A stretch of DNA of 64,000 bases, taken from NCBI GenBank assembly GCA_965223425.1, contig OZ245003.1, forward strand, positions 256,001-320,000, given 5' to 3'. Numbering within the stretch: the stretch's first letter is position 1; every line of letters begins with the position of its first letter. This document shows positions 1-64,000 of the stretch, one piece after another. The notes below the pieces were generated by a model. The model was not told where the DNA came from. It saw only the letters and a program-made list of their open reading frames with translations, and searched no databases. This DNA comes from Nitrosopumilus sp. (GTDB lineage: Archaea > Thermoproteota > Nitrososphaeria > Nitrososphaerales > Nitrosopumilaceae). The position numbers and the translations under genes were made by a program.

Positions 1-389
1 TATTCAATAATATTCTTATCTGCTCATTTATTCCAGAAAACAATACTCATGTACTTGATGTAACTTTTGAATTAGCCAAAAAATTTGACTCTAATGTTGT
101 TTTACTTGAATGCCTTCATGCAGCTCATCTTACTTTTGGTTTATTTAAAACAAAATCAGATAAGAAAAAACAAAATAAATTACATGAAAAAACACAATTA
201 GTGTTAGAGGAAATTGAAAAGATGGCAAAAAACTCTGCCATTTCTATTAAAACAGAAAGTGCATTTGTTGAATCATTATCTGAACGATGTTGCTGAATAT
301 GTTAATAAGAATGACATTGATCTTTTAGTTGTAGATTCTACCCCTCCGTCAGATATTGATACTGATCATCATAAAGATATTGTAAATTG
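1..389 (+). pseudogene. Universal stress protein (UspA family), frameshifted and split by an IS6-type element; C-terminal tail at 4475-4525
   Basis: Frame 3 reads FNNILICS...LAKKFDSNVVLLECLH...; after a frameshift near 285 it reads DVAEYVNKNDIDLLVVDS...DIVN. It resumes after the element as VNRIYQNIKCPILTLK*, a USP-type C-terminus. Confidence 0.75.
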
Positions 390-442
390 GGTTCTGTTAA
401 CTTGACGAGTGGTAATTCTTCCTGTTAACTGTCAAGGGGTGT

Positions 443-670
443 TCATTTGTCCGATTTCCTTCTATTATCTTTCTTGCATAGCAACTGGCAGTTATCCTCA
501 ATAGTTCTACCCCCTTCAATCCAAGGGGTTATGTGATCGGCTTCCATTTCTGACAATTCAAAGTGTTCATTGCATTTTACACAATTACCCTTTTGTTTCT
601 CATAGACTGCTAGTTTCATTGAATCTGTAAATGAACGGACTGAAAGGTGTTTTTCATCTCTTGTTAGTAT
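443..670 (-). pseudogene. C-terminal HNH endonuclease fragment (resembles tails of DUF262/GmrSD-HNH proteins), 5' part lost
   Basis: ILTRDEKHLSVRSF...CVKC...EADHITPWIEGGRTIEDNCQLLCKKDNRRKSDK; truncated at the IS5 end. Confidence 0.75.
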
Positions 671-2105
671 AGACTTTATGCATAATTGAATCATAAAAAT
701 TTTTCCGAAAGATTTAGATCCATTTTGATCGCCGCAACAGGTAATGGAATCTTCAGAACAGACTATACGCAGGCTACAAAAAGAGCTCAAGCAAAAGGAC
801 ACAGCAATCAGGCAAAAGGACACAGCAATCAAGCAGAACAACAGAGCAATCAGCAAGCGCGAGAAGACGATTGGCCTGCTGCGCGAGCAGCTGCTGCGCG
901 AGGACAGCCTGTGGGCCGTTACAGATGCAGGCCGCTCTGATACGGACACGTCGCTGCTGCACATCAGGGAGGTGATCCACGGCATACTGCACAACAGCGC
1001 AAAGCTTGCGGGAATTACCGTATGACCTTGACCAGTTTGACTACATCTGCAACGACTTTGTGGCAGAGTCAAAGAGGCACAACAAAGACGCGCCGCTCTT
1101 TTCAGAGGACGAAACACCGGATCCCGGAAACCGCTGCCTGCCTGGCCGCAGGTCCGTCCTGCTGCTTGCGCTGTTCCGCAAGAGGCCAAACGTGACGCAG
1201 GACGCTCTGGGGCACTGTTTGATGTTGACCAGTCCACCGTGTGCAGGTACCTCCGGTTCGCAGATTCCGTACTGGCAAAGATTCTGCCTACTGCAGACAG
1301 GATGACCCGTCTGGTAAAAAAGGCCGAGACATCAGAGCAGCTAGAGCAGCTAATGCCGGACAGAACCATCATAATTGACGGCACCGAGGCGGTGCCAAGG
1401 CAGCGTCCGCAGGACAGGGATAAAAGAAAAAACACGTACTCTGGCAAAAAGAAGCGCTTTACGATTAACACCGCCATAACAACAAACAGGGCAGGCCCGA
1501 TGCTTGCAGCAGGCAGGTCCTTTGAGGGCGGGACGCACGACCTTGCCATGATAAGAGAGGATCCGACAGACTGGCAGGTGGTCTAAATCCATGTACAAAA
1601 AGGACACTCCGGAAAAGGACAGGATACGGGTGTCTGCAGACAAGGGGTACCGGGGATGCCAATCACTACACGGGAATGGCACTTGAGATGCCGGAAAAAA
1701 AGAGGCCGCGGACGGAGCTGACGCAGCAGCAAAAGGACTCGGACAAAAGGATCAGCGCCAAGAGGGTAAAGGCGGGGCACGCCATCGGAAGAATAAAGCA
1801 GTGGGCAAGGATGACAGACCCGTACGACGGCACGGTAGAGGAGTTTCGCGAGGAGCTGGCTGTGTGTACCGGCCTTGCGAACTTTCAACTGCTGTGGGAT
1901 GCAAAGAAAAAGCGGCCGTCACTTAGTTATTGACGGCACAGCACAGGGTGCATGAGGCACTGCAAGAGTGCGCACGGATTTCTAATTTCTGCGAATTTAC
2001 AATGATCTTTTGCATCAAAATTAAATAATTTCCTGGACTGGCTTTGTGTGTCTTGGTAGTGTGTGCTGCAGAAAAAATTTGACGGGTCAATTATGCATAA
2101 AGTCT
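671..2105 (+). mobile_element. IS5-family (ISL2-like, DDE_Tnp_4) element with multiply frameshifted transposase
   Basis: Perfect inverted repeat agactttatgcataattga (671-689 / 2087-2105). Fragments 744-1025, 1006-1305, 1239-1586 and 1676-1933 carry IIIDGTE..RQRP..YSGKKK..HDL and ADKGY. The two flanks differ, indicating an adjacent deletion. Confidence 0.85.
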
Positions 2106-3009
2106 ATGATACTGTCAACACGGCATGCCGCAGCATGAGGCGACGCATCAGCAATGAAACAACAGTAGCTGCAATAGACAAGCACAAGATTCCGCACCAT
2201 GACAGGAATCCCGACCTCAGGTACCTCATACAGTCAAAATACGAGTCAGGAACGTACAGGTTTGAGTCATACATAACATCCAAGATAGTGCAGGGCGGCA
2301 AGGAGGTCAACCTGTGCTTCAGTCCAGTCACCCGAGGGATCTTCAACGGTGAATTCGTGCGTAAAACCATCGAAAAATGCTCCAAGCTGCACCTTGGAAT
2401 CGGCCTCTACCTTTTGACAGGGAGTTTTACGCAACAGACGTGATGCGGACTGTCAGATCGCTTCACAGGCATTTTATCATGCCGGCAAAAAAGAATGCCG
2501 GCATCAAGCGCGCCATTGTACAGCACGCCCAAGGAAAGCGCGGCGATGTCTCTAGGTACACCATACAGTCCGGCTCCGAGAAGTTCACGTTCAACCTGGT
2601 TCTGATCAGGGATGATGCCAGGAAAAAAGACGGCACCATGTTTGACAGGTATCGCGCATTTGCAACGTCGCTGCCATACGAGAGCGAAAGGGACGTTGTC
2701 AAGTACATCCCAGAGCAGTACAAAAAACGGTGGGGAATTGAAACGGGGTACAGGTCTGCAAAGAGCATACGCCCGCACACTGCCAGCAGGAACCCCTCCG
2801 TACGGATGCTTTTGTTTGTCTTGTCACTGGTGCTAAACAACATTTGGATAGGCCTGCGTCGCACGGTGGGCAGACAAAGATATCATGTGACACTTGCCGG
2901 TGTTTTAAACAGGATAATCTGCGTGTTTGCAGCATGTGTGTATGCTAGGTGGCCACCGCCTATCGGGTGATTTGTGGGCTGTTTTGGAACGGTACAATCC
3001 CAACTACTG
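2106..3009 (+). mobile_element. ISH3-family element, 5'-truncated and frameshifted
   Basis: AIDKHKIP, FDREFY and YKKRWGIETGYR motifs. Right end caactactg (reverse complement CAGTAG..., as in the other ISH3 copies) at 3009. Confidence 0.8.
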
Positions 3010-3949
3010 CAAACACATTCACGCAGTTGAAATTAGTCTGCATATCAGACGTGAGGTTAAGAAGCATGTTATTGAGACAGTCAACACTAATTCCTGTCAG
3101 TTCTGCGGTTCTGATAATGTCTCCAAGTGGGGAATAAGACACAACAAGAATTACGACTTGCAGATATTCAAGTGCAAGGTTTGTTCTAAAAAATATTCCA
3201 CCAATCTAGGATTTGAGGGAATGCATGCTTCACCTCAAGTTATCACTAATGCCATGCAGTTGTATTTTACAGGTGAATCCTTGCGTGGTGTCCAGAAGTT
3301 CTTGAGACTTCAAGGTATCAACATGAGTCATGTTTCTATTTACAAATGGGTCAAGAAATATGTTAAACTTATGGATAATTACTTGTCCACAATTACCCCA
3401 CAGGTTGGCGATAAATGGCATGCAGATGAGGTATGGCTCAAAGTAAAGGGTGATCGAAAATACCTGTTCGCTATGATGGACAATGAGACACGTTTTTGGA
3501 TTGCTCAAGAAGTAGCTGATAGCAAGTTCAAGCATGATGCACAAAGTCTGTTAAAGATGGGTAAGACGGTAACAAAAAAGACACCCAGTGTTTTTGTTAC
3601 TGACGGATTACCAGCATACAATGACGCATTCAAAAAAGAGTTTGCACCAAAAAACTTTCTGCATAAACCAAGCAAACACGTCAAAGAGGTACATTTCAAG
3701 AACCAAGTAGCAAATAACAATATCCAAGAGAGATTAAACGGTGAGTTCAGAGACAGAGAGAAAGTCTTTAGAGGTCTCAAAAAAGACGATTCACCGGCAA
3801 TAGATGGTATCAAATTGTATCATAATTACATCAGACCCCATCAAAGTTTAGACGGTGATACACCAGCAGACAGGGCAGGTATTGAGATAAGAGGTAGTAA
3901 CAAGTGGAAGACCATAATAGAAAACGCTGCAATGGAGAATCACGCTTAG
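3010..3949 (+). pseudogene. IS6-family transposase (SWIM remnant + Zn ribbon + DDE), N-terminus cut by the ISH3 insertion
   Basis: CKHIHAV, CQFC/CKVC, WHADEVW, FVTDGLPAY, NNNIQERLNG, HNYIRPHQSL. Confidence 0.85.
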
Positions 3950-4109
3950 TCTGAATCCCAAAGTTTAATTATATACAATATGTAAAATGTATTATGAATG
4001 AGACACCCGATTGGACAGAAAAAGAAAAAGCAATGATGAAGAAAGCTGAAAAACTCAGAGATGAAGGAAAGCTCAAGTCAAATTAGAAACCACATATTGT
4101 TGATTGATT

Positions 4110-4424
4110 ATGGAATATCCTAATCCTATTTTTGCACCAAGTTTTGATTTTTGTATCAATAATTTCTTTCCTGAGCGAGAACATGAAGTGTTAGGTGAGG
4201 TAATGTGTTTGCTCAAAAAACCAAGCAGTCTGCCTAAACCTAAAGAATGTGGAAAGCATAGAAGTAGAATCAAACAACTACTCCTTGCAACAAACACAGT
4301 CGTTTATTATTGGGATTATGGCAGAGTGTGGCAATTTGTAGGTGTTATAGAAAATGGGAATGGAAGACAGTTAGCCGAATTAGACAAAATTTTGAACAGT
4401 GGTGAATTTGATAACGATACCTAA
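4110..4424 (+). CDS. Hypothetical passenger protein of the IS6 element, preceded by a tiny ORF at 3994-4086; possible TA pair
   Basis: 104-aa ORF ending at the right TIR; no recognised motif. Confidence 0.5.
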   Translation: MEYPNPIFAPSFDFCINNFFPEREHEVLGEVMCLLKKPSSLPKPKECGKHRSRIKQLLLATNTVVYYWDYGRVWQFVGVIENGNGRQLAELDKILNSGEFDNDT

Positions 4425-4543
4425 CCCCTCAACAGTTAACAGAAAGAATTACCACTAGTCAAGTTAACAGAACCGTAAATCGTATATACCAAAATATCAA
4501 GTGTCCTATTCTTACTTTAAAATAAATCTGTTAATCTAATTAT

Positions 4544-6232
4544 CTAGTAATAATGATGCATTTGTCTTTGCTCTAATCCTTCTTGTTCAAAGTGATTGTG
4601 AGCCTTTCCTCCATCGCGATGTGCATGAACATGACCATCAATATGACAATGTGTGTTGTCAATTAAATTCTTCATGAATACATCGTCTATGTTTAGTATC
4701 ATGTTAGTTACCTCTACTGCAGTTTTGAAGACTTGTTGTTTTACAACTATTGTTTCTATAACTTCTGATTTTGACATGTCAGCTATCTTTCTAACATTCG
4801 AATTTATCCCATACCATCTTGTTTTGCCATTGGTTTTTGCCAGCTCTGCTCGAAAATGTGTTAATGTATCTAGCATATTCATTCCAATATTTTGTGCTAA
4901 CGTTAGCGGTATTTGTTCTACGGCATTTGCAAATCTTTCTATTGCAATCTGTTCTTTACCTTCTACAGTAACCGCATATTTTCTGATTTTATGTGCGATT
5001 ATTCCTTCAGTTGAGCCTGCCCCATACACGATAAATGGATTTTCAATAAAATTTCTTAATACAAAAATCGCATTTTTGGCATTTCTATGAAATTCATCTA
5101 AATATCGTTTTGAATTAGCTCTTAACAACAAAGTTACCGATTTTGGGTTATTTCCCTCTACGAAAACCATCTTTTCTTCACCTACAGTTTTTTCATACAC
5201 TTTTTTTGCAAAACCTAATTCATCATTGGATATTTTCTCTATGTTTTCACAAGTTTTAGCACCTGTTGCCTTTTCTAACCACCATAAATCATTGTACTTT
5301 ACTCTTCGCATTGACATGATTCCTTTTTTTGCAAGTGCTTCTTGCACAAACTCATTTACTCCTTTTCTTGATATTACTACATTAGCTCCAGAGTCTGCAA
5401 TATTTTTTACAAGAACAAGCAAGTCTTTATTTTCTTGATTAAGAAATTGATTCATTTGTTCTGGTGATTCTATTTCTATCCCTGCTTCTGTTCTTGTTCT
5501 CATTGTTTCTAATGATTCATTAATTAACAAAATCTTGGCATCCTTGATAGTTCTAGGCATTGTAGAACTGTCTATTGTTTTATCAATAACTGTACCTTTG
5601 ATTAATTGTATCTCTGTACCGCTTCCCACTTTTTCTTCAATTTTGATATCATCTATGTCTATTTGGCTTCTTTCAAAATTAGTTATCTGATATATTGCAT
5701 CAATGATTGTATCTACAATCTTTGTATTTTCTTCTTGTAGATCAAAAATTGCTTTTCCTTCCAAACATGTAGTTAGTAATTGCTTCATTACTTTTCTGTC
5801 TCTTTTGTCTGACTCTATCTTAATTTCATCTAATACTTCTAAAGTATGCTCTAAACTCTTTTCATAGCCTTTTGTAATCGTTGCAACAGGAATTCCAATT
5901 TTTAGTAATTCCTGAGCCTGATTAAGTAAACTTCCTATTAGAACAGCTGCTGATGTTGTTCCATCTCCGACATGGTTGTCCACTGCATTTATTGCCTCTA
6001 TGACTGATTTGGCTGCCGGATGATCAACATCAACTTTTCTCAGAAATGCTCCCCCATGGCTTGTTATGGTATCCTCACCAAGTATGTCAATGTACATTTT
6101 TTCCATACCTCGTGGACCCAGTGATGTTCTAACTATGTCTGTGACAAGTTTACCTGAAATTAGATTATACATTTGTGATTCTTGTAACCCAATACGTGAA
6201 ATATCTTGATCAAGTAAATCTGGATATTTCAT
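4544..6232 (-). CDS. Divergent group II chaperonin (thermosome-like) with His-rich C-terminal tail
   Basis: RTSLGPRGMEKM, VGDGTTSA, IDD motifs; tail HCHIDGHVHAHRDGGKAHNHF...HHYY. Confidence 0.9.
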   Translation of the reverse strand: MKYPDLLDQDISRIGLQESQMYNLISGKLVTDIVRTSLGPRGMEKMYIDILGEDTITSHGGAFLRKVDVDHPAAKSVIEAINAVDNHVGDGTTSAAVLIGSLLNQAQELLKIGIPVATITKGYEKSLEHTLEVLDEIKIESDKRDRKVMKQLLTTCLEGKAIFDLQEENTKIVDTIIDAIYQITNFERSQIDIDDIKIEEKVGSGTEIQLIKGTVIDKTIDSSTMPRTIKDAKILLINESLETMRTRTEAGIEIESPEQMNQFLNQENKDLLVLVKNIADSGANVVISRKGVNEFVQEALAKKGIMSMRRVKYNDLWWLEKATGAKTCENIEKISNDELGFAKKVYEKTVGEEKMVFVEGNNPKSVTLLLRANSKRYLDEFHRNAKNAIFVLRNFIENPFIVYGAGSTEGIIAHKIRKYAVTVEGKEQIAIERFANAVEQIPLTLAQNIGMNMLDTLTHFRAELAKTNGKTRWYGINSNVRKIADMSKSEVIETIVVKQQVFKTAVEVTNMILNIDDVFMKNLIDNTHCHIDGHVHAHRDGGKAHNHFEQEGLEQRQMHHYY

Positions 6233-6323
6233 CCCTTTCAGTCTTCTTTCAGATATTAAAACATACTTGACAAGAAACTGAATTTGCTAATGATATAAAA
6301 TGAAAATTTATTGAGAACCTGAA

Positions 6324-7922
6324 TTAACTCGGCTTCATCGCATTCTTACTTGAAACATCATCATCTGGACCTGGAGTGTTGGAGTCTGGTCCACCTGGCA
6401 TAGCTTCTTCTCCACTTTTGAAGTGTTTCAAGTCTTCTCCTGCAATGACATCTTCCTCTGGTGGTACATAATCACGTACATCGTGTCTATTCTTTCCTGG
6501 ATATTTGTTCTGTGTTGCAAGTGCGACTATGATGAATAGCACAAATGAAACAACTGGTGGTATCATTGTATCTAACCCTGCCCATTCTTCTGGCATTGTA
6601 AAGAAGAAGTAAAGTCGTAAGAATGAACCCACAAGAAGTGATGCAATAGCTGCTGGCATGTTTGCCTTTTTCCAAAACAAACCAAATGTAAGTGGAGCAA
6701 ATGCTCCTGCAAATACTATGTCGAATGCTAAGATAAGATAAATTCCTGGTGCTGGCACAAAGTAACCAAGTATAGTTCCTGCAACCATCATTGGAATAAT
6801 TGCAATACGTGTAACTCCCAGTAGTTTCTTGTCTGACCAATTTGGTTTACCCATCCATCGTCTTCTAATTATTCTCTGCATCATATTTCTAGATACTACA
6901 CTGGAAATTGCTAATAGTCCTCCACTAGCGGTGGACATTGAGGCACCAATTACGCCCATTAGTATTGATGCACCAATTGCAAATGGCATAAACTCTGTAG
7001 ATAACAACGGCAATGCCAAGTCTGGCAATGTATCTCCTGGTAGGTAGTAGAATGCTACAATTCCTAACATGCTAGTTGGTACTACTGTAAATAATGTCAA
7101 TGCTCCTCCCATCAATGCACCTCTCCGTGCTGTCTTTGGGTTCCGAGCTGAAAACACTCTTTCCATAAAGTCCAATGCTACTATGTCCCCTAAACCTAAT
7201 GCTAGTATTGCTCCCCAATTGATCAACGCTCCATTTGCAATATCGTATAATCCCGACAAGTCCATGAATTCTGGTGGTGCATTGTTGTAAATGACATCCC
7301 AAGGTGTGTCTGCAAATCCTCCTGCAAAGAAAAGGAACCCTGCCCAGAATGAACCAATTGCAAGATAAACTTGGAATAAATTAGTATAAGCTGATGCAAA
7401 CAGTCCTCCAGCAATTGTATAAGCTACTACTACTAGAGCTGAAATTAATATCCCCCAGAAATAATCTATACCAAACACAACTTCTAAAATAAATCCACTT
7501 GCAGCTAAATTACCTGCAACAAGAACTAGAAAACTAATAATCATAAGAACACCAGAAATTCCTTCTGCACCGTTTCCAAATCTTCTAAAGTAAAAGTCTG
7601 GTAATGTTATCATTGATATTTTGTTTAGTGGTTTTGCATAGAATGCAGATGTTACAAGCAAACATAATCCAAGGCCTATTGGAATAACTGCACCTGCCCA
7701 AAATCCAAATTCAAATACTAATGCAACATTTCCTAGTGACGAATTACCATCAACTGCTTGAGCTGCTAACATAGTTCCTACCATAGCTAACGGCAAACTT
7801 TTTCCTGCAACAATCAATCGTTTGCCGCTGTTTTTGACTAGTTTACTTGCAAATACTCCTACTACAAGTGTAATTACGATGAATGCTGCAACTGCAATGC
7901 CAAACCCATCCAGCTCCACCAT
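6324..7922 (-). CDS. Sodium:solute symporter (SSS family), substrate uncertain
   Basis: About 13 hydrophobic segments; TLPDFYFRRFG, YTIAGGL, ASMSTA, FGLFWKKAN motifs. Confidence 0.9.
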   Translation of the reverse strand: MVELDGFGIAVAAFIVITLVVGVFASKLVKNSGKRLIVAGKSLPLAMVGTMLAAQAVDGNSSLGNVALVFEFGFWAGAVIPIGLGLCLLVTSAFYAKPLNKISMITLPDFYFRRFGNGAEGISGVLMIISFLVLVAGNLAASGFILEVVFGIDYFWGILISALVVVAYTIAGGLFASAYTNLFQVYLAIGSFWAGFLFFAGGFADTPWDVIYNNAPPEFMDLSGLYDIANGALINWGAILALGLGDIVALDFMERVFSARNPKTARRGALMGGALTLFTVVPTSMLGIVAFYYLPGDTLPDLALPLLSTEFMPFAIGASILMGVIGASMSTASGGLLAISSVVSRNMMQRIIRRRWMGKPNWSDKKLLGVTRIAIIPMMVAGTILGYFVPAPGIYLILAFDIVFAGAFAPLTFGLFWKKANMPAAIASLLVGSFLRLYFFFTMPEEWAGLDTMIPPVVSFVLFIIVALATQNKYPGKNRHDVRDYVPPEEDVIAGEDLKHFKSGEEAMPGGPDSNTPGPDDDVSSKNAMKPS

Positions 7923-8163
7923 GACTAGATTAGAATATGAAAATTATATAAATATTGAAATTTTACAGTATAATACGTTTTATGAGGAAAAAATTGTGCG
8001 TATAGTACATTTTATGATAAAATTTTTATAATTTTTATAAATTTTATACAATTTAAAAAATTTGTGATCAATAAATATGAAGTTCATAATTTCATTATTT
8101 TTCAAAAATATTTTGTAAAACAAAAATTCAAAATCTTATAAATTTGATCTTTTACAAAATAAT

Positions 8164-8334
8164 GTGGATAAACAATATGCTTTTGCAGTTATTTTGATTA
8201 TTCTTGGGATCGGTTTGAGTCAATCTGGAGTTTCTGATTCTTTTAACTTTGGTCTTGGAATTGGAATTGTAGCAATGGGTTGTCTTTGGGTCTTTATCAG
8301 ACTAGTTAAAGAATGGAAAAAAAAGTCATCATAA
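8164..8334 (+). CDS. Small two-TM membrane protein (56 aa; not in ORF track)
   Basis: GTG start; MDKQYAFAVILIILGIG...GLGIGIVAMGCLWVFIRLVKEWKKKSS*. Confidence 0.55.
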   Translation: MDKQYAFAVILIILGIGLSQSGVSDSFNFGLGIGIVAMGCLWVFIRLVKEWKKKSS

Positions 8335-8383
8335 TTTCCCTAAATTTATAAAATGATATAAACTCTGAATTACTATATTTTGT

Positions 8384-8905
8384 ATGCCTGGAAAGGGATA
8401 TTCTACAGTTGGTATGAAGCCTGTTATCACAACTAGATTACAAGATGCAACTGATAAGAACTACCCTGGAATGTTTTTGCCTAGTACACTGATTATCATA
8501 ATGAATGAAGTTAAGCTTGGATACTATTCTGTAGAGCCACACAAAATAAAATTAGATTTGTCTGGACGTTACAATACAGTAACTATTAGATCTGATGTTA
8601 AAGACTGGTTAGAAGAAAATTATGAAAATCTTGGCGCAAAGTATGAAGAAAGATATGGTGTAAAGTGCTTTACAAAATTTGTAAGTTACTTTATTGTTAA
8701 CATGCTTGAATCAAAAAATGATGCTCAAAATCATACAATCAGTTTAAAGGAATCTGATTTTGAATGGCTTCAAATAGAATATCGTAAACTAAAAAATAAC
8801 TCGAATGATCATCAGGATGTTCCTAGCTTTGAACGATTTGCTGATATGTACATTAATAATTTATTTGGAAAGATTAAAGCTGCAAAAGAAATCCTAACAA
8901 TGTAA
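8384..8905 (+). CDS. Hypothetical protein, possibly a tandem ribbon-helix-helix-like DNA-binding protein
   Basis: Repeated YSTVGM / YNTVTI / HTISLK strand-helix units. Confidence 0.55.
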   Translation: MPGKGYSTVGMKPVITTRLQDATDKNYPGMFLPSTLIIIMNEVKLGYYSVEPHKIKLDLSGRYNTVTIRSDVKDWLEENYENLGAKYEERYGVKCFTKFVSYFIVNMLESKNDAQNHTISLKESDFEWLQIEYRKLKNNSNDHQDVPSFERFADMYINNLFGKIKAAKEILTM

Positions 8906-8932
8906 ATTGTATTAATTTGAATTTTTAAAAAA

Positions 8933-9184
8933 TTAGAGTGGCGTCATTGTGTCAATTAGCCTTGCATTAGTAACTTGACCATCTTTTTCTTGTATTTCTA
9001 GGTCTACTGTGTATTTTAGTGAATCTAGCATGAAATTAACTTGGACATCCCATGCTTCTCTAGGTCCTTTTTCAGGAATTTGAAATGTTTCATTGATTCT
9101 AAAATCGCTTACATCACCATATAATGCATCAATTATTTTTTTTGATTGTCTTGCAATATCTTCTGGTGTGCTAACTTTTTCCAT
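8933..9184 (-). CDS. Small hypothetical protein (PepSY-like fold possible)
   Basis: 83-aa ORF; AWDVQV...VDLEIQEKDGQV. Confidence 0.55.
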   Translation of the reverse strand: MEKVSTPEDIARQSKKIIDALYGDVSDFRINETFQIPEKGPREAWDVQVNFMLDSLKYTVDLEIQEKDGQVTNARLIDTMTPL

Positions 9185-9246
9185 ACATAATCATACATTA
9201 AACACGTATAAAAATATTGAAATTAATTTTCACTTTTCTCAGTGTG

Positions 9247-10485
9247 TTATATTTTTGTAAGTCTTTTCATGAATGATTCTTTTTTCATATTTGTTATTTC
9301 TGTCTCTGCTTTATTTTTATGATAAATTGCGGTTTGATTATCAGGATCAAGTTTCAAAGCTCTGTTATACCATTTTAAAGACTCTTCATATTTTTTTAAC
9401 GATAATAGTATTTTCCCTTTGTAGCTTATGGCATATACGTAATTTGGATTAATTTTTAATGCTTTTTCACAATATGCTAATGCTTCTGTGTATTTTTTTG
9501 CATGCTCTAAAAGCCACACCATACTACATATTGCCATGACATTTCTTGGTTCAACCTCTAATGCGCATTCACAATAAAACCTGGCTTTTCCAAACTTTTT
9601 CAATGATGATAGTGCTATTCCTTTACTGTAAAGTGCTCTAACATTATTTGAATCATAATCTAAAATTTTATCAAAACATTTGATCGCTTTTTTGTACAAG
9701 CCTATTTTGTCTAATGCTAAACCTTTGTTCATTAAAGCTTCAGTACATCTAGGATCTATCTTTATTGCTTTATCGTAAAATACAAAAATATCTTTGGTTG
9801 AAAATCCTGCAAAATCTAATGTCCATCCTTTGGCTACTAGTGCTTTAGTATTTTTATTATCTATCTCTATGGCTCTTGTATAGAATTTTATTGCTTGCTC
9901 ATGCTTTCCTTGCTTGGTAAGTTTTTCTCCTTTCTCAAATATGATATTGGATTGTCTAGAATCCTCATCGATGGCCTTTTTTAAGAATAATAATGATTCT
10001 GAGCTCTTTTTTAGCCTCCCAAGAATCAAACTTTTGTTGTAAAGTGCTGTAGAATTTTTTGGATTTTTTTCTAGAGCCTGGTCTATAGTTTTCAGTGCTT
10101 CTTCATTACTCCCTAGTTTGCTTTGACATAGTCCTATTGATGTTAATGAGTCTAAATACTGTGAATCAATTTCAAGAGATTTTTTAAAATGAGATATTGC
10201 TTCTTCATATTTTTTTAATTGTTCCAGTGCAAGACCTTTGTTGTATAATGCATCAATGTTTTTTGGATCTACTGATAAAACATGTTCAAAACAAATTATG
10301 GCATTTTTGAAATCTTTCATTTTATACAATGTTGTGCCTTTGTGAAGCTGTGCAACAATATTTTCAGGTTCTAAAGAAATTGTTTTATTAAATTTTGAAA
10401 TAGCTTTTTTGAATTGACTATAATATACCGCAGTTAATCCTTGATTCAAATAATACCATGAATTTTTTGAGCTCTTTAATATCAT
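9247..10485 (-). CDS. Tetratricopeptide repeat protein
   Basis: About 11 repeats of ALYNKG.AL..L.KY.EA...F.KAL.IDP. Confidence 0.9.
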   Translation of the reverse strand: MILKSSKNSWYYLNQGLTAVYYSQFKKAISKFNKTISLEPENIVAQLHKGTTLYKMKDFKNAIICFEHVLSVDPKNIDALYNKGLALEQLKKYEEAISHFKKSLEIDSQYLDSLTSIGLCQSKLGSNEEALKTIDQALEKNPKNSTALYNKSLILGRLKKSSESLLFLKKAIDEDSRQSNIIFEKGEKLTKQGKHEQAIKFYTRAIEIDNKNTKALVAKGWTLDFAGFSTKDIFVFYDKAIKIDPRCTEALMNKGLALDKIGLYKKAIKCFDKILDYDSNNVRALYSKGIALSSLKKFGKARFYCECALEVEPRNVMAICSMVWLLEHAKKYTEALAYCEKALKINPNYVYAISYKGKILLSLKKYEESLKWYNRALKLDPDNQTAIYHKNKAETEITNMKKESFMKRLTKI

Positions 10486-10645
10486 GTATTTTTTTATTCA
10501 AATATTATTTTTATAGTTTAGTTAAATCGTATATTACACATACATGGTTCTGTTTAATATCTAATAATCTGTTTTGTAAAAAATTCAAATACGTATTATA
10601 CTTGAAATCTTTAATTATCAAAGTCAATTAATAAATTTGATTTAC

Positions 10646-11761
10646 ATGGGAATGGAATTTTATGGTGATGATTTTCAGGGTGCCGATGTTGCACCGTTTG
10701 TTGGAATTAACACCTTTTTGCATCTCCCTTGGGTAAAGAATCATCAAGAGTTAGTTGAAGCAAAACCTGATGTTGCAATTATTGGAGAACCATTTGATTT
10801 TGGTACTACTATTCGCCCTGGAGCAAGATATGGGCCAAGAGCAATTAGAGCAGCATCTACAATTCCATCACCTCCATTTGAAAGATTTAACATTGAAACT
10901 GGCGCAGATCCATTTGGAACTTTTCGTACAGTAGATTATGGTGATGTTGTAGTCTCACCAGGTGATGTAATAGAATCACACAAAAGAATGACTTTGAAAG
11001 TCAAAGAAGTTTTAGAACAAGATGGAATTCCTGTAATGCTTGGAGGAGACCACTCAATTACATATGCAAACGTTAGAGCTTTTCAGAAAAAATTCAAAAA
11101 CATTGGCATGATTCATTTTGACACGCATGCTGACTGTGCGCCACAAGGATTAACTGGTTTCAAGTATGATCATGGTGCACATATTAGACGAATAATGGAA
11201 ATGGGTTGTCTCAAGGGAAAAAATTATTCTCTTGTAGGTCCAAGAGGATATTGGCCCGGACGTGATTTGTACAAATGGATGTCAGACCAAGACTTCCAAT
11301 GGTTTACAATGCTTGATGTTGAAGAATTAGGAATTGATGTAATTGCAAAAGAAATAGCTGACAGGGCAAATGATGGAACAGACGCTGTTTATCTTAGTTG
11401 GGATATAGATTCTTTTGATCCTGCTTTTGCACCTGGTACCGGAGAACCTGAACCAAACGGGCTAACATCAAGAGAAGGAATTAGAATGATCCGTTTACTA
11501 TCAAAGTCATTTGATCCTGATAGATTTGCAATGGACTTGGTAGAAATCGCACCAGCATATGATGTTAGTGATACAAGTTCTTACAATGGAGGAATTACAT
11601 CTGGACTAGGACAAAGATTAGTTGTAGAACTATTAGCTGGATTGTCATTAACAAAGAGAGGTTTGAATGGAGGAGATCCTGTGAGACCAAAAGATTACAT
11701 GGGTACTGGAAACACATACAGTTTTGGTAATCCCACTTCTGAAATACCAAAGAGAGATTAA
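10646..11761 (+). CDS. Ureohydrolase (agmatinase/arginase family); substrate not established
   Basis: RPGARYGP, GGDHS, HFDTHAD, SWDIDSFDPAFAPGTG, VEIAP metal-binding motifs. Confidence 0.9.
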   Translation: MGMEFYGDDFQGADVAPFVGINTFLHLPWVKNHQELVEAKPDVAIIGEPFDFGTTIRPGARYGPRAIRAASTIPSPPFERFNIETGADPFGTFRTVDYGDVVVSPGDVIESHKRMTLKVKEVLEQDGIPVMLGGDHSITYANVRAFQKKFKNIGMIHFDTHADCAPQGLTGFKYDHGAHIRRIMEMGCLKGKNYSLVGPRGYWPGRDLYKWMSDQDFQWFTMLDVEELGIDVIAKEIADRANDGTDAVYLSWDIDSFDPAFAPGTGEPEPNGLTSREGIRMIRLLSKSFDPDRFAMDLVEIAPAYDVSDTSSYNGGITSGLGQRLVVELLAGLSLTKRGLNGGDPVRPKDYMGTGNTYSFGNPTSEIPKRD

Positions 11762-12162
11762 TGAAAATTGAAGTATTAGTACAGGGAGATTCTGATGTCA
11801 AACCCTATACTAAAACATATCATTATGATAAATCTGATGAATTGATCTTCATCGAATCTACAAAATTGATTAAAAAACATCTTTCAAACAATATGCGATT
11901 AAACATAAACGAAACCCTTGGATTGTTTATTGCATATATCATAACTTCGTTAAATGAATGTAAAACCCTTCTTGAAATTCAAGAACACATTCCAAAACTC
12001 CTTTTACCTCATCAAGTTATGATTGGTGTTCCTGAAAGCATGAGAAAATTGACTTTTACACTAACAACAAATGATATTGGTACTAAACAAATGTCTATTG
12101 TAACGCCGATACTCATTGATCAACACTTTCTTCATGAACAAAAACAGACAGTATGGGAGTAG
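11761..12162 (+). CDS. Urease gamma-subunit-like protein, translationally coupled (TAATG) to the ureohydrolase
   Basis: LNINETL...LLLPHQVMIGVPESM...IVTPI parallels UreA LNYPEA...VMEGVPEM...VHNPI. Confidence 0.65.
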   Translation: MKIEVLVQGDSDVKPYTKTYHYDKSDELIFIESTKLIKKHLSNNMRLNINETLGLFIAYIITSLNECKTLLEIQEHIPKLLLPHQVMIGVPESMRKLTFTLTTNDIGTKQMSIVTPILIDQHFLHEQKQTVWE

Positions 12163-12171
12163 TGAGAGTGA

Positions 12172-12930
12172 TTGATTGAGACAATAATGGGAATGCTACA
12201 AGCCAATAATCCTTTTCTGATAATAATTGCAGGCTTGACAATTGGGTTATTGCATGCTTTTGAGCCTGACCATCTCAGTTCTGTTTCCACACAACTATTA
12301 AAAAATAATAACAAAACAAGCGATTCCAAAAAATCTAATTTGACGAGTTTGACCATTGCCTCTTCATTACGAGGAATACTTTGGGGAATGGGTCACACAT
12401 CCAGTATAATTTTGATTGGTTTGTTGATTGCAGGTTTATCATTGAACATTCCAGAGAATTTTTTCATTAGTGCAGAAGTTCTTGTTGGTTTTATGTTAAT
12501 TACTTTAGGAATTTTTGCATTTACAAATAAAACTATCTTTAAACAAAAACATGTTCATCCTCACACACACAAAAATGGAATTTCTCACACTCACTCTCAT
12601 TCACATAATTTAGATCATAAACATACTCACAAATCATATCTTATAGGATGCGTTCATGGAATTGCCGGTAGTGGTAGTCTTGTGGCGTTAGCCGCATCTA
12701 CTATGGCTGGACTTGATATGATGATTTACTTTCTAATCTTGTTTGGGATTGGTAGTATAATTGGCATGACTGTTGCAAGTGGTGTTATGGGGCTACCAAT
12801 AATCTTATTATCAAAAATAAACTCTGCTACTAAATATCTAAGATATGCAATTGCTGGCATCACTTTTATCATCGGTCTTGATATTGTAATTACAATTGCA
12901 CTAGATAACAAACTATTTTCATTAAACTAA
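12172..12930 (+). CDS. Nickel/cobalt permease (HoxN/NixA/UreH-like)
   Basis: GLLHAFEPDH, WGMGHT, HxHxH-rich loop, GCVHGIAGSG. Confidence 0.85.
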   Translation: MIETIMGMLQANNPFLIIIAGLTIGLLHAFEPDHLSSVSTQLLKNNNKTSDSKKSNLTSLTIASSLRGILWGMGHTSSIILIGLLIAGLSLNIPENFFISAEVLVGFMLITLGIFAFTNKTIFKQKHVHPHTHKNGISHTHSHSHNLDHKHTHKSYLIGCVHGIAGSGSLVALAASTMAGLDMMIYFLILFGIGSIIGMTVASGVMGLPIILLSKINSATKYLRYAIAGITFIIGLDIVITIALDNKLFSLN

Positions 12931-12934
12931 ATTT

Positions 12935-13205
12935 TTAAAATAAATTGTAGTCTTGCCATTGAAACCTCACTTGTAGGATCTACAGTTGCAATTTTTCCAT
13001 CAGCTTTTGCTTCATATGTTTCAGGATTAACCTCGATGTTTGGTGTTAGATCATTATACATCATGTCTTTTTTTCCAATAAAACGACAATTTTTCCATTT
13101 CTTATTCCAATGTCTGCTTTAACAATTCCTAGAATAGGATCCATTACAATTGCATTTGTAATTACAAAATCAAGTGATTTTGCTCTAGTCATTCCGCACC
13201 CCATG
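12935..13205 (-). pseudogene. ureC: Collapsed urease alpha subunit relic
   Basis: Minus strand carries the N-terminal piece LDFVITNAIVMDPILGIVKADIGI joined to the C-terminal piece KNCRFIGKKDMMYNDLTPNIEVNPETYEAKADG...YNLF*. The catalytic core is deleted. Confidence 0.8.
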
Positions 13206-13482
13206 CAACACCAAATCCTGGAATGAACATTAGTAGTTCAATAGTTGTGTTATGTGTGAAGATTACAAATGCATCAACATCTAAAACAAGTTCTTCAAAT
13301 TCAGATTTTGATGTTAATTCACATTAAGATGTTATTTTGACATTGTATCAATCAGTTACGCAGAACCTCCTAGAGTCAGCTAAATTCATCTTGGATGCAA
13401 GAGAATCCTGAAGAGAAAGTAGAATTTAGGCATAAAATAAATGATTTTATTAAATGAAAACAAGGGAAACCAGCAATTAAAA

Positions 13483-15669
13483 CTACCTGTAATAGGAAGC
13501 TACTAGTTTTTCGCCTAATTTGAGGTCTTTTTGTTCTCTAACTTTCTTCACTGCTTCTTCAAAGTGTTTCATGGTTACTTTGGCATCAATACTTTGTTTT
13601 TCAATATCCTTGACATCTGGATTGTCATCTAGGAATTTGTGAATGACTAGAGAAACTGCAGTATTGGCAATAGATGCCGTGTCTGCACCACTAAGTCCGT
13701 CAGTTATTTCAGCAAGTTTGTTAAAATCAACATGATCAGGATCACTTTTTTCGACGACTGTTGGTATTTTTTCAGCATTAATTTTCAAAATACTCTTTCT
13801 GCTTTCTTTATCTGGAAGCGGAATCTGAATGATCTTATCGAATCTTCCTGGCCTTAATAATGCAGGATCTATCATATCTGCTCTATTTGTTGCAGCCAAA
13901 ACTACAACCCCGTGCATGTTTTCCATTCCATCCAATTCTGTCAGTAGCTGACTGACAACTCTTTCACTTACTGCCGTCTCCCCTCCTGCCCCTCGTATTG
14001 GTGCAATGGAATCAATTTCATCAAAGAATACAACACATGGTGCGGATTGACGTGCTCTTTTGAAAATCTCTCTTATTCCTCTTTCGGATTCACCTACCCA
14101 TTTTGATAAAAGTTCAGGCCCTCTTACTGAAACAAAGTTTGCTTCACTTTGTGTGGCAACTGCTTTTGCAAGTAGAGTCTTTCCTGTACCACTTGGGCCG
14201 TGAAGTAAGATGCCTCTTGGCATACTGTGTCCTAGTTTATCATATAGGCCCGGATACTTCATTGGCCACTCTACGGCTTCTTGCAGTTCTCGTTTGACAT
14301 CTTCCAACCCCCCGACATCATCCCATTTTACATCTGGATTTTCAATGAAAACTTCTCTCATTCCTGATGGCGTTACTTCAATCAAGGCTTTTGTAAAGTC
14401 CTCATGATTTACAATTAGCTTGTCCAAAGTCTCTGGGGGTACTTTTTCTTCCTCCAAGTTTAGAATGGGAAGTAATCTCCTCAAACACTTCATTGCCGCC
14501 TCTTTACATAGATATTCCAGGTCTGCACCAACGTATCCATGACTTACTGCTGAAATTTTATCTACATTTACTTCCTCTGACAATGGCATATTTCTGCTGT
14601 GAATCAAAAGTATGTCTTTTCTTCCTTTTTTGTCTGGAACCTTGATCTCGATTTCCCTGTCAAATCTTCCCGGTCTCCTGAGTGCAGGATCGATTGCATT
14701 TGGCCTATTTGTTGCTGAAATGACAATTACTTTGCCTCTGGCCTCCAGTCCGTCCATTAATGACAACATTTGAGAAACAACCCTTCTCTCAACCTCACCG
14801 GTAACCTCTTCTCTTTTTGGTGCAATAGAATCAATCTCATCAACAAAGATAATTGATGGAGCTTTCTCTCTTGCTTCTTTGAAAATTTCTCTTAGCCTTG
14901 CTTCACTCTCTCCATAAAACTTGCTCATAATTTCTGGACCTGAAATACTGATAAAGTGGGCATTACTTTCGTTTGCAACTGCTTTTGCAAGTAGAGTCTT
15001 TCCGGTTCCGGGAGGGCCATACAGCAATACGCCTTTTGGTGCTTCGATTCCTAACTTTTCAAAAATTTCTGGGTGCCTTAATGGAAGTTCAATCATCTCT
15101 CTAACTTTTTTAATCTCATCTGTTAGCCCGCCAATGTCTTCGTATGTGACTTGTGGAACTCCACGTAAGGTCTCCCCTTTTTCTGCAATATGGAAAACAG
15201 TTTTTTGGGTAACTAGGACAGCATCAGCTGCCGGCGTTACTCCTATAACTTGAAAAGTTAAACGTCCACCAAAATATGGAACCATTACGTTATCCCCTTT
15301 AATCAAAGGAACGCTTTCTAAAGCATCTGCAAGATATCTCTCATCAATTGGAGGAATTGCTTCCAGTGGTGCTACTACTACTTTTTCTGCAGCCACTGCC
15401 TTTATCTTTCTAACCGAAATTGTATCTCCAATTGCAATTCCTGAATTATTCCTACCCAACCCATCAATTCTAATAATTCCTTTTCCTTCATCAGACGGAT
15501 ACAAAGGAAGACATTTTGCAACCGTTCTTCTTTTGCCTTTAATTTCTATAACATCGCCAGTAGAGGCATTAAGCGTATCCATGGAATCATAATCAATTCT
15601 TGCTACCCCCCTGCCAACATCTCTTGTATATGCTTCGAGAACTTTGAGAGATAGAGCATTTTGACTCAT
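13483..15669 (-). CDS. cdc48: CDC48/VCP family AAA+ ATPase
   Basis: Two AAA modules ([22 protein letters not shown]) and N-domain [10 protein letters not shown]. Confidence 0.97.
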
Positions 15670-15773
15670 ACAGAAAAGCATTCTGTCTAATTTTTATATC
15701 TTTGTGGCAATTCTCCTAAATTACAAGGAATAATCACAAGCTTAAAATTCTCAGTGCGTACGAACCGATCAAC

Positions 15774-16508
15774 TTGGGCAAGAGACCGTTAGTTAGAAGA
15801 CGTGGCCGTGGAGGAAATCAATTCAGGTCTACTTCTACTGGAAAAGTGGGCTCCGGGGCAAATTATCCTCGTTTTCCGCTATCAGAACAACATGCAGGTG
15901 AAATTATCGACTTGGTTCATGAACGTGGCAGAGAAGCACCACTAGCTAAGGTGCGATTTGAGGATGGATCTGTCTCATTTGTTCCTGCAGTATTGGGAAC
16001 TAAAGTAGGCGCAACCTTACAGTTTGGATTAAAATCAAAAATTGAACAAGGAAATGTAATTAGCATTCAAAACATTCCTGATGGAACAATTGTATGTAAT
16101 ATTGAAAAGCACTTTGGAGATGGTGGCGCTATAGTCAAATCTGCAGGCACTGATGCGACTGTTTTTTCTCATGGTGATGAAGGTGTTACTGTTAAACTGC
16201 CATCTGGAAAATTTACTACCCTGAATCCAAAAAACAGGGCAATGATTGGTACCCTTGCCGGCGGAGGAGCCAGTGAAAGACCGTTTATGAGTGCAGGTGG
16301 TAAATGGAGAAACTTCAAAGCAAAAGGAAAGAAATATCCGATTGTTAGAGGTGTTGCTCAGGCAGCTTATGTTCACCCACACGGCGGTGGCCGTCATCAA
16401 CACGTTGGACAAAGTTCAACTGTTTCAAGGGATGCGCCTCCTGGTGCCAAGGTAGGCAGCATTGCTGCCAGAAAGACTGGTAGAGCTAGAATTAAAGAAA
16501 GAAAGTAA
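15774..16508 (+). CDS. rpl2: 50S ribosomal protein L2
   Basis: MGKR...RRGRG, VRGVAQ...HPHGGG, PPGAKVG. Confidence 0.97.
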   Translation: MGKRPLVRRRGRGGNQFRSTSTGKVGSGANYPRFPLSEQHAGEIIDLVHERGREAPLAKVRFEDGSVSFVPAVLGTKVGATLQFGLKSKIEQGNVISIQNIPDGTIVCNIEKHFGDGGAIVKSAGTDATVFSHGDEGVTVKLPSGKFTTLNPKNRAMIGTLAGGGASERPFMSAGGKWRNFKAKGKKYPIVRGVAQAAYVHPHGGGRHQHVGQSSTVSRDAPPGAKVGSIAARKTGRARIKERK

Positions 16509-16557
16509 CTTCTCTTTAACCGAAAATTGATTAATAGCTCACAGAAATATGATTTGA

Positions 16558-16839
16558 ATGTCAAACCAAAGAATTAGAATTTTTGTAACCGGCAAAGTGC
16601 AAGGTGTGTTTTTTCGTCAGGCTCTAAAAGTGATGGCAAAGAAAAACGATGTTTTTGGATGGGTAAAAAATCTCAGTGATGGTAGAGTTGAAGCTGTTTT
16701 GGAAGGAGACGAAGAGAATGTTAATAGACTAATTGAATGGTCTCATGGAGGACCTGCTAATGCTAGAGTTGAAGATGTAGAAATACGCAATGAAAAATTT
16801 ACTGGCGAGTTTTCAAAATTTGATGTTTTGTATCAATGA
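16558..16839 (+). CDS. acyP: Acylphosphatase
   Basis: GKVQGVFFR, GWVKNLSDGRVEA. Confidence 0.95.
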   Translation: MSNQRIRIFVTGKVQGVFFRQALKVMAKKNDVFGWVKNLSDGRVEAVLEGDEENVNRLIEWSHGGPANARVEDVEIRNEKFTGEFSKFDVLYQ

Positions 16840-16856
16840 ATTTCTTCATATGCCTC

Positions 16857-17545
16857 GTAAGATGTTAGGTTGACCACAGCACCTCTAGCAGCTTCTCAGT
16901 CAGGTTCAGCCCCTGCTTGCGCTAGGTCAGCATGCACGTCAGTATCCCTCCGAACATTCTCATGCCACCCTTAGTTGCCAGCCTCTGGCGTATCTTGCGG
17001 TGAATCACGACCTTGCGCAACATGCGTTCGGACTCGTTGTTGGTAGGCTCTATCCTTGGATGCCCCACAAACATGTACAGGTTCTCTACGGCGTTCTCAA
17101 TGATCATGCTAAATCTGATACCGAGATTCTTGTATTCCTTTGCTATTCTCCGGATCCTGCACACCATGGAATTGACGATGCCGCACTCAATTCTTCTGCC
17201 TCATCTTTGCGTCATAGTACAGCGTCTTCAATTTTTCATGCAGCAGCCCAGTATGCACATTGACTGCTGCAGCTTCGGTCTCTTGCAGTATGTGCGACCA
17301 ACAGCGCTGCCGTATTCCAAACGCGTTGTACCAGGCATAACCATCGACAGTCAGCGGCTTGCCCAGACAGTGTGAGTAGTGCAGCTCCACTACAGTAGTT
17401 TGTTGCAGAACTTGGATTCTAGGCACGAAATTTACCCAACTTTTGACTGGCTTAGGCGTGTTATGCAACACCTATGTTAACCACCGGACGTGTTGTGGCA
17501 ACGCATCCCAGTTGTATTTCCGATCCGTGCCTACTTGTACGGTAC
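16857..17545 (-). mobile_element. IS66-family remnant (3' half)
   Basis: TVDGY, QRCWSH and IEPTNNESERMLRKVVIHRK fragments; GTAA terminus at 16857. Confidence 0.75.
17396..17474. mobile_element. 79-bp MITE related to the IS5-type element at 37242
   Basis: Ends tagtttgttgcagaac ... gttatgcaacaccta. Its ttaggcgtgttatgcaaca matches the reverse complement of tgttgcacaacacgcctaa at ~37247. Confidence 0.65.
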
Positions 17546-18251
17546 AAGATTTATAGCTAACGCTGGAGAGATAATTTGGTGGGATGACATGCCAATCACC
17601 TCTGGCGTGCCTTTTCCATCTTGGCAAGCTTGCGTTTGTACAGTCCCTCGTTTCGGGACTCGTATGGTGTCCTGGTCTTGAGTATGTGCCACGCTATGGT
17701 TATCATCTTGTTGGCGACAGTCACTATGGCAAGTGCATGCTTGCCTGCATGTCTTCTCTTGGAAGACTCGTAAACTGCCTTCATTCTAGTATCATGAATT
17801 ACCGCCGTGTTTGCAGCCTCGCACATAACCCAGTTGACCAGACTGTTGGTGTCAAGCTTTTTGATTCTGCCCATGTAGTTTTTGTCGCCTGACTGGTGTA
17901 TCGCCGGACACAGGCCTGCCCATGAGACGAGATTCTTTGGGGTCTCGAATCTGACAATGTCGGCTATCTCGACGGCAAGCAGCAGTGCAGAGTAGATTCC
18001 CATGCCAGTCATGCTGGCAAGAAGTTTTGCATCCTCGTTTAGCGATGCCTCCTTTTCCAGGTGTTCATCCATGTGTCTTATCTCCTCGGTAAGGCCCCTT
18101 ATCTACCGGGCACACTGACTCGGTACTATTTCGTCATGTACGGATCCCAGGCTTGCAGACTCCATCTGTTCTACGGCCTTTATGGCATACATCTCAGAGG
18201 CATCGATTTTCACATCGTATCTGTCAAGCAGGCTGTGGACGCGGTTTATCA

Positions 18252-19603
18252 CAGTAGATGAAAATGTACTCTTGACTCGCCCGGGATCCAAGTTTTAGAC
18301 CAACTGTGAAAACAATTCGGACAGAAAAAGCAATTGATCAGTGCCCCTGTCATTCCTTATGCATTACCAAAAAGATCAACTGGGACACCGTCTTGATACG
18401 GCAGGCAAGGCATTTAAAATGTTGCCTGACATTGTAGACGCGGTAGGCCTCAGCTTCTCTGGGAGACACAACGCGCTATACGGCATGGAGGATTTTATAC
18501 GGGCAGTCATATCGATGTGCAAGTCAGGCTCGTATGCCTCCGGCATCACACAGATGCTCTCAGTACGCCACGCCGCGAGCCGCATACCGTCATCGGTGTG
18601 GGTTCCGGGGAAGATAAGGGACGCATGTTCTGACAGGCACATCATGGAGAAGAGGTGCCGGGAGATGGTGCGCAAGACCGTACTGTGCGCAACACAGGCA
18701 GGCCTCCTGCGCAGAACCCCGCATGTTATGGCAATTGACACGCACAACATACCGCGGTACGACAGGAGCTCCGATACCAGAGAAAAACAGCTGGTGCGCT
18801 CAAAACACAGGAATGGAACCACCAGGTTTGAGGGATACGCCACGATGCAGTGCGTGGACAGGCCCAACCTTGATGTGGCATGCAGGCCCCTCAAAAAGGG
18901 GTACAAACCTGCCTGTATCGTGCGTGATCTGCTGCAGGACTGCGCCGATGTGGGGGTTCGGTGCAAACTGCTGCTGCTGCTTGACCGCGGATTCTTTTCA
19001 AGCGATGTCATAAGGGAGATCCGGCAGGCAGATCACGGATTCATCATGCCGGCATCAAAAACTTTTGCAATAAAAAGGGCAATACTGGATCACCACGACG
19101 GCAAGAGGGATGCAGTCTCCACGCACACGCTTATGACACGCAAGCACAAGCAGGGCCAGTCGTTTCGGCTGGTCATTGTGGCAAAAAAGAAGGGAGATAG
19201 GGGGGGGATGGGATTCGGAGAAGATACCGGACAGATATTTGGCGTATGCCACCAACCTTGACTGCCGTAACCCGCTCTTTGAGACAGAAGGGATTCCAGA
19301 GGAGTACAAAAAGAGGCGGGGCATAGAAACGGGGTACCGGGACGCAGAGAGATCAAGGCCCAAAGCCACCGGCCAGAACGCAGTCATCAGAATATTTCTG
19401 TTCTTTATGGCACTTGTAATGTATAATTTGTGGGTAATATCGGCTGCAAGATCCAGGAGATGCAATGGAGGGCGGCGTGATGTTGCCGTTATTCCTCTGC
19501 TGATAATGTTCGAGCTGATGGAAAAATTTTCTGCTGATGTGGTTCCTGGCAGGGGGATTTGGCTAGAACAGCCGTCTGCTGGCTAGTACATTTTCATCTA
19601 CTG
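18252..19603 (+). mobile_element. ISH3-family element; transposase frameshifted at a G run near 19200
   Basis: Perfect 19-bp TIR cagtagatgaaaatgtact; 5-bp TSD tatca; AIDTH, LDRGFF, RRGIETGYR. Confidence 0.92.
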
Positions 19604-19654
19604 TATCACGCGTGTCCTGTCCTGTACGGTTCTGATCCTCTGTCTGACCATGGC

Positions 19655-19764
19655 CCGGACTCCTCTTGTGTCAGCTGACGGCACATAACACATGCACCGC
19701 CAGCAAAACTATCTGAAGGTAATGGTACCGGACTCCTCTTGTGTCAGCTGACGGCACATAACAC
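19655..19764. repeat. 37-bp direct duplication around a 36-bp filler
   Basis: ccggactcctcttgtgtcagctgacggcacataacac at 19655-19691 and 19728-19764. Confidence 0.95.
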
Positions 19765-20303
19765 TCTGGTATTGAATCCATCCTCAATACGTTTGCTATC
19801 TTTTGTGCGTCAATCTTGTCTGTCTTCTTTCCCGTCTTTGCAATTATTGCCATCTTGTAGGTGTTGGCAAGCTTTATGTCGATTCCATGTCTCTCAAAGG
19901 CGCCGTATGTGATGTTCCACATGTTGCCCGTCGTCTCGCATGCTGCCTGACATCTTCTGGCAGAATACCTGAGTGCCGTCTGTTCTGCGAATCTGTCTGC
20001 ATCTGAGACGGTGTTTTGATACTGGCCAGTATGCAAAACCTTTCCCTTCCAGTCCATGACGCATACGTCACATTTTCTCTTTCCAATGTCTATTCCTATG
20101 CTGATTGTTCCTTTGCTCATCCTTTCTATCACCTCCTTTCGGATCTTTGACGGATCGGAAGCTGCATACACCTATCAGGGCGCAAGGCCCAGTCACACAG
20201 CAGCTCGGACTGCCCCATTCAAGATCAAGGGCGCATGGCCCATATGCATACAGGGGTCGATTCATCACTACAGCTACGACGAGGTGGTTATCATGTGTTC
20301 AAA

Positions 20304-20447
20304 CTAGTGCTCAGGGCTTGTGTATTTTCCTAACCTTTTCTTCCAGACCCACACACCCTTGTTTCCAGTGACAGTAAGGTCGGTGCGCCTGTTCTTTATC
20401 GACCTTGCATACTCGGAGAAGGGGTGAACTACTTTTTGGACTATACA
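20304..20447 (-). mobile_element. IS481-family left-end fragment
   Basis: Near-identical to the start of the copies at 52363 and 56573 (tgtatagtccaaaaagtagttcacccc...). Confidence 0.85.
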
Positions 20448-20451
20448 ACAC

Positions 20452-20943
20452 CTAGAATTCCCATCCTTCCATTCTGAACATATCCATGACATCAATTGTC
20501 TTTATGCTATATTTCTGACAAACGAATGGAATTCTAATCTTCTCTCCTCTGGTTCTTTCCTCCGTTACTACCATTCTTGTCACTGGAGATAAAGTCTGCT
20601 GTAAACTTGTTGTAGCATCTACGGCCAACGCGATAACTCATACATCTGCGTCATATTTTCTAGATTCATTTACAAGAGCAGGATATTCTCTCAACATGTC
20701 CGTAGCAATTTCTATCTGTCTATTTGTTGGTTCTCGAAACAAACCCGTCTGTTCTTTAGCCCACTCTGCTAACTGATCATCTCTCTGAGTTATCTCGTAC
20801 AGTACTTCTTTTGGCGCCATCAACAAACCACTTTTGATCAAAGATGTCAGATTTTTCCAAACCGTTGGATAAACATCCATAGGATTGTGTCGATGCAGTT
20901 CTATTAATGACGACGAATCTATGATGTAGTTATTTGGTGTCAT
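20452..20943 (-). pseudogene. DUF4411 (PIN-like) protein with a single in-frame TGA at 20638-20640
   Basis: YIIDSSSLI...KEV...DADV*VIALA...VVTEE...IRIPFVC...MFRMEGWEF*; the frame continues past the stop. Confidence 0.8.
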
Positions 20944-22085
20944 CTCTTTGCCTTGGCTAGAACCTTCTCAAAGTTTCTTGACTTGATCGACAGATAACTC
21001 AGGGCATCAGTGTATGTTATTATATCCTTATCAAAATTATTGGCGACCAAAGAGACAAACCTGTTTCCAACCTCAGAAAGACATCTTTTGTCAGGCGACA
21101 CGACAATTCCCTTCTGTCCAGATTCTGTTTTCTTCTTGTTTTTGGAAACCGGTCTGCCAAGAACACTTTCAAACTCTGCCTTTGAGATGTGATTCAGATT
21201 TAGCATTTTGTGTAAAAGCACGGCTTTGCTGACCTTGTATTTTTTGGACAGCTTGTTCAGCGTTTCCGTATCGGTAAACTGCGTGTCTTCTTGAAACAAA
21301 TCTTCGTCTGTTTGTTCAGGCAACAAAAACGAAGACGAGAATGCATTGCACCATTTCTCTGTGTTGTTTCTTTCTACTGACGATTCCTTTGGAATGTCTA
21401 TTACAGTATCTCCGAGAAGAACATGACCAAACTCATGCATGAGCGTAAACAACCTTGCTTCTATACTGTCTTTTGAATTGACTACTATAACTGCCGGTAG
21501 TTCGTCTACTAATGCAAACCCCCTTGCATCCTCAATCTGCATTGAAAACTGGAAGACAAGAATGTTTACGTCTTCTAAAACGTCCCTCAGGTAATTAAAC
21601 AGCCTGTAAGCATCTCTGAATTGTATCTGTCTTTTCAATGTAAGGTCAAACATCCTCCTGTATTTCACGGCAGTGGCATTGGGATCATCTGTCAGGCTGG
21701 CCTTTTTTATTTTTGGTTTTGTATCACTTTTTATGTTCAAAGAGAGCTCCATTCCAAGATCTTGGAGGTTTCTTGATTTTCTAATTGCAAGAATTGTTTT
21801 TTTATCAAATACATCTTTTCTGCCTGGTAGGAATCGGTAGTCTCTCGGCAACGGCATTTGTTTCCTAGGTTCTGACAAAAGGAATGATGCCAAAGGATAC
21901 TTGTATAGCGATGCCATGTTTTTTAGCTGTCTTAACGTAGGGGATTTTGCTCCAGCTTCCAGGTCTTGGATGATCTGTAGAGTAGTGTTTAATCTCTTAC
22001 TTACTTCTTCTATTTTCCACCCGGAGCTCTCTCTGAGCCATTTCAGCACCTTTGGCTCCATCTTTACAACTAGTGGCTTTGTCAC
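20940..22085 (-). CDS. XRE-HTH + ImmA/IrrE-family Zn metallopeptidase
   Basis: N-terminal HTH (LKWLRESSG...PTLRQL); RLFTLMHEFGH; EKWCNAF. Confidence 0.9.
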   Translation of the reverse strand: MTKPLVVKMEPKVLKWLRESSGWKIEEVSKRLNTTLQIIQDLEAGAKSPTLRQLKNMASLYKYPLASFLLSEPRKQMPLPRDYRFLPGRKDVFDKKTILAIRKSRNLQDLGMELSLNIKSDTKPKIKKASLTDDPNATAVKYRRMFDLTLKRQIQFRDAYRLFNYLRDVLEDVNILVFQFSMQIEDARGFALVDELPAVIVVNSKDSIEARLFTLMHEFGHVLLGDTVIDIPKESSVERNNTEKWCNAFSSSFLLPEQTDEDLFQEDTQFTDTETLNKLSKKYKVSKAVLLHKMLNLNHISKAEFESVLGRPVSKNKKKTESGQKGIVVSPDKRCLSEVGNRFVSLVANNFDKDIITYTDALSYLSIKSRNFEKVLAKAKR

Positions 22086-22235
22086 ATCAATCCCTCACTT
22101 TGGCTGATCAGAAAGTTCTGTTCAGATGCCATACTCTATACTCCCCAGACTCTTCTTTATCTGTGCTTGTAGAATCCAGAAATGTACCGTATACAATCAG
22201 ATATTCATATAACACAATAACTTGATCTAACCATA

Positions 22236-22475
22236 ATGACTTTGATCATAGCCGATATTGGGGTTAACTGGGATGGGGACTTGGGCATTGTGGAAAAAAT
22301 GATTTCCAAATCAAAAGAGGCAGGCTGTAATGCAGTAAAATTTCAGGCATACAAAAAAGAGCAAGTCGAGAAGCATCAAGAAAGCTCAAGACTAGAAAAA
22401 GCAGCTATTTCTCAAGATAATGTCGGCTCCATTAATGATACCTGTGAAAAAATTAGGCTACAATTTTTCAAATAA
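22236..22475 (+). pseudogene. N-terminal fragment of a NeuB-family (sialic/nonulosonic acid) synthase
   Basis: IIADIGVNWDGD...AGCNAVKFQ; truncated at 79 aa. Confidence 0.75.
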
Positions 22476-22693
22476 ACTTGAAAATGACATGAAAAGATAC
22501 GAGCCAGAGCTTAGAATCTGACACATTTTTTAATTCTAAACGACTGGGATAACTTTGGGTTTTGTCGAGGCATTTTTCTCAAAATCTAAAAGTGCAAGAT
22601 CATGATTCTCCAAATCACGCTAGCAATGGTTCACAGTCGGATAAGAGACAATTTTGTATGGGAGGCTAGGATCATATATTCTATATTAAAAAA

Positions 22694-23230
22694 TCAAACC
22701 ATACCAGCTTCGGCATTTGTATCAGAAGATACGGAAAGTGATGTGTTATGCATAGCATGAATTATGGGATCCCCCGAATTATTGTAATAATCAGGATATA
22801 GGTAAGCATTAGTAAGTGTGGTCTTGGTTCGTACAAGCACTGGTGATTCTCCCTGTATCACAAATTCATTCCAAGGTTCAAAAGTTTGTTCGTTTATGAT
22901 ATAACCAAACAGATCTTGTTTTTTCTTCGAATCGATATATTCAGGCCGCCATGGCTTTGTTGGTTTTTTCTTTTCACCATGATTGACAAACCCAACTATC
23001 CCTTGGTATGAAATCAAATATTTCATATTTTCTGGAACCTTCGTTCCGGCAGGCATATTTGCAAGTTTATCATCAGATATTTTTAAAATATTGTTTGGAA
23101 TATTCCCAACACGTAAAAATCCTTTTACTGTATTATGTTCAATTTTATAAGTATTATATTCAAATTTTTTAACTTTAAACAAAAGAGGCACCATATCTTC
23201 TGGGCCGATTGAAATAGAAAATTCTGACAT
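22694..23230 (-). CDS. Hypothetical protein with internal two-fold similarity
   Basis: 178-aa ORF; FEYNTYKI vs FEPWNEFVI; third gene of a tight operon. Confidence 0.6.
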   Translation of the reverse strand: MSEFSISIGPEDMVPLLFKVKKFEYNTYKIEHNTVKGFLRVGNIPNNILKISDDKLANMPAGTKVPENMKYLISYQGIVGFVNHGEKKKPTKPWRPEYIDSKKKQDLFGYIINEQTFEPWNEFVIQGESPVLVRTKTTLTNAYLYPDYYNNSGDPIIHAMHNTSLSVSSDTNAEAGMV

Positions 23231-23231
23231 T

Positions 23232-23639
23232 TTATATAGTTAAATCGATTAACAATTCAGGAATATGTCTTTGGTTATTTGAAATAGATTTTCCTTTGAA
23301 CTCTTTTTCACCATACTCTGAAATAACTTCAGAAGCATTAGATGTAATCTGTATGTTGGAGCCATCATTCCAAAACAATTCTCCAAACATATCAACTTCA
23401 AGCACTTCTTTGACTTGTCCCATACGATATGCCATTTTTCCAGATTTGGTATAACCATCTTCTGAAAGCAAACCATATCGACACATTGGACAAATCAAGC
23501 CATCAAAAACTCCTAAAAAAACATCGTCCAAAAAACAAGGAACTAAACCTTCAACAAGAAGTGTTTTACAATCGGGACATCCAAAGTCTCCAGATTTTAA
23601 TTGGATAGGGTCTTTCTCTGCCAAATTATTTTCAGCCAT
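23232..23639 (-). CDS. Zn-ribbon protein (YgiT/MqsA-antitoxin-like)
   Basis: CPDC...CPMC followed by an acidic tail. Confidence 0.55.
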   Translation of the reverse strand: MAENNLAEKDPIQLKSGDFGCPDCKTLLVEGLVPCFLDDVFLGVFDGLICPMCRYGLLSEDGYTKSGKMAYRMGQVKEVLEVDMFGELFWNDGSNIQITSNASEVISEYGEKEFKGKSISNNQRHIPELLIDLTI

Positions 23640-23655
23640 ATCTTTATCTTAATAA

Positions 23656-23874
23656 CTATTCAATGTATATAGTTTTTAAAATCAACTTACAGGTATATCT
23701 TCGTAAAACAACTATGACAGAACCTAACTTTATCTTGTAAATGCATTTCTGAATCTCACTTTTACTGCCTTTATCAAGTATTTTGTCTATTGTTTGTTTT
23801 GAAATGTGTCTTTGTTTCATTCTATCTCTTATGTGTACAGAGTAATATCTGGTACAGTTTCTGAAAGGATCCAA
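23656..23874 (-). CDS. DUF4258-like small basic toxin candidate
   Basis: YSVHIRDRMKQRHIS...ILKTIY fits the HxxxRMxxRxI pattern. Confidence 0.6.
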   Translation of the reverse strand: MDPFRNCTRYYSVHIRDRMKQRHISKQTIDKILDKGSKSEIQKCIYKIKLGSVIVVLRRYTCKLILKTIYIE

Positions 23875-24025
23875 GTCATAAACTCATAATCTTGTTGTCT
23901 GAGGTCATACATGTCATTATGGTAACACTAGAATAGGATTATTTAAAATGATCCTTGATTGATTCTTGATTCTGTTGGGTTATGGGGATATGAAATATTG
24001 ATCTTCTCCAGATTGAAAACCACGT

Positions 24026-24795
24026 CTAAACAGAATCATTGCTTAATGATGCATTCTGGATAATAGTCTTCCACTTGTTTGCACCGTCAACCTCCATCTT
24101 TGAGGCCTGTGCTGGCGTTCTGCCTTTCAATGCTCCGTGCTTTTTGGTGAAATTGTAAGACTCTCATGCCATCCAAGACACAGGAGTATCCATCTTTTTG
24201 AGATGGTACCATGTCATGGTGGAGGGAACAAACGATACATGCCATCCAAGACACAGGAGTATCCATCTTTTTGAGACCTCTAAACACTTTCTCACGATCT
24301 CTTATTTTACCGTTCAGTCTTTCCATTTTGTTGTTGTCTCTGTCTCTTTTGCCTGCAAGATGGACATGTCTGACATGATTGGTTTTCTTTTCAAACACTT
24401 TCTTGGATGATTTCATGCAAGCTGGCAAACCGTCAGTGATGAAATTTCTTGGATTCTTTCCAGCTTGTAGTTTTGTAATGGATAGCAGGTTGTCTTCATT
24501 GTGCTGTAACTTGCTGTCTGCAATATCACTAGCCAGCCAGCATCTTGTATCATCATTCATACTTGATTATCATGTGTTCAAACAAATAATTCCGTTTACC
24601 GTTGATTTTTACCCATATTTCATCTGCCCTGAACAAGTAACCAACTCTGGGAACTATACCGTTTAGATACTCTGATGCCATCTTGGAGTATTTGCCAATC
24701 CATCTGTAGACTGTTGATTGGTTAACCTCAATTCCCATCATCTCATAATGGTTTGAAATATCCCTTACAAACATTCCCGAATAATACATTTGCAA
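24026..24795 (-). pseudogene. IS6-family transposase, frameshifted
   Basis: RADEIW, FITDGLP, NNKMERLNG, NKWKTIIQNA; paralogue of 3010-3949. Confidence 0.85.
24165..24276. repeat. 39-bp direct duplication around a 34-bp filler
   Basis: catgccatccaagacacaggagtatccatctttttgaga at 24165-24203 and 24238-24276. Confidence 0.95.
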
Positions 24796-24814
24796 ATTTA
24801 GTTTTAATTATAAA

Positions 24815-25130
24815 GGTAGTAGATCTGTTGGCTCCAGTCTAGACGAATAGCCCCATTTCAAGGCGTACAAGATCCGCCACGTTGACGAGGAAGCGTGGAT
24901 GCTCCACCTTAGGATTGCTCCCTCCCGGACCTCATCCCTTTCGATGGTTCGGTCTTAGAAGTTATCCCTTCGGATAATCCTAGTCCTGCAACCACCCGCC
25001 TCGGCGTGATTTCATTTCCGCACGCCAAGCGGGAACCACCCATCTAGAGATTTACCCAACAGTTGCTGATCTCTGCATATAGCCGGTTTCAGAACAGGGC
25101 ACGGCTGGCACCCCAATCCTACCTACTACC
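24815..25130 (-). ncRNA. ffs: Archaeal signal recognition particle (7S) RNA
   Basis: Terminal helix ggtagtaggt/atctactacc; helix-8-like aggtccgggagggagcaatcct; GNRA-capped hairpin catc-gaaa-gggatg; about 316 nt. Confidence 0.85.
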
Positions 25131-25163
25131 GTTTTTTCATAAAGAAAGCATGTTATATTTGCA

Positions 25164-26078
25164 TTAGGTTTTGTTTTCCTTTAGTTTTAAGACCATGCTA
25201 CATACAGAGCATACGTTCCCTGTACATTCACTGCCACATTTTTCACAAACTGTTTTTTCTTTATAGTTGGTGTTCTTTACAATTTGAGATACTTTGAGAA
25301 CTGATTGGTACAAATTATTTTTAATTCCACTGTGTTGGTTTTCCAATGAATTTAGAAATTCACGAATTTCTGTTCTTATCCCTTCATTCATGTGTGGACA
25401 AGGCTCTGATTGAAATGGAATGTTGTTTGTAAATGCATAAAATACAATTTCGGATTCATAAATTTCACAAAACGGCTTTATTTTTCTCAAAGAATTTGCA
25501 GATGTGTCAGGATCCATCCAGCCAATCTTGTTTGTATCTCCTGAAAGCATGTTTATTACGAATGTTTGTAACGTATCGTCTAGATTGTGGCCTGTTGCAA
25601 TCACATCTGCTCCAATATCTTTGGCTGCAAAATCAATTGCACGTCTTCTCAGAGTGCCACAAATTGAACATGACGAAGTCTTTTCATTTTCTCTCAACTC
25701 TAACGCTTCATCAAGTGTCAATTCAAAAAGATCTTTGTAAGAATAAACTTTGTGTTCCACGTTTAATTCATTACAAAATTTTTCCACAATTTCTAGTGCC
25801 TCATTTCTATAACCTGGGATCCCTTCATCAATTGTAATTGCCTTGATTCTAAAATTGTGAGTTGATGCCATTTCATGAATGATTTTTAATAATGCAAGCG
25901 AGTCCTTTCCCCCTGAGACGGCGACGGCCACCAGCTCATTATTTTGAATCATGTTGTGTTTTGAAATAGTCTTGGCAGTCTTTCTCACAACGGAGTTTGA
26001 GAAGCATGCCGAGCATAGATTCTGACCCGAGTATTTTCTAGTATAGACTGCCTGATTTTCACACCTATCGCATTTCAT
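25164..26078 (-). CDS. tRNA 2-thiolation protein, TtuA/NcsA (TIGR00269-type)
   Basis: PP-loop SGGKDS, CSIC..RR, TGHNLDD, terminal Zn fingers. Confidence 0.9.
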   Translation of the reverse strand: MKCDRCENQAVYTRKYSGQNLCSACFSNSVVRKTAKTISKHNMIQNNELVAVAVSGGKDSLALLKIIHEMASTHNFRIKAITIDEGIPGYRNEALEIVEKFCNELNVEHKVYSYKDLFELTLDEALELRENEKTSSCSICGTLRRRAIDFAAKDIGADVIATGHNLDDTLQTFVINMLSGDTNKIGWMDPDTSANSLRKIKPFCEIYESEIVFYAFTNNIPFQSEPCPHMNEGIRTEIREFLNSLENQHSGIKNNLYQSVLKVSQIVKNTNYKEKTVCEKCGSECTGNVCSVCSMVLKLKENKT

Positions 26079-26121
26079 GAACTTGGGTATTTTTTTTCAT
26101 TAATGATTCTTTAGGTACTTT

Positions 26122-27318
26122 CTATATCGTAAACCATCCAGACTTGACGTAAGACAAGGCAATGTTGAGACCAAACAAGACAAAGGTGAATGCGTAAATT
26201 CCCCACATGACGCCATTTACTGCTTTTTCTGAAATTCTTTTGTCAATTATCGTGTGAATGAATTTTCCTCCGTCTAAAATTGGCAATGGAAGCATGTTGA
26301 TAATTCCTATGAAAAATGATATCATCCAAAGCCATAGCAAAAACATTGAAACATTTGGATCATTCCATTCAATGAAATTCATTACGGGCTTGTATGCAAA
26401 TGAATTGTCTCTCATGATTCCTATCAATCCCCTTTCAGGATCATCTGGTGCCGGTATGATATCTACATCAAATTCTAGTGTCTGACCATCTCTGAGCACA
26501 GAAACACTTGCCGTTTCTCCAGGATTCAAACTGGGAAAATCAGCAGGACTAAAGATCGGTATATCATTAATCGAAGTAATGATGTCGTTTGCCAACAAAC
26601 CTGCCTTTTCTGCTCCAGAACTTTCTATGATTGAAAGTATCAGAACTCCTTCAGGCAAGTCATAAAATGTGCTTAGAAGTGGTTCGGGTAATATCACTGC
26701 AAAAAATGGATTTGTTAGTAAAATAGCGCCCAAAACAAATGCAAAAATTACGTTAGACGTAGCTCCTGCCCCGATCACTCTTAATTTTGAAATCCTTTTT
26801 GCTTTATCAAATTCCTCCTCATCTGGTTCTACAAATCCTGCAAACAATGCAATGAATATCGCAAATCCCCCTGTTTTGATCTTTATTTTCTCTAGAGCAG
26901 CTACTATGCCATGTGCTCCCTCATGCATAATTAACACAATTGGGATTGATAGCAGAAAATATGTAATTGCCGGTCCGGACGTTAGCGTTACTCCTGGAAT
27001 TAGCACTGTTAATTCTGCAAATTCGTTTTGTGCAACAAAAAAGTTTGATACATTATTTAACAAAAACCAGAACGCAAAGCCCATCATCATAAAACCTGCA
27101 ATTACACTTGCATCGGCAAAAACCCTGATTCCTCTTTTTGTTCTACCAAGCAGTTTTATTAAAACCGAATTGACTTCTTTGTTTTTGTATACCAGGCTGT
27201 ATGCCTTTAGTTCAAAACCATATTTTTCTAATTTTAGGGCTTTTGCAATCACTATCACAATAACCCAAGCAATTAACACGTAAATTATTGCATTCTGAGT
27301 AATAAAATCAAGGTCCAA
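26122..27318 (-). CDS. Site-2 protease (M50) with PDZ domain
   Basis: HEGAH, NMLPLPILDGG, AEKAGL..NDII. Confidence 0.92.
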   Translation of the reverse strand: MDLDFITQNAIIYVLIAWVIVIVIAKALKLEKYGFELKAYSLVYKNKEVNSVLIKLLGRTKRGIRVFADASVIAGFMMMGFAFWFLLNNVSNFFVAQNEFAELTVLIPGVTLTSGPAITYFLLSIPIVLIMHEGAHGIVAALEKIKIKTGGFAIFIALFAGFVEPDEEEFDKAKRISKLRVIGAGATSNVIFAFVLGAILLTNPFFAVILPEPLLSTFYDLPEGVLILSIIESSGAEKAGLLANDIITSINDIPIFSPADFPSLNPGETASVSVLRDGQTLEFDVDIIPAPDDPERGLIGIMRDNSFAYKPVMNFIEWNDPNVSMFLLWLWMISFFIGIINMLPLPILDGGKFIHTIIDKRISEKAVNGVMWGIYAFTFVLFGLNIALSYVKSGWFTI

Positions 27319-27667
27319 ACTGATTGTTAATTTTTTAAAGTACGTACATTTATCGGTTACTGTGCATGTAAAAACTCCCCTTAATTAGGATTAGATGATA
27401 TAATACACATGCAAAAACTTCAGAAGGTTAGAATTTGGATACTCTTGTACAAGATAGATTATCCAAACTACTGATTCATGACAAGACGCAATAACAAAAG
27501 CAAAATCAAGATTTGATAAATTCTGTAATCCATAAAATGGTTTAGTCAGGGTGGCAAATAAGCAGACAAATCCAATGAATTGAAGACTGCCATAAACAAT
27601 GCAAACAAAATGGAGATTGTTGTAAGGACGACTTTATGTGTCTATGAATTAAGGAACTGCCTGATCC

Positions 27668-28742
27668 GGGGTTGTTGCCAAATTCACCCCCATGATCTAA
27701 TTTTGTGATTTTGTACACATATTGATCAGAGAGGATGTGAGTTCTCTAATGAGTGATCATAAGAGACGTGATCAGTACTGGAAGTACTATCACGAGGCCC
27801 ACACCCAAGAACTGGATTTTCTCACGTCCCATATAGTTTCTTTGATTGTGAAAAATCCGTGTCCTGTCCGGGACAGACAGTCCGGTCCTGGACGCAACCG
27901 GGTTCACAGCAGGAACAAGCTGGCATGCATCTGCATACTCATGGTATGTCTAAACTACACATACCGGGATATGGAGAACCTTGTATCCAAGCTTAAGCTG
28001 CCGTGGGACGAACCCGTACCTGATCACACTACTGTCTCCAAGTTCATGCAAAAGATTCCTGTTGCATGGCTTGAAGATATCATTGCCTGCACGGCAGCAT
28101 CGTGCCTTGCAGGATTTGATGCCTCTGATCTCACGCTGGCATCAGACAGCAGCGGCGTTGCCACTGACAGGTATGAAAGAGTGCAAAAAAAAGGCCAGAA
28201 ACAGGCACAACAGGAGGCAAAGCGTCAAAAGAAATACCTGAAATGGCACGTGGCCTCGGTACTGGGCCTGCAGGTCATACTCTCCTGCCGCATCACATCC
28301 AACAGGATGGCAGACACTACAGTCTTTGCCTCGCTGCTAAAGAAGATCAAAAAGACAGGCATTGCCTTTGCAGGCAGGTTCAATGCAGACAGGGGGTATG
28401 ATTCTGATAGGAACTGCAAGCTTGTCTTTGGTGCCGGCATGACCCCGAACATAAAGCAGAGGGGCAATGCCGTGAACAGAACAAAAAAGTTCAGGAAAAA
28501 GGCCGCAGGACTGTTTGACGTGGAGATCTACAAGAAACGAGGCATGATAGAGGGAATATTTGGAGCAGAGGAGACAGAAGGTCACCGGTTGCTGTGCAGG
28601 TTCAGAAAGACATCCACAAGAAGGCGGTTTGGACTGTGCAAGACAATAGGATGGAACCTTGAGGTGTTAAACCGTTTGGAGTGTGCAGCAAGGCAGAATA
28701 TTGTGGTGGTGGCAGCTTAGATGTGAATTTGGCAACAACCCC
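27668..28742 (+). mobile_element. Intact IS5-family element (transposase 27722-28720)
   Basis: Perfect 20-bp TIR ggggttgttgccaaattcac; 9-bp TSD gcctgatcc; PDHTT, SDSSG, ADRGYDS, YKKRGMIE. Confidence 0.95.
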
Positions 28743-29046
28743 GCCTGATCCACAAACTTGAGTTATTTTGGCGATCCTTCCAAGATAGTAGATTTTATGC
28801 GTGATTTGATTTATCCAGAACTGATCGCATGCTACGCAAAACAGAGGCTTGGGAAGATACGGTAATTCCTAACCCACGTAGTATTGGACAAAGTGGCTGC
28901 TTTCCAGCTTGTTTATCGCATTAGTAGCAAACAGGTTTTTTCTTTTCGGACACAACACATCACACACAAACCTATTGCTAAAAGGTATCCAGTGTTTTTA
29001 ATAATAAATAATATTTATATTCTATTTTCACTGGATATCATATATC

Positions 29047-29907
29047 ATGGTTTCAATTATCAGGCGTAAAAAAGGCAAAAACGAATACTGCATACTGATA
29101 CACAATACAGGAAAACATCAACATGAAAAATATCTAGGCAAATCAATTCCCAAGGACATCGATGAAATCAAAAGAGAATTCTTGCTATCAATATTGCGCA
29201 AAGATTGGAAAATCAAGCTAGATAAAATAAAAAAAGGATATGCAAAACAACCAAAAAAACTAATCACAGAACATCTGAAAGAATTTTCATTAGGATTTAC
29301 CCACGATTCGCAAAAAATAGAAGGATCAACGCTGACAAAAAAAGAGACTTACAATCTGCTAAGGTTCTCACTAACGCCTAGTAGCAAACCAGAAGAAGAC
29401 ATGATAGAGGCTCAAAAACACCACAAAGTATATCTCAAAATGTTAGAAAAAATGCCAATGCTGACAGAGAAGACCATGTTGTCATGGCATAAAGAAATGT
29501 TTGAAAAAACAAAACCTGAATTTGCAGGAAAAATAAGAGCGTATCCTGTCCATGTTACAAACAGCGAGTCGACATTTCCACATTGGAAATTTGTGCCAAA
29601 ATTTGTAAAACAGCTTCTAAAAGAGTACAGAGGTTTGGAAAAAAGGATAGAGCCTATAGAGTTAGCTGGCATGATTCATTTTAGATTTGTAAGCATACAC
29701 CCATTTGGAGATGGCAACGGCAGAGTCTCAAGATTTTTGACGAATTACATATTGATAAAAAACAACTGCCCTCCATTGAACATAAAATACACAGACAGGG
29801 ATGATTACTATGAGGCACTAGAGAAAGGGCAAACACAAACAAATGAGATTCATTTCCTAAAGTGGTTTATGAAATATTATATCAAATCAAGCAAAAAATA
29901 TCTCTAA
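29047..29907 (+). CDS. Fic-domain protein
   Basis: Canonical HPFGDGNGRVSR; SQKIEGST. Confidence 0.93.
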   Translation: MVSIIRRKKGKNEYCILIHNTGKHQHEKYLGKSIPKDIDEIKREFLLSILRKDWKIKLDKIKKGYAKQPKKLITEHLKEFSLGFTHDSQKIEGSTLTKKETYNLLRFSLTPSSKPEEDMIEAQKHHKVYLKMLEKMPMLTEKTMLSWHKEMFEKTKPEFAGKIRAYPVHVTNSESTFPHWKFVPKFVKQLLKEYRGLEKRIEPIELAGMIHFRFVSIHPFGDGNGRVSRFLTNYILIKNNCPPLNIKYTDRDDYYEALEKGQTQTNEIHFLKWFMKYYIKSSKKYL

Positions 29908-30118
29908 AAACTCACTATAACCATGTGCCAAAACCATACAGGAAATTAGATGGTACTTGCACTCGTGTCAAAAACTGCAAGAAAGCCAGAATTGCAAACA
30001 GATACACGCCCTAGGAAGAATAACAAGAAGAGGATGGTAAATCTGGGCATAAAATATGCGGTTCTAATAAATGAGAACAAGGGAAACTGGCAACTAGACT
30101 TGGTAAACTGTTTTAACG

Positions 30119-31409
30119 GGTTCTGTGAAGTTATCGGGAGTTAACCCCTATAACTCGACTTTGACATATCGACTATTCGGATTGCCAATGGTGTGCCGGA
30201 TTCCGTCATCGCCGGCTCAAAAGTGCCGGACTGCGCTTCACATATGTCATCTCTACTGCCCCTAAACCTAGGGGGCAGCTTGCGTGATATGTTGTTCATG
30301 GCAGCGACAATATCCCTGCCCATAAACAAACCGCAATTATTACACGACAGTTTACGATGCTGTTGCATGTCCTCTTGGAGTCTCTTTCCGCATTGCGGAC
30401 ACTGCGTGCTCGTGTTTCTTGGGTCTACTGTCTCGACTGGCGGGAGCCCGACCCATCGGGCTTTGTATTCTATTTGGCGTTGCAGCTCGTAGAATTGCCA
30501 CCCGTTCAATCTGCGCCTGTACTTGTTGCCCTGACCATTTCCTTTTTTGTAGAGTTTTCTAATTCCTTTCAGGTTTTCTAGAACGATTGCAGCCTTTTCT
30601 TTGACGGCATTATCCACAATATCCTTTGATATTTTGTGGATGTACTGCTTTGTTCTGTCAGTCAGTCTTCTCTGTTTTTCCTTCCAGAACTGGTTTTTCT
30701 TCCTGCGGTCATTTCTGTGGAAGCCTGCCCTGGCGTGTACTGTGTTCTCCTTTATGGATAGCAGCTTGTTTGTCTTGTAGACTGTCACCCCTTCCCCGTT
30801 CCCACACGTCACATTTCTTAGGTTTCTGTCTATTCCAACTTTCTTGGTGCACTCTATCTCTTGTACTTTTTTTGAAACACAAAGACTGATGTTGAGGGCA
30901 GTCAGTGAAAACGAGCGCACCGTCAGGGCGGGATCAGACAGGATTTTTTGGGCGTGATCGTTGAGTAAAATGTTGATTGGGTTATGCTTCTTGTATGGGA
31001 TTGTTAGTAGTGCACCGTTGTGTTTTATGCCGTAACAGTTTGTCATAAAGGGATTTTTGACTATTGGGTCCCTTATTCTGACACCTCGTTTGACTGATTG
31101 TTTTCTGTTTGATAATATGCCTGCAGCTCTTGATATTGCACATATCTTGTATGTTGATAAAATGTCATAGTTACGCAATTCGTGATAACATAACATGGAC
31201 AGCCTCTTCATATTGTGAGTGTCTTCTTTCAACCCTATCTTGATGCAATGATTGGCCATCTTTGTGAATGTAGCCGCCATATCCATTAGGTCAGAGTTCG
31301 GCGCATATTTCTGTGATATTGGCTTTATCGCCTTCAGCGAATATCTTGCGGTTTGGAGGCTTGTACATTTTGGGAATTGACATATAACTCCCGATAACTT
31401 CGCAGAACC
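30119..31409 (-). mobile_element. Non-autonomous element: tnpB gene bounded by 25-bp IS6-like TIRs
   Basis: ggttctgtgaagttatcgggagtta (30119-30143) vs reverse complement of taactcccgataacttcgcagaacc (31385-31409), 24/25 match. No TSD seen. Confidence 0.8.
30141..31368 (-). CDS. tnpB: TnpB-family RNA-guided nuclease (start codon uncertain; nearest ATG is out of frame)
   Basis: RuvC GIDRN / LENLKGI / RDIVAA; Zn finger CPQC..CNNC; QIEYKA. Confidence 0.85.
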
Positions 31410-31410
31410 T

Positions 31411-31722
31411 ATGAAACCAGCAATAATAATCTCTACATATCCTGACAAGAAATCAATTACCAAAATTGCAAATGTGCTTGTAAAAAATAAGACAGTTGCA
31501 TGTGTGAATATTTCAAAAATTTCTTCAATTTATTCCTGGAAAGGCAAGACAGAAAATACATCCGAATATATCGCCATATTCAAAACTACGACAAAAAACA
31601 CGAAACTATTAAAAATGAAAATTGAAGAAACCCACCCATATGATGTGCCTGAAATAGCAGAAGTTGATATTGCCTCCATTAACAAACCGTATCTTAAATG
31701 GCTAATCGACTCGACAAACTAA
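31411..31722 (+). CDS. cutA: Divalent-cation tolerance protein CutA
   Basis: ACVN, SIYSWKG, HPYDVPEI. Confidence 0.95.
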   Translation: MKPAIIISTYPDKKSITKIANVLVKNKTVACVNISKISSIYSWKGKTENTSEYIAIFKTTTKNTKLLKMKIEETHPYDVPEIAEVDIASINKPYLKWLIDSTN

Positions 31723-32768
31723 GACTCTACTGCATATCGCAGTAATGAAATTATCCCACCTAGGCCTGTAACCCTTAAACCAATATCTGTAGACGAGTCA
31801 ACACTGTAAATTTTCACTCCCCTGCCCTCAGAATCATTTAGAAAACCTATCATTCTTTGTTCATCATCTTGTATTGCTTTGTCTGAAAATACCAGAGACT
31901 CTACTGCGCCTAATTGATTTGCATTAAATGTTTCATCAAATCCCATAGTAAATTTCCTGCTCTTCTTGTTTGCAAGTAGCATCACTTCATCAATAATTGC
32001 CGATACCTTTGCCAGCTTGCTGTCTGACATTATCTCCCTCATTGTTTGAGATTTTGTGAATGTGTAGATTCCATCCTCCCCGCCCGAATCAATTCCTTCA
32101 ACGACTTGAATCTTGCATTTTTCGACATTCTGTGATTTTTGGATGAAATTAGCAAATCTTTTTTTTGTCTCGCCTGGACCAAAGACTACCATTGTATCTC
32201 CCTTTTTGAGTACAGTTGATGTGGCCTGTTGCACTTGTTCAAAGAACTTTTGAATGTTGAAACTTGTCTTGTATCTCTTTCCGCCAGAGCCTGAATAAAT
32301 ATTTGGAATAAATTCCAAGTGTGTTCCCCTCAACCTTGCAATTCCACAATCTCCAGTATCGATTGCAACAAGCAAAAAACCCGTTTGATTGTTGTTTGAT
32401 TCTAGAATGCTCTTTTCAATCGGCAGCCATCTTTTTTTTGAAATTGTTATGCCATCATTGATTTTCAGAATAAATGAATGATGAGATCCGTGTGGTACTG
32501 ATTCATTACTTGACTCAGAAATCGTCCCCCCAATTCTTAGCCTGTCCAAGACATCATCAAGGGAAATTTTTTCTGCAGTTAATGCAATTCTGACTTTGAC
32601 CCTTTCGCCCTTGTCAGGTCTTGAGTAGTCTTTGTCTTGTTTTAGAACTCGCGTTGTATCCCCAATTATTTTGTCATCTTCCTTAATTATGCGACGTAGG
32701 CTCAAAAGATCATCGGAATCTTCTGGTATCACGGAAATTGAATTTTCATCAATAATCTTTGTAATCAT
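31719..32768 (-). CDS. pelA: Pelota/Dom34 mRNA surveillance protein
   Basis: PEDSDDL, DRLRIGG, GSHHS, GLGGIISLLRY. Confidence 0.9.
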   Translation of the reverse strand: MITKIIDENSISVIPEDSDDLLSLRRIIKEDDKIIGDTTRVLKQDKDYSRPDKGERVKVRIALTAEKISLDDVLDRLRIGGTISESSNESVPHGSHHSFILKINDGITISKKRWLPIEKSILESNNNQTGFLLVAIDTGDCGIARLRGTHLEFIPNIYSGSGGKRYKTSFNIQKFFEQVQQATSTVLKKGDTMVVFGPGETKKRFANFIQKSQNVEKCKIQVVEGIDSGGEDGIYTFTKSQTMREIMSDSKLAKVSAIIDEVMLLANKKSRKFTMGFDETFNANQLGAVESLVFSDKAIQDDEQRMIGFLNDSEGRGVKIYSVDSSTDIGLRVTGLGGIISLLRYAVES

Positions 32769-32801
32769 GATATTTTTTTCAGTATACAAAAAGAAAAGAG
32801 T

Positions 32802-33236
32802 TTAGCTTGTAACTTTGCTAGTATTTTGTTCTTCGGATTTTTTCCTTAGATAGTTTTCAACCCAGTCCAAAGTTAGAACGCCTGACTCTGCCAGATTTGT
32901 AAGAGAGTTTGCAGAAGCTTCTCCGGTTACTTTGCCGTTATTTCTCCTCAATTGGCGCCATTTTAGGGACGTATTTCCACTTTTTGAATTATAGATTACT
33001 CCAAGTATGTCCCTTGCGTTTACAAACGTAATGTCCCTAATTTTTTTCAAGGTCACTTTATCGGCTGCCTCCACATAAATTGATCCCAAACTGTCCTCCC
33101 TTTCAGCAAACACCTCAAAATCTTCCAAATAACTTCTTGGCGCATAAGATTTGCATGTGCTTGAAATGACAAATCTTCGGAAACTTTCCACTGATGCGGG
33201 TGTGTCAATTGCAACCATTTTGAATGATTGAACCAT
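32802..33236 (-). CDS. Hypothetical protein (core-like)
   Basis: 144-aa ORF co-oriented with pelota, host-like composition. Confidence 0.7.
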   Translation of the reverse strand: MVQSFKMVAIDTPASVESFRRFVISSTCKSYAPRSYLEDFEVFAEREDSLGSIYVEAADKVTLKKIRDITFVNARDILGVIYNSKSGNTSLKWRQLRRNNGKVTGEASANSLTNLAESGVLTLDWVENYLRKKSEEQNTSKVTS

Positions 33237-33293
33237 TGGCCATTTATCAAGCTTCTTGAAAGACTCAATAGGAATCTGTGAGAAATATGGCTT

Positions 33294-33360
33294 GCGGGCC
33301 GTGATGAACCTATCCCTTTGAAATGATGATGATGATGAGGATCTTGAGTTCTGAGCCTGC
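33294..33360 (+). ncRNA. Box C/D sRNA candidate
   Basis: Terminal stem gcgggc/gcctgc; C box GTGATGA (33301); internal ATGATGA; D box CTGA (33351). Confidence 0.7.
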
Positions 33361-33396
33361 CTTAGGATTTTAATGGACGGCTTGCTTGAGTACTGT

Positions 33397-33816
33397 ATGA
33401 AATCTCTAACTGAACGCCTGACATTTCATGTCAAAACAAGAAGAGCCTTTGTCAATATTACTCCTGATATTAGAAAACTGGTTACAAAAAGTAAGATTCA
33501 GGAAGGACTTTGTCTTGTAAACGCAATGCACATCACTGCCAGTGTCTTCATAAATGACAATGAAAGCGGCCTGCATAAGGACTATGAAAAATGGTTAGAA
33601 GGGCTAGCGCCACACGAACCAGTTGATCAGTATGATCACAACAAAACCGGTGAGGACAATGCAGACGCTCACCTAAAACGACAAGTGATGGGGCGAGAAG
33701 TGGTTGTTGCTATCACTAATGGCAAATTAGATTTTGGTCCATGGGAACAAATTTTCTACGGTGAATTTGATGGAAAACGACCAAAGAGAGTTTTAGTTAA
33801 GATAATTGGCCAATAG
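33397..33816 (+). CDS. yjbQ: YjbQ/UPF0047 family protein
   Basis: [32 protein letters not shown]. Confidence 0.92.
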
Positions 33817-33820
33817 TCTC

Positions 33821-33985
33821 CTATCCAAAGTCTGCATCGCGTTTTTGACTTTGTGACTCATTTTGTCTTGCAGCTGCTCTGAACTCCTCATCGTGATTTT
33901 GAGGCCCATGTCCACATTTTACACATGCTATCTTGAACCCATCATCATACTTTTCATATGTCTCACATCCACAAAAGCATGCCAT
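33821..33985 (-). CDS. Small Cys/His-rich Zn-binding protein (54 aa; not in ORF track)
   Basis: MACFCGC...CVKCGHGPQNH... Confidence 0.6.
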   Translation of the reverse strand: MACFCGCETYEKYDDGFKIACVKCGHGPQNHDEEFRAAARQNESQSQKRDADFG

Positions 33986-34033
33986 ACTTGATGCAGTTTC
34001 TCAGATGATATATCTTTTAGGATGAAACTTTAC

Positions 34034-34486
34034 TTAAGCAGATTTGCAGCATTCGCCAATTGGAATATCATGATCGTGTGGGCATTTTCTTGGATGCTTT
34101 AGCATTGTACAGAGAGCATCTGTAAACTGCTTGTTCATGTGATGCTCAATTCCACATACCATCTCCTCGTCAATTTCCACCTTTAGTGCGCTATCCATGA
34201 GTACTTCTAGCAATCTGCTGTTTCTCATCATACTTGCCCCGATTGTTTGGCCTTCCTCTGTGAGTTTTACCCCTGCCTTGTTGTAGTTGACCAAATTTTG
34301 ACTGTTTAACTTTTTGAGCATTTGTACCACACTTGGCTGTCTGACATTGAGCATCTTGGCAATGGTGCTAATTTTGACATCTTCCCCCCTTTCTTTGATG
34401 TGCCAAATCGCCTTGAGATACATCTCTACGTGCTCTGCTTCTGCGGTTCCTACAAATAGAGTCTCTTCACTATCTAGTATGTCCAT
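34034..34486 (-). CDS. DtxR/MntR-family metal-dependent regulator
   Basis: EMYLKAI, IAKMLNV..PSV..MLKKL, IEHH, CPH..IP. Confidence 0.92.
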   Translation of the reverse strand: MDILDSEETLFVGTAEAEHVEMYLKAIWHIKERGEDVKISTIAKMLNVRQPSVVQMLKKLNSQNLVNYNKAGVKLTEEGQTIGASMMRNSRLLEVLMDSALKVEIDEEMVCGIEHHMNKQFTDALCTMLKHPRKCPHDHDIPIGECCKSA

Positions 34487-34488
34487 AC

Positions 34489-35256
34489 CTATACCTTCTT
34501 TGAATCTTTTAATAAATATTCAAAGTATTGACGTGCAAATCCAGCTAAACCTGCGTGTTCTGCCCAGATTGCCACAACATCTGAAGAGCTTTCGCCTCCT
34601 ATTTCCGGACCCAAAAGGATTACAACATATTTTTTATCAGATATTATGCCTCCTCCAAACAGCCCTTTCTTGATTTTTATCGTTGCAACTCTTTTGATTG
34701 CCTTGACGTACTCTTTGTCCATTTTGTCTGATGTAAGTATTGTAATGTCTACTCCCTTATCATGAAGTAGTCTTAATTTCGGTAATGCCTGTTTGACCAG
34801 CTCTTCCCCTGCTTCAGGCAATGCAATCATTACTTCGTTTCTACAAGACTCAACCATCTCCAAAATCTTTGCGGCAATGTTGATTGCTCCTGAGAGTACC
34901 CAAATGTCTGGTTTTTCACTGGTTCCGCTTTTCTCATACAGTGGAACCAACTCGTTTAAAATTACACTTTGGTTCTGTAAAAAATCGCTTTCCATCTTTT
35001 GTTTTGTAGTGTCTAGTCCAGTTGATGGCGATTTTGCAAAATATTTTGTCGGCCTTGAATCATCTGACCCTATCCAGCTTTTCTCTTCTAGAGATCCGAG
35101 CACTTCATAAATTTTTGAATATGGCACTCCTGACTTTTGACTGAGTTCTGATGCTGTTAGTTCTCCTGCTTTAAGCAATGCAGAAAATGTTCTGATTTCA
35201 TAGCTTGTAAGACCGACTTTTTCTAGTGCCTTTCTTGTTTTGTCAGATATGCTCAT
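34489..35256 (-). CDS. TrmB-family transcriptional regulator
   Basis: GLTSYE...SGVPYSKIYEVL..LEEK...RPTKY. Confidence 0.92.
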   Translation of the reverse strand: MSISDKTRKALEKVGLTSYEIRTFSALLKAGELTASELSQKSGVPYSKIYEVLGSLEEKSWIGSDDSRPTKYFAKSPSTGLDTTKQKMESDFLQNQSVILNELVPLYEKSGTSEKPDIWVLSGAINIAAKILEMVESCRNEVMIALPEAGEELVKQALPKLRLLHDKGVDITILTSDKMDKEYVKAIKRVATIKIKKGLFGGGIISDKKYVVILLGPEIGGESSSDVVAIWAEHAGLAGFARQYFEYLLKDSKKV

Positions 35257-35372
35257 GCGATCTAGTCGATCAGCTTTCATATTTAAATCAGCCATGCATG
35301 CTTCCTAAATTCCACACGGGGGCAAGTATGAAAGGCATTATATACCAATTCGGAAAAATTCCCAATGTAGAC

Positions 35373-37037
35373 ATGGCTCTGATTCAGATATCTAACCAAT
35401 CAACTAAAAATTTAGGCAAAAAATCTACTATCCGATTCACTCAAAGTATCTGTCCGGACTGCAACATGATTCTGGATGCTGAAGTCTTTGAGAGGGATAA
35501 CAAGGTCTTCATGTCCAAAGTCTGTCCAACTCACGGTGAATGTGAGGAACTGTACTTTGGTTCTTATGAAATGTACAAGAAATTCAGCACGTACTGGATG
35601 GATGGGAAAGGCATGCATGCCCCAAATGTAATGATTGACAAATGTTCATGTCCAAACAACTGTGGATTGTGTTCAAACCACCTATCGCACAGCGGACTGG
35701 CAAACATGATTGTAACTAACAGATGTGACTTGACATGCTGGTATTGCTTTTTCTATGTAAAGAAAGGACTTGAGGGCGCTTACATGTACGAGCCGGATCA
35801 CACTCAAGTTAGAGCAATGATGAAGACCCTAAAGTCTGAAAGACCGATTCCGGGAAACTCTATGCAGATTACTGGCGGTGAGCCAATGCTCAGAGAAGAC
35901 ATTGCTGATGTTATCAAAATTATGAAAGAGGAGGGCGTTGACCATATTCAAATGAACACAAACGGTATTAGACATGCCATGGATCCAGAGGCAGCAAGAG
36001 AGGTAAGACTTGCTGGATGCAACAACCTGTATCTCTCCTTTGATGGCGTAACTGCAAGAACAAACCCAAAGAACCACTGGGAGATTCCATATGCACTTGA
36101 CAGCTGCAGAAAGACTGGAACCACTGTAGTATTTGTTCCAACTGTAATCAAATCAATCAATGATCATGAATTAGGCGGAATAATCAGATATGCCCAAAAG
36201 AACATGGATATAGTCCATGCAGTAAACTTCCAGCCTGTATCCCTAACTGGAAGAATGGGCAAATCTGAACGTGAAAAATACAGAATCACAGTTCCAGACT
36301 GTATTCAAAGAATTGAGGAGCAAACAAACGGTGAGGTAACTGTTGATGATTGGTTCCCGGTTCCAAGCTGCATGCCACTAACTAATGTAATTGAGGCATT
36401 CTCAAGCAAGCCAAAGTACGAGTTGTCAATTCACTTTGCTTGCGGTGCAGGAACATACATCTTTGAAGATGAAGAAACAAAAAAGTTTGTTCCGCTGACA
36501 AAATTCTGTGACATTCAAGGCATGTTGGAGTTATTTGAGGATAAATCTGAAGAGATCCGCTCTGGCAAAAACAAGTACTTTACGATGCTTGAGGTTGTCA
36601 GAAAGCTCAAGGGATTTGTTGATTCCAAGAAGCAGCCGGCAGGGCTGGACTTGGCCAAGATGTTTGGCAACATACTGATGAAGAGATCATTTGATTCAGT
36701 TGGCTCATGGCACGTCAAAGGGTTGTTCCTTGGCATGATGCACTTTCAGGACAAATACAACGAAGACCTGGAAAGACTACAGAGATGTGATATTCACTAT
36801 GTCACTCCAGACCTTAGAATAATTCCATTCTGTGCATTCAACGTGATTCCGGAATGGTACAGGGACAGAATCCAAAAGAAATACTCTATCACCGTAGAGG
36901 AATGGGAAGAAAGAGAGGGAGTAAAGCTAGAAGACGGCCTATACAGAGGCCTAATGAGACGCGGTGCAGGCGACGAGCTTGCCGCCGGATGTGCAAAGAG
37001 CCAAATGTTCCATGAGGCCTCTCAGGCCACGATGTAG
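35373..37037 (+). CDS. tes: Radical SAM tetraether lipid synthase
   Basis: SICPDC..CPTHG, CPNNCGLCSNH, TNRCDLTCWYCF, HFACG, RCDIHY..IPFC architecture. Confidence 0.85.
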   Translation: MALIQISNQSTKNLGKKSTIRFTQSICPDCNMILDAEVFERDNKVFMSKVCPTHGECEELYFGSYEMYKKFSTYWMDGKGMHAPNVMIDKCSCPNNCGLCSNHLSHSGLANMIVTNRCDLTCWYCFFYVKKGLEGAYMYEPDHTQVRAMMKTLKSERPIPGNSMQITGGEPMLREDIADVIKIMKEEGVDHIQMNTNGIRHAMDPEAAREVRLAGCNNLYLSFDGVTARTNPKNHWEIPYALDSCRKTGTTVVFVPTVIKSINDHELGGIIRYAQKNMDIVHAVNFQPVSLTGRMGKSEREKYRITVPDCIQRIEEQTNGEVTVDDWFPVPSCMPLTNVIEAFSSKPKYELSIHFACGAGTYIFEDEETKKFVPLTKFCDIQGMLELFEDKSEEIRSGKNKYFTMLEVVRKLKGFVDSKKQPAGLDLAKMFGNILMKRSFDSVGSWHVKGLFLGMMHFQDKYNEDLERLQRCDIHYVTPDLRIIPFCAFNVIPEWYRDRIQKKYSITVEEWEEREGVKLEDGLYRGLMRRGAGDELAAGCAKSQMFHEASQATM

Positions 37038-37067
37038 AATCTCTAAAGAAACTTGTTATAGTAGCAA

Positions 37068-37238
37068 TTTTTCTATACATCTGCTTGAAAATCTGGTTTG
37101 ATATTCCAACTCCAAAACAATTGTGTATACGCGGTTGGGATTTTATCTCAAAACTGGGATTATGCTTTGTCCACACATCCAAGCAACAATTATACGCGCC
37201 TTGCATCCACATCCGACATTGACCTATGGTGGTAATCT
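37068..37238. repeat. ~170-bp direct repeat, copy 1
   Basis: Near-identical to 46940-47107 (a few substitutions and a 3-bp indel). Confidence 0.95.
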
Positions 37239-38428
37239 CGGTAGCTTGTTGCACAACACGCCTAAAATCCATCACGCAGTTTAAACTGACCAACAAACAC
37301 ATATGTTTCTGACCGAAAAAGCTTTAGATCATGACAGCATGCTCAAAGTGTTGACCGATAATGCAAAGTACGTACGGCGTGGTGCAGAGCTGGTAGTGCA
37401 GTACAACCCTGACTGGAGCTGCGAGGTAGGGCAGGCCAACTGCGGCAAGGAGGGGGGGCCCCGTTCCAGTATGCAGACACCATGATCATATGACAGCCGC
37501 ACTGAGAGCCGCCCTCGGCGTTCCATTCAGGCAGCTGTCCGGGATGGCAGACAAGATGCTTGAGGGGCACAACTTGCCGCACTATACCACGTGTGCAGAA
37601 GAATGGAGAAATTTGACATTAGCATTCACGGCAACGCCATATACGTTCATGATACATCCCGGCACGTAACCCTGGTGGCCGATGCCACCGGACTCAGACA
37701 GTGGAACCGCGGAGAATGGATACGCGACAAGTGGAAGGCGGTGGTGCGCAAGGGATATGTCAAGATGCACCTGCCGGCAGATGCGGACACCGGCATGATA
37801 CTGGCCGCCGTAGTCACAGACGACAGAACCGGCGACTCGCCGGTGCTGCAGGATCTGCCGGATCAGGCAGCAGCCGAACCGTTTGCCAAGACCGGGAAGG
37901 ACGATGCGAGAAGGAGGCCAAACATGCTTGCAGACGGAGTCTCTCCGCTTGCCGGTTCGGCAGGCGGCAAGGAAGAAGAAGGAAAAGAAGAAGAAGTGCC
38001 AAGTGCCAGCCTGCTTGCAGACTGCGCGTACGCCTCCAAGAAAAACATGAATGCGTGCAGGAGGAAGGGCATCGAGCCGCTTGTGCCCCTCAAGCCATGC
38101 CTTGCTGAGAGCGGCAGGGGCGATGACGGCAAGGCGTGGAACCGGGCCGTGAAAGAGCAGCTGGGAGGCAGCGCAGACATGCACGTCAAGGGACGGACGG
38201 CGGAACAGAAAAAGGAGAACAGAAGATACTGGAAGTCGACTGTAGGGTACGGCAAAAGGTGGAGAATAGAGATAATCATCTCCGCATTCAAGCGTATGTT
38301 CGGAGAGCATCTGCTCTCACGCAAATGGGAGGGCATGGTAAGAGAGGCAAGGATGAGGATTGCCATGTACAACAGGTGGGTGGCAGCAGCAATGTAGGGG
38401 AGCAGGTGCATGGATCCTGGGACGAACG

Positions 38429-41249
38429 TAGTGACTAGGATAAATAACCGCTCATCCTTGTTATCTTGACCTCACGTCTATACAGCATTGTCCATATGGA
38501 TTCCTTCATCACCTTTGTGCTTTCATACATCACGTTTGCAGTGGCCCTTCTTAACAGCCTCCACTGCCCCTCCGTGGTATTCAGCTCCGGGGTGTACACG
38601 GGCAAGTAAACAGGGACTATGTCGCCGTCATACGAGTCGACAAAATCATTGACCATCTTTGACTTGTGGTATGATGCGTTATCAAGAAATACGATGATCT
38701 TGCCGTGCTTGAGATGCAGGTGTCCGAGCATGTCCACAAAGCCGTAGCTGTCGGCCTTGGCATAGAACCTGCAGTCAAAGCCTCCGTCGTACAGCGCCCC
38801 AAACGAGTAGAACCTTTTGCGCGACAGGCTGACTGGAGTGGTGACGGGCCTGCCCTTGGGGTACCACCCGTTCTTGGTATTCCACCCAATGATAAAGGAG
38901 GCCTCGTCAACTGTAACCACCGTATGGTCTGGATGGCTCCGGATTATCTCCCCTGCTTTTTTTTAAACTCTTTTTTCTCTGATTCTGAGGCTGACTTGGG
39001 TGCTTTGGACGCGGCTTTCTGCACGAAAAGCCCATCCTGTGCAGTATGTCATATATGCTGACAGTGGCATACTGCACGCCGAACTTTTTTCTGATGTGTG
39101 CGGCCAGCAGCGGTGCCGTCCACACTCCGGACTCAAAGCCGCAACTGCGCGGGCCTGCCAGCAGGTCTGCGCGCAGCTGTTCTATCTGTTCCGGATCGAG
39201 CTTGTTTGGCGCGCCTTTGTTTTTGATGTCGTACCTGCCGTAGGTGCCAAGCTGTGCGGCGCGCACAAGCCAGCCCCGTACTGTGGAATATGACCTGTTG
39301 AGGGCCATGCATATCTGGCGTATGGACATGCCCTCCTTGCGCATGGCATATGCCAGCAGCCTTGCTGCGGCCCTGGGATCTGTCTCCTTTTTTTGCATGC
39401 TGCGCAGGCGCACACTGGAGACGCCGGACAGGAATCTTTTGTCTGCCGGTATTACTATGGAATCGTTGTATTTCATGCGGATTCTGCCATACACTGGGAT
39501 CTAGATCTTGTGGTTGAATAATGTGTAACTATTCGGATTTGTGGAGTTGTGGGGGATTTATTTTGACAGACAAATCACGCCCCGTTATATAGTGACAGTT
39601 CAAAATCGGCAAAAACGCCGCTCAGCCCCATACATGTGTGCGCGATGTTGCGGCGTTTTAGGCACAGACACACTTTACTGCCGCAGCTTTGTCCGGACAA
39701 GCCATGGGAATCCCGTCGGTTCTGCGGCCGTCAAGGCATTCCAGGATAAAACTGTACGGGTTTGCACCGCGCATCCTGCATGTGGCGTATATGCTTGCCA
39801 GCGTCTCTGTGATGTACATGCCCTTCTCGGATCTGCTGCCGTAGCTGACCTTGCGCATGGTGGCAAACATCCTCAGGGCCCTCTCGCTTTTGTTGTTGTG
39901 GTATTCCACGCCGTGCTCTAGAAACGTCAGCAGCTGATCCCCCTCCCTTTTGAGCCTTTTTGCGTACCTCCGGCAGTCCGCATCGTCGTATGACTGCCGT
40001 GCCAGCGCGTCTATCCTGTCCTGCAGCCTTTGTGTGACGTCTGCTGGAACCGCATTACTGTCGTACTTTTCCCGTGCGTCTATGGCATCCTTGAGTATGC
40101 CGTGCAGTCTCTTGAAGAATGTGGCAAACTCGTTACTGCAGCTCTCCTCCAGGGTCTTGTACATGTCCCTGAAATAGTGCAGCAGGCACTTTTGGTGTAG
40201 CAGGCCTACTCCACTCCATGCCAGATACGAGTCCGATATTACAATTCCGTCAAACTCACCTGCCAGTGCCTCTGCCACCTGCTTGCTGCGCGTCGATGAT
40301 ATGTGGTATATCACGCCGTGCGTGGAGACTAGAACCCATACCCAGTAATGCAGTCCGTTGAGAAACCATCCGGTCTCGTCCCCGTATATGGCGCGAGCCC
40401 TGTGAATCATCCCTGCAAGCAGTCCGTCGTAGACGGGCCTCATCTGGCATGCCGCCTTTTCGCACATGGAGACCAGCGTTGAACCCGGGATTTGTATCCC
40501 GTATATCATGTCAAATAGGTCAGTTATCCTTTCAAACGGTATGCCCATGCAACGCATCAGCACTACCTGGGAGATTATCGTGATTCCATACTGAGAGCCG
40601 GACAGGGTGCCGGGTATGCGTGCGGAGTGTGACGTTTTACAGTTCCTGCAGTAGCGGCGCGCCACGCTCCATCTGATGCGGCGCGCCCTGCCGTCCTGTA
40701 TGTCTGTTATGTCACGGTCGTAATCGGTACTGCTGTCTGCAAGTCTGAGACCGCATCCGGGACAATATGAAATGTCTGCGTCCCTGTGATCTGTGACTGG
40801 GATGTCAGTCTTCTGTTCCCTGTCGCGCATCCCGGTATTTTTGTCGCTTTTTGGCCGCGGATATTCCTTGAATTTTCTCACATTGTAGCTTCTTGCCTTC
40901 CTGGCCGGCTTTTGGGTTGCGGATCCTGTCCTTAGCTGCCTGTTCTCTTCTTCCAGCTGCCTGATTGTGTCATTTTGCTGCTTGATTGTATCATTTTGCT
41001 GCTTGACTTTTTCTTCCAACGACTTTCTCTCTCTTCTCTCCTGATCAAACACTGATTTGAAATGCTTAAAGAGATAGTTTGTGTCTTGGTTGTCCCAGTC
41101 TACGCGGGTAGGATCAAACTCCGCCGGCATCACATGTGTGTTCTAGCCGTGATCTTTATCTCTTTCGGCACCCCAAAATTCACTCCAGAAATCCGAATTG
41201 TTACAATAATGTTGTCTGTTTTGTGAGCGATTGTTAATCCAATTCACTA
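38429..41249 (-). mobile_element. IS630-family element (ORFs 38907-39494 and 38435-38920)
   Basis: TA-flanked ends tagtgactagga / rc tagtgaattgga; VDEA, LDNASYH, YTPELNTTE; A-run at the ORF junction. Confidence 0.85.
39525..41204 (-). mobile_element. Intact single-ORF IS66-family element (transposase 39658-41133)
   Basis: TIR gtaactattcggatttgtggagt (21/23); 8-bp TSD aataatgt; CPGC..CRNC, DETGW, SDSY, NNKSERALR. Confidence 0.95.
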
Positions 41250-41330
41250 CGGGATGTGGTCATGCTGAGTTATGCAACACACTAGCCTACATGATCTCAG
41301 GCTTGGGACACACTTCGCTTAGCTGATTTT

Positions 41331-41461
41331 GATTCTAGATGTAGAAAAAACATATTATTCTAGAATTATACACTTTCTAAAAATTGTATAAACGTTCCAC
41401 ATGAAAGAAATACGCGCCTAAAAGATTCTAGACATAGAAAAAACCTTAAATTCTAGATTTA
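41331..41461 (+). promoter_or_regulatory. Two imperfect 38-bp direct repeats, each with paired TTCTAGA sites, upstream of the GHKL gene
   Basis: 41331-41368 and 41424-41461, 31/38 identical; the second covers an A-rich/TTAAAT promoter-like segment. Confidence 0.5.
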
Positions 41462-41474
41462 AGCTCATTTTGCA

Positions 41475-43412
41475 ATGGTTAAGAAGGCAGACATAACTCC
41501 AGATAAATCCCTGATTCAAAAACTTGGATTGACAGGATACAGAACAGAACAAGCAATTGCAGAATTATTAGATAATTCAATTGATGCCAGAATTTCAAAT
41601 AAAGTAGAAGAAATTACAGTGCAATTAAGCCCAGAAGAAAAAATGATTCGTGTTACCGATAACGGTTGTGGAATGAATGATAAAGATTTAATCAATGCAA
41701 TGACCATTGCCAAGGGAACAAAATCAGCAGGAAAGTTAGGACAATTTGGAATGGGAATGAAAAGTGCGTGTTCTGCACTGGGGAAAAACTTTATCATAGC
41801 TACATCAGAAACTGATTCAGATAAAGAATATCAAATAGAATATGATGAAGACAGATGGTTATCAGATGAATCAAAAAATTGGCAAAATTTTGAGATATCT
41901 GAAAAAACATTGAACAACAAAGAGCAATGGCATGGAACAATAATCACAATTAAAAAACTAAGGGTACCAATATATCCAAATCAAGTATCAAAATTCAAAG
42001 AAAGTTTTGGAATACGTTATGCACCATATTTAGAATCAAATCAAATTTTCATACAAATCAATACTGTATTTTGTAAACCAGAAAAACCAGAGATGATAAA
42101 GGAAAGCATGACAAAAGTCAGAATAAAGCTATCAAGAGAGAATAAAATTTGTGGACATGTTGCATTATTGAAAAAAAGATCCATAAAAGGACACTATGGA
42201 ATTCATTTACTTAAAAATGGAAGGCTAATCAAAGCACATGAAAAATTTGGATTTTCTGCACATCCAGAAAATGCAAAAATAATCGGAGAATTGAATTTGG
42301 ATCATGTTCCAGTTAATTTCAACAAGAGTGAATTCATTAAGGAAAGTTCAGAATACCGAGAGGTTCTTGAAGCATTTAAGGCATCCCCCGAGTTAAAAGA
42401 AGCACTACATCAATCCCAATCTAAAAAAGAGATTACCGCATCAGTAGAATCAGTCTTTGACTATTTTAATGATTTTAATGAAAAATCATCATCACACCAA
42501 CAATATTATCTGGATGGAAGTGTGCGCTCAAAAATTGCAGTAGATATTTTGAACAAGACACCAAAACTAGGCACAAAAATAGGCAACAATCCGGTAGAAA
42601 TACGCTTGGAATCTATGGAAAACGCCCCACTTTATGTTACAAGTAAGAATGATTCGGGGATTGTGATCGCAATTAACAAAGGTCATAACGCGTTCAGGTT
42701 TGTAAAAAATCCATTATTTTTAATTGGTATGATAGCGTCAGAGGTCAAACTTCTTGCAATGAATTCGGATTTTGACAACATCATGCAACAAAGAAACCAA
42801 AGCTTTGATAAATTTATGCAAGAATGGTCCAAAAAACCAGTCAAAAAGGAGGAGGATTTCAGAGACAGGGAGATCAAATTGCCCAACATATCAAATTACA
42901 AGCTAGTTGATGAATTATTTGGACTGCACGATTATCTCAAAGAAAAAATAGGATTCAAATTCCAATTTACTGCACTATCAACATTGGCAACATATCTGCA
43001 TAATTTGCGCGGAAAGATCGTATATGCAATATATACAGAATCACAAAAAGGGGAATATCTTGCTGACATATTAAGCGAAGAATTTGGAAGCAAATTCACT
43101 ATTATACACAAACCGGATCTTAACACACTAAATGCACTATTAAAAATTTCAACAACAAATAGAATTATTGCAATAAGAGAGTATTCGGTAATCAAGGGAT
43201 CAACTATTGCAACTCCTGAAAAGGCTTATCTTGATTTGCTAAATGAAGTAGTTACCCACTATATACCCTTAGATAAAACAGAGCTCAGACGAATATTTTC
43301 AACTATGCAAAGATATAATCTCATAGACTATAAAAAATTAAGAACATATTCCAACTTTATCAAGAAAACAAATACACTTGAAAACATATTGGGGGATAAA
43401 TTACAATGGTAG
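41475..43412 (+). CDS. MORC/GHKL-type ATPase with a C-terminal AbiEi-like domain
   Basis: AIAELLDNSIDA, DNGCGM, GQFGMGMKSA, HGT; C-terminal IATPEKAYLDLL. Confidence 0.8.
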   Translation: MVKKADITPDKSLIQKLGLTGYRTEQAIAELLDNSIDARISNKVEEITVQLSPEEKMIRVTDNGCGMNDKDLINAMTIAKGTKSAGKLGQFGMGMKSACSALGKNFIIATSETDSDKEYQIEYDEDRWLSDESKNWQNFEISEKTLNNKEQWHGTIITIKKLRVPIYPNQVSKFKESFGIRYAPYLESNQIFIQINTVFCKPEKPEMIKESMTKVRIKLSRENKICGHVALLKKRSIKGHYGIHLLKNGRLIKAHEKFGFSAHPENAKIIGELNLDHVPVNFNKSEFIKESSEYREVLEAFKASPELKEALHQSQSKKEITASVESVFDYFNDFNEKSSSHQQYYLDGSVRSKIAVDILNKTPKLGTKIGNNPVEIRLESMENAPLYVTSKNDSGIVIAINKGHNAFRFVKNPLFLIGMIASEVKLLAMNSDFDNIMQQRNQSFDKFMQEWSKKPVKKEEDFRDREIKLPNISNYKLVDELFGLHDYLKEKIGFKFQFTALSTLATYLHNLRGKIVYAIYTESQKGEYLADILSEEFGSKFTIIHKPDLNTLNALLKISTTNRIIAIREYSVIKGSTIATPEKAYLDLLNEVVTHYIPLDKTELRRIFSTMQRYNLIDYKKLRTYSNFIKKTNTLENILGDKLQW

Positions 43413-44554
43413 ACCTTTACTTTAAAGACCAGCTAGATCCAAACAACATAAAACGAATCCAAAAAGAAAATAATTTTCAAAAACCATACCCTGTAGAACA
43501 GTTCATTATGGATTTTGAAGCATTTGTCCACATTAAGGAGAAATTACCAGATTGTGTGGTCAAAGGAGGAATGGCCGTACCTTTCCACATACAAGACAAA
43601 GAATTACGCAGATTAAGTGTAGATATAGACATAGTGACAAGTCATTCACGAGATCAGGTCATATTCGCTATGACTGAGGTTAGAGAAAAACTCAAGGGAA
43701 AGATAACCATCCCAGAAAATCATGTTCCTACAACAGAAAAAGAAGGCAAACGCCTGCCTTTGCTGACATATTATTGCGATTACAAGTCAAATTTTCAAGA
43801 AAATGCAGAAATCAAAATAGAAATTTTTTACGGTAACGATCTAAGCGTAAAAACAAAAGAAATTTCTAAATCAGAAGAAATTGTTGGTTTTAACATAGAT
43901 TTTCCAATCACAATATATGATCATGGATCTTTGATTGGAGATAAAATTACCACATTACCATTTAACACGATAGGAATAAAGCCAGAAAGAGAATTAGATG
44001 TTCCAAAACAAATCTATGACATTGGTAATTTGATCAATTCCATATCAGAACAAGTCCCGACACAAGAAATTATTAATGCATTTAAAAAAATTTCACATGA
44101 AGAAATGTCTTATTATGTCAATGAACCTCCCTCTTTTACAGAAATCTTGGATGATTTAGTTTCATTTCCAGATCAACTACTCATTATAGAAAAAGACAGA
44201 TTAAAACTAAATCTTTCATATCATGGGAGATTTCTCAAATTTACAACTGAATTGCTGGGCAAAGCACAATACAAAGAACATACTCATCTTGCAGATATTT
44301 TACTGATAAAAATAATGGGAATGTTGATACGTAAACATTTCAACGAAGGAATGAAAATAAAAATCATTAATGAAAAAATTAATGAAATCACTAGTGAACG
44401 AAATAGAATTTTGTCATTAGAACCAAAGGCACAAACTAGGGAATTACGTAGTATTGTTGGAAGACGAGGAGCAAGCTCAAAGGAAGGGAAAATTATCAAA
44501 AACATGTTTCCAGTACAAGCATATTTGTATGATAAAATATTGGAACTAGAATGA
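43406..44554 (+). CDS. AbiEii/AbiGii-family nucleotidyltransferase toxin
   Basis: VKGGMA...RRLSVDIDI, KIEI, DK, KQIYDI; overlaps the upstream stop. Confidence 0.85.
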   Translation: MVDLYFKDQLDPNNIKRIQKENNFQKPYPVEQFIMDFEAFVHIKEKLPDCVVKGGMAVPFHIQDKELRRLSVDIDIVTSHSRDQVIFAMTEVREKLKGKITIPENHVPTTEKEGKRLPLLTYYCDYKSNFQENAEIKIEIFYGNDLSVKTKEISKSEEIVGFNIDFPITIYDHGSLIGDKITTLPFNTIGIKPERELDVPKQIYDIGNLINSISEQVPTQEIINAFKKISHEEMSYYVNEPPSFTEILDDLVSFPDQLLIIEKDRLKLNLSYHGRFLKFTTELLGKAQYKEHTHLADILLIKIMGMLIRKHFNEGMKIKIINEKINEITSERNRILSLEPKAQTRELRSIVGRRGASSKEGKIIKNMFPVQAYLYDKILELE

Positions 44555-44635
44555 GGTCCAGAGGCATCAAAATTAGACAAGGTAGAAATATACTCATAAT
44601 GGTTACAGCCACACCAGTAATTCCAACTATAATTC

Positions 44636-45022
44636 CTACTTTTCCAGCTTTGGATATGTGCATGCTTCCAATTTGAATATTGACTTCATTAGATTTTTTT
44701 GTTTTGAAATTAAATTTGAATTAATTCTCTTTTTGTATCTTGAATCTAATAATCCAATCCGCTTCACACTATTTTTTAAACTAGTTTCACCTTCTCCAGA
44801 AGGTTTTGTGTTATAGTAATAACAAATCATTTCAAGTTGTTCCTGATCAAGAAAATCTAATAGCTCATAATTATCTCTATTATGTTCTTTCCAGTTGTTT
44901 GTAATTCTAGTTACCAATTGAGATTTATTGCCTGAAACGGGTTCTCCAATATCACATAATACATCTTTTAAATCATCAACTGAAAAATATTCTTGAAGTA
45001 GTTTTTTTATTGATAAACTCAT
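44636..45022 (-). CDS. SAP-domain protein, probably frameshifted before a C-terminal TM segment
   Basis: SVDDLKDVLCDIGEPVSGNKSQLVTRI; a hydrophobic GIIVGITGVAVTIMSIFL follows in another frame. Confidence 0.6.
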   Translation of the reverse strand: MSLSIKKLLQEYFSVDDLKDVLCDIGEPVSGNKSQLVTRITNNWKEHNRDNYELLDFLDQEQLEMICYYYNTKPSGEGETSLKNSVKRIGLLDSRYKKRINSNLISKQKNLMKSIFKLEACTYPKLEK

Positions 45023-45032
45023 TAGCAACTCC

Positions 45033-46013
45033 CTATCTATCAGACAAAGCCCCAACCAATAACGCTAAAAGACCTAATCCAATCAAACCTCCAACAGCTG
45101 CACCAGTAGCATTTGGTTGTTGTACATTGTTTATGGCAGTCATAATTTTTGTAAAAATAACATCTGTTGGTTCAGATAATGAAAATTCAGTCCATTCATA
45201 ATTGGAATTAATTTGAACGGTTTTATCTTTGAGTAAAATTCTAGACTTGTTTGATTGTATTGCATAATCTATTTCCCACCTTACCCAATCCTACATTAAT
45301 GCAGAATGAGTAAGAATTGCAATGAAAATATTACTTGAATTAATCATTTGTTTAAATTTATCAGGCAAGTATGATCCAGGCTGTTCTTCATCTTCGCCTA
45401 TCAAAACTTTAATTCCTTCTACATCGAGTTTCTTTTCTAATTCACGAACTAGATATTCATCTTGGATACTATGTGAAAGAAATATTGATAGTCCTTTATC
45501 GGGTTTTTTAATATGAATGATTAAGGGATGAATCCAGTGAATAGTAAGAGATTGGTTTTCATAATTCTGCACTGGTAAATACTGTCCCTCAACTCCAAAA
45601 GTTAATTCATATTCTCCAAGACTAGTATCTGAGGGCACATCCAATACCACTGAGATGAATTTTGATTGCCCTGGCTTTTCTAGATCATTGAATGTTTGAC
45701 AAACCCACTTGTTTTCATGTACTGTCCATTCTGGTTGTACACCAGGATTAACAACGTAAAAATCACGATTAGCGTCATTCCTAAAAGAGAAACTTACTCT
45801 TATCGTACTTCCAGGCATTATTTGTGGCTGACTCTGCCCATTTATCAAAATATTTTCAAAAGTCCATTCATGAGGCTTGATATCATCTTCTACAGTACGG
45901 ACATTATCATAGACTTTGTAGACTGTACTTTTCTTAAAACCATGATCTCGAACAAGTGTTTTTGGTTCATAGCCTTGAAGCAGCATGGTTCTAATTTTTT
46001 CTTCTACTCCCAT
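45033..46013 (-). pseudogene. HTH + Ig-like + TIR + C-terminal TM protein with one in-frame TAG (45291-45293)
   Basis: IFLSHS..D...FIAILTHSALM*DWVRWEIDYA...GAAVGGLIGLGLLALLVGAL. Confidence 0.8.
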
Positions 46014-46036
46014 AACGATAATTTACAATTTTTCCT

Positions 46037-46939
46037 GGTGATTGTAAACCTATTACCACCAACTAATTTCACATAATTATTGAGAAAAACAATCAATCTA
46101 ATCGAATTATCCAAAGTAATTTACAACAAATCCACTGCATTGGAATTTCTATGCAGACAATTCCAAAAGAAAAACACAATTCATTGCACATCATGTGATT
46201 CCAAAAACTACTACATCATCTCAAGAGGAAAGCTAAGATGCAAGGGTTGCAAAACAGACTACAGGCCATTTGGTGGAACGTGGCTTGGCATCATCAACAT
46301 TGATTTTACAAAATGGTCGGTTCTAGTCAAACTCTTTGATCTTGGGATTAGTGCAAGACGTGCAGCAAGAGAAGCAGATGTCACTATCCAACTGCGCTAA
46401 ATGCATTTGATTGTATCAGGTATTCCACTGTACCATCTTGCAAAATCAGACAAGAGACTAAGGGGCAAAATTGAGGCTGACGGGGCGTATTTTGGGGGCA
46501 GAAGAAAGGGAAATCGTGGACGTGGTGCCAAAAACAAGACAATTGTATTTGGAATACTGGAGAGAAAAGGAAAGGTTCACGTTGAGATTGTCACTAATGT
46601 GAAAGCCAAAACATTGCTTGCCGGAACCATCAAGAAAGCAAGGAAAGGAAGCATTGTGTATACGGACAAGTGGAAAGGTTATGACTCATTGATGTTTCAT
46701 GGATATCGTCGCTTGTCAGTTGACCACAGTAAGACGTTTGGAAAAGGCGATGTGTACATCAATGGGATCGAAGGTTTTTGGAGTTTTGCAAAAGAGAGAA
46801 TGGCAAAGCATCACGGCGTTAGTTCTGAAAAGTTTCTGTTGTACATCAAGGAGATGGAATGGAGATACAACAACAGAGATGAGGATACCTTCTCATTATT
46901 GCCTGATTATGTGTTAGTGGTGAATAATTGATAATCACC
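46037..46939 (+). mobile_element. IS1595-family element, frameshifted
   Basis: ggtgatt...aatcacc ends; CTSC/CKGC, EADGAYFGG, VYTDKW, INGIEGFW, EMEWRYN. Confidence 0.88.
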
Positions 46940-47107
46940 TTTTTCTATACATCTACTTGAAAATCTGGTTTGATATTCCAACTCCAAAACAATTGTGTAT
47001 ACGCGGTTGGGATTTTATCTCAAAACTGGGATTATGCTTTGTCCACACATCCAAGCAATAATTATATGCGCCTTGCACCCACACCCGACATTGACCTACG
47101 GTAATCT
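46940..47107. repeat. ~170-bp direct repeat, copy 2
   Basis: See 37068-37238. Confidence 0.95.
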
Positions 47108-47140
47108 TTCGGGGGGGGGGGCAAAGCGACCCGGTCTGCA

Positions 47141-48049
47141 ATGGAGTTCAGCCTCATAGTAGCCATACGCGACACACCGCGGGAGCGCAGGTTCGTCGAG
47201 AGATCCCTTCGCGCTGCCGTGGCGCTTCGGCCTACCGAGACTATAATAGGCGTAGACAAGCCGACCGATTCAGGGTTTTTAGACATCATAGAGACTGCAT
47301 CGTCCGGGCACGCAAACGCGCACACAGTAAAAGTCGAACGTTCCGGTGAGTGGAAGATGCGTTTGGCACACGTATTACACGAGTGCATCAAGGCCGCATC
47401 ACATGAAAAGATACTGTTGTACAATATAGACTCCATACTCCAAAGGCGTATGTTAGGCGGATATGACCGAGTCGGCCCCCAGACGCCGATGATCATGTAT
47501 CAAGAAAGACGGCCCGTCAGGACGCTGCGCGATCTCATAACCGGCATCATATACAGGACAAACCAGATCATCCGACCTCCTAATACCGGCACGTACTGGA
47601 TATACAGGAGGTCATACTTTGACCATGTGGATTTTGCGAAGTTGCGCAGCGTCTACAATGGCTGTGACACAATATTGATCGAGCAGTTCCAGTCAAAGGG
47701 AAAAGACACGGTGGCAGAATCTACCATAGGTGCCAACAGCTTGGACTACAACAACAACGACATACCTTGGAGGCAGTTTGCAAACGGCGTATGGTACGGG
47801 GCAAACCCAGATAAGCTTACAGGGTATTTCGCCGGCAGTCCGAACTTTAAGATCCGCGTAAAGTCCATACTACTAGACATGCCATACCTGTACCGCGGCT
47901 TTACGTGGGCTAGGAAGAACCCAAATCATCCAACCGTAAAGGATGCCAGATCCAAGGCCTTCCTCGATTTTATCTATCAAGGTTCAAACCCCGTAAAGGA
48001 CATACTGGACTGGAAGAAGATAGGAAAGCTGGGCACTGGATACACATAG
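47141..48049 (+). CDS. Divergent GT-A fold glycosyltransferase-like protein
   Basis: N-terminal FSLIVAIR...IIGVD...ILLYNIDS pattern; glycan gene context. Confidence 0.55.
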   Translation: MEFSLIVAIRDTPRERRFVERSLRAAVALRPTETIIGVDKPTDSGFLDIIETASSGHANAHTVKVERSGEWKMRLAHVLHECIKAASHEKILLYNIDSILQRRMLGGYDRVGPQTPMIMYQERRPVRTLRDLITGIIYRTNQIIRPPNTGTYWIYRRSYFDHVDFAKLRSVYNGCDTILIEQFQSKGKDTVAESTIGANSLDYNNNDIPWRQFANGVWYGANPDKLTGYFAGSPNFKIRVKSILLDMPYLYRGFTWARKNPNHPTVKDARSKAFLDFIYQGSNPVKDILDWKKIGKLGTGYT

Positions 48050-48179
48050 GACAAAATGCCCTGGTGTGTTTGTTTGCATTTCTGATCTTTGCAGTACCGG
48101 CTCTGTTTTCTGAACCAGAACCATTCTTATCATCTAATTTCCTTGATTGAGGCACATAAGATTACGATTACTAGTACGT

Positions 48180-49424
48180 TCACTGTCTTCCCAGATGGTG
48201 TATGGTGATTCCATTTTTGGGTTTTACGTATCCGAACGGATCTATGATAACGCTGCCCTCGGGGTAGTCAAAGTCCTGAAAATAGTCATGTTTGGTACCT
48301 ACAAAGAAGATCGCCGGCTCCCTGATTAGTCCTGCTAGTCCGTCGATCCCGTCCACGTGAGGATCCCATATGGTCACATGCACACCGGCGTCTTTGAGCT
48401 CGTTGTACAGCCGTACAGATGGGCTTCCCAGTGTGAGGTTGGTCTCCGGCTTGTAGGACTTGCCGAGTATCACCTTTGGCATGTCGTAGGATTTTATCAT
48501 GTCTGCAAACCACTCTATGTGGTGCTCGCGTACCACCATGCTCTCCGTGTATATGTCATTTGACAGCTCGTGGCGTTTTGCAAGGTCTGCCAGCGCTATG
48601 TTGTCACGCGGGTGGCATCCGCCTCCATCCGGCATGCCTCCTTTCATGTATGCCGGGCTGATTATGCGCTTTTTGCAGTCGGATAGTGCATCGATCACCA
48701 CGTCCACGTCGGCTCCAAGATCCTTCATCTTGTGGCACACCTCCATGAGGTTGTTGGCAAAGTTGATCTTCATGGTTATGTAGGTGTTGTAGTTGATCTT
48801 GACCAGCTCGGCGTTGACTATGCTCATCTCATGGAACGGCGCGCCTGTTATGGTACTGTAAAACTCCTTTGTCTTCTCCACCGCCTGCTTGTCGTCCACC
48901 CCAAACAGGACTATCTCGGGGTTCAGAAAGTCGTGCACTGTCGTCCCCATCGCTATGAAGAACGGGTTGTAGCCCAGCTTTACATGCGGCGAAAGCAACG
49001 GCTTTATCTCCCGGTCTATAGTGCCCGGTAACACCGTCGATATTATTATGATTATTCTGTCCTGTCCCATCTTGTCCAACTCATCCGATATGGCCTTGCA
49101 GGCAGATTTTAGGTACTCGTAGTTAAAGTCGGCCGTGGTAGGCGGTAGCTTCGTGACTCCCTCGTATAGCGGATCATGCGGCGTCTGCACCGGCACGAAG
49201 ACCATCTCGGATCTCTCTAGTACGTCCCTTAGCTGGAGCACCTGCAACCTTGTATTTTTTAGCAGCTCAGATACCCCAGCCTCAAGATAGGGTATGCTAC
49301 CTGACTCGATGTATTCCTTGATTTTTGGGTTTATGTCATAGCCATTCACGGTGTGTCCCTTGGATTCTATTGCCAATGCGGAGGGAAGGCCGAGCTTACC
49401 AAGTCCTACAAAACCTATATTCAC
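48180..49424 (-). CDS. UDP-glucose/GDP-mannose dehydrogenase family
   Basis: GLGKLG, VQTP, STVLPGT, NPFF, AELVK, GGGCHPRD. Confidence 0.9.
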   Translation of the reverse strand: MNIGFVGLGKLGLPSALAIESKGHTVNGYDINPKIKEYIESGSIPYLEAGVSELLKNTRLQVLQLRDVLERSEMVFVPVQTPHDPLYEGVTKLPPTTADFNYEYLKSACKAISDELDKMGQDRIIIIISTVLPGTIDREIKPLLSPHVKLGYNPFFIAMGTTVHDFLNPEIVLFGVDDKQAVEKTKEFYSTITGAPFHEMSIVNAELVKINYNTYITMKINFANNLMEVCHKMKDLGADVDVVIDALSDCKKRIISPAYMKGGMPDGGGCHPRDNIALADLAKRHELSNDIYTESMVVREHHIEWFADMIKSYDMPKVILGKSYKPETNLTLGSPSVRLYNELKDAGVHVTIWDPHVDGIDGLAGLIREPAIFFVGTKHDYFQDFDYPEGSVIIDPFGYVKPKNGITIHHLGRQ

Positions 49425-49516
49425 AGAGCGTATCCGCGTATTGAAGTATAAAGATTTAACGTGCTATAGGGTGTTGTATACGATCATGAAGATCCCACCA
49501 AACTTCTTGCGTGCAG

Positions 49517-50851
49517 TTAGTCGCCCAGGCCCATGGCCATAAAACCAGTCCCCTGAAACTCCTTTGCGTCAAGTGCCCTCTTGGCATCTATGACTTTGCA
49601 TGACCCCATCTGCTCCAAAAAATCGCGTGGCCTCAGGCCCTTATACTCGTCCCAGTCAGTCAAAATCACGCAGCAGTCAGAGCCTTCAAGGCACTGGCTT
49701 GCAGAGGGACAGTACGAGACCCTTGTGCCAAAGATCCGCTTAAAATTCTCCATTGCTATGGGGTCGTGAACCCTGACGTTGAGCCCGTGCTGTAGCAACC
49801 TCTCCACCAGTCTCACAGAGACGGCCTCCCTTATGTCGTCTGTGCCTGCCTTGAACGCCAGCCCTAGAACGGCCACGGTCTTGCCTTCTTTCAGAGCGCC
49901 TTGCCTGTCCACCATGTCAATCACCGCCATCAACTGTCTCTCGTTTATTGTCCGTACAGCCCTGAAGAAGTCGGGGCTTGCACCGACCTCCTGCGATACA
50001 CCGATAAGTCCGGACAGATCCTTTGGTAGACAGCTGCCTCCAAAACCTGGCCCTGCCTTGAGGAACAGCGACCCTATGCGGGGATCCTTACCGATCGCGT
50101 GCGCCACCGTCTCCACGTCGACACCAGGTATGCGTTGACACAGCGCACCTATGGAATTGATGAAGCTTATCTTTGTGGCAAGAAATGCGTTGTTTGCGTA
50201 CTTTATTATCTCTGCTGTGACTATGTCTGTGTGCATCATCTCCGTCTGTGTCCCGTAAAAATCCATACAGTACTCCTCCATTGCGCGCCGCCCCTGTTCA
50301 CCGTTGGAGCCTATCACGACCAAATGCGGCCTCAGGACATCGGCAATGGCCGATCCCTCCCTGAGAAACTCTGGATTCACCACCACATCCATCCGTCCAT
50401 CATCGATCAACTCCCCAAATGCGGGCAGTATCACCGTCTGTGCAGTCAGTGGCGGAAGAGTGCTTTTTACCGCCACCAAGTGGAATGTCTTCTTGTCCCT
50501 TAGCGACAGGGCAATCTGCCCTATCGCGTTTCTGACACACGACAGATCCACCTCATCCTCCCCACCACTATTCTGAGGTGTCCCGACTGCGAGGAACGTG
50601 ATCTCGGAGCTACGTACGGCATCATCAAGGTCGGTCGTAAAGCGGATCATGTTTTGTTTTATAGAGTCTGCCAGCATCACCTCCAAGTCTGGCTCGAAGA
50701 AGCCCGGCTTGCCCTCCTTCAAACAGTCTATCCTCCGGACATCCGTGTCTACGCCAACCGTCTCAAATCCGGCCTTTGCGTTGGCAACTGCCAGGGACAG
50801 ACCCACAAAGCCCATGCCCATCACCGATATCCTGCACCTTGGCTTGGTCAT
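49517..50851 (-). CDS. ugd: UDP-glucose 6-dehydrogenase
   Basis: GMGFVG, NPEFLREG, AEIIKYANNAFLA, GFGGSCLPKD. Confidence 0.93.
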   Translation of the reverse strand: MTKPRCRISVMGMGFVGLSLAVANAKAGFETVGVDTDVRRIDCLKEGKPGFFEPDLEVMLADSIKQNMIRFTTDLDDAVRSSEITFLAVGTPQNSGGEDEVDLSCVRNAIGQIALSLRDKKTFHLVAVKSTLPPLTAQTVILPAFGELIDDGRMDVVVNPEFLREGSAIADVLRPHLVVIGSNGEQGRRAMEEYCMDFYGTQTEMMHTDIVTAEIIKYANNAFLATKISFINSIGALCQRIPGVDVETVAHAIGKDPRIGSLFLKAGPGFGGSCLPKDLSGLIGVSQEVGASPDFFRAVRTINERQLMAVIDMVDRQGALKEGKTVAVLGLAFKAGTDDIREAVSVRLVERLLQHGLNVRVHDPIAMENFKRIFGTRVSYCPSASQCLEGSDCCVILTDWDEYKGLRPRDFLEQMGSCKVIDAKRALDAKEFQGTGFMAMGLGD

Positions 50852-50993
50852 GTTGTCTCCCTCCAGCGCGCTGTTATCTGTCCTGCAAACGATACTTTAT
50901 GTGCTGGTGCGGGATTGCCCACCAAAGATTCCTGCATACAGTAGCACGACACACGTGCAGAAAGCCAAGCTAGAACAGGGGTTGTCACATCGC

Positions 50994-51875
50994 TCATATG
51001 TGTACATTCCTATTTGGGTTCTTGTTTACATTTTCAAACGAGTCTCTAATACACATTGCGTAGCCCTTTGGTGTTCCAACATCTATCCTGCTCTCTCCTT
51101 CTTCCAGCTTCACTGCTATACACTTGCCGTTTGCAACCAGGCATTTTATGGCATCGGTGAGCTGAACTTCGCCGTTTTTGTCAGGGTTGATCTTTTCCAG
51201 CTCGCAAAAGATAGATGGCTTGAAGATGTACGTAGCAATTACTGCCAAGTTTGTCTTTGGTCTTTTGGGTTTCTCTTCTAGGTTCTCCACCCTAACAAGT
51301 CCGTTGCCGATGCTATTACCCTCGACTACCCCGTATTGCTCTGGCCTTTCCGTGTTGTCCACTAGGAACACGACATCTGCATCACATGACACAAACGCAT
51401 TCTTCAGCCTTTTTATGTGGTCGTTGCCAGGCGATAGAATTACGTCATCGCCGGCATGAAGCAGGAAGCTGTTCCCTTCTACAAAGGACTTTGCCTGCAG
51501 AACCGCATCGCCAAAACCGCGCGGCGATGACTGCTGCACATATTCGATGTGGCTTGAACATATCCTTTTGTAAAAGTCCTGCAAGTCACCGTCACCTGTA
51601 TGGTTATCTGCCAAAAAATAATTCTCTATGGACTGCCTGCTACGGCCCACTACAAAACAGAACTCGCGACAACCGTGGTCGTACAGCGACTCGTATACTG
51701 CCTCAAGGATCGGCTTGAGGACAAGGCGGCCGTCGCTTGCTCTTGCGCAGTATGGAAGCATCTCCTTTGATATCACCTTGCTGAACGGCAGTAATCTCGT
51801 TCCGCTTCCAGCAGCCGTAATGACTGCCTTTCTTATCTGATCCACAATTCTTCTATGTATGTGCCCCCCTAACAT
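50994..51875 (-). CDS. Sugar-1-phosphate nucleotidyltransferase (GalU-like)
   Basis: KAVITAAGSGTRLLP..KEMLP, EEKP, GEVQLTDAI. Confidence 0.9.
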   Translation of the reverse strand: MLGGHIHRRIVDQIRKAVITAAGSGTRLLPFSKVISKEMLPYCARASDGRLVLKPILEAVYESLYDHGCREFCFVVGRSRQSIENYFLADNHTGDGDLQDFYKRICSSHIEYVQQSSPRGFGDAVLQAKSFVEGNSFLLHAGDDVILSPGNDHIKRLKNAFVSCDADVVFLVDNTERPEQYGVVEGNSIGNGLVRVENLEEKPKRPKTNLAVIATYIFKPSIFCELEKINPDKNGEVQLTDAIKCLVANGKCIAVKLEEGESRIDVGTPKGYAMCIRDSFENVNKNPNRNVHI

Positions 51876-51972
51876 ATCTTGTCCTTGGATCGCGCCACGT
51901 ATTGTACAAATAGTTCCAGTATGATTTGTCTTCCACGAACTTTGTCATCTGGTTAATTCTGGATCCAATCCG

Positions 51973-52362
51973 TTATGGCCTGTGCCACATGGATTGAATT
52001 TCCAAAATGATCAGTTTGGAGAGTTCTCTGGTCTTATAATCAATCGCATATGTTATGCCAAGATATACAGCGCAGCAGAGCATCAATTCTAAAATTAGAT
52101 TTGGCAAGTAATGAAATATGCTGGTCTCAAACGTAACAATATGTTCATTTGTAAATACAAACGTGATAATCAGGCCCATGCCACCAAGCAAGTATTTTGA
52201 TATAGCCATGTATGGTATTTGAAATTGCGTGTGTCGCCTTACTAAAAGACCCAGATATATTAAAAATGGAATAGACAGCGTACATGAGATCATCGACCAG
52301 ATAGTGACTAGTTCTATATCAGATAAGCCTCGGAAAATGTATAAAGATACAGATAGGATTGC
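51973..52362 (-). pseudogene. C-terminal fragment of a multi-TM protein (flippase-like), truncated by IS481
   Basis: Hydrophobic helices; the frame runs into the IS end. Confidence 0.5.
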
Positions 52363-53101
52363 TGTATAGTCCAAAAAGTAGTTCACCCCTTCTCCGAGTA
52401 TGTAAAGTCGATAAAGAACAGGCGCATCGACCTTACTGTCACAGGAAACAAGGGTGTGTGGGTCTGGAAGAAAAGGCTAGGAAGATACACAAGCCTGGAA
52501 CACCCCAACAACATGAAACTAAAGAAATCACAGGTACATGGATAGTACGAGAAAAGAGAAAGGGCCGTCTTGCCAACACCCAGATAGCCCAATCCGTGAA
52601 AGTGTCAGTACGATGGATCCAAAAGCTGTGGGCCAGGCACAGAAACCACACGATACAGGACATATCGCATCCTGCACTGATGGGAAGGCCCAAAAACGGC
52701 ATGCCAGGACGCAGGGAGCATTCTGCAGTCCTTGCCGTACGGTGTCAGGAGCATCTGGGTGCTGCAAACATACAAGATGCAGTCAGGGATCAGATCGGAA
52801 TAAATATCCCACACAACACCATTCACCGTATATTGAGGGACGAAGACATGGCATCAGAGGAGTCAAGGAAGGGCAAAAAGCGAAGATGGGTTCGCTGCGA
52901 GCGCACGTATTCAAACTCCCTGTGGCATACTGACTACAAGCTGCTTGATGACGGCAGGTGGTTCCTGTGCTACGAGGACGACGCCTCCAGGTTCGTGACA
53001 GGGTATGGCATGTTTGATAATGCCACTACAGAAAACGCACTCAGGGTGGAATATGAAACCAAGTAGCACAGGGGGGGGGGGTGAACTATTAGAATCCCAC
53101 A
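52363..53101 (+). mobile_element. IS481-family element with internal deletion
   Basis: TGT...ACA ends with tagttcacccc cores; WHTDYK, EDDASRF; ALRV joined directly to EYETK. Confidence 0.88.
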
Positions 53102-53103
53102 CT

Positions 53104-53982
53104 GTGGGGTATAGAGATAAGGCTAAAAAATGGCTTTCAGAGCATCCATACCTATATGCAATCTACGCCCAAAACAAGTTTCGGGGATTTACCTCACATT
53201 TGAGGGGGTTGCCAGATTTTGTCATTATCGGTGCAATGAAATCTGGAACTACTTCGCTATACGATTTTGTTGTCAGACACCCTGCCATAGAACCAGCTTT
53301 GAGAAAAGAATTGCACTATTTTTCTCTATTTCATCACCGTGGCGAACTTTGGTACCGTTCTAATTTTCCAACCAATCGAACAAAGAATTCTTTTACAAAA
53401 AAAACGGGCCAGAGACTCCTTAGTGGAGAAGCCACCGTGGATTATCTTTTTTACCCAGAAGTTCCTGCCAGAATGCGGAAGATTTTGCCAGATGTGAAAC
53501 TGATCGTGATTTTACGAAATCCTATTGATCGCGCATACTCCCACTACCACCACAATATATCGAGAAAAAATAATGAACTGTTATCGTTTGAGAAAGCCAT
53601 CGAGTTGGAAGAAAAACGGTGGTTGAAAGAGAGAATGGCTAATCAAGGACTCGAAGTTTTTACCCAACACTATCATCATAACTCGTATCTTGCCAGAGGC
53701 ATTTACGCTGATCAGCTGGAAAATTGGTTTAATCATTACCCTCGTGAACAGTTTTTGATCTTGACCACGCAAGATTTTCGTAAAAACCCTCACCGTACAC
53801 TAAATCAGATTTTTGAGTTTCTGGAGGTTTCTCCCTTTCATGTAGACAACCTGAAGGATCTCAATGTCAAAGATTACGAGGAGATGAACACGGATACGCG
53901 TTACCATCTTATTGAATACTTCAGGCCACACAATGAGAGATTGTTCAAACTCCTGCAGCGTGATTTTGATTGGAATAAGTAA
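53104..53982 (+). CDS. PAPS-dependent sulfotransferase (heparan 3-O-sulfotransferase-like), copy 1
   Basis: LPDFVIIGAMKSGTTSLY, KELHYF, LRNPIDRAYSHY; start placed at the GTG after the IS end. Confidence 0.9.
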   Translation: MGYRDKAKKWLSEHPYLYAIYAQNKFRGFTSHLRGLPDFVIIGAMKSGTTSLYDFVVRHPAIEPALRKELHYFSLFHHRGELWYRSNFPTNRTKNSFTKKTGQRLLSGEATVDYLFYPEVPARMRKILPDVKLIVILRNPIDRAYSHYHHNISRKNNELLSFEKAIELEEKRWLKERMANQGLEVFTQHYHHNSYLARGIYADQLENWFNHYPREQFLILTTQDFRKNPHRTLNQIFEFLEVSPFHVDNLKDLNVKDYEEMNTDTRYHLIEYFRPHNERLFKLLQRDFDWNK

Positions 53983-54231
53983 ATCACTTAACAGATTCGC
54001 CTGTTAAGTTATCGAGGGGCAGCCTTGGGCGTTAACCGGTGGGAGGTACCGTTACTTGGTTGTCAGACAAATCTTGACTTCGCGACTGACTTGTGGCCTT
54101 CCTTGAACTCCGTCATGCTTATGCCGATCTTGTCCAAGAGGCTTTCAGCAAATTCATAGCTCATCTCGCTATGCTTGAACACCGTGAACAGCTTGACAGA
54201 ATCATTGGATACCACTATCATGTCATGCACT

Positions 54232-54325
54232 CTAGAGTGACGATTAGTGAAAAAATTACCTCACAGTAGGATTTTCTACAGCACAGCCTTTCCAGGGGCG
54301 AAAATTTCAATGAGCGTCACTCTAG
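54232..54325. mobile_element. 94-bp MITE inserted in a degraded small minus-strand ORF
   Basis: ctagagtgacgattagtgaaa vs rc ctagagtgacgctcattgaaa (18/21); CTAG at both ends. Confidence 0.75.
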
Positions 54326-54513
54326 ACCTACTGATCTTTGATACCCGTATGCTTGTGTACTGAGTACTTGAATTGTATGGATAGGATCGATCTATACGTT
54401 GTGATTGAGCCTTAGCATAAACAGGACAATTTCAGATGTACATGCCGATCATACAAGTTTCCCAGACGAATCTGAGGCGTAACCATTTTTATGTATATTG
54501 CGAGATCTAGACA

Positions 54514-55380
54514 GTGTTGTCGGAAAACTATAGGTGGAATGCATTTCTTGTAGTCCGAAACGAGCAGGATCACATACAAGACGTGATTAACTCAATAAAA
54601 GCTCAAGATCCCCTCCCGCCTTCACGTATACTTGTCATCAATGATGAATCTACAGACAACACAAAGAATATACTTGACTCTATAACGGACATTGAAGTTA
54701 CTCACTACAGCCCTCTCCCCCCCCACACACGCGATCAGATGTTTAGACGAGTTAGTAAACTGCGAGGTAATCTTTTCAAAGAAGCAATCAACGACGCAGA
54801 CTATGTAGTCTGTGTAGATGGCGACACGGTAATCCCCAATCAATACATCAGCGAAATCACAAAAAGAATGCGTCGTGATGGGATAGTTATAGCATGTGGG
54901 CAAGATCCAAACAACAAACTAACTTTGGTTGCAGAATCTCCAGTAGTAGTTGATGTCCAGTGGCTAAAAAAATTCCAATGCCCTACAAGAACAGATAGAA
55001 TGAACGGATCAATCCTTGGCATACATGCCTCCCTTACAGGATTTGGATCTGCCGTTTACACTGACATACATATAGAATACAAACGAAAGGTGGGTGCCAA
55101 CTACAATAAATTGCAGGTCAGACAACATGGGAAAGCGTTTAAACGAGATGGGTTCTCACTCTGGTACGTATTCCTCCTAGCAGTAAAGCGACGCAGGCCA
55201 CACTACATCAGTGGGTATCTGTTCTCCAAGGTTGAAGGTAGGGATCACGAGATAGCCTCATGGAACAAGAGGTACCAAATGGAGAGTGTGTTTGGGAGGC
55301 TGGGTATGAAATGCTCGCTACTAAGGAAGACCGACACTGCCATTTACGTAGAGCCGGCAAAGGCATCTGTGGAATTCTAA
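54514..55380 (+). CDS. GT2-like glycosyltransferase (stop supplied by the IS481 end)
   Basis: VRNEQ, INDESTDNT, CVDGD. Confidence 0.85.
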   Translation: MLSENYRWNAFLVVRNEQDHIQDVINSIKAQDPLPPSRILVINDESTDNTKNILDSITDIEVTHYSPLPPHTRDQMFRRVSKLRGNLFKEAINDADYVVCVDGDTVIPNQYISEITKRMRRDGIVIACGQDPNNKLTLVAESPVVVDVQWLKKFQCPTRTDRMNGSILGIHASLTGFGSAVYTDIHIEYKRKVGANYNKLQVRQHGKAFKRDGFSLWYVFLLAVKRRRPHYISGYLFSKVEGRDHEIASWNKRYQMESVFGRLGMKCSLLRKTDTAIYVEPAKASVEF

Positions 55381-56573
55381 AAGTAGTTCACCCCCTGCTA
55401 CTTGGTTTCATATTACTCCCCTGTCTGCTTGATGCCAGATCTTCGTCCCTCAATATACGGTGAACCTGCTACTTGGTTTCATATTCCTCCCCTGTCTGCT
55501 CATCTACGACTATCTCCCCCTTTGGCGGCATCTTGCGCACAAAGGCCTGTGCAGGTGTTTCCCTCTGCTTTCTGTTCAGTGACATGTGGGGCCTGCGGTT
55601 GTTGTACCAGTCCATGAGCAGGTCCACCGGATCGCTTTTGCGCATCATAATTGCCACAAACTCCGGAAGCTTCCGCTGTATTTCGCCGTGCAGGCGCTCC
55701 AGCTTTCCATTGGTTTGCGGGTGTCCTACTCCTGCAAGAATCTGTTTTATTCCAAGCTCGACTAGCCTTTTTTCAAACCTGCTTGCGCCCCCCTTGCCTT
55801 GACCTCCTTTTCGTTTGCATAAAACTGCGAGCCGTGATCCGTCATGACTGCCGCAGGCTTGCCGTGGTTCCTTATGGCCTGATCCAGCACCCTGAGTGCG
55901 TTTTCTGTCGTGGCATTATCAAACATGCCATACCCTGTCACGAACCTGGAGGCGTCGTCCTCGTAGCACAGGAACCACCTGCCGTCATCAAGCAGCTTGT
56001 AGTCAGTATGCCACAGGGAGTTTGAGTAGGTGCGCTCGTAGCGAACCCATCTTCGCTTTTTGCCCTTCCTTGACTCCTCTGATGCCATGTCTTCGTCCCT
56101 CAATATACGGTGAATGGTGTTGTGGGGGATATTTATTCCGGTCTGATCCCTGACTGCATCCTGTATGTTTGCAGCACCCAGGTGCTCCTGACACCGTACG
56201 GCAAGGACTGCAGAATGCTCCCTGCGTCCTGGCATGCTGTTTTTGGGCCTTCCCATGTGTGCAGGATGCGATATGTCCTGTATCGTGTGGTTTCTGTGCC
56301 TGGCCCACAGCTTCTGGACCCACCGTACTGACACTTTCATGGATTGGGCTATCTGGGTGTTGGCAAGCTGGCCCTTTCTCTTTTCTTGCACTATCCATGT
56401 ACCTGTGATTTCTTTAGTTTCATGTTGTTGGGGTGTTCCAAACTTGTGTATCTTCCTAGCCTTTTCTTCCAGACCCACACACCCTTGTTTCCTGTGACAG
56501 TAAGGTCGATGCGCCTGTTCTTTATCGACCTTACATACTCGGAGAAGGGGTGAACTACTTTTTGTATAAGACA
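55368..56573 (-). mobile_element. IS481-family element, frameshifted
   Basis: TGT...ACA ends; WHTDYK, MTDHGSQF, QTNGKLER, WYNNRRPHMSL. Confidence 0.9.
55394..55500. repeat. 36-bp direct duplication (1 mismatch) around a 35-bp filler
   Basis: 55394-55429 and 55465-55500; the filler matches 56080-56114 at 33/35. Confidence 0.93.
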
Positions 56574-56827
56574 ATGTGACCCGTTGGGCCCGAGAGTTGG
56601 AGTGACATTACCCCGCATGAGGATGAGTACAATACTAACAACCGCAAGCGGACGGCTAAATACCGCGCAGACGGTGAATAGAAGTTATGTGTAGTTGAGG
56701 TCAAAAAGATCCGCTCATTTTCCAAGAGCGGCGCACCGGTGACAAACGTGTGGCGCATCGGCTTCCTGTACCGTTGCGTGTGAGGTGAAATTTTCACTGA
56801 TCGTCAGTATAGACATAGCACACACGT

Positions 56828-58196
56828 CAGTAGTTCCCAGATGTAGATTTGTGCCCAGATGTAGGTTTATGCCCAGATGCCGGTGCGTTACCGCATAACT
56901 GCAATGCAAAGATCCAGATTAGGCTACGGCGTGCAATATGTCATGAAAGTCGAATTACATGACGAACTGATCGCACGCCAGTACAATATAACATCAAACC
57001 GGTTTAAAATCCTGCGCTCGTCGTTTCAAAAGCTTGGCATGCCAATGTCTGAGAGGCACAACGCCGTATACGGATGCAATGACATACTGGACGTGCTAAT
57101 CAAGGCGTCTGAGAGAAACACGTTTGTAGAATCCCTCGTACGGCACAACAGGCTTCAAGACACGGGTGCACGTACGCCTGATGCAGACCTGGTCATGTCT
57201 GCAGTCCGTGGCGTCAAACCGGCAGACGTGCAGGCCTGGTGTGCAAGGACGCTGGCACGCACGGTGCGGCACGCCCGCCATACAGGAATGCTGCAGGACA
57301 TCGACGCCATTGCAATAGACGTTACGGACATACCATACCATGGGGAGCAGCTGCAGGAGCATACAAGAAAGTCGCGTCCAAGGGCAGGAACATCCACGTT
57401 TCTCTCGTATGTCGCAGTGCACGGAGTCGGCAGGGACTCCTCGCAGATTGTCCTGGAATCGAAGCTACTACCGGCAAAGGAAAAACTGGCCGATTTTATA
57501 GCCAAAACACGCACGAAAATCCTCAGAGGGGGCGCACACTCAAAGACTGTGTTCCTGTACGACCGCGCCTTTTACAACGTTGACTGCATGACAGAGGCAG
57601 GAAAGGGCGGGTGCCGCTACATTATGCCTGTCATCATGAACTCCAAGATCAAGAGGATAGTCAAGATGTACAAGGACGGAAAGGCAAGCCAGGTATCGCA
57701 GCAGTCAATGACCAACAAAGACGGCGTAACTGTGACCTACAACCTTGTAATTGTCAAAAGAGACAGGAAGAAGAAGAAAAAGGGGGAGGGGGAAGAGGAG
57801 GGGGAGGAGCAATACATTGCGTTTGCAACAAACATTCCCATCAGGAGCGCCAGAGCCATGACAGGCATCATACCGGAGCAGTACCGCAAGAGATGGGGCA
57901 TCGAGACGGGGTTTCGCGTCATAAAGGAGATCATGGGCAGGACATGCAGCAACTCCCTGTCTGTGAGGCTGCTGATGTTTTACCTGCCGCTGCTGCTGTA
58001 CAACCTGTGGAGGATTGCCAGGTTCTGCCTTGATGCGGGAAAGAGGCACGGAAGAGCGTCTTCTGCGGGAAAAAAACTCACCATGGCGTTGTTTATCGTG
58101 TACATTACAAGCAGAAACGAGTTGTTTGTCAATGATCGAGGCAAGTAGAACCGATGCCAGTTGCGGTTGCGGTAAATCTACATCTGGGAACTACTG
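56828..58196 (+). mobile_element. Intact ISH3-family element (transposase to 58148)
   Basis: Perfect 23-bp TIR cagtagttcccagatgtagattt; TSD acgt; AIDVTD, YDRAFY, YRKRWGIETGFR. Confidence 0.95.
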
Positions 58197-58358
58197 ACGT
58201 AGACAAAATAGTGGAGATCTGCCGGATCATAACGACTGGGCAGTGGAATTACCGGCCAACCTCGGGATTCCAAAACTGAACCTAAATCATCTAGACGCTC
58301 ACAGCGAGACTAAGGACGCATCATGCTGCCCAAAAATGATAATGTTTTAGGATGCCAT

Positions 58359-59564
58359 TCACCCTACATGCCTGCCAAGGAAGTCAATTACTGATTCAAC
58401 GTGATACTCATGCGCCCCGTCGTGTGGGTAATAGTAAAAATTGTCGGATGCTTCGTGCATATCGTAGACGCTTTTCAGAAAGTCTCCCGTGTGGTTCGTG
58501 TTGGCCTCCCACCCGTAAATTCCCGCTTCGGCCCTTCCAAACGAAAGGTAAAGCGGCATTGGAGCCAAGGCCGCTATCTCGTCGGTGGTATCACAGCAGA
58601 GTAGTAGTCCCAACCCCGCAGAGGATATTGGACCGTTGGCCACACTTCCAAGGCGGCTTGCCAGTACGACCGCATCTACCACATCATGGTTTATTATGGC
58701 TTGTCGTGTGGCAATGCCGGCCCCCAAGGACAGTCCAACCACTGCAATCTCTGTGGCGCCCTCATCGTATACAATGTGTGCCAAGACTTGGGTCACCTCG
58801 TCTGTCTGGATGGTGTGTAGCTCGATTCCATATGCCTCAAGGTTATTGGCAAGTTTTTGTGCAGAGCATCTTGTCAGCATGTTCAGACTGGATTCATTGT
58901 CACATGCGCTCCCAACGTCAAGTTTGCGTTCCCCGTAGCCGTGGAGCTCTATGGTATACACATCATACCCTTCCATGACAAGGCGTTTTGCGATCTCATC
59001 CTGGTAATGGTATGCGGACAGTGCAGTCGGTTCCCCCAAAACGTCGCGTGCGCCCTGGTGGCCGCTTCCAGGTATCACAAGTATGGTGCCTTTTTTGTTT
59101 GCCTCACCTGCGGTCAAGACTGCAGCATCCATGGGGGGGGGGGTGGTCAGTTTGTAGAATATAATATCGTTCGGATAGGATGTTTGCATGGCAAACTTGC
59201 TGATGGTGTATCCGTCGCGCAGGTCACTCGATAACATGGTGTAGTTGTGGGGAACCTGATGTATTGTAGGCCGTGCTCTATACTCCTCTAAAACCGGGCC
59301 TTCCTTCCAGACATAAAAGTCATCGACTGTCGTCACGTGCTTGGAGTATGTGTATGGAAGTATGTCTATGCCGTCATAGTAATATTCCGGAAGAAACACC
59401 ACGTGATCAAGCATGGCAGGTTCCACAGTCGCATCCATGACTCGTCTCAGGATATACGAAGGATCTTTGTCAAACGCATAATATACAATGGAGACAGAAA
59501 ACAGTAGAATGCCCACCACCACAGCCAAAACACAAAAACCGACTTTGTATGTACTGCCATTCAT
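58359..59564 (-). CDS. Membrane-anchored alpha/beta hydrolase (esterase-like)
   Basis: N-terminal TM; IPGSG, GYGER, nucleophile GLSLG, C-terminal GAHEY. Confidence 0.8.
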   Translation of the reverse strand: MNGSTYKVGFCVLAVVVGILLFSVSIVYYAFDKDPSYILRRVMDATVEPAMLDHVVFLPEYYYDGIDILPYTYSKHVTTVDDFYVWKEGPVLEEYRARPTIHQVPHNYTMLSSDLRDGYTISKFAMQTSYPNDIIFYKLTTPPPMDAAVLTAGEANKKGTILVIPGSGHQGARDVLGEPTALSAYHYQDEIAKRLVMEGYDVYTIELHGYGERKLDVGSACDNESSLNMLTRCSAQKLANNLEAYGIELHTIQTDEVTQVLAHIVYDEGATEIAVVGLSLGAGIATRQAIINHDVVDAVVLASRLGSVANGPISSAGLGLLLCCDTTDEIAALAPMPLYLSFGRAEAGIYGWEANTNHTGDFLKSVYDMHEASDNFYYYPHDGAHEYHVESVIDFLGRHVG

Positions 59565-59861
59565 TTTTGTCTCTGTGGCATGGATAAGTGATTGTCAATA
59601 TACGTTACGCGGGGCTTGTTGTATGGATTCAGATCGCCTTCATTTCTAGGTGTGGTTTTGTAGGATGCTGCGCTTTTTCGTGCCTGCGTTGACACCCAAC
59701 CTGAGTCTGTACTGATCAAATACGCACAAGTTTTATTGATTTCACGCACCAGGGTTCTGCACCGGTTGAAGGAATACTGGACTGGAAGGCAATTGGCAAG
59801 CTCGGCGTCAGATACGGGTAGATAGTTTCGACAGTCCGGCTGAGTGTGGCGCACGTTCGTT

Positions 59862-60773
59862 TCATTCCTGTTCGCTTGTATCTTGACCTTTCCATACTCC
59901 ATAATCGTCGCGGTATTCCCTTGACTTGATCTTTTCTGGCATGATATAGTTTGCAAACTGGGTTCTCTGGGACATTCTTCTTTTTCTGAGTACCTTGTGC
60001 AACGCTATGTCGCGTTCCCATCGTTTCGTCCATTCGGTAAATTCGTTTTTCCTGCTGGTATCTTCTTTCAAATATCCACGAAGAAAGTGGAGATTTCTAA
60101 ACCTTGCCGACTGGTACAGCACGAAGACAAGGGAGTGTCCCAGCATTTTCCAATGTCTCCCCTTCAGCTCGTACCATTCCGTGTTGTGACGCGTACCAAT
60201 CTTTCTCATGTAGCAAATGCCGACGTCATAGTATACCGCAGTGCGCATTCCGGTGACCGAGGCACATACTATGACGTTCGATGCTGGAAGCTTCGCGCGG
60301 TATCTCCTTAGCCAGTTTGACTTGATTACCATGCCTGGTTCTACCAGCGTGTGCTGCGGGTCTGCTTTGTCAAACCCGTGCGCGGCCACCACGCCGTCGC
60401 GTTCCATACGCACTATTATTTCATGTACATATGATTCCTGTATGTGCGCGTCGCCATCCATGCAGAGTATGTAGTCTGCGTCATTTTCGGCACGTAGCAT
60501 CAGATGGTTTCGTTTGGCCCAAAACTCGGCGCCAAGCGACGGTTCATGTGGATCTACATGCTCCACGCAAAGCCCCCCGATGTCATCGATCACCGCCTTG
60601 GTATTGTCTGTGGATCCATCCTGCAACACGAATATCTTCCGAGGGGGATCCGGCTTTTGGTTTTTTATCGACTCGATCACCACTCGAATGTGCTTTTCTT
60701 CGTTCCTTGCCATCACAAAGGCATTCCACTTCAAATGTACGCCCCTCCCATCGACATAATTTTCCGCAGACAT
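59862..60773 (-). CDS. GT2-like glycosyltransferase, paralogue of 54514-55380
   Basis: WNAF..ARNEE, QDGSTDNT, CMDGD. Confidence 0.85.
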   Translation of the reverse strand: MSAENYVDGRGVHLKWNAFVMARNEEKHIRVVIESIKNQKPDPPRKIFVLQDGSTDNTKAVIDDIGGLCVEHVDPHEPSLGAEFWAKRNHLMLRAENDADYILCMDGDAHIQESYVHEIIVRMERDGVVAAHGFDKADPQHTLVEPGMVIKSNWLRRYRAKLPASNVIVCASVTGMRTAVYYDVGICYMRKIGTRHNTEWYELKGRHWKMLGHSLVFVLYQSARFRNLHFLRGYLKEDTSRKNEFTEWTKRWERDIALHKVLRKRRMSQRTQFANYIMPEKIKSREYRDDYGVWKGQDTSEQE

Positions 60774-61054
60774 GCTTTGTTATATAATCTTCTGGTGAAG
60801 ACCCGTACTTGGAAAAGTACCGACCTTCACGGCCTTCGAGAGCTGCACATGCGCGCATCGACCTTGAGGCCTTGGCCGTCATCACGTAAAATCAGCCACG
60901 GCGTGGATCGTTTTTGATCCTGCCCGTTAAATGTGCGGCGCGCGATTGCGTCTTGAACTTGGTAGTCTGCACGCGTGGCAGAACGGATCGTCGGTAGGGT
61001 TGCGAGGACCCTACCTTGTAGGTATACAGTACAAATAGCACTGCCTCGTTAACC

Positions 61055-62020
61055 TTGGCATTGGGATATTTTCGTGATAAGGCTAAAGAATGGCTTTATA
61101 GACATCCGCGGTTACACGCGTTCTACAGCCAAAACAAGTTCCGAATAATCACATCGTCCATGAGGGGGTTGCCAGACTTTGTTATAATCGGAGCGATGAA
61201 ATCTGGAACTACTTCGCTATACGATTTTGTTGTCAGACACCCTGCCATTACACCTGCTTCCAGAAAGGAGGTGCAGTATTTTTCCTTTTGGCATGATCTT
61301 GGCAAGCTCTGGTATCGTTCTAATTTTCCGACCGATCTGTCAAGGCGTCGCTTTTACAAAAAAACTGGTCAGAATCTCCTCAGTGGAGAAGCTAGCCCAG
61401 ACTATCTTTTTCACCCGGAGGTTCCAGGTAGGATGAAGGAGCTCCTGCCTGACGTGAAACTGATCGTTATTTTGCGCAACCCGGTTGATCGCGCATATTC
61501 ACACTACCACCACAGACTATCTAGGAAGATGTTAACGCAGTCGTTTGAGAAGATCCTCGGATTGGAGGCACATGACCAAACAGAGGAAACGGAGGATCAC
61601 GACTCCAGATTTCGCTTCCGGCATCTGCGGGACAGTTCGTACCCATCTCGGCAGGTGAGAGGAGAGGGGGGGGGGGGTAGCCTGCAAAGAGGCTCCAAAA
61701 TCCGGCATCTGCGGGACAGTTCGTACCTATCTCGGGGCATCTATGCCGATCAATTGGAACGCTGGTTCAAATACTACGACATAGAACAGTTTTTGATTTT
61801 GACCGTGGAGGACTTTCATGAAAATCCCCAGCAGACGCTAGATCAAGTTTTTGACTTCTTGGGGGTGACCCCATTTCGGGCAAAGAGCCTAAAGAATCTT
61901 AACGTCGGGAACTATAAGAAGATGAGCGAGGATGTGCGTAAGGTTCTCATCGAATATTATATGCCCTGCAACGCAAGGTTGTACAAACTATTGCAGCAAA
62001 GGTTTGATTGGGATAAGTAA
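61055..62020 (+). CDS. Sulfotransferase, copy 2 (carries a 28-aa in-frame insertion)
   Basis: Same 5'-PSB and 3'-PB motifs; RHLRDSSY occurs twice. Confidence 0.9.
   Translation: MALGYFRDKAKEWLYRHPRLHAFYSQNKFRIITSSMRGLPDFVIIGAMKSGTTSLYDFVVRHPAITPASRKEVQYFSFWHDLGKLWYRSNFPTDLSRRRFYKKTGQNLLSGEASPDYLFHPEVPGRMKELLPDVKLIVILRNPVDRAYSHYHHRLSRKMLTQSFEKILGLEAHDQTEETEDHDSRFRFRHLRDSSYPSRQVRGEGGGGSLQRGSKIRHLRDSSYLSRGIYADQLERWFKYYDIEQFLILTVEDFHENPQQTLDQVFDFLGVTPFRAKSLKNLNVGNYKKMSEDVRKVLIEYYMPCNARLYKLLQQRFDWDK
61617..61735. repeat. 35-bp direct duplication (1 mismatch) around a 49-bp filler containing G12
   Basis: 61617-61651 and 61701-61735. Confidence 0.93.
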
Positions 62021-62066
62021 TGGCGCCATGCAGGATTCGGCCCGTTGATCTTGCCCAAACATTATT

Positions 62067-62335
62067 AGAACTTGTGCGTATTTGATCAAAAAATAAGACG
62101 CGCGGCAACACGGGCTTTGCCACGTGTCAAATCCGCGTAGCATACATGCCCAAATACGGACCTGCAGACCATACGCCATGCCAAAGCACGACCAGGCCGC
62201 GCTGCTTGATAAGATCAGGGAGCTCGAGAAGACCAACCGCGAGTACAGGGAGGCCAACCGTTCCTTGGATGAGCGGGCCGGGGCGCGGCATGCCGTCCTA
62301 AACCGGAAGTTTTGGGCAAATGAGCATAATCTCTA
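62067..62335 (+). mobile_element. Internally deleted IS5 (ISL2-like) derivative
   Basis: End agaacttgtgcgtatttga resembles the TIR at 671; coiled-coil stub LLDKIRELEKTNREY; degenerate opposite end. Confidence 0.5.
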
Positions 62336-62455
62336 GTACACGCCGATCGTCTGTGCAGGCAGACTCTCAAAAGATCAACCCCGAACCACGAACGCAAGTG
62401 GTAGCCTCGGGTCTACGGGGATACAATACAAATAACACCTGCATGTCAATACGAC

Positions 62456-63355
62456 ATGGGATATTTCAGGAGTGTTGCGGGCAGGTGGCTTCGCCGACAT
62501 AAGCGTGTTCACGAGCACTACAGACGAAACGTGTTCCGGAGAATGACTGCACGTTGGAGGGTACTTCCTGATTTTGTCATCATTGGGGCACAAAAGTCCG
62601 GAACCACCTCGCTGTATAACTTTCTCATCAGACATCCAGCAATTGCTGCTGCCTCTGAAAAGGAGATCGAATATTTTTCCACACGACACAAACATGGTGA
62701 GTTGTGGTATCGTTCTAATTTTCCAATCAACATGTCAGGACATTGCTCTTTCAAAAAAAAAAAACAAACAAACAAACCGAAGCGCCTCACGGGAGAAGCC
62801 AGTCCGAAGTATCTTTTTTACCCCACGGTTCCAGACCGGATGAAGAGTCTTTTGCCGGATGTAAAACTGATTGCGATCCTGCGCAACCCCGTGGATCGCG
62901 CATATTCCCACTATCATCACTACGTGAGAGACAATATCGAGTCGCTGTCGTTTGAGGATGCCATCAGTACAGAGGAAGAACGGTGTGCTGGGGGGGGGGA
63001 GCAGTTGATCAAGGATCCGGATTCTGATCCCTGCCACTACAGACGCTATTCATATCTTGCCCGAGGTCGCTACGCCGAGCAGCTAGAAAACTGGTTCAGG
63101 TACTACGGCAGGGAGCAGTTTTTGATCCTGACCACAGAGGAATTTTACGAGGATCCACAACGGATTTTGGATCAAGCATCTGCTTTCTTGGGACTGCCCC
63201 CTCACCCATTTCAGGCAATGGGTCTAAGGAATCTCAACGTTGGAGACTACAAAGAGATGAGTGCCGATACGCGTAAATTCCTAGTCGAGTACTTCAAGTC
63301 TCACAACGAAAGGCTGGCCAAGCTGTTACGATGCAGTTTTGATTGGGACAGGTAA
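62456..63355 (+). CDS. Sulfotransferase, copy 3
   Basis: LPDFVIIGAQKSGTTSLY, KEIEYF, LRNPVDRAYSHY. Confidence 0.9.
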   Translation: MGYFRSVAGRWLRRHKRVHEHYRRNVFRRMTARWRVLPDFVIIGAQKSGTTSLYNFLIRHPAIAAASEKEIEYFSTRHKHGELWYRSNFPINMSGHCSFKKKKQTNKPKRLTGEASPKYLFYPTVPDRMKSLLPDVKLIAILRNPVDRAYSHYHHYVRDNIESLSFEDAISTEEERCAGGGEQLIKDPDSDPCHYRRYSYLARGRYAEQLENWFRYYGREQFLILTTEEFYEDPQRILDQASAFLGLPPHPFQAMGLRNLNVGDYKEMSADTRKFLVEYFKSHNERLAKLLRCSFDWDR

Positions 63356-63437
63356 ATGAGCCAGCAACGTCACTGCAATAGATCTTGTGCGTATTTGATC
63401 AAAAAATAAGGTATGAGTTTAGGTAGCCACTATCCAT

Positions 63438-63536
63438 AGACCTTATGCGTAATCGATCAAACTAATATTGCTAGATGATTCTTGTCTTAGCAAACCAATT
63501 TGATTTTGAATTTTTAGTCGATTGCGCATAAGGTCT
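63438..63536. mobile_element. 99-bp MITE of the ISL2-like IS5 family
   Basis: TIR agaccttatgcgtaatcga (18/19); 3-bp TSD cat. Confidence 0.85.
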
Positions 63537-63742
63537 CATGTACCATCTTTATAAGAATTCCCAACATTTTTCATCCTGACAGGTACGGCACAAGCTAGAA
63601 TTATTTCCAGACCGCAAAGGCCCAAGACAGCAAAGAAGCAAACAGTTATCCATCCGAGGCAACCACGGAGGCAATCCCTCAGCATCATTCTCCATTCTTT
63701 TATCAGGCTATAATGCAATTACAAGGCGAGGCATACAAACTA

Positions 63743-64000
63743 CTACTGGGTCTGTCCCTCAACGAGTTCATCGCAATTGACATCCTGACTGTAATTTGTA
63801 ACAAACGCCCTTCTCTCCTTGAGCATCCGGTAAATGACTCGCAGCAGCTTTGAGGCAGCTGCTGCTACTACTGATGCCCGTCCCTTGCCTCTCTTCTTTG
63901 CAAGCCTCTTGTAGAATATCAAAATGTCAGACTCGGGTGCATACCTTACATGTGACAAAACACACTCTGTCAGAACCTGTCCTGTGGCGTACCGTGTTGT
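63743..64000 (-). pseudogene. IS110-family transposase 3' fragment (runs off the window)
   Basis: FYKRLAKKRGKGRA..AAASKLLRVIYRMLK. Confidence 0.7.

What the first reader, a model, noticed from the sequence alone, without database searches (positions are those of the whole stretch)
19655..19764. Recurrent repeat-spacer-repeat scars at non-CRISPR sites: possible natural off-target spacer integration
Seen: 37 bp of IS110 coding sequence is perfectly duplicated around a foreign 36-bp filler (period 73). The same geometry recurs at three unrelated loci: 24165 (39+34, period 73), 55394 (36+35, period 71) and 61617 (35+49, period 84, with a G12 run). The duplicated sequences are unrelated to each other apart from a weak C[CA][GT]G start. 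Established: Cas1-Cas2 integration duplicates a repeat-length target and inserts a spacer-length fragment; many archaeal arrays have 36-37-bp repeats with ~35-38-bp spacers; IS TSDs are far shorter than these. Inference: a ruler-based integrase (relaxed-specificity Cas1-Cas2, or an unknown enzyme) has been writing short DNA fragments into the chromosome. Three of the four hits are in transposons, so this could be an undescribed mutagenic or IS-inactivating process. No cas gene lies in this window.
Basis: partly seen in the sequence, partly recalled or inferred. Interest (0 to 1): 0.9.

Follow-up and report, generated by a model that had tools for sequence, protein, structure and literature searches.

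The report
Stray CRISPR spacer insertions across chromosome
This archaeal chromosome carries about thirty small scars, each a duplicated 36-base stretch of ordinary sequence around a spacer-sized fragment, which look like misplaced insertions by the cell's own CRISPR memory-writing enzyme and show what that enzyme costs its host genome.

Summary
All four window sites are exact repeat-filler-repeat structures. In a scan of the 2.64-Mb genome, 29 of 56 isolated direct-repeat pairs fall at periods 71-75. After curation there are 30 scars, with a 34-39 nt duplication and a 34-39 nt filler.

The genome has an intact type I-B cas4-cas1-cas2 module beside a 74-repeat array with a 36-nt repeat and 34-38-nt spacers.

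- Fifteen of 30 fillers copy another chromosomal site, 33-38 nt long; 14 of them are 93.9-100% identical and one is 88.6%.
- Insertion-free paralogues show the "before" state. For the focal IS110 site, four copies with identical flanks were inspected.
- In single-copy DNA, 10 of 15 scars are multiples of three and long ORFs stay open. In repeated DNA only 3 of 15 are.

Best reading, about 85%: off-target full-site spacer integration by Cas1-Cas2. This is known from E. coli over-expression and from in vitro work; I found no report of it at this natural scale.

Caveats:
- Scar units are about 2 nt longer than array-1 units.
- No PAM was established.
- A relative without the matching Cas1 still carries some scars.
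- The idea that IS elements are specifically targeted is not supported.

The parts
19655..19691 (.). Focal scar, first copy of the duplicated 37-nt target (IS110-family element)
   Evidence: family D3, 100% identical to the second copy; four paralogous IS copies hold this 37-mer once; three show identical flanks on both sides, and for the fourth only the downstream flank was displayed.
19692..19727 (.). Focal scar, 36-nt filler (spacer-sized insert, origin unknown)
   Evidence: No second copy in the genome. No exact match in viral contigs or genome contigs. No match with up to 3 mismatches in 100 other genomes of the genus.
19728..19764 (.). Focal scar, second copy of the 37-nt target
   Evidence: family D3; contigs of runs X1, X2 and X6 carry the form that skips 73 nt (19654 to 19728). 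In X2 their depth is several-fold the single-copy depth (1929.8 against about 345), so they are the insertion-free IS copies.
24165..24203 (.). Second scar, first copy of the 39-nt target, in a frame with a weak DDE_Tnp_IS240 match
   Evidence: family D1, 100%; window 24090-24566 (minus strand), E 4e-5, below Pfam's cut-off.
24204..24237 (.). Second scar, 34-nt filler
   Evidence: no donor in the genome. (no exact match in viral contigs); a 94-nt contig spanning 24174-24267 bridges both junctions in runs X1 and X2, in X2 at about single-copy depth.
24238..24276 (.). Second scar, second copy of the 39-nt target
   Evidence: family D1.
55394..55429 (.). Third scar, first copy of the 36-nt target, at the end of an rve-type transposase element
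   Evidence: family D4 (1 mismatch between copies); window 55472-55915 (minus strand) rve_3; 55762-56574 (minus strand) rve; 3 insertion-free paralogues.
55430..55464 (.). Third scar, 35-nt filler copied from the same IS family
   Evidence: 33 of 35 identical to window 52822-52856 (inverted) and to window 56080-56114 (same orientation).
55465..55500 (.). Third scar, second copy of the 36-nt target
   Evidence: family D4.
52822..52856 (-). Donor-like copy of the 55430 filler in a paralogous IS
   Evidence: 94.3% over 35 nt.
56080..56114 (+). Donor-like copy of the 55430 filler in the adjacent IS copy
   Evidence: 94.3% over 35 nt.
61617..61651 (.). Fourth scar, first copy of the 35-nt target inside a sulfotransferase gene
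   Evidence: family D5 (1 mismatch). Sulfotransfer_1, E 4e-21, for window 61022-62017 (plus strand).
61652..61700 (.). Fourth scar, atypically long 49-nt filler with a G12 run
   Evidence: no donor found. The 84-nt period is in frame. The open frame through the site is 304 codons without the scar and 332 with it.
61701..61735 (.). Fourth scar, second copy of the 35-nt target
   Evidence: family D5.

Best explanation
The four window sites are among about 30 chromosomal products of off-target (non-CRISPR-site) full-site spacer integration by a Cas1-Cas2 adaptation complex with a roughly 36-bp ruler. The most likely enzyme is the resident type I-B Cas4-Cas1-Cas2, or a close, now-degraded second module.

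Inferred mechanism, following the established Cas1-Cas2 pathway:
1. The complex, loaded with a fragment of about 35-38 nt, attacks the two strands of an ordinary sequence about 36 bp apart.
2. Gap repair duplicates the intervening 36 bp on both sides of the fragment.

Many fragments came from the cell's own chromosome, and one is the exact end of an abundant IS. Because the scars have no leader and no Cas6-recognisable repeat, they are presumably inert as immunity. They behave as 71-75-nt insertion mutations. Selection removes most of them from essential DNA. It leaves in-frame insertions in single-copy genes, and any length in IS elements and in an integrated plasmid-like element.

Shown here: the geometry, the abundance, the donors, the empty sites, the cas genes and the selection signature. 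Inferred: that Cas1-Cas2 is the enzyme, and which module it was.
For: 1. Geometry
- 29 of 56 isolated repeat pairs lie at periods 71-75.
- In the 23 well-preserved scars the duplication is 32-39 nt; 16 of these are 35-37 nt.
- Array 1 has a 36-nt repeat and 73 spacers of 34-38 nt. Array 2 has a 36-nt repeat and spacers of 35-38 nt.

2. Enzyme present
- cas4, cas2 and a 331-aa cas1 all score above NCBIfam cut-offs. They lie directly beside array 1, next to cas7, cas5, cas3 and a weak cas6 match.

3. Fillers are spacer-like copies
- 15 of 30 fillers have a second copy elsewhere in the chromosome, 33-38 nt long. Four are 100% identical.
- One filler is the terminal 37 nt of an IS found at 37 places.

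4. Before and after states
- Insertion-free paralogues without gaps: 5 for the focal site, 35 for C1:2466835, 21 for C1:105005.
- For the focal site the flanks are identical.

5. The canonical array itself took a self spacer
- Spacer 71 of 73 matches C1:198216-198249 at 34 of 34 positions.

6. Site preference like the repeat ends
- GT sits at one 5' end of the duplication in 10 of 23 scars, against 2.3 expected. The repeat reads GT...AC. P. furiosus Cas1-Cas2 in vitro likewise prefers G at attacked positions a repeat length apart (PMC6698737, passages).

7. Real events of different ages, filtered by selection
- 19 scars have identical copies, 4 have one mismatch and 7 are degraded.
- In-frame periods: 10 of 15 at single-copy loci against 3 of 15 at repeated loci (Fisher p = 0.025).
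- ORFs of 1092, 413, 304, 277, 272 and 162 codons stay open through the scar.

8. Comparison across three genomes
- This genome has 8-11 scars per 800 kb.
- G017 has only remnants of the 36-nt repeat and a 40-aa fragment of the orthologous Cas1. It has 13 of 51 isolated pairs at periods 72-76.
- G002 has no Cas1 and none of this repeat. It has 1 such pair in the 800 kb examined.
Against: 1. Scar units are longer than array-1 units: mean 73.3 against 71.3 (Mann-Whitney p = 1.6e-7). No scar has period 70, the commonest array-1 unit. Array-2 units (71-74, mean 72.7) fit better, so the intact module may not be the writer.
2. Six of the 23 well-preserved duplications are shorter than 36 nt (34-35) and one is 32 nt, so the ruler is not exact.
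3. No PAM was established. The trimer 5' of the donor copies, read by eye, was TTC in 3 of 14. That is not significant after correcting for all trimers, and it is a post hoc count.
4. The duplicated targets have no overall similarity to either CRISPR repeat: 14.0 identities against 14.4 for random sites.
5. G017 carries about 6 independent scars at periods 72-75. Its only intact Cas1 is 26% identical to this one and sits by a 30-nt-repeat array with period 66-67. G017 has no scars at 66-67.
6. The 49-nt filler at window 61652 is outside the spacer size range.
7. Nothing here shows directly that the scars depend on Cas1.
Confidence: 0.85

Rival explanations
1. A CRISPR-independent, still unknown ruler-type integrase or repair pathway of this genus makes cuts staggered by about 36 bp and inserts fragments of about 36 nt. 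The match to the CRISPR geometry would be coincidence.
For: - G017 has scars at periods 72-76 although its only intact Cas1 belongs to a 30-nt-repeat system with period 66-67.
- Scar units are about 2 nt longer than array-1 units.
- No PAM was found, and the targets do not resemble the repeat.
- G002, which has no Cas1, has one 36+36 pair in 800 kb.
Against: - Duplication and filler sizes both coincide with the repeat and spacer sizes of two arrays in the same genome.
- G017 retains remnants of the 36-nt repeat (3 matches) and of the orthologous Cas1 (40 aa at 60% identity). A lost system explains its scars.
- Scar density falls from the genome with the intact system, to the one with remnants, to the one with neither.
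- I know of no other enzyme class that gives this product. That statement is recalled, not tested.
Confidence: 0.08
2. The scars were written by a Cas1-Cas2 other than the intact chromosomal one. Candidates are the second module, now cut down to a Cas1 C-terminal fragment beside an ISH3 transposase, or a module carried by a mobile element. This is a variant of the best explanation.
For: - A second Cas1 fragment of cas1b type plus a cas2 lies at C1:1379.7-1380.4 kb next to an ISH3-family transposase.
- The orphan array 2 has units of 71-74, closer to the scar periods.
- Five catalogued scars and one degraded scar cluster within 25 kb of an ORFan-rich region holding an ArdC-N match. VirB4/CedB-like genes and array 2 lie about 25 kb upstream of that region.
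Against: - Array 1's newest part holds a perfect self spacer, so the intact module did sample the chromosome.
- Nineteen scars have identical copies and four donors are 100% identical, which suggests recent activity.
Confidence: 0.2
3. The sites are degenerate two-repeat CRISPR mini-arrays acquired from elsewhere, chance or slippage duplications, or assembly artefacts.
For: Each site has only two copies. CRISPR finders could call such pairs mini-arrays.
Against: - The repeat is host sequence present once in paralogues with identical flanks.
- The 30 duplicated sequences are unrelated to each other apart from one 3-copy family.
- The period peak cannot arise by chance.
- Some copies have diverged, and one scar was copied along with its element.
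- Independent Logan contigs of runs from two studies bridge the 24204-24237 filler.
- The same kind of scar occurs in a second assembled genome.
Confidence: 0.02

Closest known systems
Non-canonical (off-target) spacer integration by E. coli type I-E Cas1-Cas2 in vivo, 'neo-CRISPR' (Nivala, Shipman and Church 2018). The paper is not held. It is known here only from passages citing it in 10.1101/148544 and PMC7054753 and from reference lists.
   Same: A spacer-sized fragment is inserted at a non-CRISPR genomic site. The citing preprint also mentions circumstantial evidence in two other species. That a repeat-length stretch is duplicated in those events is recalled from the original paper, not seen in the passages read.
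   Different: - Here the record is natural, not from over-expression with electroporated oligonucleotides.
- It is in an archaeon with a type I-B system and a 36-bp ruler.
- About 30 fixed events lie in one chromosome.
- Half of the inserts are self-derived.
- All are single events: no site with three copies was found.
- Many persist as in-frame insertions in open genes.
Off-target full-site integration by Pyrococcus furiosus Cas1-Cas2 in vitro (PMC6698737; abstract and passages read)
   Same: - Paired attacks on opposite strands lie one repeat length apart at non-CRISPR sequences.
- G is preferred at the attacked nucleotide. Here GT sits at one 5' end in 10 of 23 scars.
   Different: - That work was in vitro on plasmids with a 30-bp ruler, and its sites shared several repeat-like bases.
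- Here the events are in vivo, fixed, with a ruler of about 36 bp and no overall similarity to the repeat.
The canonical CRISPR arrays of the same genome (C1:1357299-1362540 and C1:1682473-1682944)
   Same: A unit is a 36-nt repeat plus a 34-38-nt insert. One array-1 spacer is also self-derived.
   Different: - Each scar has only two 'repeat' copies, and the repeated sequence differs at every site.
- Scars have no leader.
- Scar units are about 2 nt longer than array-1 units.
- Fifteen of 30 scar inserts match the genome itself, against 1 of 79 array spacers.
Target-site duplications of transposons and casposons (casposon duplications of about 14-15 bp; recalled, not tested here)
   Same: The chemistry is the same: staggered strand transfer followed by gap repair that duplicates the target.
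   Different: - The duplication here is 34-39 bp, far longer than any IS duplication.
- The cargo is a 34-39-nt fragment of varied origin with no terminal repeats and no transposase.

Membership tests
Off-target Cas1-Cas2 full-site integration product | Direct duplication of the target, equal in length to the CRISPR repeat | tested here: met
   The 23 well-preserved scars have duplications of 32-39 nt; 16 are 35-37 nt. Both arrays have 36-nt repeats. Lengths of 34-35 nt occur in 6 scars, so the ruler has slack.
Off-target Cas1-Cas2 full-site integration product | Insert of spacer length | tested here: met
   Fillers are 34-41 nt in 22 of the 23 well-preserved scars and 49 nt in one. Stretches homologous to donors are 33-38 nt. 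Array spacers are 34-38 and 35-38 nt. The mean unit is 2 nt longer than in array 1.
Off-target Cas1-Cas2 full-site integration product | An empty allele holds the target once and lacks the insert | tested here: met
   Paralogues that span the site without the insertion exist for 14 of 30 scars. For the focal site the flanks are identical.
Off-target Cas1-Cas2 full-site integration product | A Cas1-Cas2 of matching geometry is encoded in the genome | tested here: met
   cas4, cas2 and cas1 score above curated cut-offs beside the 36-nt-repeat array. Orthologous Cas1 genes (48-63% identity) sit beside the same repeat type in G014, G053 and G066.
Off-target Cas1-Cas2 full-site integration product | Inserts derive from protospacers flanked by the system's PAM | tested here: inconclusive
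   Donor copies were found for 15 of 30 fillers. The 5' trimers read by eye were TTC in 3 of 14 and otherwise mixed. The one self-matching array spacer has TAT. No outside protospacers were found.
Off-target Cas1-Cas2 full-site integration product | Formation depends on Cas1 catalysis | not testable with these tools
   Needs genetics or biochemistry.
Bona fide CRISPR array | Three or more copies of one conserved repeat, with a leader, and processed into crRNA | tested here: not met
   Each scar has two copies and no three-copy site was found. The repeated sequences are unrelated to each other and to the CRISPR repeats. Processing was not testable.
Transposon target-site duplication or excision footprint | A short duplication (2-15 bp) flanking an element, or its terminal remnants | tested here: not met
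   The duplications are 34-39 bp. The fillers are diverse, and most map to the interior of genes or elements rather than to IS ends. One of 15 is an IS terminus.

The most novel reading that the evidence does not exclude
The scars are not written by the resident CRISPR adaptation enzyme at all. Instead a still unknown, CRISPR-independent ruler-type integrase or repair route active across this archaeal genus writes them. This would explain why units are about 2 nt longer than array-1 units, why no PAM is seen, and why a relative without the matching Cas1 still carries young-looking scars.

A milder version is also not excluded. This type I-B Cas1-Cas2 clade may be intrinsically lax, so that stray spacer writing is a steady mutational force that adds 24-28-codon inserts to proteins.
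Probability: 0.08. Interest if true: 0.9.

Novelty: new variant of a known kind. Interest (0 to 1): 0.68.

Why it matters
Off-target spacer integration has been shown with over-expressed E. coli Cas1-Cas2 and in vitro. Its natural frequency, site choice and cost are largely unknown. One citing preprint calls the natural evidence 'circumstantial' (10.1101/148544).

This genome is a ready-made natural data set of about 30 fixed events, with:
- exact junctions;
- donor sites for half of them;
- empty alleles;
- a selection signature.

It makes several questions directly testable:
- How accurate an archaeal I-B integrase is without its leader and repeat.
- How often it samples self DNA.
- What happens to self spacers when they land where they cannot guide interference.
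- Whether stray integration is a real source of gene disruption and of in-frame protein insertions. Examples here are a 1117-codon SNF2/PLD helicase frame, a sulfotransferase and several ORFans.

It also warns annotators that two-repeat 'mini-arrays' can be such scars.

Tried and rejected
1. Similarity of targets to the CRISPR repeats. The best register and strand gave 14.0 identities against 14.4 for 5000 random sites for repeat 1, and 13.2 against 13.6 for repeat 2. There is no global resemblance.

2. PAM.
- The ten newest array-1 spacers gave no match in phages or plasmids.
- Only one array spacer matches the genome itself.
- Flank trimers of 14 donors were read by eye and are inconclusive.

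3. Origin of the focal filler and of the 24204 filler.
- No exact match in viral contigs.
- No exact match of the focal filler in genome contigs.
- No match of the focal filler with up to 3 mismatches in 100 genus genomes.

4. Preferential targeting of IS elements. Eight of 30 scars lie in repeated DNA, against an 18% repeated fraction (p = 0.25). A looser count, three or more BLAST pieces, gives 15 of 30. I do not claim targeting.

5. Growth of scars into new arrays. All 102 three-copy candidates were ordinary tandem repeats; I looked at the first 20 listed.

6. Rows dropped from the catalogue of 32 pairs with periods 68-86:
- C1:2145330, a 27-nt tandem repeat.
- C1:1552333, a 19-nt core in a repetitive gene.
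Two degraded candidates seen only (C1:1271801 and C1:1722817) are not in the 30.

7. Read support. Only Logan contigs were on offer, so starts, rare forms and absence cannot be judged. For the focal scar the listed pieces show the empty IS form and pieces on either side, not a piece across the filler. A further 173 pieces were not shown.

8. Donor-strand bias. Nine of 12 unique donors are inverted relative to the filler, which is not significant. I make no claim.

9. Tools and papers that were not available.
- The Nivala paper is not held, so its natural-genome evidence and supplements could not be compared with this case.
- Four literature searches found no report of natural genome-wide scars. 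The library lacks most subscription journals.

Full report
**The observation.** The repeat finder on the whole window returned five direct-repeat families within 150 nt of each other.
- 19655: 37 nt, perfect, period 73.
- 24165: 39 nt, perfect, period 73.
- 55394: 36 nt, one mismatch, period 71.
- 61617: 35 nt, one mismatch, period 84, with a G12 run in a 49-nt filler.

Pfam puts the focal duplication at the end of a 166-codon frame with a DEDD_Tnp_IS110 domain. The second site is in a frame with a weak IS240-type DDE match. The third is at the end of an rve-type transposase element. The fourth is inside a sulfotransferase gene.

**Genome-wide test.** The window is C1:256001-320000 of a 2.64-Mb assembly: contig C1 of 2,514,870 bp at 41.2% GC and contig C2 of 123,097 bp.
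- An exact-seed scan for isolated two-copy direct repeats up to 300 nt apart gave 86 pairs, 24 of them at periods 71-75.
- A mismatch-tolerant scan (at least 27 of 30 matches, periods 31-160) gave 56 isolated pairs. Of these, 29 are at 71-75, one at 77 and one at 84. The rest are scattered, mostly at multiples of three.
- Of 32 pairs with periods 68-86, I dropped two: a 27-nt tandem repeat, and a 19-nt core in a repetitive gene. That leaves 30 scars, all on C1.
- Three of the 30 are copies of one scar inside a repeated element, so about 28 events are independent. Two more degraded candidates were seen only.
- Nineteen scars have identical copies, four have one mismatch, and seven are degraded to cores under 32 nt.

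**The CRISPR-Cas system.**
- C1:1357299-1362540 is an array of 74 copies of a 36-nt repeat. Read from the leader it is GTCTAAAAG...ATTGAAAC. Its 73 spacers are 34 nt (22), 35 (21), 36 (17), 37 (11) and 38 (2).
- Directly beside its high-coordinate end lie cas4, cas2 and a 331-aa cas1, all above NCBIfam cut-offs. On the other strand follow a 557-aa protein with no family match, then cas7, cas5, cas3 and a weak cas6 match. This layout is type I-B.
- A second cas1 survives only as a C-terminal fragment next to an ISH3-family transposase, with a cas2 beside it.
- A second, orphan array has 7 copies of an unrelated 36-nt repeat and spacers of 35-38 nt. It lies at C1:1682473-1682944 near VirB4/CedB-like genes.
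- A TATA-box-binding protein match marks the organism as an archaeon.

So duplication length matches repeat length, and filler length matches spacer length, within the same genome.

**What the fillers are.**
- Fifteen of 30 fillers have another copy elsewhere in the chromosome, 33-38 nt long. Four are 100% identical, ten are 93.9-97.3%, and one is 88.6%.
- Most donors lie inside ordinary open frames.
- One filler, at C1:1924397, is the terminal 37 nt of an IS present at 37 places. Similarity among the copies stops within about 2 nt of where the filler ends.
- In contrast, only 1 of 73 array-1 spacers and 0 of 6 array-2 spacers match the genome. The one match is the third-newest spacer, 34 of 34 to C1:198216-198249.
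- My inference: self-derived fragments are tolerated where they cannot become crRNA.

**Before and after.**
- I rebuilt each site without the filler and one copy, and compared it with the genome. Uninterrupted paralogues were found for 14 of 30 scars.
- Counts: five for the focal site at 99% or more, 35 for C1:2466835 at up to 100%, 21 for C1:105005, ten for C1:1565093 and nine for C1:1341215.
- Four focal paralogues each hold the 37-mer once. Three show identical flanks on both sides; for the fourth only the downstream flank was displayed.
- Logan contigs of three runs also contain the form that skips exactly 73 nt. In run X2 its depth is several-fold the single-copy depth, which fits the other IS copies.
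- A 94-nt contig bridges both junctions of the 24204 filler in runs X1 and X2, which come from two studies. These runs may include the source sample, and raw reads were not available.

**Selection.**
- At single-copy loci, 10 of 15 scars have a period divisible by three. At repeated loci, 3 of 15 do (Fisher p = 0.025).
- Open frames of 1092, 413, 304, 277, 272, 236 and 162 codons continue through the scar with 24-28 extra codons. They include a SNF2/PLD helicase-like protein and the window's sulfotransferase.
- By a strict measure 8 of 30 scars lie in repeated DNA, which is 18% of the genome. IS elements are therefore not shown to be preferred.
- Five catalogued scars and one degraded scar sit within 25 kb (C1:1,706-1,731 kb) of an ORFan-rich region with an ArdC-N match. 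Two of these have donors in or near the same region.

**Site and size details.**
- The targets do not resemble either repeat overall.
- However, 10 of 23 well-preserved scars have GT at one 5' end of the duplication, against 2.3 expected (P = 0.0005). The repeat ends are GT...AC. This also echoes the G preference of P. furiosus Cas1-Cas2 at off-target sites a repeat length apart (PMC6698737).
- Scar units average 73.3 nt against 71.3 for array 1 (p = 1.6e-7), and none is 70. Array-2 units are 71-74.
- Unexplained: in 10 donor-matched scars the stretch homologous to the donor stops 1-3 nt short of the left (plus-strand) end of the filler. The same happens at the right end in only one. In 7 of 8 cases the bases beyond the mismatch again match the donor (read by eye).

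**Relatives.**
- Cas1 occurs in 24 of 61 sampled genomes of the genus. The 36-nt repeat type occurs in 8 of 61.
- Orthologues of this Cas1 (48-63% identity) lie beside that repeat type in G014, G053 and G066.
- I fetched all of G017 contig 1 (1.94 Mb). Thirteen of its 51 isolated pairs lie at periods 72-76. About six are independent scars, one of them with 172 insertion-free paralogues. The other seven are copies of one repeated element with a G-run filler and no empty copy.
- G017's only intact Cas1 is 26% identical and sits by a 30-nt-repeat array with period 66-67. There are no scars at 66-67.
- G017 does keep three copies of the 36-nt repeat type and a 40-aa fragment that is 60% identical to this Cas1.
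- G002 has neither Cas1 nor the repeat. In the 800 kb I could fetch it has one 36+36 pair with two mismatches and one 31+36 pair at period 67. The same scan gives 8-11 per 800 kb in this genome.
- Three genomes are too few for a test, but the order fits the CRISPR reading.

**Comparison with what is known.** Off-target integration by over-expressed E. coli Cas1-Cas2 in vivo, including 'circumstantial evidence' in two other species, is attributed to Nivala et al. 2018 by the passages I read. The paper itself is not held. Four literature searches found no report of a natural, genome-wide set of such scars. I therefore file this as a new natural variant of a known process. It is distinguished by its scale, its archaeal type I-B setting, its mostly self-derived inserts and its fixation as in-frame protein insertions.

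**Verdict.** Which adaptation module wrote the scars remains open. An enzyme unrelated to CRISPR keeps about 8%.

Noticed in passing
outside the window: C1:1362329-1362362 (array 1, spacer 71 of 73) and C1:198216-198249: The third-newest spacer of the canonical array matches the cell's own chromosome at 34 of 34 positions; the 5' flank of the target is TAT. Either interference is off or this flank is not a working PAM.
   Followed up: partly
outside the window: C1:1379700-1380400 and C1:1371059-1371082: A second cas1 is reduced to a C-terminal fragment beside an ISH3-family transposase. A lone degenerate copy of the array-1 repeat, with trailer-like sequence, lies after cas6 and an IS5-family gene. 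Both are remains of further CRISPR parts.
   Followed up: partly
outside the window: C1:1,706,000-1,731,000: Five catalogued scars and one degraded scar cluster within 25 kb of an ORFan-rich region with an ArdC-N match; VirB4/CedB-like genes and the orphan array 2 lie about 25 kb upstream. About 0.3 scars would be expected by length.
   Followed up: partly
scars at C1:168273, 722645, 1123482, 1174183, 1341215, 1341502, 1565093, 1716318, 1924360, 1951927: The match to the donor stops 1-3 nt before the left (plus-strand) end of the filler in 10 scars and before the right end in only one. Bases beyond the mismatch mostly match the donor again. No explanation found.
   Followed up: partly
window 61666-61677; C1:1341530-1341540; G017 (L033-L129) at 17716, 742902, 1086776, 1221661, 1305769, 1318828, 1401374: Runs of 11-13 G (or C) recur in scar fillers, at one scar target end, and in a 7-copy element of the relative G017. 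Every copy of that element has a repeat-filler-repeat structure and no empty copy was found.
   Followed up: partly
outside the window: C1:1924397-1924433: This filler is the terminal 37 nt of an IS present at 37 places. It suggests capture from a free transposon end.
   Followed up: partly
outside the window: C1:252320, 532096, 1305101: One scar lies inside a repeated element and is present in three copies of it, while three other copies lack it. The scar was apparently spread when the element copied itself.
   Followed up: partly
window 787-856 and C1:1750714, 1919943 and others: A 21-nt tandem repeat (unit TCAAGCAAAAGGACACAGCAA) recurs at several loci. Many genes across the genome carry long tandem repeats with periods of 186, 156 or 222 nt.
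   Followed up: no
window 53240-53982, 61055-62020, 62456-63355, 62597-63410: A cluster of paralogous sulfotransferase-like genes. Only the 61055-62020 copy carries the 84-nt scar.
   Followed up: partly
G002 (L130-L169) position 413194: An isolated 31+36 pair with period 67 in a Cas1-free relative. That geometry would fit a scar left by the genus's 30-nt-repeat CRISPR type.
   Followed up: no
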